Shown piece by piece: positions 1 through 34,345 of a stretch of DNA of 34,345 nucleotides. The notes below the pieces were generated by a model that was not told the origin of the DNA, ran no database searches, and saw only the letters and a program-made list of their open reading frames with translations. The first letter of the stretch is position 1, and the number at the start of each line of letters is the position of its first letter. This stretch comes from Clostridia bacterium (GTDB lineage: Bacteria > Bacillota > Clostridia > CAKSNL01 > HGM11501). Where the stretch lies: assembly GCA_045545475.1 (NCBI GenBank), contig JAZQAZ010000026.1:1-34345 (forward strand), given 5' to 3'. The position numbers and the translations under genes were made by a program.

Positions 1-30
1 GTCCTGCACTCAAAATCGAGAATTTTGTGG

Positions 31-189
31 TGCATTCGCAGTTTTGGGTTAGGAATTTTTCGCCTTAGAGAAGTTAAAAAACGCAGTCATACTGGCGTAT
101 GTCTGCGTTTTTTTGCACACTATCAGCGGAAAATAACAAGCCAAAACCGGCTTCTCCCTAATAAGTACCGCCGAATGCATCGGCTTTTT
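31..189. repeat. Long imperfect hairpin (MITE/REP-like or structured RNA) ending in a + strand terminator-like stem
   Basis: Nested pairings: AAAAAACGCAG-T-CATAC (76-92) / GTATG-T-CTGCGTTTTTT (97-113); GTTTTGG (41-47) / CCAAAAC (141-147); TGCATTCG (31-38) / CGAATGCA (172-179). GCCGA-atgca-TCGGC-TTTTT at 170-189. Confidence 0.55.
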
Positions 190-210
190 CTTTTCTCTTA
201 ATCTCTTTTA

Positions 211-903
211 TCAGAGAGGAGTATTAAGTCCCACAACCGTTTCAAGGGGAATTGATAATACAACGCCCTTGGCTTCCGAGTTGATTCCGCAGTCCTTGCA
301 AATCGCCTGCATAATCGAAACCTTGCTTTCGGCATCGGCAATTATCATTACAACATCCTTTTCTTCGTGAATTCCAACGCCCCAGAGAGCGGAAATTTCC
401 TTATTTCCTGCTTGTCTTCCATGGATAACGGTTCCGCCCGTTGCTCCTGCTTCTGTTGCGGCATTCATCACTTCTTCGCTATAGCCCTGATTTACTATGG
501 CGGCAATTATAACACGTTTAATTTCTGACACGGTATCACCCTTTCTTATAGGATTCTCTTCTTCGTTATTATCCAGTTCTTCAAATTTTTTAATTATAAA
601 ATTGTTAGCACCTTTAAGCGGCACCGTAAAGCCTATTCCGTTTCCGGGAACATTAAACTGAAGCTCATTGTGCACCTTTCTTATCATTTTATCGGAAAGA
701 TTTTTCGTAAGCACGCTTATTATAAGGCTTCTGTCGGGGCTTCCCAGGCCCAGTATATCAAGGGTTTCGCTGGACGCCGTACCGGATGCATTTATAACAT
801 ACTGTATCGGAAGCTTTTCTTCTTCAAAAAGCGTGAGTGCTTTTTCGGCACGCTTCGGCGTAGTAATAAAGCCAAGTACACGGAAGGATAATTTATCACT
901 CAT
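211..903 (-). CDS. P-II family-like regulator with two tandem P-II-like domains
   Basis: 230 aa. N-domain ASGTAS...PGNGIGFTVPL; C-domain VMNAATEAGATGGTVIHGR...EEKDVV...KGVVLSIP. Overlaps the DUF1538 gene by 8 bp, a known gene pairing. Confidence 0.8.
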   Translation of the reverse strand: MSDKLSFRVLGFITTPKRAEKALTLFEEEKLPIQYVINASGTASSETLDILGLGSPDRSLIISVLTKNLSDKMIRKVHNELQFNVPGNGIGFTVPLKGANNFIIKKFEELDNNEEENPIRKGDTVSEIKRVIIAAIVNQGYSEEVMNAATEAGATGGTVIHGRQAGNKEISALWGVGIHEEKDVVMIIADAESKVSIMQAICKDCGINSEAKGVVLSIPLETVVGLNTPL

Positions 904-2437
904 TTTCCTCTTCCTCCTCTATTTCAACAATTTCGTCGCTGTCAGCATCAATTACAACCTCTTCTGTAACAGCCTTTTCAATCTTGGTAAGCTTGAACTT
1001 ATAGGTTAGTCCCATTATCTGTATTGCAATAAGAGGCGTTAAGGCAACCAATGCCACAACACCGAAAGCATCGGTCATCACGTTTCCGCCAAGAGCCTCA
1101 CAAGCTCCTATGCACAAAGGCAAAAGGAAGGTCGATGTCATAGGACCCGAAGCAACACCACCGGAGTCAAAAGCAATACCCACAAATATTTTAGGTACAA
1201 ACCTTGACATTATAAGAGCCATAGCATAACCGGGAACAAGTATATATAAAATCGGAATACCGGTTATGATTCTTGCCATCGCAATTCCTACGCTGACAGA
1301 AACACCGATTGATAATGCCCTGTTCATCGACTTTGCGGAAATCGCACCTTCCGTTACCGACTGAACCTGACGGTTTAATACCTGAATCGCAGGCTCCGCC
1401 TTTACGATGTAGTAACCGATAAGTGCACCGATGGGTATAAGGAGCCACTTTTCCACACCTCCCGATGCCATCTGACTGCCAAGCATTGTACCTACAGGAG
1501 CAAAGCCTACGTTTACACCGCAGAGGAATAATACAAGCCCCACATATGTATATATGAAACCGACAACAATTCTGAGTCTTTCCCTGTGGTGATAACGCCT
1601 GCTTATAAGCTGAAATACGATAAACATAAGTACAATCGGAAGAAGTGAAACGAAGACCTCCGATATATAGCCTGGAATTTCAAAGGCAAACGCCTTTGCC
1701 ACATCCCTCATCGTTTCTATTTCAAATGAGTGAGGTGCTTCAACAAGGGCTTCATCAGGGCTATAGAAAAATCCCAGAATCATTACTGCTAAAATCGGGC
1801 CCACACTTGACAGAGCAACAAGACCGAAGCTGTCACTTGATGCTTCCTTGTCACCTCTTACCAGCGAAAGACCGACACCCATTGCCATAATGAAGGGAAC
1901 AGTTATAGGCCCTGTGGTAACGCCGCCGGAGTCAAAGGCAACCGCCCTGAAATCTTCCGATACAAAAAACGACAGTATCAGCACCAGAAGATACAAAACC
2001 GCCAGAAGATTTGAAAGACTTACCTTGAATATTATTCTCAAAACCGCAGTTGCCAGAAATATTCCCACACCTACGGCTACCGTAAGTATAATAACCATAT
2101 TCGGTATGGCAGGCACCTGCTCCGATAAAACCTGCAAATCAGGCTCTGCCACGGTTATGAGAATTCCCATAACAAGGCTAATAAGAGCAACGGAAAAAAC
2201 ATTTTTCGATTTTGATATTCCTACACCGATACCTTCTCCGATGGGTGTCATCGCCGTTTCGGCACCAAGCTGAAACATTCCCATTCCCGCTATAAGCATT
2301 ATCGCTCCCACGAAGAACATTACAACCGATCCCACGTCCAGCGGCACAAGGAAAATGCTTAATGCCAGAACGATGAATGTTATCGGGAGCACTGCGGAAA
2401 GAGATTCCATTAATTTTGCCCTGAGTATATGATTCAA
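896..2437 (-). CDS. DUF1538 family multi-pass membrane protein (two fused repeats), putative transporter
   Basis: 513 aa, highly hydrophobic. Duplicated motifs AEPDL/AEPAI and AFDSGGVTTGPITVPF/AFDSGGVASGPMTSTF; acidic tail; GGAGG RBS. Confidence 0.88.
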   Translation of the reverse strand: MNHILRAKLMESLSAVLPITFIVLALSIFLVPLDVGSVVMFFVGAIMLIAGMGMFQLGAETAMTPIGEGIGVGISKSKNVFSVALISLVMGILITVAEPDLQVLSEQVPAIPNMVIILTVAVGVGIFLATAVLRIIFKVSLSNLLAVLYLLVLILSFFVSEDFRAVAFDSGGVTTGPITVPFIMAMGVGLSLVRGDKEASSDSFGLVALSSVGPILAVMILGFFYSPDEALVEAPHSFEIETMRDVAKAFAFEIPGYISEVFVSLLPIVLMFIVFQLISRRYHHRERLRIVVGFIYTYVGLVLFLCGVNVGFAPVGTMLGSQMASGGVEKWLLIPIGALIGYYIVKAEPAIQVLNRQVQSVTEGAISAKSMNRALSIGVSVSVGIAMARIITGIPILYILVPGYAMALIMSRFVPKIFVGIAFDSGGVASGPMTSTFLLPLCIGACEALGGNVMTDAFGVVALVALTPLIAIQIMGLTYKFKLTKIEKAVTEEVVIDADSDEIVEIEEEEENE

Positions 2438-2484
2438 TTTACGGGAACCTCCTTTAATTTTTTGCTGTTTTTACAGCCTCTTTA

Positions 2485-2513
2485 AGTATAGCACAAATCC
2501 TTGCTATCTGCAA
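2485..2513 (-). promoter_or_regulatory. Putative sigma-A promoter for the DUF1538/P-II operon
   Basis: Minus strand TTGCAG (2513-2508), 17-bp spacer, TGc-TATACT (2490-2485). A CCTTGC-N5-GCAAGG palindrome (2499-2515) overlaps the -35. Confidence 0.5.
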
Positions 2514-2519
2514 GGCTCT

Positions 2520-2828
2520 TTATTCGTTTCCGATCACTTCTATATAAAAGCTTACGGGTCTGAAGCCGTCATTGCAGGAAATCATGGCGGATTTTTCGTT
2601 TTTCATCCATCCGTCATAAAAGTTCCCTCCGCCATTTGCCAGCTCTGAAACAAACTTCTCCATGGATTCCCAGGCACTGTCACAAAAACCTTCAGGCTTC
2701 TTGCCGTCAACGGAAATAAATGTATCCCCCATCTTAAGGTCGCAGGTGTGCTCTATTGGATTTTCATATTTTTCAATTAAGTCATCATAGTGCGCCATTT
2801 TAACAACAGTTATTCTGCATTTTTCCAT
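2520..2828 (-). CDS. TIGR04076 family protein
   Basis: 102 aa. CRITV..., KPEGFCDSAW and ISCNDGFRPVSFYIE are typical of this small Cys-containing family. Confidence 0.85.
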   Translation of the reverse strand: MEKCRITVVKMAHYDDLIEKYENPIEHTCDLKMGDTFISVDGKKPEGFCDSAWESMEKFVSELANGGGNFYDGWMKNEKSAMISCNDGFRPVSFYIEVIGNE

Positions 2829-2839
2829 TTTAATCTCCC

Positions 2840-4276
2840 TTATACATTTACATTATATTCTTTTTTATAGCCGTGGGAGCCGAAAATTTCCCAGTTGCCC
2901 ACGCCGAGACGGCGGAAAACCGCTCTTCGCTCCTCGGAGCAAAGCGATGCATCCGTGTCAACCGAAGTCATAAGAATGGGAGCGTACTTGTTATATTCCG
3001 CCTGCTTTGCCGTAAGATCGTGAATGTTTATATAAATATCTCCCGTAAATGCGATGTTGTTTTTATAGTCAATAAGCACAATTTCTCCCGGAAGATGGCC
3101 TCCCTTTCCTTCATAAACCTCAAAATGAAGCTCCCCGAAATCGTAAAAGCCGATCTGGGTAAGAGCCTCATCGGAATCTTTTGGGCTATCCCAGGGTACC
3201 TTGATTTTTTCAGGATTTGTACATTCATAAGAGGTCAAAATCTTACAGATATTTATATAAGGCTTATGAAGGCGGTTTTCTTCTCTGAAGCCATCTTTTC
3301 CCATAAACTCATTTTCAAGGCAAAGGGCACTCTTCTTACTTGCAACAACCTCATCAAACAAAGAAAGAAGCCCGCAATGATCCACATCTGCGTGGGTGAT
3401 TAAAATTTTCTTTTCTATGTTGTCAAAATCGGGATAAAGCTTTTTAAATACTTTAAGCATTTCTTCCTTGTAGCAGGCGTATCCGCTGTCTATAAAAAGA
3501 AGCTTTCCCGAGTTTTCAATTATTATCGTATTGCTTCCGCAGGGCGGCTCAATAAGGGTAAGCTTTGTCCTTTGCCCTACATTGTGAGTCGTTATTCTTG
3601 GCTCGAAAGCCTCGCCTTTGGATTTTGCCAGAAGCTCTGAAAACTTACCGATGCTGTCAAAGGTTCTGTATGGTGAAAGCCCCTGTTCATCCAGGGTCTG
3701 CATTGCAAGGTTAACCTGAACGGTAAGCTCGTTTTCCACCTCGCCGGACAAATTCATCATATCAGCAAGGCCCTTTACATAGCTTCCGTAAAAAATGCTG
3801 TTATCGTAAATTTTCTCCGTGCTGTTATAGTCTATAACACGTACCGGGCAAAGCTTTTTTGCTTCGTCAAGAAAGGTTTCAATCTTTTCCTTATCATCAA
3901 CATATAAGCCCATTTTAAAGAGCTGAAAATCCGTTCCGTTTTCCTGGGAGCTTATGTATGAAATATTGAAATTGAATTCATTTATAAGCTTAAGCACATC
4001 CGTTACGCTTCCGGGAACATCCTTAAGGGAAAACTCGATAAGAACTATGCTGGTTTTGCTTTTATCGTTTGAAAGGTAGCCAATCTTTTCAAGCTCAATA
4101 TCTGCCTTTTTAAGCTGCTCCTCCGTTCCTTCCGCGTCGATAAACAGAGTGTGGGAGTCTATCGCCTTGTTGTAGCTTACACGGGTAATATTTATCCCGA
4201 GGTCGGCAAAGCATCGGCTTGCCTTTAAAAACGCACCGATATGATTGGGCATTGATGTCACATAAGTCTTTTTCAT
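2840..4276 (-). CDS. Tandem ACT-domain / metallo-beta-lactamase-fold fusion protein
   Basis: ACT-like repeats MPNHIGAFLKAS...GINI and LKDVPGSVTDVL...NFNI. MBL motifs IDSG, THADVDH, GH, FTGD, GSHG. Start moved to ATG 4276 (GGAGATG RBS) because the TTG at 4330 lies inside the predicted promoter. Confidence 0.8.
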   Translation of the reverse strand: MKKTYVTSMPNHIGAFLKASRCFADLGINITRVSYNKAIDSHTLFIDAEGTEEQLKKADIELEKIGYLSNDKSKTSIVLIEFSLKDVPGSVTDVLKLINEFNFNISYISSQENGTDFQLFKMGLYVDDKEKIETFLDEAKKLCPVRVIDYNSTEKIYDNSIFYGSYVKGLADMMNLSGEVENELTVQVNLAMQTLDEQGLSPYRTFDSIGKFSELLAKSKGEAFEPRITTHNVGQRTKLTLIEPPCGSNTIIIENSGKLLFIDSGYACYKEEMLKVFKKLYPDFDNIEKKILITHADVDHCGLLSLFDEVVASKKSALCLENEFMGKDGFREENRLHKPYINICKILTSYECTNPEKIKVPWDSPKDSDEALTQIGFYDFGELHFEVYEGKGGHLPGEIVLIDYKNNIAFTGDIYINIHDLTAKQAEYNKYAPILMTSVDTDASLCSEERRAVFRRLGVGNWEIFGSHGYKKEYNVNV

Positions 4277-4310
4277 AAAGTCATCTCCGGATTCAGATTG
4301 TTTACCAAAT

Positions 4311-4339
4311 ATTATACCACTGTTTTCCAATTTTTACAA
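4311..4339 (-). promoter_or_regulatory. Sigma-A promoter for the ACT-MBL/TIGR04076 operon
   Basis: Minus strand TTGTAA, 17 bp, TGg-TATAAT. Confidence 0.6.
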
Positions 4340-4408
4340 TATTTTTTCTTTCCCACACACCGAAACTCAAAAAAACAAAGAAAAAACAAGAAAAACACAA
4401 AATAATGC

Positions 4409-4437
4409 TTGACTTTTTCTGTGGTTTTCTGTATAAT
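4409..4437 (+). promoter_or_regulatory. Sigma-A promoter for the class II aldolase
   Basis: TTGACT (4409-4414), 17 bp, TATAAT (4432-4437); AAGGAGG RBS before ATG 4486. Confidence 0.75.
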
Positions 4438-4485
4438 GATATACATAGAGATATAATATCACATCTATGCTAAGGAGGCTACATA

Positions 4486-5427
4486 ATGTTAGTTAATATG
4501 AATCATGTTTTAAGACCTGCAAAGCAGAATCATTACGCTGTCGGTCTTTTCAACGCAGTAAATTTAGAGCTTGCACGAGGAATCCTTGCGGCAGCTGAAT
4601 GCAGCCGTTCTCCGGTTATTATGGGTACCGCCGAGGTTTTACTTCCCTACGGTCCCTTGGAGGAGGTTTCCTATTACTTAATTCCCATGGCTAAGAAGGC
4701 AAACGTTCCCGTTGTTATTCATCTTGACCATGGTCTTTCCTATGACACCTGTATCCAGGCGTTAAAGCTGGGCTTCTCATCCATCATGTATGACTGCTCC
4801 ACCGACTCTTACGAGGAAAACGTAAGAAAGGTTAAGGAAATGGCTGACATTGCTCACTCCTACGGTGCTACAATCGAAGGTGAGCTTGGCCACGTTGGTG
4901 ACAACGAAGGCTCCGCAGAAGGAAGCAGCCACTTAGCTGATCCCTCCAAATACTTTACCGATCCCAAGCTTGCAAAGGACTTTGTTGACAAGACAGGCGT
5001 TGACGCACTTGCAATTGCCGTTGGTAATGCTCACGGTGCGTATAAACTTCCTCCCAAGCTTGATTTTGAAAGAATAAGAACAATTGCAAACACTGTTGAT
5101 GTTCCCCTTGTACTTCACGGCGGTTCCGGTCTTACAGACAATGACTTCCGTCAGGCAATCAAGGAAGGCATCAGCAAGGTTAATATCTTCACCGATATCA
5201 ACGTTGCCGCAGTTGAAGCAGAATTCAAGAAGTTCTCCAGTATGGACAAGGGTCTTATCGACCTTATCCCCGCCGCAGTTGAAGCTGTTAAGCAGGAGAG
5301 CATGAAGAAGATGAAGCTCTTCTCCTCCGACGGAAAGTCTGACATTCAGCCCTCAAACACTTCAATGGATATTGAAGAGCTTACAAGACTTGTTGCAGCA
5401 GAAGTTGCAAAGTACTTAAATAAGTAA
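4486..5427 (+). CDS. Class II (Zn) ketose-bisphosphate aldolase (Fba/GatY family) with a C-terminal extension resembling a BMC encapsulation peptide
   Basis: Motifs HLDHG, MYDCS, EGELG, GNAHG, LVLHGGSG, KVNIFTD; extra tail DIQPSNTSMDIEELTRLVAAEVAKYLNK. Confidence 0.92.
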   Translation: MLVNMNHVLRPAKQNHYAVGLFNAVNLELARGILAAAECSRSPVIMGTAEVLLPYGPLEEVSYYLIPMAKKANVPVVIHLDHGLSYDTCIQALKLGFSSIMYDCSTDSYEENVRKVKEMADIAHSYGATIEGELGHVGDNEGSAEGSSHLADPSKYFTDPKLAKDFVDKTGVDALAIAVGNAHGAYKLPPKLDFERIRTIANTVDVPLVLHGGSGLTDNDFRQAIKEGISKVNIFTDINVAAVEAEFKKFSSMDKGLIDLIPAAVEAVKQESMKKMKLFSSDGKSDIQPSNTSMDIEELTRLVAAEVAKYLNK

Positions 5428-5433
5428 GTAAAC

Positions 5434-5461
5434 AAAAAGGTGTCCTTTGGACACCTTTTTT
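5434..5461 (+). terminator. Rho-independent terminator after the aldolase
   Basis: AAAAAGGTGTCC-ttt-GGACACCTTTTTT. Confidence 0.85.
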
Positions 5462-5508
5462 GTTGCATAGCCTGAAAATTTATGCTAATATGGATTTGAG
5501 GTGTTTTT

Positions 5509-6000
5509 ATGTTACAGACAATGATTGCGGTAATATTAATCGTAATTTCTTTTTTCTTATTTTTCGCTTTCAAAAAAAGCGACCTGCTGTTTCCTACATT
5601 GCACACACTTTTCACAATAACTGTTTTCCTGGTCAGCTTCATCGGCAATTTCGGCCTCATCAGACTTTTATTTATTCTTCCTATATTTGCCCACCTTATA
5701 GTTTTTATTGCCGCAAATGTGAGCTATTATCCTTTTTATAAAAAGCATACAGCACCTGCCAGGCTCAATGCTCTTTTGAATATTTCATTTATGACAGGTT
5801 ATTTATTTCTCCCTGAAACCGATGAAGTATATTCTTACGCATTATTCGGCTTGATTAAAGAAAACACAGACATCGCTTACATAATTTCCGGAATATTTCT
5901 CACATTAAACGTAATACTGTTAATATGGCAGTTTATCCATAACATATTAACCGGTCGCAGAGCCTCCGATAAAGAAGTATTAAAAGAGCCTTCGGATTAA
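5509..6000 (+). CDS. Hypothetical membrane protein
   Basis: 163 aa with about 5 hydrophobic segments; GAGGTG RBS. Confidence 0.7.
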   Translation: MLQTMIAVILIVISFFLFFAFKKSDLLFPTLHTLFTITVFLVSFIGNFGLIRLLFILPIFAHLIVFIAANVSYYPFYKKHTAPARLNALLNISFMTGYLFLPETDEVYSYALFGLIKENTDIAYIISGIFLTLNVILLIWQFIHNILTGRRASDKEVLKEPSD

Positions 6001-6015
6001 ACCGAAGGCTCTTTT
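5982..6015. terminator. Bidirectional terminator overlapping two convergent stop codons
   Basis: AAAAGAGCCTTCGG-attaaa-CCGAAGGCTCTTTT; the TTAA in the loop (5997-6000) supplies both stops. Confidence 0.75.
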
Positions 6016-7304
6016 TTGTTCCTTTTTGCAGTAATAAGTGAATATACCGGGAGCAGATAAAGGAAAAATGCGGTTATTGGCGATGCTGCCGGTGCTCCCG
6101 ACGAGAGAAGCGTCACACTGCAGGCGATGGACCAGGGAACCAGGGGCGCAATTACAACTGCACTGTTTTCAAGGTTTATCGCCAGCTTTTCTTTATCCTT
6201 TTCAATATGTCCGCACATAAACTCCGTAAGCATAATGGAAAGTGTTTGATTGCAGGAGACCATACTGTTGATAACCGAGGTTAAAAGAATAACCGTATAG
6301 GAAGGAAGACGCTCCCCCGCCTTTTCTATCAGCTTTTTAACGCCGTCAAGAAGTCCCGTTTCGCGGAAGATTCCCGAATAGCAGGAGGAAAGGCAGACAA
6401 TGGATGCCACATTTATCATTGATATAAGTCCCCCGCCGTCAATCATTTCACTTATGGCGGCGTTTTCCGCCTTAAAGCCCGTTACGGCAAACTTAAGTAT
6501 ATCCGAAAAAAGCATTTCTTCCCTTGAAAGGCAGATTAAAACTGCGGCTAGAATGCTTGATGCCATTGTGATTTTTACCTTTACCTTAAAAAGCGAAAGA
6601 ATGAGCATAACCGCTGCGGGAAGAAGCGACAAAATGCCGATATTGAATTCTTCGTTGAATAAGGCTGCCGCATCAACGCAGCTTATGCTTCCCTCTCCTT
6701 TTAAAATGCCGTAAACTATGTAAATGATACAGCTTATCAAAAAGGGAACTGCCGCCGTTTTTATCATATTTTTTATGTTTTGGTAAATGTCAGTTTTCGT
6801 GATTTCGGAAACAAGCAATGCACTTGTGGATACGGGCGAGCATCTGTCCCCGAAGTATGACCCCGATAGTACCGCACCGCCCACCATAAGGGGACTTATT
6901 CCCATAGCGTATGCAATGGTCATACATATTGCGCCCATTGTTGCGGCTGTGCCGAAGGCTGTTCCCGTAAGGAAGGACACCAGGCAGTTAAGCAAAAATG
7001 CCGCTATCACAAAGGTTTTCGGGCTTATAAGCTTTTCAGAATAGCTGATTATCGCCCCTATTGTACCGCCTGCTCTCCATAGTGCAGTAAGAACACCGAT
7101 AAGCATAAAGGTGATAAGAATGTTTTTGGTGGTCTTTATCCCTTCAAAGGACATTTTAAGGACGGCCTTTACAGAATAACCTTTTTTCAGGGCATAGGCT
7201 GAAAAAAGCAGATAGCCGAAAAGGAGAGCATAAATTATCGGGATTTTGGTGCTTACCGATGCCGTAAGCCCCAGTATAAATATTATAAGAATTGTAATTT
7301 CCAT
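5997..7304 (-). CDS. NhaC family Na+/H+ antiporter-like transporter
   Basis: 435 aa, hydrophobic. GTAFGTAATMG, SGSYFGDRCSPVS, SCNQ and PLVPW match NhaC motifs. Confidence 0.88.
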   Translation of the reverse strand: MEITILIIFILGLTASVSTKIPIIYALLFGYLLFSAYALKKGYSVKAVLKMSFEGIKTTKNILITFMLIGVLTALWRAGGTIGAIISYSEKLISPKTFVIAAFLLNCLVSFLTGTAFGTAATMGAICMTIAYAMGISPLMVGGAVLSGSYFGDRCSPVSTSALLVSEITKTDIYQNIKNMIKTAAVPFLISCIIYIVYGILKGEGSISCVDAAALFNEEFNIGILSLLPAAVMLILSLFKVKVKITMASSILAAVLICLSREEMLFSDILKFAVTGFKAENAAISEMIDGGGLISMINVASIVCLSSCYSGIFRETGLLDGVKKLIEKAGERLPSYTVILLTSVINSMVSCNQTLSIMLTEFMCGHIEKDKEKLAINLENSAVVIAPLVPWSIACSVTLLSSGAPAASPITAFFLYLLPVYSLITAKRNKKEPSV

Positions 7305-7314
7305 AGTTCATCCT

Positions 7315-9234
7315 TTATATAACGGGGATTTCTGTTTTCTTTCCGTCAACTATCAATGTTCCGCCCTCACGGTCACACTCAACTTCCAGCTTTTCACCGT
7401 CATAATCAATGTACAAAATCCCGTCCTTTACGGGAATTTCACACTTAAGAGAGTCAAAATAGGAAAGCTGCGGCTCAACATTAAAGGTTTCATAGCCTGC
7501 TTTTGTGGGATATACGCCGAGGAAATATCTTCCGATTAAGTAAATAGGGCTTGCACTCCAGGCGTGACACAAGCTCTTTTCATAGGGCCCGCCGTACATC
7601 GAAAGGTGCTCCTTTCCCTGCTTTTTGGGATCGTACTCTTCCCAGAAGGTTGTTGCACCAAGGGAAAGCATCCCTCCCCAGTAGCTTTTTATTTCTTCCA
7701 TTACCTTGTCAAGATAGCCGTATTTTGCCAGCATATCCATTTCAAAAAACTTAAAATAAGGCGTTGTAATGGCAGGAACGCTGTCTGAAAGAATAACCTT
7801 TTCAAGGATAGTTTTCTTTTTATCTTCAGAGGCTATATCATAAAGAAGGGCGAAAATGTTAGGATGCCTTGTAACATTTCTCTTTCCTGATTCAAAACAG
7901 TTTATGTACGCTCCCGCATCACTGTCCCAGAAGAATTTATCTATGTTTTCCTTAAGCTTTTTAGCTTCGCGGACATATTTTCTTCCGTCCTTTTTTAAAA
8001 GCTTTGAAAGCTTTGCCATTACATTGAGACAATTTAAGAAAAGCATCTGCTCACTTGATAACGCCCCGTCCTTATCCATATCTGCCCAGTCGATAAATAT
8101 CCAGTCACCGGGACGCTTTACAATAAAGCCGTTTTTATCTCTCTGGGAGAATAAAAGATTCATCATCGCTTCCGCTTTATCGTACATTGAAGCAACAAAA
8201 TCAACATCGCCAGTCATCGTATATTCGTTTTCTATTGACATAATCCAGTACATCGAATAGTCAACGATTGTATTAAGGTGCTGGTCTGTCAGCTTGTTTC
8301 CTCGAAGTGCTCTTATGGTACGCTTGTTTATCTCCTCATCAAAGAAAATGTAGGGGTTTACAAAATAGCTCTGATATGCATCACCAGACCATATCCAGCG
8401 GTCACGCTTTACGCCGTCGATAAAGAATAAGCCACTGCACATTTTGTAGGTTTCCTCTGCCACGGACCATATTTTATTAAGAAGCTCGTCCCCTGAACGG
8501 AAACGTCCTTTCACCTTAATCGGCACAAACTGATGCTTTGCGCTGATGCTGACTCTTACGCCCTCTGTATCGGGCACATAGATATAGCGAAAGCCTCTTC
8601 GTTTGATTTTCGTATCCTTACCCACGTTTTTCTGATAGAGATAACAACCCGAAATATCCGTTGCTTCCTCTTCCGTTTCGCCGAAATAAAGGTCAACGGG
8701 TCTGTCGCAGATAACCTCGGGCACGCCGTTAAGCAGGCATCCGAAGTCGAAAAGATGGCCGCCGTTTACCATTTTCGTAAGCCCCGGAAGATACTTTGTT
8801 TCCATATAGGGAATGTTTTCAGGCTTTACGTTTTTATCCTTGTAGAGGGAGGAATATCCGACGGGGAGATTTTCCCTGAAGTTTGTTGCCGTCCAGCTTT
8901 CATCAGTATGTATAACTTCTCCCTCAATAAAAAGTGCGGGAAGGGTTTCCATACTTCCGATGTTTACCGATATATTAACCTCGCCGGGGCCGATTTTTAT
9001 TTCCTCTCCCAGGGGCAAAAGCCTTCCGTGGGCATTTACATAGCCGTCGCCCTCGGCATAGGCAGTAAAGGTTGTCTCCTCTTTTAAGTTATATGTCTTT
9101 TTAAAAACCACATTTGTGTTCCATGAATCCATTTTCCAGAACGCAGGCCAGAGCATATTCCCGGGCCTCTCGCGGTCAAAATTCTGCTTCATTCCGTGGT
9201 AAATTTCAAAGTCGTCACGATACCATATCCACAT
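7315..9234 (-). CDS. GH78 alpha-L-rhamnosidase family glycoside hydrolase (cytoplasmic)
   Basis: DFG, IDGVKRDRWIWSGD, FIDW, GATTFWEEY, SLCHAWSASP; no signal peptide. Confidence 0.9.
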   Translation of the reverse strand: MWIWYRDDFEIYHGMKQNFDRERPGNMLWPAFWKMDSWNTNVVFKKTYNLKEETTFTAYAEGDGYVNAHGRLLPLGEEIKIGPGEVNISVNIGSMETLPALFIEGEVIHTDESWTATNFRENLPVGYSSLYKDKNVKPENIPYMETKYLPGLTKMVNGGHLFDFGCLLNGVPEVICDRPVDLYFGETEEEATDISGCYLYQKNVGKDTKIKRRGFRYIYVPDTEGVRVSISAKHQFVPIKVKGRFRSGDELLNKIWSVAEETYKMCSGLFFIDGVKRDRWIWSGDAYQSYFVNPYIFFDEEINKRTIRALRGNKLTDQHLNTIVDYSMYWIMSIENEYTMTGDVDFVASMYDKAEAMMNLLFSQRDKNGFIVKRPGDWIFIDWADMDKDGALSSEQMLFLNCLNVMAKLSKLLKKDGRKYVREAKKLKENIDKFFWDSDAGAYINCFESGKRNVTRHPNIFALLYDIASEDKKKTILEKVILSDSVPAITTPYFKFFEMDMLAKYGYLDKVMEEIKSYWGGMLSLGATTFWEEYDPKKQGKEHLSMYGGPYEKSLCHAWSASPIYLIGRYFLGVYPTKAGYETFNVEPQLSYFDSLKCEIPVKDGILYIDYDGEKLEVECDREGGTLIVDGKKTEIPVI

Positions 9235-9263
9235 AGCATTGCCCCCTTAAAGTTATTTACATA

Positions 9264-9292
9264 AGTTTAGCACAGATGCCTTCTTTAGTCAA
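9264..9292 (-). promoter_or_regulatory. Promoter for GH78-NhaC
   Basis: Minus strand TTGACT, 17 bp, TGc-TAAACT. Confidence 0.55.
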
Positions 9293-9320
9293 TAATCACC
9301 TCAAAAAAAACGCTTTTGTA

Positions 9321-9349
9321 TTGACACTCATACCCCATCGTTATATAAT
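9321..9349 (+). promoter_or_regulatory. Consensus sigma-A promoter for the DUF4838 gene
   Basis: TTGACA (9321-9326), 17 bp, TATAAT (9344-9349). Confidence 0.8.
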
Positions 9350-9375
9350 GAAGCTAACTCTTAAGGAGGGATTTT

Positions 9376-11262
9376 ATGAGAAGAATTTTTCTGTGTAAAA
9401 AAAGCGGCTCTGCCACAGTTGACCTTGCGCTTTCCGAGCTTTCAAAGTACATAAGACTGGTGGATAAAGAAATTTTAATCGACCAGGCAACCGTTTTATC
9501 CTTTGATGAAAAAACCGATATTATGCTTTATGTCGGCCTTCTTTCCGATGAAACAGAAAAGGATGACAGAGTAATTATCGATGTTACCGAAGGCAGGGGC
9601 TATATAAGCGGCTCAAACGAAAGATCCGTTCTTTTCGCCGTTTATAAATATCTTGAGCATTTGGGCTGCCGCTGGTACCGTCCCGGCATTGACGGAGAGT
9701 TTATCCCTAAAAAGGAACTTACGGCAGAGGATTTAACCTTTACCTATGACCACACTCCCTCCTATCATCACAGAGGTGTGTGCCTTGAGGGATGCGTAAA
9801 CTACGAGATAATCACAAACATTATAAACTGGCTTCCCAAAATGGGTATGAACGAATATTTCATTCAGTTCCACAACCCCTGGCACTTTTTCAACTACAAC
9901 ACCTTCTACAATCCCGAATACACCTTCTCCAAGGAGGAAACCGCTTTAATCACCCGCCGTGTTGAGGAGGAAATCGCCCTCCGCGGTCTTTCCTATCACA
10001 AGGTTGGTCACGGCTGGACCTATCCCTTAGTCGGCGAAGAGGGCCACGGCTGGAGCAACTATGACAAGGAAATTCCCGAGGATGTCAAAAGCCTCTTTGC
10101 CGAAATCGACGGTAAACGTGACCTTTGGAAGGGCAATCTTTTCAACACAAACCTTTGCTATTCAAATCCCGAAGCGAGAGACCGTATGACAGACGGAATT
10201 GTAAATTATTGCAGGAAAAATCCCCAGGTTAAATACCTTCATTTCTGGCTTGCAGATGCAATAAACAACCACTGCGAATGCGAAGAGTGCCGCAAGATGA
10301 GACCTTCGGACTATTATGTTTTAATGCTTAACGAGCTTGATGAAAAGCTTACAAAGGAGGGCATTTCCGCCAAGGTTGTATTTTTGCTTTACCTTGACCT
10401 TATGTTCCCGCCTGAGCATTATACAATTAAAAACCCCGACCGCTTCACATTGATGTTCGCCCCCATTTCCCGTAAATACAACAAGACTATGAAGGAAATT
10501 CATAAGGATGAAAACCCAGGTGCAATCGAATACGTAAGAAACAAGGTAAGCTTTAACGACGCTCCCACAGGCTATTTAGTTAACTTCCTTTCCGCCTGGC
10601 AGAAGATTTTTAAAGGCGACTCCTTTATCTTTGACTATCACCTGATGTGGAACTATCAGACCGAGGCAGGAAGCTATCGAAATGCAAATGTAATACACGA
10701 CGATATGAAAAACTTAAAGGATTTCGGCATTGACGGAATGATAAGCTGTCAGCTTCAGAGAGTGTGGACCCCCATAAACCTTTCCATGTACGGAATGTGC
10801 CGTGCACTCTGGGACAGAGAAAGTGAATTTTCTGATGTTTCAGAGGAATATTTCAAGGGTACCTTCCACCGTGACGGTGACAAGATATCAGGCTATCTTA
10901 AAAGGCTTTCTGACCTTTACTATTCCGATGATGACACTAAATACGACAAGATAGTTTCTGAAATTGATGCCATGCTTCCCTTTATTAAAGAAGGACTTTC
11001 CGAAGCTACCCCCGGCACTCCCAATGAGATGTCCTGGAAGTACCTTCTTCGCCACGGAGAATATACCCGTCTTGCCCACATTGCCCTTTCACTTTATGCA
11101 AAAGGCGATGAAGGTGCAATAGATGCGAGAAAGAAATGTCAGGAATATGTGGTAAGCTTAGACCCCGAAATAAGGGACGGTATGGATATTCATCAGTATG
11201 CCCGCCTTACCACCACTCACGGAATCCCCGCAGGTCTTTGGTACTTACCCGAGAAAAAGTAA
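9376..11262 (+). CDS. DUF4838 domain protein (putative glycoside hydrolase)
   Basis: GH20/GH67-like N-domain GSNERSVLFAVYKYLEHLGCRWYRPG; NLCYSNP; WLADAINNHCECEEC; no signal peptide. Confidence 0.8.
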   Translation: MRRIFLCKKSGSATVDLALSELSKYIRLVDKEILIDQATVLSFDEKTDIMLYVGLLSDETEKDDRVIIDVTEGRGYISGSNERSVLFAVYKYLEHLGCRWYRPGIDGEFIPKKELTAEDLTFTYDHTPSYHHRGVCLEGCVNYEIITNIINWLPKMGMNEYFIQFHNPWHFFNYNTFYNPEYTFSKEETALITRRVEEEIALRGLSYHKVGHGWTYPLVGEEGHGWSNYDKEIPEDVKSLFAEIDGKRDLWKGNLFNTNLCYSNPEARDRMTDGIVNYCRKNPQVKYLHFWLADAINNHCECEECRKMRPSDYYVLMLNELDEKLTKEGISAKVVFLLYLDLMFPPEHYTIKNPDRFTLMFAPISRKYNKTMKEIHKDENPGAIEYVRNKVSFNDAPTGYLVNFLSAWQKIFKGDSFIFDYHLMWNYQTEAGSYRNANVIHDDMKNLKDFGIDGMISCQLQRVWTPINLSMYGMCRALWDRESEFSDVSEEYFKGTFHRDGDKISGYLKRLSDLYYSDDDTKYDKIVSEIDAMLPFIKEGLSEATPGTPNEMSWKYLLRHGEYTRLAHIALSLYAKGDEGAIDARKKCQEYVVSLDPEIRDGMDIHQYARLTTTHGIPAGLWYLPEKK

Positions 11263-11273
11263 AATGTTATCAG

Positions 11274-11331
11274 AAAAAGAGGATGCATCAGCATCGCTCC
11301 TTAGGGGCTTTGCTTACGCTTCCTCTTTTTT
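11274..11331. repeat. Hairpin repeat family copy 1 (bidirectional terminator-like)
   Basis: AAAAAGAGGATGCATCAGCATCGCTCCTTAGGGGCTTTGCTTACGCTTCCTCTTTTTT between convergent genes. Confidence 0.8.
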
Positions 11332-11369
11332 ATTTTATTCTGATTTTCCAAGCGGTCCCATCCATCATA

Positions 11370-12221
11370 TTATCTGCAGCCTGTATAAAATTCTTCGCGG
11401 TACTTTTTCGGACTTAGGCCTTCCTTTTTTCTGAAAAATGCCGAAAAGCTTGAGCTATCCGGAAATCCGCATTCCTCTGCAACGGCGGCAATGGGCTTAT
11501 CGGACATAATAAGTGCCTCGCAAGACCGCTTAATTTTCACATCCTCAATATACTTATGAAGGGTTTTACCCTCCGCTTTCATAAACATCGTGTTGAGGTA
11601 GTATGGGTGATAGCCCAGTTCCTTTGCAATTTTTTCATTGTTTATGCCCTTGTTCCACTTTGATGATGCAAGGGATTTTATCTTTTTTATAAGCCGTAAT
11701 GCTTCATCGCTCAAAACATCTTTTTCGCTTAACAACTTCATTTTGGTAAGTATATATTTTAACAGCCCTGATTTAATCATACAAAATTCTTCGTTGGAGT
11801 TTTCCTTGGCAAAATGCATTTCCTGCATATACGGCAAAAGGGCGTTACAGCCTTTCTTGAGGAAAACTTCATTAAACGGAGGCATTGCCTTATCCGAGAA
11901 AATGTTTTCCTTTTTGAAATTCTCCCACTCATCAGGGCTATGAGGCTTTCTTTCGGCATTTTCGTGAGTGAAATCAAATCCAGCAATGTAATATGAAAAG
12001 CCGTAGTCACCACACTTTATTCTGTATGCCGTCCCGGGCGGTATCACTATCGCATCACCTTCAACTAAAGTTTCCGTTCTGTCGAAAAGCTCCACAGTAA
12101 GATTTCCCAAAGCCACAAAAAATAATCTGTAATCATAGGCGTATACAAACGAGTCGTAGGAAACATTCCACGACACCTTTTCAAAATATCTTACCACCGG
12201 ATTAAATTCAGAATTTTTCAT
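11370..12221 (-). CDS. AraC family transcriptional regulator
   Basis: Cupin N-domain (GDAIVIPPG); C-terminal double HTH ending CGFPDSSSFSAFFRKKEGLSPKKYR. Confidence 0.92.
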   Translation of the reverse strand: MKNSEFNPVVRYFEKVSWNVSYDSFVYAYDYRLFFVALGNLTVELFDRTETLVEGDAIVIPPGTAYRIKCGDYGFSYYIAGFDFTHENAERKPHSPDEWENFKKENIFSDKAMPPFNEVFLKKGCNALLPYMQEMHFAKENSNEEFCMIKSGLLKYILTKMKLLSEKDVLSDEALRLIKKIKSLASSKWNKGINNEKIAKELGYHPYYLNTMFMKAEGKTLHKYIEDVKIKRSCEALIMSDKPIAAVAEECGFPDSSSFSAFFRKKEGLSPKKYREEFYTGCR

Positions 12222-12230
12222 AATCCATCA

Positions 12231-12295
12231 CCTTTGTTTTTCAACATTTTCCCTTTGTAATTCCCCTTGATTATAGCATATTAATTTTATATAAT
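12231..12295 (+). promoter_or_regulatory. Promoter of the Gfo/Idh/MocA gene with putative AraC half-sites
   Basis: TTGATT (12267-12272), 17 bp, TATAAT (12290-12295). CCTTTGT direct repeats at 12231 and 12252 (21-bp spacing). Confidence 0.55.
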
Positions 12296-12324
12296 CAAGA
12301 AAAAAACAATTAAGGAGAGATATT

Positions 12325-13548
12325 ATGAAGAAAAAGTTTTCGGTTGCCGTAATCGGTTGCGGCGGATTTGCCCGGCATTTTGTTCCGCTTTTTAAATTGC
12401 ATCCTTATGTAGAAAAGGTTTTTGTATGCGACATTATTGAAAATAAGGCTGAAAATTACAGCAAAGAATTTGACGTTGAAACAATCCCTTCCTTTGATGA
12501 TGCCATCTCCCGAAAGGATATTGATGCCGTTGCAATATTTACCGAGCGTCACTTTCATGGGGATCTGGCATCAAGAGCACTTCGTGCAGAAAAACACGTT
12601 TATTCCGCCGTTCCCATGGCAATTTCCGTAGAAGACTGCAAAAAAATAGCAGATGCGGTCAGGGATACCGGTAACATCTATATGATGGGCGAAACCTGCA
12701 TTTACTATCCTTCATCAATGTTTTGCAGGGAAAAGCACGAAGAAAACTCTTTCGGTAATTACGTTTACGGTGAAAGCCAGTATTTCCACGATTTATCGCA
12801 TTTTCCCAAAGAGTACATCGAAAACCGCTACTATTCTGCAGGTTCCCCTCCCTTTTTCTATCCCACTCACTCAACAGCAATGATTCTTCACTCAACGAAA
12901 AGCCGTGCACTAAAGGTTTCGGCGATGGGCTATTCCGACAAGGAGGAGAATACCCCCTTTGCGAAGGGCGAAAACAACTGGGACAATACATTTTCCAACG
13001 AATTTGCCCTTATGCAGCTTGAAAACGGTGGCATTGCGAGAGTTTCCGAGTGCAGAAGAATAGGCTATAGGGCGCCAAGTTCTTCAGTTTCCGGCTTTTA
13101 CGGAACGAAAGGAAGCTATCAGTTTTCCAACGCCCAGCATATAATGACAACAATGCGTCCCGGCGGAGTAAATCTTGAGGAAGTAAGCGACTACTTAAAC
13201 CCCGAGGCTATGACAGAGGCAAAGGATACAGAAAACTTTAAGGAAAAGGTTGCCAATCACTTATGGCAATGGAATGATGTTTCTCCCATTCATAGAAAAA
13301 GATGGGAGAGTTTGCCCGATTCCTACAAGGAAAATCCGAAAATCAACGGACATATGGCAAGCCATCAGTTTTTAATTGACGATTTCTGCAATGCGGTTTA
13401 TAAAAACAAGCATCCTTATGTAAATGCATGGCTTGCAGCACGTTTCACCATCCCCGGTTTGATAGCCCACGAAAGCGCAAAGCTTGGTGGCGTGCCTTTG
13501 GATATTCCCGACCTTGGTGACTGCCCCTTTGATTCAACCGATTTTTAA
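12325..13548 (+). CDS. Gfo/Idh/MocA family oxidoreductase
   Basis: VIGCGGFA Rossmann motif; HVYSAVP in place of EKP; YMMGET; YPTHS. Confidence 0.88.
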   Translation: MKKKFSVAVIGCGGFARHFVPLFKLHPYVEKVFVCDIIENKAENYSKEFDVETIPSFDDAISRKDIDAVAIFTERHFHGDLASRALRAEKHVYSAVPMAISVEDCKKIADAVRDTGNIYMMGETCIYYPSSMFCREKHEENSFGNYVYGESQYFHDLSHFPKEYIENRYYSAGSPPFFYPTHSTAMILHSTKSRALKVSAMGYSDKEENTPFAKGENNWDNTFSNEFALMQLENGGIARVSECRRIGYRAPSSSVSGFYGTKGSYQFSNAQHIMTTMRPGGVNLEEVSDYLNPEAMTEAKDTENFKEKVANHLWQWNDVSPIHRKRWESLPDSYKENPKINGHMASHQFLIDDFCNAVYKNKHPYVNAWLAARFTIPGLIAHESAKLGGVPLDIPDLGDCPFDSTDF

Positions 13549-13550
13549 GT

Positions 13551-13609
13551 AAAAAGAGGATGCGTAAGCATTGCTTCTTAGGAAGCTTTGCTTACGCATC
13601 CTCTTTTTT
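13551..13609. repeat. Hairpin repeat family copy 2 (bidirectional terminator-like)
   Basis: Perfect 20-bp arms AAAAAGAGGATGCGTAAGCA / TGCTTACGCATCCTCTTTTT with inner GCTTC-ttag-GAAGC. Confidence 0.85.
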
Positions 13610-13614
13610 ATTGA

Positions 13615-14574
13615 TTAAAGTCCGTTTACAATGTTTTCAGGTCTCTCTCCCTTAAGATATCGCACTGCATTATCAGCAACCTCCCTGTGAAGGTCACTCA
13701 TTGCCTCAGGTGTATTTCCTGCAACATGGGGTGTAAGAATGGCAAGCGGAACATTTGCAAGCCGCTTGTCCATTCCGCCGCTTTCGTCCTCAAATACATC
13801 CAGCCCTGCACCTGCTATTTCTCCGGCTTCGAGAGCATCGATAAGCTCTGACTCATTTATTATTCCGCCTCGGCTGGTATTTATAAGAACCGCCGTTTTC
13901 TTCATCTTTTCAAACTGCTCTCTGCCGAGAGTATGGAAGGTTTTATCATTAAGCGGAAGATGACAGCTTATTATATCGGCACTGCATAAAAGCTCATCCA
14001 TAGTAACCCTTACGGCGCCATACTCCGCGATAACCTCGTCGCTGACATAAGGATCATACACAATGGGTGTCATTTCGCAGGCGTTGGTACGCTTGCATAC
14101 TGCCCTTCCTATATTGCCGAAGCCCAAAAAGCCGATTGTTTTTCCCGCAAGGCGGAATGCCTTTCCAAGCCCTCTGCCGCTCCAGTTATTTTCCCTTATA
14201 CGGTCGCTCATTTCAATTGCGCGCTTTGCTGCGGCAAATATCAGCATAACGGTATGCTCGGCAACATCCGTAACCCCGTATTTAGGCGAATTGCAGACAT
14301 ATATTCCAAGCTCCTTTGCTGCCTGTGTATCAACATTGTCATAACCTATACCATAACGCACAAGAAGCTTTAATCGGGGAAGCTTTTCAAGCAAGCTGCG
14401 GGTAAATTTTGTGGCGGTAAAAAAGATAACCTCCGCATCGCAGCAAAGCTCAACTATTTCTTCCTCCGTTTTCACAGCTTTGCTTATATATTCCACGTAG
14501 GGCAAAGCGGTAATGACAGCACTCTCATAAGAAGGCTCCGGAGCCATAGTTGTAAGATTTACGACTTTTCTCAT
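13615..14574 (-). CDS. D-isomer-specific 2-hydroxyacid dehydrogenase
   Basis: RYGIGYDNVD, GFGNIG, NTSRG, LDVFEDE, TPHVAG. Confidence 0.92.
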   Translation of the reverse strand: MRKVVNLTTMAPEPSYESAVITALPYVEYISKAVKTEEEIVELCCDAEVIFFTATKFTRSLLEKLPRLKLLVRYGIGYDNVDTQAAKELGIYVCNSPKYGVTDVAEHTVMLIFAAAKRAIEMSDRIRENNWSGRGLGKAFRLAGKTIGFLGFGNIGRAVCKRTNACEMTPIVYDPYVSDEVIAEYGAVRVTMDELLCSADIISCHLPLNDKTFHTLGREQFEKMKKTAVLINTSRGGIINESELIDALEAGEIAGAGLDVFEDESGGMDKRLANVPLAILTPHVAGNTPEAMSDLHREVADNAVRYLKGERPENIVNGL

Positions 14575-14585
14575 ATCTTGTCACC

Positions 14586-15344
14586 TCAAAGTTTATCAAT
14601 AAACTGCTTGGTACGTCTGATTTCTTTGCTGAGCATGGTTATCTCAGCTCCGCACCAGAATATATTCATACCCTCGCCATGCCACTTTTCTATATCTGCA
14701 TCGCTTCCCATCATAATACCGCAGGACTTACTGTGTTTTTTGCAGATAGAAATAAGACGGAGCAGATGGTTTTCCATTTCTTCGTTCATCGTAAGTCCGA
14801 TTCCCATAGACACACCGAAATCCGACGGGCCCACAAGGATTCCCTCAATCTGATCACCGTATTTTGTCAGCATTTCGTCAAGTAAATCCACGCCCTGAAC
14901 CGATTCAATCTGAATAAACAGCATTCGGTTATTGTTGAACTCTCCGATTTTTTCTCCCGCACGGAGAAGATTACGTCCTCCAACACCCTTTTTGCCGATG
15001 GGAGGCATACGCAGAGAGCGAATTGCAGTTTCCACCTGCTCCATAGTTTCGGTACGGGGAATTAGCACACCGTCACATCCCATATCAAGACATTTGGAGA
15101 TGCAATGATATTCACAGTCCTGAACTCTTGCTATTGTGGGAAGATCTTCTTTTCTCATGGCATAGCATAAATCGCCTACCGCTTCGGGATAGAATGAGCC
15201 GTGCTCCATATCAATAATGAGAAAATCAGCTCCGCTGTTTTTGTAGATAGCGGCAAGACCGGCATAATTTACGAAGAGCAGAGTGCTGCCGTAAGTTTTT
15301 TCGCCGTTTGCAAGCTTGGATTTTAAATTTTCAAGTCCGTTCAT
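14586..15344 (-). CDS. HpcH/HpaI family pyruvate aldolase
   Basis: IDMEHG, ARV, LDMGCDGVLIP, QIES, VGPSD. Confidence 0.9.
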   Translation of the reverse strand: MNGLENLKSKLANGEKTYGSTLLFVNYAGLAAIYKNSGADFLIIDMEHGSFYPEAVGDLCYAMRKEDLPTIARVQDCEYHCISKCLDMGCDGVLIPRTETMEQVETAIRSLRMPPIGKKGVGGRNLLRAGEKIGEFNNNRMLFIQIESVQGVDLLDEMLTKYGDQIEGILVGPSDFGVSMGIGLTMNEEMENHLLRLISICKKHSKSCGIMMGSDADIEKWHGEGMNIFWCGAEITMLSKEIRRTKQFIDKL

Positions 15345-15362
15345 TTAAAATTCCTCCTTATA

Positions 15363-15391
15363 TTGACATTTTTATTTCTCTATGGTACATT
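15363..15391 (+). promoter_or_regulatory. Promoter for AraC-barstar
   Basis: TTGACA, 17 bp, TGg-TACATT. Confidence 0.6.
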
Positions 15392-15412
15392 AAAATTGTA
15401 CTCTTAAGCTGA

Positions 15413-15475
15413 TTATACATCGTAAGCGGACGTTTTCCCATAGAATATCCTTCAGCAAACCTGCACTATCTTTCA
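15413..15475 (-). promoter_or_regulatory. Activator-dependent promoter for the HpcH operon with putative AraC half-sites
   Basis: Minus strand TATAAT (15418-15413) with a poor -35. TATC(C/T)TTCA direct repeats at 15446 and 15467 (21-bp spacing) lie just upstream of the -35 position. Confidence 0.5.
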
Positions 15476-15502
15476 CAAAAATTTTTACACACGGAGAAAT
15501 AT

Positions 15503-16351
15503 ATGTCAACTCAAATTCATATCAAAAAAATCACAGCCATAAATTGCTATGAGCTTTCGCCCTCCTTTGATTCCAGAAAACATACCCACGATGCCTGGGA
15601 GCTCTTCTACTCTGACAGCGGCACCATGAATGTATGCTACGAAGGAAGCGAGCCCTTTACCCTGAAGGCAGGAGAGATTTTGCTTCACAAGCCCATGATC
15701 CCTCACGTCACAGTTTGCGACGGAAAGCACAGTGCGGTATTTTTTAATGTTATATTTAAAAGTGCTTCGCCTGCACTTGAAATGCTTTCGGGGCATCCCA
15801 TAGCCGTTCCCGAAAGGCTTACTCCGCTTATTTCCGAAATAATAAAGGAAGCCAGAAGCAATTATATCTTTTCCGTTCAGCCGATAAAAAAAGCCTCCGA
15901 TGCTCCAATAGGCGGCGAGCAGATGTTTAAAAGTTATCTTGAGATGTTTCTCATCCATATCCTTCGTTGCTGTAAAGTCAAAAACGAAAACCGGAGACAA
16001 GGCTCCGGAAACAATGTCCCGGAGGACGATGTTTACCGCTTCCTTTCGGAAAACATCTGTTCCGGACTTACGCTTGATGATATATGCGAGCATTTTCATT
16101 TCGGAAAAACCCATATTTCGGTGAGCTTTAAGAAGAAATTCGGCCTTTCAATCATAGATTGCTATCTGAACTTAAAGATAAATGAGGCAAAACGGCTGCT
16201 GAGAGAGGAAGGCTTAACCATACGGGAGATATCGGAAAGGCTGTGCTTTGACAGCCCCGAATATTTCTCCCGATGCTTTAAAAAGCGGACAGGTCACACC
16301 CCTAAATCCTATAAAACATTGCTTATTGATGGAAAAATAGAGAAAAAATAA
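15503..16351 (+). CDS. AraC family transcriptional regulator
   Basis: Cupin HTHDAWE...PMIPH; HTH tail LCFDSPEYFSRCFKKRTGHTPKSYK. Confidence 0.92.
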   Translation: MSTQIHIKKITAINCYELSPSFDSRKHTHDAWELFYSDSGTMNVCYEGSEPFTLKAGEILLHKPMIPHVTVCDGKHSAVFFNVIFKSASPALEMLSGHPIAVPERLTPLISEIIKEARSNYIFSVQPIKKASDAPIGGEQMFKSYLEMFLIHILRCCKVKNENRRQGSGNNVPEDDVYRFLSENICSGLTLDDICEHFHFGKTHISVSFKKKFGLSIIDCYLNLKINEAKRLLREEGLTIREISERLCFDSPEYFSRCFKKRTGHTPKSYKTLLIDGKIEKK

Positions 16352-16369
16352 TTAAAAGGCGGAATTTTA

Positions 16370-16696
16370 ATGTACGATGCTGCAAGAGACCCGAATGCAT
16401 TTAAGCCTATAACGGAAAATCCTATTGTTCTGGACTTTACAGGATGCAAATATTTAGGTGAAATTCATTTGATTTTAAAAACAAAATTCGGTTTGCCGGA
16501 TTATTACGGAAAAAACTGGGACGCTCTATGGGATTGTTTAAGGTACTTATTTTATCGAAGAGGCAATTTTAAAGTAAATATACTCGGCTTTATGTCCCTT
16601 CCGGAGGATTTAAGAGAATATTGCCGCACTATGCTTGAAATCTTTGATGATGTTCACGAAGAAACACCAAATGTGGTTTTCGAGCTTATTTCTTAA
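16370..16696 (+). CDS. Barstar family protein (ribonuclease inhibitor/immunity-like)
   Basis: 108 aa containing the barstar signature FGLPDYYGKNWDALWDCL. Confidence 0.88.
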   Translation: MYDAARDPNAFKPITENPIVLDFTGCKYLGEIHLILKTKFGLPDYYGKNWDALWDCLRYLFYRRGNFKVNILGFMSLPEDLREYCRTMLEIFDDVHEETPNVVFELIS

Positions 16697-16701
16697 GACA
16701 T

Positions 16702-16760
16702 AAAAAGAGGATGCACGGCAAAGCCCCCTAAGGAGCGACGCCAATACTTCCTCTTTTTTT
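16702..16760. repeat. Hairpin repeat family copy 3 (core in opposite orientation to copy 1)
   Basis: AAAAAGAGGATGCACG-GCAAAGCCCCCTAAGGAGCGACGC-CAATACTTCCTCTTTTTTT; the core is the near reverse complement of the copy 1 core GCATCGCTCCTTAGGGGCTTTGC. Confidence 0.8.
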
Positions 16761-16816
16761 ATTTACATTAAAGTGTTAAAGCAAACACACTTCTTATTGC
16801 CATACAAAACGCTACC

Positions 16817-16841
16817 AAAAATGTACGTCCCCAAATGGTAC
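16817..16841 (+). repeat. Left arm of a 25-bp inverted repeat flanking the AT-rich gene
   Basis: AAAAATGTACGTCCCCAAATGGTAC; its reverse complement matches 17492-17516 at 24/25 positions. Confidence 0.92.
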
Positions 16842-16858
16842 TAAATTGTCTATTGTCG

Positions 16859-17425
16859 CTAAAATGAATTTTCTATAGGCCCTCCAATTTCTAAATTTAG
16901 GAGTTTCAATTTATATAACTCCCACATTTCTTCAGCAGATATTAATTGTCCAAGAGTACCAATTGTTTCACTAGAAAATACTCTTGCATTAGGAAATGAG
17001 CCGAATGTAAATTCTATATCTTCAACGTCTATATCCCCAAAAGGAAAAGTTGTATAATATGGGTCTCCCATAAATACTCCTGCCATTCCACCGTCTTTGG
17101 ATATTTGGTAATAGATAATTTCCACATCATCTTTTTCTAATAAAGTAATTCGCTCAAGACCACTCGCAAATCTTTCTTCCCAAATTCTGCATTTTTCACC
17201 AATTCCTTCATTAAATTGGAATCCCTTAAATTCGCAAATATAAACATCCTCAAAAGTCATGATTTCCCCATTGAGTTCATACGTTAATTTAAACGGAAAT
17301 TCTGCATACGTTATTACAGGATATGGTGGATTTTCTGCAAAGAAACATGAAGTGAACATATACACAATCAAAATTGCAATAGCAAATATTATTGCTGTTA
17401 TAATCAAATTCTTTTTCAACATCAC
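16859..17425 (-). CDS. Hypothetical membrane-anchored protein / lipoprotein, AT-rich
   Basis: 188 aa. KK, a hydrophobic stretch and FTSC (lipobox-like); GGAGG RBS at 17436-17432; A/T-ending codons unlike its neighbours. Confidence 0.78.
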   Translation of the reverse strand: MMLKKNLIITAIIFAIAILIVYMFTSCFFAENPPYPVITYAEFPFKLTYELNGEIMTFEDVYICEFKGFQFNEGIGEKCRIWEERFASGLERITLLEKDDVEIIYYQISKDGGMAGVFMGDPYYTTFPFGDIDVEDIEFTFGSFPNARVFSSETIGTLGQLISAEEMWELYKLKLLNLEIGGPIENSF

Positions 17426-17491
17426 TTTTAGCCTCCGTTATTTTATTACTATTAATTATTTCCATACCTACTCTCAATCCCCGCTTTCACG

Positions 17492-17516
17492 GTACCATTT
17501 AGGGACGTACATTTTT
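17492..17516 (-). repeat. Right arm of the 25-bp inverted repeat
   Basis: GTACCATTTAGGGACGTACATTTTT. Confidence 0.92.
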
Positions 17517-17610
17517 CGGTCTCTTTTTTATGCTTTTGTTATTACGCCCCCGGATATTCCCCTAACTCTATGCAATTATCTTGTAATTTTTTCCGTTTCA
17601 GCTTATCTAA

Positions 17611-17639
17611 AATATAACATACATAATCTTTCCTGTCAA
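17611..17639 (-). promoter_or_regulatory. Sigma-A promoter outside the inverted repeats, pointing into the cassette
   Basis: Minus strand TTGACA (17639-17634), 17 bp, TGt-TATATT (17616-17611). It starts just downstream of the terminator of the upstream operon. Confidence 0.7.
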
Positions 17640-17646
17640 GCAACAT

Positions 17647-17674
17647 AAAAAGAGGAAGCAATGCTTCCTCTTTT
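17647..17674 (-). terminator. Terminator of the ADH-kinase-MtlD operon; short copy 4 of the hairpin repeat family
   Basis: AAAAAGAGGAAGCA-a-TGCTTCCTCTTTT, 2 bp past the stop at 17677. Confidence 0.8.
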
Positions 17675-17676
17675 AC

Positions 17677-18741
17677 TTATTTTTCAATTTTTGCACATTC
17701 GGCAAGTATTGCGTTATAAAGCTCGCTGCCTTCACTAAGTCCGCAAAGGTCTGTCAGGATTTCTCCCTTGGACTTTGCCGCCTTCATTTCTCTCCAGGTA
17801 ACATCCTTTTCGTTATCATAAAGGAGCGCTGCAGCTGCTGTCTTTATTAATACCTCAGGCATAATTCCGTTTTCGTAAATCATAACCATAGGGCCCATAA
17901 TTCTTTCGCCCTTTGCAAGCTTTCTTTCGGGGTCTCTTGCATTTCTTGCAACGGTATCAACAATTACCTTACTGCAGAACTTTTCCTTGGAAAGTGCCGC
18001 AAATTCTGCCTGATCAGCTTCCTCATAACCGAATTCCTTGCATAAAACCTTATTTGTAACTTCATAGTTTTTATCAAGAAGCTCAAGTATTTCGGGATCG
18101 TTTGCAGCCTTTGCATAGTCGGAATAGCCCTTGATATAGCCAAGATATGCAATTACACAGCTTGCCGCATTGTAGGTGTAAAGCTTTCTTGTCAGGAAGT
18201 TTCCGAAATTGTCGATGGGACGGATGCCCTTAATCTTCATTTCGTAGCCGCCAAGTAAATCGGCATTGCACTGAAGGTAGGGATAGTTTTCGGAATCTAT
18301 GTTAAGTCCGTCATCTGTTGTTGTGCAGAAAACTGTGGATTCGCTTACGGAAATGTCCTTGTTTCCGATTGCTTCACCTAAAACCACAGAGGGCTTTGAT
18401 GAGTTTTCACAGGTAATGATTGTATAGTGCTTATCGTCCTTTAAGAGGGGCGAAAGTGATGCACCAACATCCTTTAAGTTCTGACCGCCAACGGAAACCA
18501 GAATAAGGTCAGAATCTCCAAGGTCAGCATCTTCCCAGGTGTATGCAGAAAAGTTTGTAACCTTAAAGTCTTCTCTTACGCCGCCGAAAAAGCGAACGGT
18601 AAATTCCTTTTTTGCATTTAATTCATCAACCAATGCCTTATCCTTATCGATGAACATAATTTCGGCATTGTCTTCCGAGAGTAATCTTCCTATAAAGCCT
18701 CTGCCTGTTTTTCCGGCACCAACTACAACTATTTTACTCAT
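17677..18741 (-). CDS. Mannitol-1-phosphate 5-dehydrogenase-like (MtlD family) polyol-phosphate dehydrogenase, paralogue B
   Basis: GAGKTGRGFIG, TCEN, RKLYTYNAAS, RNARDPERKL. Confidence 0.85.
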   Translation of the reverse strand: MSKIVVVGAGKTGRGFIGRLLSEDNAEIMFIDKDKALVDELNAKKEFTVRFFGGVREDFKVTNFSAYTWEDADLGDSDLILVSVGGQNLKDVGASLSPLLKDDKHYTIITCENSSKPSVVLGEAIGNKDISVSESTVFCTTTDDGLNIDSENYPYLQCNADLLGGYEMKIKGIRPIDNFGNFLTRKLYTYNAASCVIAYLGYIKGYSDYAKAANDPEILELLDKNYEVTNKVLCKEFGYEEADQAEFAALSKEKFCSKVIVDTVARNARDPERKLAKGERIMGPMVMIYENGIMPEVLIKTAAAALLYDNEKDVTWREMKAAKSKGEILTDLCGLSEGSELYNAILAECAKIEK

Positions 18742-19907
18742 TTTATGTACCCCCAGGACTTAAGAAGTTCTATCTTTTCCTTAACCATCATACCAAGCTC
18801 GCCGTTGGGCTCAAGTGAGCAAACCTTCTCAAGGATTGCATCGATGCCTTCGTTTTCTCTCATTTCCTTAAGCTTGATTGCAAATTCGTCTGTTTCGTTG
18901 TAATAGTACATCGCCGCAGCTATTGCAATAGCTAAGTTTTCAGGCTTGATTCCGCAGGATAATACAAGGCGTGCAGAGCCAACTAAACGGTCATCCTTAC
19001 CTAACTTTCTGATCGGATCTCTTGCGTTTCTTTCAATAAAGTCAACGATTGTATAGTCCTGAAGCTTGTTTTTGGATGTTAATGTAAATGCAAGCTGTTC
19101 CTCTAAGGGGAAGTTATGCTTTATGGAAAGTGCGCGTGCTGTTTCCTGATATACACCGTCTAAGATTTCAAGAATCTTCTCGTCGTGTGCCGCATCTGCA
19201 ATCTTTTCATAGCCCATTAATGCACCAAGGAAGGAAACTGTTCCGTTTGCCGCATTGTAGGTGTAAAACTTTCTCTCTAAAAAGCCTGTGAAAGATTCAA
19301 TTAACTTAAGTCCCTTGATTTCAGGAAGGCTACCCTTGATTCTTGAAGCGTCAACGGGAAGCTCCCAGAAGTTCTGAACGTTTACAATCAAGGGGTCTTT
19401 TTCAAGAAGCTCCTTTGATGATTCGATGGCAGAACGCATAATAACCGCTTCTGTGATACCAACGTTGTTTTCAAAATATTCTCTTGCTTCGTCAGAGATA
19501 ATTTCGGAAATTCCGTTTCTTAAAATGTCTGCAGGCTGCTTCCAGTTTTCGCAGGTTACGAAGTTGATGTAGCCGCCCTTTTTAGCCTTAAGCTCAATAC
19601 CTGCCGCAAGATAGGGCACGATTTCGCCTAAGTTTTTACCGCCTACTGCATTGAATACCGCATCGGCATTGGCAATTGCCTCGGCAATTTTTTCCTTTTC
19701 GGAAAACTTTAATGCCTTTGCACCCTTAACAACGCAGTTTTCCTTTTCGTTACCTAAAATGTTTACTGTGTACTGTCCACGTTCATTCATAAGGTCTGTA
19801 AGACCGTCAAACTTTTCAACGAATGTAAATTCGATTCCGCTTAAGTACAAAAGATGTCCGATGAAGCCACGTGCAATTTTGCCGGCTCCGAAAATAACAC
19901 AACTCAT
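18738..19907 (-). CDS. MtlD family polyol-phosphate dehydrogenase, paralogue A
   Basis: FGAGKIARGFIG, AVG, TCEN, ERKFYTYNAANG, RNARDPIRKLGKDDRL. Confidence 0.88.
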   Translation of the reverse strand: MSCVIFGAGKIARGFIGHLLYLSGIEFTFVEKFDGLTDLMNERGQYTVNILGNEKENCVVKGAKALKFSEKEKIAEAIANADAVFNAVGGKNLGEIVPYLAAGIELKAKKGGYINFVTCENWKQPADILRNGISEIISDEAREYFENNVGITEAVIMRSAIESSKELLEKDPLIVNVQNFWELPVDASRIKGSLPEIKGLKLIESFTGFLERKFYTYNAANGTVSFLGALMGYEKIADAAHDEKILEILDGVYQETARALSIKHNFPLEEQLAFTLTSKNKLQDYTIVDFIERNARDPIRKLGKDDRLVGSARLVLSCGIKPENLAIAIAAAMYYYNETDEFAIKLKEMRENEGIDAILEKVCSLEPNGELGMMVKEKIELLKSWGYIK

Positions 19908-21277
19908 TTTGCTAACCTCCTGAATTCTTCAAAATTTTGTTTATTTGATTCATAAAGCTTTTTATAAAGCTCGAAACGCTGTCTTAAAAGAGGATTTTCC
20001 TTTGCCTCTACCTTTTTTTCTATGCGGCACATTGCCTTTGCCGCCTCTTTAATATCCTTATATATGCCGGATGCAACCGATGCTATCATACACGCTCCGT
20101 ATGCCGAAGTGTCCGCCTCCTCCAATGTTACAACGGGAAGATTCCATAAACTTGACTTTATTTTATTGAACTTCTCGTCCTTCCCCGCACCACCTGCGGT
20201 TATGATGTACTTTGCATCAACGTTGTCTTCAAGGCTTTCGTAAATATGATATGCGCTGAAAGCAACACCCTCTAAAACGCTGTATGCCATATCCTCTTTT
20301 GTGGTTTTATCGCTTATTCCGAAAAACATACCTCTGGCATTGCTGTCCCATATGGGAGCACGCTCGCCCTTTAAGTAAGGAAGGAAAAGCGGTGCATCGT
20401 TTGAAAGGGATTTTTCCACGTCAATTCCTTCAAAGCCGAACTTTTCAATTCCGAAATCAAGGCTTGTTCCGCCGGATGCCGTAACACCGTAGTGTACGTT
20501 TGACACAAAGTAAGGGCCCGTTACCATTTTGGTGTCAAGGGAAAGCTTATCGGTGGTGATTCCTATATGCTCGCTGGTGCCTGTTATGTCAAAAAGCATA
20601 TCACTTTCGACAATTCCCATTCCAAGAAGCCCCGCATAGTAGTCGTTGCATCCAAGATAAACAGGTGTACCTTCTAAAAGTCCTGTTTTTTCCGATGCTT
20701 CCTTTGTCACATATCCCGCTAAATCAAAGGGGCTTTTAATGGGCGGAAGAATATTTTCATCAACACCTAAATAAGAAAGCATCTTCTTGCTGTAAACACC
20801 CGTTTCAAGATTTGCAAGTCCTCGCCAGGAATATATATCGCTCACCAGATTGCCTGTCAACATCTGGCAGATTTTATCCTTTGGCTGACACACGCTTTTC
20901 GCATCATAATGCTCATTTATGTAAAGAAGTCTCGGCATGGGATAGGATATAACCTCGGGATGGGGCATTGAAATTTCAGAGGCAAATTCTTCCTTAGAAA
21001 TCTCCTTTTTTATCCTTGCAACCTCTTCTTTTCCGATTGGGTCCTGCCAGGAAATGATGTCACTTCCGTTTATTATATACGTTCCAACCTGGGATGATAA
21101 GGAAACAGCATCAATTTTTATGCCGCGGCTTATCTCAGAAAGTGCTTCCGTTACTGCCTTAAGCCAGGCATCCACACTTCTTTCGGTGTATGTACACTTT
21201 GCCTTTTTTACAGTTTTCCCGTTATCGGTGATTAAAACCTTGACAGAGGATGTTCCTAAGTCAATTCCTGCAATCAT
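19904..21277 (-). CDS. FGGY family carbohydrate kinase (xylulokinase-like)
   Basis: GIDLGTSSVK, SWQD, ITGTS, LPYLKGERAPIWD, VLEGVAF, GGAG. Confidence 0.92.
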   Translation of the reverse strand: MIAGIDLGTSSVKVLITDNGKTVKKAKCTYTERSVDAWLKAVTEALSEISRGIKIDAVSLSSQVGTYIINGSDIISWQDPIGKEEVARIKKEISKEEFASEISMPHPEVISYPMPRLLYINEHYDAKSVCQPKDKICQMLTGNLVSDIYSWRGLANLETGVYSKKMLSYLGVDENILPPIKSPFDLAGYVTKEASEKTGLLEGTPVYLGCNDYYAGLLGMGIVESDMLFDITGTSEHIGITTDKLSLDTKMVTGPYFVSNVHYGVTASGGTSLDFGIEKFGFEGIDVEKSLSNDAPLFLPYLKGERAPIWDSNARGMFFGISDKTTKEDMAYSVLEGVAFSAYHIYESLEDNVDAKYIITAGGAGKDEKFNKIKSSLWNLPVVTLEEADTSAYGACMIASVASGIYKDIKEAAKAMCRIEKKVEAKENPLLRQRFELYKKLYESNKQNFEEFRRLAK

Positions 21278-22293
21278 AAGGTAAATACCGCCTTAACAAA
21301 GCCGACGGGACGCTTTCTTGCAAGTTCAATTGCCTTTTCAAAGTCTTCCAATGGAAGTTCCTCCGTTATAAAGTCTTCAAGGTTTACAATGCCGCTTGCC
21401 ATTAAGTCAACAGCCTTCTGGTGCATATTCCAGTTGTTACCTGCACCGATTAAGTGGAGGTTGTTTATATGAATATCGTCAATTCTGATATTCATAATCT
21501 TGCCTCTGCCATAGCCTGCAAGCACAACGGTTCCGCCCTTCTTGCAAAGCTTTAAGCAGTTCTGAATGCACTCTTCAATACCTGTTGCATCAATTATTAC
21601 ATCTGTTCCTTCGGGATGAATCTTCTTCATTTCTTCCATTAAATCCTGCTCTTTTGTGGCGATGGTTGCATATGCACCCATCTTCTCGGCAAGGTCAAGT
21701 CTTCCTCTTGTTGTAGCACATACAACTATCTTTGAAAGTCCCATGGCCTTTGCAACAGCCAATGTGCAAAGACCGATGGAGCCTGCACCCATAATCATAC
21801 AAGTATCGCCAAGCTTTGCGTGGGATTTTTTCATTGTACCCAGAGCAACTCCCAATGGCTCACAAAGTGATGCATGAGCAAAGCTTACATTCTCGGGAAG
21901 GTGACAAAGACCGTATGCGGGAACAACTATGTACTCTGAGTATGCACCGTTTCTCTTAAAGCCGATTTCCTCAAAGCTCTTACAGTATCTCCATTCGCCC
22001 TTTCTGCAGGCCTCACACTTTAAGCAAACAACATCGTTGCTTCCTACAACTCTTTCTCCGATCCATGAAGGATCAACACCCTCGCCTACTGCCTCAACTA
22101 TACCGCTCCACTCGTGACCGGGAATGAGAGGATAGTTTGCAGCAATGTTTCCGTCAATAACTTCAAGGTCTGTAGCACAAACAGCCGCAGCCTTAACCTT
22201 AACTCTTACAAAGCCTTCGGGTATAGAAGGAATAGGAGAATCCTTGAATACCATTACGCCCGGCTTTTCAATAACAACAGATTTCATATACAT
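21274..22293 (-). CDS. Zn-dependent medium-chain (polyol/sugar) dehydrogenase
   Basis: CATD, GHEWSG, CxxCxxCx7C structural zinc site, EP, GAGSIG. Start could be 22293 or 22287. Confidence 0.92.
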   Translation of the reverse strand: MYMKSVVIEKPGVMVFKDSPIPSIPEGFVRVKVKAAAVCATDLEVIDGNIAANYPLIPGHEWSGIVEAVGEGVDPSWIGERVVGSNDVVCLKCEACRKGEWRYCKSFEEIGFKRNGAYSEYIVVPAYGLCHLPENVSFAHASLCEPLGVALGTMKKSHAKLGDTCMIMGAGSIGLCTLAVAKAMGLSKIVVCATTRGRLDLAEKMGAYATIATKEQDLMEEMKKIHPEGTDVIIDATGIEECIQNCLKLCKKGGTVVLAGYGRGKIMNIRIDDIHINNLHLIGAGNNWNMHQKAVDLMASGIVNLEDFITEELPLEDFEKAIELARKRPVGFVKAVFTL

Positions 22294-22330
22294 CCGCCTT
22301 TCTTTTTATCATTCTGTGATATTTTTATTT

Positions 22331-22360
22331 AAAATAAAATGGGAAAACCCACTTTATTTT
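22331..22360. promoter_or_regulatory. Candidate operator (possibly ROK) upstream of the ADH operon
   Basis: AAAATAAAATGGG-aaaa-CCCACTTTATTTT: 13-bp arms with one mismatch, about 40 bp upstream of the start. Confidence 0.45.
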
Positions 22361-22548
22361 TTATTGAAGTTATACTATATTCTTATCGACATAGCTTATC
22401 GAAAAAACTTCGTCCTGCCGCCATCTGCGGTCCTCGTCGTTTGACTGCGGTCCTCGCTTGGCTATGCCCAATTCGGATTTTTCTTTTGCTCTCCCTCCCC
22501 TTGAACGGTACGGGAGAGTTCAGTAATTTTTTTCTTCGTTGAAAAAAA

Positions 22549-23559
22549 TTACTTTATATATTTAAGATAATCTTCAATCGCAAAGATTGCCGCACCGAAA
22601 GCTGCTCTCTTTACGTCGTATCTCCTGATGTCTAAAGTTCTTGAAGCATGCTTTTCCAAAAGAGTCTTTAAGTTAGTCAGTTCTTCTTCCTCATTGAAAG
22701 CCGTTCCGCAAACCAAAAGCTTTTTTACATTGAAAAGTATAATTGAGTTTGCAATTACAAAGGCAAGTGCCTCGTTCTTTTCATCATCAGATTTATCAGA
22801 CTTAAAATATACCCTATGAAGCTCCTCTTCTCCCTTTTCGGTTAAGACCTTGCATCTTCCGATTTCATGCATACCTGACCCGATAATCAGGCTTCCGTTT
22901 TTTATAACAGCCATACCAAGGCCTTTATCGACACGAACCAAAACAGCATCTTCCTTATTTTCCCTTGTGGCTGCAGAAAGTATACAGTCAGGATCGTGTG
23001 CTATGTATGAAGGAACGCCATAGCGTTCTTTAAGTATATCAGAAAGCGGAATGTTTTCCCATCCCTTAACCGATGTTCCAAGAGAAATTCCGTTTTCTGT
23101 ATCCACCTCGCCCTGCATGGCAACACCAAGAGCCAGAACAGTATTTTTCTTATATTTTTCTGTTACCGAATCAAGAAGTTCGTATATGGACGCAAGAAAA
23201 CTATCCTTATCCTTTGTATCCGGAATTTTAGCCTCTTCATATATAATTTCATTTTTAAGATTTATAACAACAGCATAAAGGCCCGACATATTCACATCGA
23301 TTCCGATAACATAATTATCCGATGCATTTATCTCAATACATCCCGGCCTTCTTCCCGAAGATATATTATCCTGACTTTTTTCCTCAACAACATAGGAAAG
23401 TTCCAGCAAGCGGGAAACAATCTGACTTACTCCGCCCCAGGAAAGCCCCATAATATTCTGTATCTCTTTACGGGTTACCGACTTTTCTTTTCTTATAAGG
23501 GAAAGGACTTCAAGTATGTTTGCAATCCTCATATCCTTTTGACTTATAAATTTTTTCAA
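22549..23559 (-). CDS. ROK family transcriptional regulator
   Basis: N-terminal wHTH with SGRRP; GIDVN; GVAMQGEVD; HDPDC; GLGMA. TTG start with AGGAG RBS. Confidence 0.88.
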   Translation of the reverse strand: MKKFISQKDMRIANILEVLSLIRKEKSVTRKEIQNIMGLSWGGVSQIVSRLLELSYVVEEKSQDNISSGRRPGCIEINASDNYVIGIDVNMSGLYAVVINLKNEIIYEEAKIPDTKDKDSFLASIYELLDSVTEKYKKNTVLALGVAMQGEVDTENGISLGTSVKGWENIPLSDILKERYGVPSYIAHDPDCILSAATRENKEDAVLVRVDKGLGMAVIKNGSLIIGSGMHEIGRCKVLTEKGEEELHRVYFKSDKSDDEKNEALAFVIANSIILFNVKKLLVCGTAFNEEEELTNLKTLLEKHASRTLDIRRYDVKRAAFGAAIFAIEDYLKYIK

Positions 23560-23578
23560 AAAGAATTCTCCTTTTCTA

Positions 23579-23637
23579 TTGACATTACATCAACTTGTTG
23601 ATATAATTATTATATCGCAGAGTGACACAATTGTCAA
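23579..23637. promoter_or_regulatory. Two interlocked consensus sigma-A promoters, one per strand
   Basis: + strand TTGACA 23579-23584, 17 bp, TATAAT 23602-23607. - strand TTGACA 23637-23632, 17 bp, TATAAT 23614-23609. Confidence 0.8.
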
Positions 23638-23676
23638 TAGCGATTTTACAAAATATAGAAAAGAAGGAGTTTTTTT

Positions 23677-24507
23677 ATGAATCTTAAAGAAAAAATCTTA
23701 AATACCCGCCTCACCGAAGGCCAGATTGCATGTTTTTATTTAGGCCAGGTTGGTTTCATTGTAAAGTACAACGAAAAGTACACACTTATAGACGGTTATC
23801 TTTCTGACTATGTAGATAAAAACTGCTGTAGCGAACTGGTTAAATGGGTAAGAAAATACCCAGCTCCCATAAAAGGTGATGAGCTTGACTTTATTGACTA
23901 TGTATTTTGCACCCACGCTCATAAGGACCACGCTGATCCCTATACCCTCTCTGCCATCGCATCGGTTAATAAGAAGGCTGAGTTTTTTGCATCCGTTACA
24001 TTTTGTGATGAATTTACAGACTACGGTATAGCAAAGGATAAAATCCACGGTGTCGTTGCTGACAAAAAATACGATCTTGCAGGCGGCATTTCCTTCACTC
24101 CTGTTCCTGCCGCACACGAACAGCTTAACACGGACGATAATGGCAACTTCCACGAGCTTGGCTTCGTAATTTCTTTTGGCGATACAAAAGTGTTCCACTC
24201 AGGTGACTGCTGCATGTACGACGGTCTTATCGAGCGTATCAAGGGTGCTGACATTTTAATGATTCCTATAAACGGCAAGGACTATTTCAGAACCGTTGTA
24301 AAGGACATCATCGGTTGCTTCGATTCGGTTGAAGCAATCACACTTGCAAAAGAAGCAGGTGCTTCCCTTTTAATTCCCACCCACTTTGATTTATATGCTG
24401 TCAACGAGGTTAACCCTGCATATTTTGTAGACTGTGTATATAAATTAAATCCGGCACAGAGCTTCAAGCTTTTTACACCCGGCGAAAGATACATATACGA
24501 AAAATAA
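23677..24507 (+). CDS. MBL-fold metallo-hydrolase, UlaG-like (sugar lactonase candidate)
   Basis: YLGQVGF, IDGYLS, THAHKDH, AAH, HSGD, PING, IPTHFD. Confidence 0.87.
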   Translation: MNLKEKILNTRLTEGQIACFYLGQVGFIVKYNEKYTLIDGYLSDYVDKNCCSELVKWVRKYPAPIKGDELDFIDYVFCTHAHKDHADPYTLSAIASVNKKAEFFASVTFCDEFTDYGIAKDKIHGVVADKKYDLAGGISFTPVPAAHEQLNTDDNGNFHELGFVISFGDTKVFHSGDCCMYDGLIERIKGADILMIPINGKDYFRTVVKDIIGCFDSVEAITLAKEAGASLLIPTHFDLYAVNEVNPAYFVDCVYKLNPAQSFKLFTPGERYIYEK

Positions 24508-24508
24508 C

Positions 24509-24540
24509 AAAATCCTCCCTGATAACTCAGGGAGGATTTT
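24509..24540 (+). terminator. Rho-independent terminator
   Basis: AAAATCCTCCCTGA-taac-TCAGGGAGGATTTT. Confidence 0.85.
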
Positions 24541-24594
24541 CATTTAACAAAAAAGCCTTCCGGCCATATACTGATAATGGAAACGGAGGCTTTT

Positions 24595-25347
24595 ATGACT
24601 ATTGTATTATTAACCGCATTGGGCGTCGGCGGAGCCACCATTTTAGGTGCCCTTCTCGGTTTCATCTTCAAAAGAATAACAAGCAAAACAAATGACTTAT
24701 TTTTATCCTTTGCCGCAGGAGTTATGCTTGCCGCATCTGTATTCGGCCTTATTATCCCATCTGTGGGAGAGGGAACATACTTTTCGTTGCTTATTTCTGT
24801 CTCCGGAATTTTTTCAGGAGCACTTTTAATAAACTTTCTTGATAAATTAACACCGCACCTTCATAAGCTTACCGGAATTGACAATCCCTCATCCTTCGAT
24901 GCAGGAAGATATGACAAGGTAATATTGTTTGTTCTTGCTATAGCCATACATAATATTCCGGAAGGCATTGCCGCAGGAGTTTCCTTTGGAACTGGAAACA
25001 CAAAAGAGGCCTTAACCGTCGCCTTTGGCATTGCACTCCAGAACCTTCCGGAAGGTATGGTAATAATCGCTCCCATGCTTTCTCTCGGCATGAGCAAGAA
25101 AAGGACTCTTATTTCAGCTTTTGCAACAGGTGCTGTGGAAATATTTGGAACATTGCTTGGCTATTTTGCAATAAGCATATCAGGAGCAATTCTTCCCTTC
25201 GCTCTTGCATTCGCAGGCGGAACCATGCTTTATGTAATATGCAATGAAATGATTCCCCAAACCCATTCCCATGAAAGCAAAAATTCTGTAAGCTATGCAT
25301 TTTTGGCAGGCTTTTCTTTAATGGTTTGTATGAATTATTTAATATAA
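24595..25347 (+). CDS. ZIP family (ZupT/GufA-like) metal transporter
   Basis: SFAAGVML, HNIPEG, QNLPEG, FAGGTMLYV...EMIP. Start at ATG 24595 after GGAGG. Confidence 0.92.
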   Translation: MTIVLLTALGVGGATILGALLGFIFKRITSKTNDLFLSFAAGVMLAASVFGLIIPSVGEGTYFSLLISVSGIFSGALLINFLDKLTPHLHKLTGIDNPSSFDAGRYDKVILFVLAIAIHNIPEGIAAGVSFGTGNTKEALTVAFGIALQNLPEGMVIIAPMLSLGMSKKRTLISAFATGAVEIFGTLLGYFAISISGAILPFALAFAGGTMLYVICNEMIPQTHSHESKNSVSYAFLAGFSLMVCMNYLI

Positions 25348-25387
25348 AAAGCGATTAAGGACTACTTAGTCCTTAATCGCTTTTTTG
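25346..25387. terminator. Bidirectional terminator
   Basis: AAAAAGCGATTAAGGACTA-ct-TAGTCCTTAATCGCTTTTTTT between convergent genes. Confidence 0.85.
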
Positions 25388-26170
25388 CTTTTTTAATGCT
25401 ATAACCGCAAAAGTAACAGAAATTAAAATAACCCCTGTAAAAATCAATCCGCCTTCAATTCCGAAAGCACCACCTGACAAAATTTTCTTTCCGGAAACCA
25501 TTTCAGATTGCATTATGGTATCGCCTATCACTACTCCGCTTACATTTACCCCGAAAACATTTCCCATAACAAAATTCCACGCCGTATGCACACCGGATAC
25601 TAAAAATATACTGTCTGACTTCAAGAACAAAAGTGACAAAAATATTCCATAAAGAAAAATATTAAAAAGTGCCATAAAATCCACACCCGGATTAGTGATA
25701 TGAGCCAGAGAGAAGAATGCCGCACTTAATAATATTCCTGTTATATCGTTTGATTTTCTTGCCAGGGAAATCTGCAAAAGTCCTCTGAAAAGCACTTCTT
25801 CCGCCATAGCCTGAAAGGCAAAAAACAAAAATGCAAAGATAATTGACAAAGAAGCTTTTTCAGAAAACCCTTGGAAAACAATACTGCCGGTTATGAGATT
25901 TAACAGATAAACAACTAAAACCAAAGCACTTCCCTGAAGAAGTCCGGAAGCGTAGTTTTTAATTGCTCCCTTTTTCACAAACCCCATACTTTTTATGCTT
26001 CGCTTTTCAATGCATTTTACGTATAAAAACCCAAGTAGATAAATAATTAAAAATTTTAATATATGAACGCCATAAAAGTTATTTATCCCAAGACTAATTA
26101 CCGAAGAGGCAGCAATATCCGATATTACACATATTAAAAATGCCGCAAGCAAGGTTATAATAACGGCCAT
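25373..26170 (-). CDS. CPBP (CAAX/Abi) family intramembrane metalloprotease
   Basis: EEVLFRG, FSLAH, HTAWN, GGAFGIEGG. Confidence 0.9.
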   Translation of the reverse strand: MAVIITLLAAFLICVISDIAASSVISLGINNFYGVHILKFLIIYLLGFLYVKCIEKRSIKSMGFVKKGAIKNYASGLLQGSALVLVVYLLNLITGSIVFQGFSEKASLSIIFAFLFFAFQAMAEEVLFRGLLQISLARKSNDITGILLSAAFFSLAHITNPGVDFMALFNIFLYGIFLSLLFLKSDSIFLVSGVHTAWNFVMGNVFGVNVSGVVIGDTIMQSEMVSGKKILSGGAFGIEGGLIFTGVILISVTFAVIALKKQKSD

Positions 26171-26889
26171 CAGATATAGCCTCTGCTGTTATATTTTGTC
26201 GGGAGGTGTTCACCGTAAAGATGGGAGATATCCGAATGCGTCAATGTAACGGGAATAATGGGTGCCTTATTGTTACTAAATTCAATCACCGTAACACCGG
26301 TAGTTGTAATGTCAAAGTGTGTGGAATAATAAGGATAAGGAATATCAAGCACACAGCTTAAAAACGCCAGCCCGAAGCCCTGATGGGCAAAAAGAGCTAT
26401 TTTTTTATCGTTTGGTGCTATTGCTTCATAGCAATTATTGGCTAAATCGTGACGGTAGCCAAGGCTTTCCAAAAAGGCGTCCGTCTCTCTCTGTATGCGG
26501 CAGATTCCCTCGCCGTAGCGGTCGTTTTTGAAGAAGGGGTGGCGATACCATTCTCTGCCGAGAAGCCTTACTTCCTCCGACATAAAAACCTTTCTTGTTT
26601 CCTCGTCCCAGAAACACCAGGTAGAGCGTGTTCCGTCTTCACGAGTTGCAAAAAGCTCCGTTGCGGCATACTTTTCGTTGGTCCAATCAAGCTCTTTCAT
26701 TTCGAGTTTTAATATTTCAGCGGCAGGCGTTGCCGTAAGCTTTGCACGGTTTGAAGTGGAAACATAAATTTCATCAAGACCGTGTAGTGCCAGTCTTCTT
26801 CCCACCGCCTCCGCCTGACGCTGTCCGAGAAGCGTCAAAGAATCGGGATTATATATAGGATCTCCATGTCTTATGTAATATAAAAACAT
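26170..26889 (-). CDS. Histidine phosphatase (phosphoglycerate mutase-like) family protein
   Basis: IRHGDP, STSNRAKLTA, AHQG. TGATG coupling to the CPBP gene. Confidence 0.9.
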   Translation of the reverse strand: MFLYYIRHGDPIYNPDSLTLLGQRQAEAVGRRLALHGLDEIYVSTSNRAKLTATPAAEILKLEMKELDWTNEKYAATELFATREDGTRSTWCFWDEETRKVFMSEEVRLLGREWYRHPFFKNDRYGEGICRIQRETDAFLESLGYRHDLANNCYEAIAPNDKKIALFAHQGFGLAFLSCVLDIPYPYYSTHFDITTTGVTVIEFSNNKAPIIPVTLTHSDISHLYGEHLPTKYNSRGYI

Positions 26890-26917
26890 ATCAGTTCTCC
26901 TTTTTCTTTTTTATGTT

Positions 26918-26947
26918 ATTATATCACTTAAAAATCACCCTTGTCAA
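26918..26947 (-). promoter_or_regulatory. Promoter for phosphatase-CPBP
   Basis: Minus strand TTGACA, 18 bp, TGa-TATAAT. Confidence 0.65.
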
Positions 26948-26956
26948 TAGATGCGC

Positions 26957-26986
26957 AAAAGCCGGAGACGAAAGTCTTCGGCTTTT
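26957..26986 (-). terminator. Terminator of the SDR-transketolase operon
   Basis: AAAAGCCGGAGAC-gaaa-GTCTTCGGCTTTT. Confidence 0.8.
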
Positions 26987-26988
26987 AA

Positions 26989-27912
26989 TCAGCGTCCTAA
27001 TGCTTTTCTTATCTGCTCTGCAATTTTTATGTCGCTCATGCCGTACTGTTCTCTTATCCACTCCTGATGACCTATAAGAGAAACATTTACATCCGGAAGA
27101 GCTATTCTTTTAAATACTTTAGGAGAAAGTGCTTCGTCGCATATCACTTCTGCTACTGCACTTCCAAGACCTCCGGAAAGATTATGCTCTTCAATGGTTA
27201 TAATTCCTCCCGTATTTTCTGATGCATCCTTTATCGCATCTTTGTCAATGGGTTTAATTGTGTGCATACTTACTATACGGCAGGAAATACCTTCCGCCTC
27301 TAATATATCTGCCGCCTTAAGCACATTTATTCCCACGGGGCCTGCAAACATAAGGGTTACATCCCTGCCTTCCCTTACAGTGATAGCTTTACCTATCTTA
27401 AAATCAACGGGGCCCTGATGAATGTCTCTTTCTCCCTTGTAACCACAGCGGTAGTATAAGGGGCCGTTATATTCTATCATAGCCTTCGTTGCCGCTTCCG
27501 CCTCATAGTTATCACAGGGAACCACAACCACCATATTCGGAAGTGCTCTCATAATGGCAATGTCCTCGGTTGAATGATGACTCATCCCCAGAGGTCCGTA
27601 GGATACGCCACCACCGATAATTACAATTTTCACATTGGCATTATGGTAGCATACATCGTTTCTTATCTGTTCAAGACAGCGAAGAGTAGGAAAGTTTGCA
27701 ATGGAATAGGTTACCGCTATGTTTCCTTCCATAGCTATTCCGCAGGCAACGCCCGTCATATTCTGCTCGGCAACGCCCACATTGTAATATCTGTCGGGAA
27801 AAGTATCACGGAAGGGCTCTATCTCTCCGTATCCGATGTCCGCCAGCACCATATGTATACGCGGATCATTTTTTGCAATTTCAAGCAAAGTTTTATTAAA
27901 TACTGCTCTCAT
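26989..27912 (-). CDS. Transketolase, C-terminal (pyrimidine-binding) subunit
   Basis: NVGVAEQNM, RCLEQIRNDVC, GMSHHSTED, TIKPID, EEHNLSGGLGSAVAE. Confidence 0.92.
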   Translation of the reverse strand: MRAVFNKTLLEIAKNDPRIHMVLADIGYGEIEPFRDTFPDRYYNVGVAEQNMTGVACGIAMEGNIAVTYSIANFPTLRCLEQIRNDVCYHNANVKIVIIGGGVSYGPLGMSHHSTEDIAIMRALPNMVVVVPCDNYEAEAATKAMIEYNGPLYYRCGYKGERDIHQGPVDFKIGKAITVREGRDVTLMFAGPVGINVLKAADILEAEGISCRIVSMHTIKPIDKDAIKDASENTGGIITIEEHNLSGGLGSAVAEVICDEALSPKVFKRIALPDVNVSLIGHQEWIREQYGMSDIKIAEQIRKALGR

Positions 27913-27914
27913 AT

Positions 27915-28730
27915 TTACGCCTCCTCAATAGCCTTTATTACAGCATCCAGCTCTTCATCAGGAATAAACTTATAATGCGATTTTACCGTATCCTCATATT
28001 CGGGAACACCCTTGCACTTTATGGTATGTGCAATAACTGCAGAGGGCTTTTTATCGTCATAAGGAACGCTGGAAAATGCTTCATAAACCTCTTCGAGATT
28101 ATGTCCGTCAATCACCTTAACCGCCCAGCCGAAGGCCTCAAGCTTAGTTTTAAGGTCACGAAGATCTATGACATCTTCTGAATGTCCAAGTGCCTGAACC
28201 TGATTGTAGTCAATAATTAAAGTGAGATTTGAAAGCTTTTCCTGGGCTGCAAACATTATGGCCTCCCAGGTTGAACCCTCGTTCATATCTCCGTCGCTGG
28301 ACATACAAAATACTCTTCTCTTACTTTTGGCGTATCTTGCTGCTATTGCCATGCCCACAGCGACAGGAAGTCCGTGACCAAGTGAGCCTGTTGAGAACTC
28401 AACTCCCGGCACCTTATGGCTTATATGTCCCATAAGCTTACCGTCGTCGCAGTAGTAGCGGTCGAGCCATTCTGTGGGGATAAATCCCTTCTGTGCAAGA
28501 GCCGAATATACGGCAGCTGCCGCATGCCCTTTACTTAAAACAAATCTGTCTCTGTCTTCCATTTTGGGATTTTTGGGGTCCACATTAAGAATTTTCTCAT
28601 AAAGAACCGCTATCATTTCAGCCATTGATAGCATACTTCCCATATGACCGCTTCTTGCTTTGTTGGTCATCCTGAGGGAATCGATTCTTATCTGTTTTGC
28701 AATTTTTCTGCAATTTTCCATTTTTTTCAT
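27915..28730 (-). CDS. Transketolase, N-terminal (ThDP-binding) subunit
   Basis: SGHMGS, DRDRFVLSKGH, STGSLGHG, SDGDMNEG...DYN. Confidence 0.92.
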   Translation of the reverse strand: MKKMENCRKIAKQIRIDSLRMTNKARSGHMGSMLSMAEMIAVLYEKILNVDPKNPKMEDRDRFVLSKGHAAAAVYSALAQKGFIPTEWLDRYYCDDGKLMGHISHKVPGVEFSTGSLGHGLPVAVGMAIAARYAKSKRRVFCMSSDGDMNEGSTWEAIMFAAQEKLSNLTLIIDYNQVQALGHSEDVIDLRDLKTKLEAFGWAVKVIDGHNLEEVYEAFSSVPYDDKKPSAVIAHTIKCKGVPEYEDTVKSHYKFIPDEELDAVIKAIEEA

Positions 28731-28738
28731 TCCTTTCT

Positions 28739-29524
28739 TTATACTTCTTTATTTACATTTCCGTTTATGGTAATTCCGCCATCGCAGGGGATTACGGTTC
28801 CGTTTAAGTAAGCGCCCTCATCCGATGCCAAAAAGCATGCAAGATTTGCCACATCAGAAGGCTTTCCCCATCTTCTTAAAGGCGTAATCTGCTTTAAGAA
28901 AAATTCGTTATCAAAAGCCGGGTCATTTAGGTTACTTTCTTTTACCATTTCTGTTTCAATCGCCGCAGGTGCTATGCAGTTTGTACGGATGTTATATTTT
29001 CCGTAATCAACCGCCATAGAACGTGTAAGTGTAACCGTTGCTCCCTTGGTTGCCGTATATGCGGCACAACCCGGAATTCCGGAAACTCCTGCACTTGACG
29101 CCGTATTTATTATGGCTCCACCCTTTTCCTTCATAAGGGGAAGAGCATATTTGGAGCAGTAATATGTACCGTCTAAGTTTATGGAAAGCACCTTTTTCCA
29201 GATATCCGTTTCAAGCTCTGCAATGCCGGAATCCCTTCCGCCGAGAAATACCGATGCGTTGTTGTAAAGTGCATCAATACGTCCGTATTTTTCCTCTATT
29301 TTTCCGAATGCACTTTTTACGTCCTCTTCCCTTGATATATCGGTTTTTATAAACCACACCTTATGTCCTTTTGCGGAAAGCTCTTTTGAAAGGGCGTTTC
29401 CCCCCTCTTCATTTACGTCAAGTATAATTACGTCTGCCCCCTCTTTTGCAAAGATTCTCGTGCCGGCTTCTCCTATGCCCGAAGCCCCTCCGGTAATTAC
29501 TGCAATTTTGTTTTCAAGTCTCAT
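28739..29524 (-). CDS. SDR family NAD(P)-dependent oxidoreductase
   Basis: TGGASGIG, LD after beta-2 (suggests NAD), NNAS, YTATK, DGG. Confidence 0.93.
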   Translation of the reverse strand: MRLENKIAVITGGASGIGEAGTRIFAKEGADVIILDVNEEGGNALSKELSAKGHKVWFIKTDISREEDVKSAFGKIEEKYGRIDALYNNASVFLGGRDSGIAELETDIWKKVLSINLDGTYYCSKYALPLMKEKGGAIINTASSAGVSGIPGCAAYTATKGATVTLTRSMAVDYGKYNIRTNCIAPAAIETEMVKESNLNDPAFDNEFFLKQITPLRRWGKPSDVANLACFLASDEGAYLNGTVIPCDGGITINGNVNKEV

Positions 29525-29542
29525 TTAATCCTTCCTTTCATC

Positions 29543-29560
29543 AGGAGAAACGTTTCTCCT
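29543..29560. promoter_or_regulatory. LacI-family operator upstream of the SDR-transketolase operon
   Basis: Perfect 18-bp palindrome AGGAGAAACGTTTCTCCT with the LacI-type central AAACGTTT; shares its core with 30683-30716. Confidence 0.82.
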
Positions 29561-29580
29561 ATCGTTAAAAAAATATTGTT

Positions 29581-29614
29581 TTTCCTGCTTCCCGTAAATT
29601 CGGGAAGCAGGAAA
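29581..29614. terminator. Strong hairpin between lacI and SDR (terminator or processing stem)
   Basis: TTTCCTGCTTCCCG-taaatt-CGGGAAGCAGGAAA; no immediate U-tract on the minus strand. Confidence 0.5.
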
Positions 29615-29625
29615 TTATACACCAA

Positions 29626-30666
29626 TCATTCCACATCGGAAAGTAAGTAAATACACGGCCTTACAGAAATTTTATCAGGCGATTTAAAGTTCTCGTTGCC
29701 ATAGCTGCTTTTTTGCACCAGATAATCGTATGCCGTCATCACCGCACTTTTACCCACTTTTTCCTGATTCTGATAAATCGTTCCCTTAACAATGCCCTTT
29801 TGCATATAACGTAAGATTCCTTCAGGGACGTCTGTTGCGATAAGAGCAATATCCTTATCTTTTAAATTTTCTTCAATATATCTGCACACAGGCTCAAAGG
29901 TCGCCGTTGTAACATAAACCGCATTTACCTGAGAATCTGAAAGGCATTTTGCCATTTCATAGGTCTTTTTTCCGTCATCCGCTGTCTCATTAAGAAAAGA
30001 AATTTCTCCGCCATAGCTTTCAACACGCTCCGAAAAGGACATAACCTTTTCCCTATGGGATTTCACGGAAAGAGAGCCTGTAAATACCGCCGCTTTTATA
30101 TCGTTCCCTTTTATACACTTAAGAAAGTCTGCCGCAATTTTTCCGGAAAGTATGCTGTCAGGCATTATTTCGCAAACGCTTTCTATTTCGTCAAAGCTGT
30201 CGCCTGCAATAAATACCGGTATTTTTGATTTTTTGATTGCCGTCGCAAAAGCTTCATGCATAGAATAAATAGAAGGGCAGTAAATTATTGCATCAATTTT
30301 TCCATCCTTAATCCATTTCAATGCTTTTTCAGCTTCTTTTTCCGTAATATCGGAAGAAAGATAATAAAACGAAGCACTCACCTTGAAGGTTCTAAGCTTT
30401 TCTGCTTCCTCTATCATACCCTCTTTCATTGATGCGAAATAGTCCTGCCAGAGTGAAGGCATTATAATTCCTATATTTATGCTTTTTCTCGCAAGAGTCT
30501 GCGCTACACTGTTCACCTGATAGCCCATCTTCTTTGCGGTTTTCAATACCTCTTTACGTCTCTCTTCACTTATTCCGCCTTTTCCTGTCATAGCTTTATG
30601 AACAGTGGAGAGAGAAATATTAAGTTCCTTTGCGATATCTTTCACAGAAACCTGCTTTTTCATCAT
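29626..30666 (-). CDS. LacI family transcriptional regulator
   Basis: VSVKDIAKELNISLSTVHKAM...GYQVNSVAQTL followed by a periplasmic-binding-protein-like effector domain. Confidence 0.92.
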   Translation of the reverse strand: MMKKQVSVKDIAKELNISLSTVHKAMTGKGGISEERRKEVLKTAKKMGYQVNSVAQTLARKSINIGIIMPSLWQDYFASMKEGMIEEAEKLRTFKVSASFYYLSSDITEKEAEKALKWIKDGKIDAIIYCPSIYSMHEAFATAIKKSKIPVFIAGDSFDEIESVCEIMPDSILSGKIAADFLKCIKGNDIKAAVFTGSLSVKSHREKVMSFSERVESYGGEISFLNETADDGKKTYEMAKCLSDSQVNAVYVTTATFEPVCRYIEENLKDKDIALIATDVPEGILRYMQKGIVKGTIYQNQEKVGKSAVMTAYDYLVQKSSYGNENFKSPDKISVRPCIYLLSDVE

Positions 30667-30682
30667 ATTCCCTCCTTAAGCA

Positions 30683-30741
30683 AATAGGGTTAGAGAAACG
30701 TTTCTCTAACCCTATTATACATAATTTTTACTTTTTGTCAA
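30683..30741 (-). promoter_or_regulatory. lacI promoter with an overlapping autoregulatory operator
   Basis: TTGACA (30741-30736), 16 bp, TATAAT (30719-30714). Perfect 34-bp palindrome AATAGGGTTAGAGAAACGTTTCTCTAACCCTATT (30683-30716). Confidence 0.85.
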
Positions 30742-31259
30742 GCATGTTTTTGTTTTCTGTCGTGAATAAGAATTCCCACAACGTCAAATGTCAGAAGAAT
30801 CAAGTGACTGACCAAAGGCTCGTAGGATTTGGTTACAATATCATAGGTGCACCACAAGGATGAATTAACAGCGTGCCAGGTTCTGTAGCTTTTTCCGTTT
30901 TTCTGTGCTATTCCGCCTATAAATGTAAGGCAGGCTAAGATGGAAAGAGCTGAAAACCAGGAAATTTCGCCAAGGAGATTTGCCGTGATAAACATGAGGG
31001 CATAAACACCGATTAACCACTTTGGGATTTCCTTATTTTTTCTTTGGAAGAAAAAGTTTATTCCTGCCTGCAGGCATCCGATATAGCAGGAAATAGCACC
31101 GTTGATTCCGCCGCCTCCCACCAAATAGCTTGTTGCCATAAGGAAATTTGAAAGCAGGACACAAAGTAAGATAAGCCCCATTTTCTTTCCTTTTATGAGT
31201 GATGCCGAAACACCCATTATAAGTCCCGATATGCTAAGTATAAATGCCAAAGTTTCCAT
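30738..31259 (-). CDS. YgjV-like inner membrane protein
   Basis: 173 aa, about 6 TM segments, SYLVGGGGINGAISC and SLWCTYDI; GGAGG RBS. Confidence 0.7.
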   Translation of the reverse strand: METLAFILSISGLIMGVSASLIKGKKMGLILLCVLLSNFLMATSYLVGGGGINGAISCYIGCLQAGINFFFQRKNKEIPKWLIGVYALMFITANLLGEISWFSALSILACLTFIGGIAQKNGKSYRTWHAVNSSLWCTYDIVTKSYEPLVSHLILLTFDVVGILIHDRKQKHA

Positions 31260-31291
31260 AGATGTCCTCCGATAAATATTCGTTCTAGGAA

Positions 31292-31393
31292 AGTATACTA
31301 CACGATTTTATTTTTTGCAACACCAAAAACATAAAATTGATATATTTTCCCTTAAAAAATGCTATTTACTAACTCCTTACTCCGTGATATACT
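31292..31393. promoter_or_regulatory. Divergent promoters for the YgjV-like and beta-helix genes
   Basis: - strand TTGCAA (31320-31315), 17 bp, TATACT (31297-31292). + strand TTTACT (31365-31370), 17 bp, TGa-TATACT (31388-31393). Confidence 0.55.
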
Positions 31394-31424
31394 GAAACTA
31401 ACTTAAGACGAAACGAGGGATAAT

Positions 31425-32576
31425 ATGTATACGTTATACGGTGACGGTATTCACGATGACTACCCTGCAATACAACAGATGCTGGATTCTCTTATTTCAG
31501 AGGTATCGCTCCCTGCTCCCGAAAAGTTCTATTTAATAAGCAAAACATTAAAAATCCACAAAAATCAGAGTTTGAGGCTCCCTCCCTTTGCACTTATCAG
31601 ACTTTCAGACAATGCCAACTGTGCCATGATTGAAGACGACGATTTTTCATCATACAAGGAAAACATAAAAATCGATGGCGGCATATGGGATATGAATCAC
31701 AATAATCAGTTTCCGAATCCCTATCACTTTCCGGATGCACAGGGAAAAACCTGGTATGACTATGTAAAGGAAACAGGTTTTGACAAAACCACATCTAAGG
31801 TTTTAGCGCCCCTTTATTCAGGTCATTGTATGCGCTTTTGCAACATACGCCGCTTTATAATTAAAAACGTTACCATAAAAAATCCCGTAGTTTACGGCGT
31901 TCAGATGGCATATGTTGAAGATTTTGATGTATCGGATATATTCTTCGACTATACCGAAGGCAGTCCAAAGCTTTGGAATATGGACGGAATCCACGTTGAA
32001 GGCGGATGTAAAAACGGTACTATCCGAAACTTAAAGGGCACCTGCCACGATGACTTGGTTGCCATAACCACCGACGACTCCTTATACGGTCCCATTAAAA
32101 ACATCACCGTTGACGGAATTTATGCCGAGCACAGCCACAGTGCCGTAAGGCTTTTATCCCATAACATTCCCCTTGAAAACATAAAAATCTGCAACGTTTA
32201 CGGAAGCTACTACATCTACTGCATAGGACTTACCAACTATTATTACAAGGAAAACTGCCGCGGAAAGATGAAAAATATCGTAATTGAAAATGTCCACGCC
32301 GAAACATGCGTCGGCACAAAGGACGTTCACGGCGGAAACCACCCCTTTATCTGGGTTGACCGTGAAATGAATGTGGAAGGACTTTCCATTTCAAATGTGA
32401 GCCGCGAAGAATCCTTTTCAAAAATTCCTTTCCTCCGCATTGACAAAAATGCGAAAGTAAAGCACTTAAGCCTTGCAAACATCTATCAGAAGAGCTTACT
32501 TTCAGAAAAAATCACACTTATAGACAAGCTGGGTGAAATTGAAGATTTAACAGAAATAAATGTAGTAAACGAATAA
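31425..32576 (+). CDS. Pectin-lyase-fold (GH28-like) beta-helix protein, cytoplasmic
   Basis: N-terminal GDGIHDDYPAIQ, IDGGIWD, NMDGIH, HDD, repeated IxNIxI strands. Confidence 0.78.
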   Translation: MYTLYGDGIHDDYPAIQQMLDSLISEVSLPAPEKFYLISKTLKIHKNQSLRLPPFALIRLSDNANCAMIEDDDFSSYKENIKIDGGIWDMNHNNQFPNPYHFPDAQGKTWYDYVKETGFDKTTSKVLAPLYSGHCMRFCNIRRFIIKNVTIKNPVVYGVQMAYVEDFDVSDIFFDYTEGSPKLWNMDGIHVEGGCKNGTIRNLKGTCHDDLVAITTDDSLYGPIKNITVDGIYAEHSHSAVRLLSHNIPLENIKICNVYGSYYIYCIGLTNYYYKENCRGKMKNIVIENVHAETCVGTKDVHGGNHPFIWVDREMNVEGLSISNVSREESFSKIPFLRIDKNAKVKHLSLANIYQKSLLSEKITLIDKLGEIEDLTEINVVNE

Positions 32577-32602
32577 GAACGGTGCAAAGCACCGTTCTTA
32601 TT
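32572..32602. terminator. Bidirectional terminator with both stop codons in its arms
   Basis: AATAAGAACGGTGC-aaa-GCACCGTTCTTATT. Confidence 0.8.
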
Positions 32603-34046
32603 TTATAATCACTTCAGCATTTTCGTCACTGAAAATTTTGCTGATATTCTCTTTTGCATCTTTATCAAAGGCCAAAATATCCGGCTCTTTTGCTTCATTT
32701 CCTCCGTACTGTCCGAGCATTCCTCCGCTGTTCTGAATGTACGTATTACCGCTTAAAGTCGGGCAATATTCATCCTTTTCTGCCACAAGGTGCAAAAGGC
32801 GGTAGGCGGAAGTGTCAAATATATTGTTTTTAATAACAAATTTCTTTGCGGGATTTTTATAGCTCCAGCTTTTAATCGCCGCAGGCGTTTCTTTATTATG
32901 GCGCTGCTGTCCCCATCCGAAGCCTGTATCCTTTATGATATTTCCTTCAATCACAATATTTTCCATGAAGCTGTCATCCCCGCCGGGAAGAATATCAAGG
33001 AAATATTCAATTCCGTAAACACATTTTTCAATAATGTTATTTTTGTAGCTGATATTTTTCATTTCAAATTTGTAGGGAGCATTTACCTGATGGGTAATTC
33101 CCGCATCGTAGGACTGATAAATATGGCAGTTTTCAACCTTGTATCCGTCACATCCTCCGTAAATTTCAACGCCGTTTCCATAACGAGTGACACTTCCACG
33201 CCTTCCCTCAGGGTAGTTTGGATCGGTTCCGTCATAGTGCTGTATGTTTCCGCCAATCCAGCCGATTTCGCAGTTTGTTACGGAAAGATTCTTTATGTTC
33301 CCCGCTCCCTGAACGCCGAAGCAGTAATATTTAAGGCAGAGGTTGTCTACAGTTACATTGTTTTTATTGGTAACATCAAAGGCAATCTGCCTTACAACAG
33401 CTTCAATACTATCAAAAGCTTCACCGGGATTTCCCTCGTCGCATCTCAAATAAAGCTCACCCTTGGTGTTTTTAACTTCCGGAACAGGAAAGCTTTCGCC
33501 CTTTGACTCTCCTTCAGTAAAAGATTTTTCATAGTGCCAGTAAATATCAAGATTTTCCGTCATTTCTTCTTTAATTTCAAAGGCTTTGCTTTCGTCATTT
33601 CTGCATACAAATCTGCCCTTTATATAAGAAGGGATAAGCTTTCTAGAAACTTTTTCTCCGTCATTAAAGACAAGAGTTCCAACATCGAAAATTTCCTTTG
33701 TATATTTCCATATTCCGGGAAACGCCTCTTCCCACAGCGATACATCCGCAAGATTTTCCGACCATCCGTAAAGCTTCGGCTTTTCCCCTTCGCCGTAAGC
33801 ACCATAAAAAACTTCGCTTACCACGGACACCTCGCCACGGAATAAGCTGCCGCGACAAAAGAGAACCGAATCCCCTTCTTTTACAGGCAAAGCCGAGAGT
33901 TTTTCAAGAGTTTTTATCGGAGTATCAGGCGTTTTTCCGTCAAAATCATCACAGCCCGAATTACTTACATAATAAGCTTTACCCAAAATTGCTCTGTCAG
34001 GTGAGGATTTTATTTCGTCTTTTCTTTTTTCAATCAGCTGATTCAT
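32598..34046 (-). CDS. Right-handed parallel beta-helix protein (putative carbohydrate-active enzyme)
   Basis: YYVSNSGCDDFDGKTP, GDSVLFCRG, YGAYGEGEKP, RYGNGVEIYG, YDAGITHQ. ATG 34046 preferred over TTG 34061. Confidence 0.78.
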   Translation of the reverse strand: MNQLIEKRKDEIKSSPDRAILGKAYYVSNSGCDDFDGKTPDTPIKTLEKLSALPVKEGDSVLFCRGSLFRGEVSVVSEVFYGAYGEGEKPKLYGWSENLADVSLWEEAFPGIWKYTKEIFDVGTLVFNDGEKVSRKLIPSYIKGRFVCRNDESKAFEIKEEMTENLDIYWHYEKSFTEGESKGESFPVPEVKNTKGELYLRCDEGNPGEAFDSIEAVVRQIAFDVTNKNNVTVDNLCLKYYCFGVQGAGNIKNLSVTNCEIGWIGGNIQHYDGTDPNYPEGRRGSVTRYGNGVEIYGGCDGYKVENCHIYQSYDAGITHQVNAPYKFEMKNISYKNNIIEKCVYGIEYFLDILPGGDDSFMENIVIEGNIIKDTGFGWGQQRHNKETPAAIKSWSYKNPAKKFVIKNNIFDTSAYRLLHLVAEKDEYCPTLSGNTYIQNSGGMLGQYGGNEAKEPDILAFDKDAKENISKIFSDENAEVIIK

Positions 34047-34095
34047 AAAAATCACTTCCAAAAACTTTGTTATGCTACTGTTTTCTGCCCTTTTA

Positions 34096-34124
34096 GTGGG
34101 GATGTCGAGAACGCCATCCCCTAC
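34096..34124 (-). repeat. GTAG-type REP-like hairpin
   Basis: Minus strand GTAG-GGGATGGCG-ttct-CGACATCCC: a GTAG tetranucleotide at the foot of an imperfect GC stem. Confidence 0.6.
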
Positions 34125-34198
34125 ACTTTTCCATAAACGCTTTCGTCAGAACCCGCGAGAATACTGGATTTTCTCGCTCCCGATAGTATATGTAAATA

Positions 34199-34330
34199 TC
34201 AAAAATTAATATTCATTTTGAAAATGTTGCTTTCTAATATCAACTCAATCATTTCAAGAAACATACAAATATATGGGATCCCTTGTATTAAAAGCAGATA
34301 TTTAGGTGCTTTGTTTACAATTTTTTTCAT
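34199..34330 (-). CDS. Small AT-rich ORF (43 aa) or truncated gene
   Basis: AGGAGGG RBS then MKKIVNKAPKYLLLIQGIPYICMFLEMIELILESNIFKMNINF*, translated by hand; shorter than any ORF in the supplied track. Confidence 0.4.
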   Translation of the reverse strand: MKKIVNKAPKYLLLIQGIPYICMFLEMIELILESNIFKMNINF

Positions 34331-34345
34331 AAATATCCCTCCTAC

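Follow-up and report, generated by a model that had tools for sequence, protein, structure and literature searches.

Integrons rely on the tyrosine recombinase IntI and on attI and attC sites, and the recombinase-associated orphan-immunity arrays of Bacteroidales (rAID) rely on a XerD-like tyrosine recombinase and dif-like sites. Y1-HUH enzymes cut and rejoin single DNA strands. Among the latter are the TIRYTs, the transposases of TIRtrons (Di Nocera et al. 2013, PMC3733652), a class in which a Y1-HUH gene, about 240-270 aa long and with the motifs NHVH and YxHxNP, lies between inverted repeats (TIRs) with a G-run core. In the text of Quentin et al. 2018 (PMC6006769), this class is equated with the TnpA_Y1 subclass 2.1, the second-largest of the TnpA_Y1 subclasses, found in 14.9% of strains; subclass 2.1 has also been equated with RAYT Group 1 (10.1101/2020.03.09.984088), and Clostridia are listed in the text of PMC5581495 as having Group 1 RAYTs with moderately repeated flanks. 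As far as the text of the published accounts goes, the TIRs face inward around the transposase, and neither passenger genes, nor Clostridia, nor internally deleted mini-elements are part of the description.

Two other systems are close to this class. REPtrons, REPINs and BIMEs, known from E. coli TnpA_REP (PMC3333891) and from RAYT Groups 2 and 3 (PMC5581495), resemble what we describe here in that, in the text of these papers, a domesticated Y1-HUH enzyme goes with repeat doublets that are non-autonomous, with tandem amplification on a local scale and, as proposed, with ssDNA circles. In particular, E. coli TnpA_REP acts on ssDNA, which it cleaves and recombines across more than 400 nt around the repeat, and the excision and reinsertion of a circle is the model proposed for it in the text of PMC3333891. 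REPs are described there as GTAG-tagged stable hairpins, present genome-wide in hundreds of copies, whereas the TIRs considered here fold weakly, retain transposase remnants and cluster in cis, and the GTAG foot was absent from eight TIR strands folded as ssDNA (energies of -0.3 to -3.8 kcal/mol). No passage on a REP-flanked colicin-immunity gene was found in PMC3116915. The nearest precedent is that of the subclass 2.1 fragments interspersed with prochlorosin genes: in the procA arrays (Laurenceau et al., 10.1101/2020.03.09.984088), full-length and C-terminal tnpA_REP fragments of the same subclass are found amid variable accessory genes, and the mobilisation of procA by the transposase was proposed there, not shown. 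The procA genes face the transposase, belong to one gene family, and no inverted repeats were found around them, whereas the cargo in our window and in Acetoanaerobium noterae is co-directional, TIR-bounded and of varied families.

The likeness to integrons and rAID is one of logic, with repeat-punctuated, co-directional accessory or immunity genes near a recombinase and a promoter coming from the recombinase side. Here, by contrast, the enzyme would be a Y1-HUH transposase, with a deleted copy of its own element as the spacer, and the movement of the cassettes is putative; no integrase was found among the 12 window proteins scanned or is evident in the list of open reading frames. TIRtrons and clustered TIR families are already known, and what appears to be new from our alignments are the outward TIR pairs around cargo and the cis arrays of mini-TIRtrons. 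Searches of the open-access literature found a description of neither, text of PMC3733652, PMC6006769 and 10.1101/2020.03.09.984088 being among the sources covered.

The repeat pair and its cognate element

The window, that is, the whole stretch of 34,345 nucleotides of Clostridia DNA that was analysed, contains two 25-nt arms that are reverse-complementary at 24 positions, as a sequence-only reading of the same DNA had stated (Table 1). The inverted repeat stretches to 41 nt at 80% identity (16801-16841 and 17492-17532), and a 25-nt inverted repeat with at most one mismatch arose in 0 of 30 first-order shuffles (range 16-23). Even with up to 8 mismatches allowed, the 25-mer has no further copy in the window, and the outer edges of the arms show no direct target duplication. 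An Rfam scan of the window gave no match, and a blastn search of plasmids and phages with the cassette yielded short chance-level matches only (best E 2 and 0.06).

A 20-letter pattern taken from the repeat was scanned against 185,579 GTDB genomes and matched one locus, L001, in a Clostridiales MAG. The repeat is found twice in these 14 kb, as 36-nt arms at 92% with their T runs directed inward, around a gene of 245 aa. The corresponding protein matches Y1_Tnp (PF01797, E 2.9e-12) and reaches 65 bits, below the cut-off of 80, with the NCBIfam model for REP-associated tyrosine transposases. It carries NHVH, YVHQNP (5/6 of Y[IV]HLNP) and YSYSSY as SS motif, the marks of subclass 2.1 in Table 1 of PMC6006769 being NHVH or NH[YF]H, Y[IV]HLNP, a downstream SS motif and about 238 aa. 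The W[EQ]/FQ motif is absent from the L001 protein, and FQ is present in the related protein of A. noterae (L004). Neither of these two proteins has a Pfam match for a C-terminal HTH, and their relatives in Sporomusa (L005) and Collinsella (L003) give Bac_DnaA_C and HTH_23 below cut-off; the tail of the L001 protein is strongly conserved across 120 homologs. Its matches at E <=1e-40 comprise at least 607 proteins. Judging from these motifs and from the gene's position between TIRs, the cognate element of the window repeats is a predicted TIRYT/TIRtron, of the Y1-HUH TnpA_REP subclass 2.1. It lies within an RHS toxin/immunity array (L001 5389-14001), which it interrupts, and directly adjoins a peptidoglycan-binding toxin C-terminal cassette, the reading frame of which stays open as far as the TIR.

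The window holds the ends of such an element. The left TIR region is 84% identical to the upstream TIR region of L001 over 49 nt (E 5e-6), and the left TIR is 92% identical to the downstream one over 37 nt. Read on the minus strand, this left TIR shows a GGGAC core followed by the T run, with its outer end toward the cargo stop codon, and the right TIR has its outer end toward the cargo 5' leader. The published consensus, GGGGWSAS, covers most TIRs, some falling outside it according to the text of PMC3733652; the core of the window arms differs from it at 2-3 of 8 positions (GGGGACGT fits at 6/8, AGGGACGT at 5/8), and the Sporomusa TIR fits it fully. These repeats are almost certainly TIRtron TIRs. 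Their polarity is nonetheless the opposite of the one expected: the T-run ends point away from the cargo, whereas in L001 they point at the transposase, and the orientation of an intact TIRtron is absent from the locus, where the arms enclose a non-transposase gene. The locus is a TIRtron derivative, and not a TIRtron itself.

The sequence-only reading had ventured that the ends might be handled by an HUH/Y1 enzyme encoded elsewhere, and had proposed looking for copies that flank a RAYT gene. L001 bears out both points, with a TIR pair that flanks a Y1_Tnp gene. The other enzyme it had considered, a tyrosine recombinase, found no such backing, no link to a tyrosine or serine recombinase having been found.

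Element remnants, promoter and cargo

The right flank, 17492-17582, is 85.7% identical to L001 7001-7090 along 91 bp (E 8e-23), a span that takes in the downstream TIR and the last 17 transposase codons. The translated remnant is identical to the end of the L001 protein at 12/17 residues, the score of the DNA beyond the TIR was reached by 0/500 shuffles, and a weak similarity may extend to about 17613. A TIRYT profile of 120 sequences detected no intact TIRYT gene in the window, and its best stretch was this same remnant (E 0.25, below the inclusion threshold). The initial statement that the window holds no transposase is thus right for an intact gene, and wrong as regards this 3' remnant. Since the right flank consists of a TIR and a TIRYT 3' end, the cargo lies outside the two TIRs; on these alignments it would sit between two co-oriented deleted elements and not within one. 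The reversed polarity of the window TIRs is explained in the same way, because the flanks are element remnants.

In the left flank, the 12 bp past the T run resemble those that precede the transposase promoter of L001, and the next 29 bp resemble the intact promoter of the window. This probable decayed promoter copy has 20/35 identities with the intact right promoter (one of 8 registers, p 0.001 uncorrected) and 15/35 with the L001 promoter in the same register (p 0.05), and the left alignment to L001 beyond the TIR is weak, 45/500 shuffles having equalled its score. A 5' remnant of the element on this side is suggestive.

The near-consensus promoter at 17639-17611 that had been noticed at first was recovered, with its TG, and ranks first among the 3 sites found in 16300-17800; what sets it apart is its score alone, because shuffled sequence has a mean of 5.2 promoter-like sites at 9/12 or more. 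A weak promoter-like site (9/12, 17477-17448) lies between the repeats. The promoter had been placed outside the repeats, which holds as seen from the cargo; with respect to the element, it is on the transposase side of the TIR, as is the TIRYT promoter in L001. It shares 19/35 identities with the latter and probably derives from it, a descent that is likely, not proven, because the identity of the spacer alone (7/17) is not significant. The order on the minus strand would thus be promoter, TIRYT 3' remnant, downstream TIR, cargo, upstream TIR and, suggestively, decayed 5' remnant. Taken together, these features designate the locus as a putative permuted, deleted derivative of a TIRYT element.

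Table 1. Coordinates of the features at and around the window locus
Feature	Position	Strand	Evidence or remark
Barstar-family gene, outside the TIRs	16370..16696	+	PF01337, E 7.5e-21; GC 0.358
Related palindromic hairpin between barstar gene and cassette, left border of the insert	16702..16758	.	
Candidate 5' remnant, made of the 12 bp past the TIR and a probable decayed promoter copy (16803-16775)	16775..16816	-	suggestive
Upstream-type TIR of predicted TIRYT/TIRtron element	16817..16841	-	alignment to L001; alignment of six TIRs
Cargo gene, 187-188 aa, GTG start	16859..17425	-	N-terminal membrane helix and mostly beta domain
Ribosome-binding site GGAGG of the cargo	17432..17436	-	sequence inspection
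Downstream-type TIR of predicted TIRYT element	17492..17516	+	start of the 91-bp alignment with L001 7001-7090 (85.7% identity, E 8e-23)
TIRYT (Y1-HUH) pseudogene remnant: last 17 codons and stop, one internal stop	17528..17582	-	alignment to L001
Sigma-70-type promoter TTGACA-17-TG-TATATT	17611..17639	-	11/12 consensus; reads through remnant and TIR into the cargo
Bidirectional terminator-like hairpin, end of the mannitol-dehydrogenase-family operon, right border of the insert	17648..17674	.	

The insert has araC-barstar on one side and the mannitol-dehydrogenase-family operon (mtlD) on the other. The barstar-family gene adds another gene of immunity type next to the cassette, and no barnase partner for it is found in the window. 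The hairpins at the borders belong to a family of palindromes of 28-58 bp (A-run, GAGGA...TCCTC, T-run) found at 11274-11330, 13551-13608, 16702-16758 and 17646-17674; they sit between convergent genes, have no Rfam match, two of them border the insert, and they are probably bidirectional terminators of common origin. Elsewhere in the window, an identical 14-bp palindrome is found at 29545-29558 and 30693-30706, on both sides of a gene (29626-30666) read as a LacI-type regulator, of which these are likely the operator sites. Two more genes have a low GC content, 5509-6000 (0.348, no Pfam match) and 25373-26170 (0.351), with no TIR nearby.

The single open reading frame between the repeats is indeed AT-rich, as had been seen, with a GC content of 0.321 that is the lowest of the 31 genes compared (0.415 for the window), and it looks acquired. 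It is tightly bounded, 17 bp separating its stop codon from the left arm and 66 bp lying on the other side. The family comprises 700 clusters at 50% identity, and its named members come from Paenibacillus, Brevibacillus, Oxobacter and other Bacillota and are all hypothetical. The protein has no match in Pfam, NCBIfam or PADLOC, nor in PDB by sequence, and an Atlas search gave unnamed clusters only. Its structure model (pLDDT 89) combines a helix at the N-terminus with a domain that is mostly beta; Foldseek gave nothing at E <=0.001 and VIA-align a best Z of 3.3, which is not proof of a new fold. The "lipoprotein-like" label initially given to it is doubtful: the N-terminal hydrophobic helix is found in 134/143 aligned members, a strict lipobox in 9/143, and the Cys26 column is not conserved. 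The window protein itself has FTSC, and the lipidation of this particular member is possible. A 380-aa protein of the family (P0004) shows several matching stretches and is probably a tandem-domain form.

The genomic context of cargo homologs was considered at two loci, one of which adjoins a toxin. In Monoglobus (L002), a homolog 38% identical to the cargo comes directly behind an RHS-lipase C-terminus, with a stop/start overlap, in an array of RHS toxin and immunity pairs; the toxin piece is the C-terminal part of an RHS protein that appears to carry a frameshift, with a Lipase_3-like GHSKGG domain, and no TIR was found near the homolog. At the other locus (L014), two paralogs stand in tandem after a gene read as whiA, and there is no toxin gene in these 2.7 kb. 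The family thus shows traits of polymorphic-toxin immunity genes, namely a position directly downstream of a toxin C-terminal domain, tandem copies and diversity. Because a family member lies directly behind an RHS lipase-type toxin, at one locus, the cargo is probably an orphan immunity gene, its product being a candidate immunity protein against a toxin of this type.

The leader within the right TIR (17456-17495, minus strand) has an open frame of 13 codons followed by four stops, and in one comparison this frame bears a faint resemblance to the Monoglobus lipase toxin's C-terminal tail. It could be the trimmed end of a cognate toxin gene, a likeness that stays anecdotal because a homolog search with the toxin tail found that tail itself as sole match.

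TIR arrays in Acetoanaerobium noterae and other relatives

A tblastn search with the L001 protein returned 18 records of a plasmid collection and one phage record, of which 4 of the 18 and the phage record were examined. A. noterae (NZ_CP154629.1) has one TIRYT, 38% identical to the L001 protein over 176 aa, between perfect 25-nt TIRs that have a GGGACG core and a T run in common with the window TIRs. In the 312 kb covered out of this 2,634-kb record, there are about 35 TIR copies, all of them in the 81 kb adjoining the TIRYT (341,957-423,194; L009, L007 and L004), and none in the remaining 231 kb; another filter put their number at 34. A local BLAST gave 30 TIR matches in this cluster against 32 places in the whole 2.63-Mb record, with settings that may differ slightly.

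Most of these TIRs form doublets, with interiors of 41-137 bp. When nine of the mini-elements were compared with the last 50 bp or so of the TIRYT, five matched at 84-90% and four had no match. An inner flank of the TIRYT-3' type is found in 10 copies, all on the strand of the parent element, and in 0/16 on the other strand. Many outer ends carry short partial duplications that start at the same outer pentamer, which may be the cut site.

Ten intervals between elements have the outward polarity seen in the window: one is empty, five are short, with one to three genes, and four are long or housekeeping. The short ones contain a DUF4160 and DUF2442 pair, which we take to be toxin-antitoxin-like; an MCP-like gene; an AlbA_2/HATPase gene; an HTH_3/M78/PIN-like trio with PADLOC similarity to capH, capP and PDC-S70; and a Fic gene with SoFic similarity. 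The content is toxin-antitoxin or defence-like in 4/5 of them. The long or housekeeping ones correspond to mazG-HU-S4-divIC-ppx, a 7.5-kb ABC operon, a 17-kb block and a 20-kb block. All five short cargos run in the direction of the TIRYT, which is uninformative since 193/231 ORFs of the region share this strand, and their GC content (0.275-0.375) is only partly under the regional median of 0.363. It had been suggested at the outset that copies of the repeat be checked for the genes they bracket, and related repeats do bracket varied accessory genes in A. noterae. The gene array is nevertheless one of a distant relative only, because L001, the sole locus with the TIR sequence of the window, has 2 copies in 14 kb.

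Sporomusa, which has TIR pairs (L005 and L015), carries a plasmid mini-element (L015 33097-33492) in which the TIR and the first 53 bp or so are joined to the last 349 bp of the TIRtron, and this deleted copy is located 10 kb from the intact TIRtron; no outward-bracketed single gene was found there. A TIR pair is present in Iodobacter (L013), examined around the Y1 gene only, and Collinsella (L003) and the phage record (L006) have more distant Y1 genes without a clear TIR pair. Several records look chromosomal despite their labels: A. noterae (2.63 Mb with purine operons) and L002 (518 kb with purB and proC), both labelled plasmid, and L014, labelled phage (2.7 kb, with a whiA-like gene).

Mobilised or bracketed cargo

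We read the window locus as a stranded piece of a TIRtron-punctuated gene array whose cargo was mobilised through the TIRs, and give this whole reading a probability of roughly 0.5. One of its supports is that, in L001, this TIR pair encloses an intact Y1_Tnp gene. The TIRYT would cut and rejoin ssDNA at or near its own TIRs, so that internally deleted mini-elements would arise, keeping the promoter and the 3' end, and would multiply locally in one orientation. A gene caught between two mini-elements could then leave as a circle made of one mini-element and the gene, and reinsert elsewhere; the reopening of this circle within the mini-element would yield the permuted order seen in the window. 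In the present case, the orphan immunity-like membrane protein would have been taken from an RHS toxin locus and would be expressed constitutively from the element-derived promoter. Active cassette exchange is what we infer from this scheme, and TIRYT-type transposases may collect accessory genes into arrays in an integron-like way. In its strongest form, which we put forward as a speculative proposal with the odds somewhat against it, TIRYTs would run an analogue of the integron, deleted copies acting as recombination sites and portable promoters for the ssDNA-circle capture, arraying and export of single accessory genes (orphan immunity, toxin-antitoxin, defence), and the window would be one exported cassette.

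A serious contender, whose chances we place not far short of even, is that the bracketing is passive. TIRtrons and mini-TIRtrons would hop locally, like REPINs, into intergenic gaps, favouring variable regions such as RHS arrays; two would have landed beside an immunity gene, and the block would then have been moved by ordinary horizontal transfer and trimmed by deletion, the TIRYT never having carried the gene. Indeed, the A. noterae mini-elements are also found between housekeeping genes, 4 of the 10 intervals being long or housekeeping and one empty; TIR singles, dimers and clusters are already described in the text of PMC3733652; the Monoglobus homolog of the cargo does without TIRs; and the authors of the prochlorosin study later saw no strong indication either way as to a causal link between transposase and cargo (10.1101/2020.03.09.984088). 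Against this, each side of the window keeps just the element half that adjoins the cargo, both halves with promoter-like sequence, and this favours one permuted circle because passive bracketing needs two insertions and two deletions. The proximity of the TIRs to the gene on both sides and the toxin-antitoxin or defence-like genes in 4/5 of the short A. noterae brackets also speak against it.

An invertible ON/OFF switch was one of the two options of the sequence-only reading. In it, the gene between the 25-bp arms would be flipped with respect to the fixed promoter outside, either by a tyrosine or serine recombinase acting in trans or through homologous recombination, and the geometry permits it, with near-perfect arms, a promoter outside and a terminator-like hairpin past the other arm. 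We consider it improbable: the arms are explained as Y1-HUH TIRs that face outward from the cargo, with flanks that are asymmetric element remnants, no invertase is found among the window ORFs examined, Y1 enzymes work on one strand in the account of PMC3333891, and 0/5 of the short A. noterae brackets hold a reversed gene, a weak argument given the strand bias. A classical non-autonomous transposon (a MITE or transporter IS of the DDE family, whose inward-facing TIRs would carry the gene) has two short inverted repeats around a single gene in its favour and is very improbable, as there is no direct target duplication at the outer edges, the cognate gene in L001 is Y1_Tnp and not DDE, and the right-flank alignment, running outward into the Y1 gene and not into target DNA, appears largely to refute it.

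The reading of the locus as part of a TIRtron-punctuated array offers subclass 2.1 a concrete candidate substrate, the TIR, together with natural products, namely mini-elements that are co-oriented, cluster in cis and carry partial duplications at their outer end. It also offers this subclass a candidate role, that of moving and expressing accessory genes such as those for orphan immunity. If the movement of the cargo is true, this would be a system of gene cassettes that relies on a single-strand HUH enzyme, and not on a tyrosine recombinase. If it is not, the findings still give an account of how such TIR families come about, and flag a large unnamed family of candidate immunity proteins.
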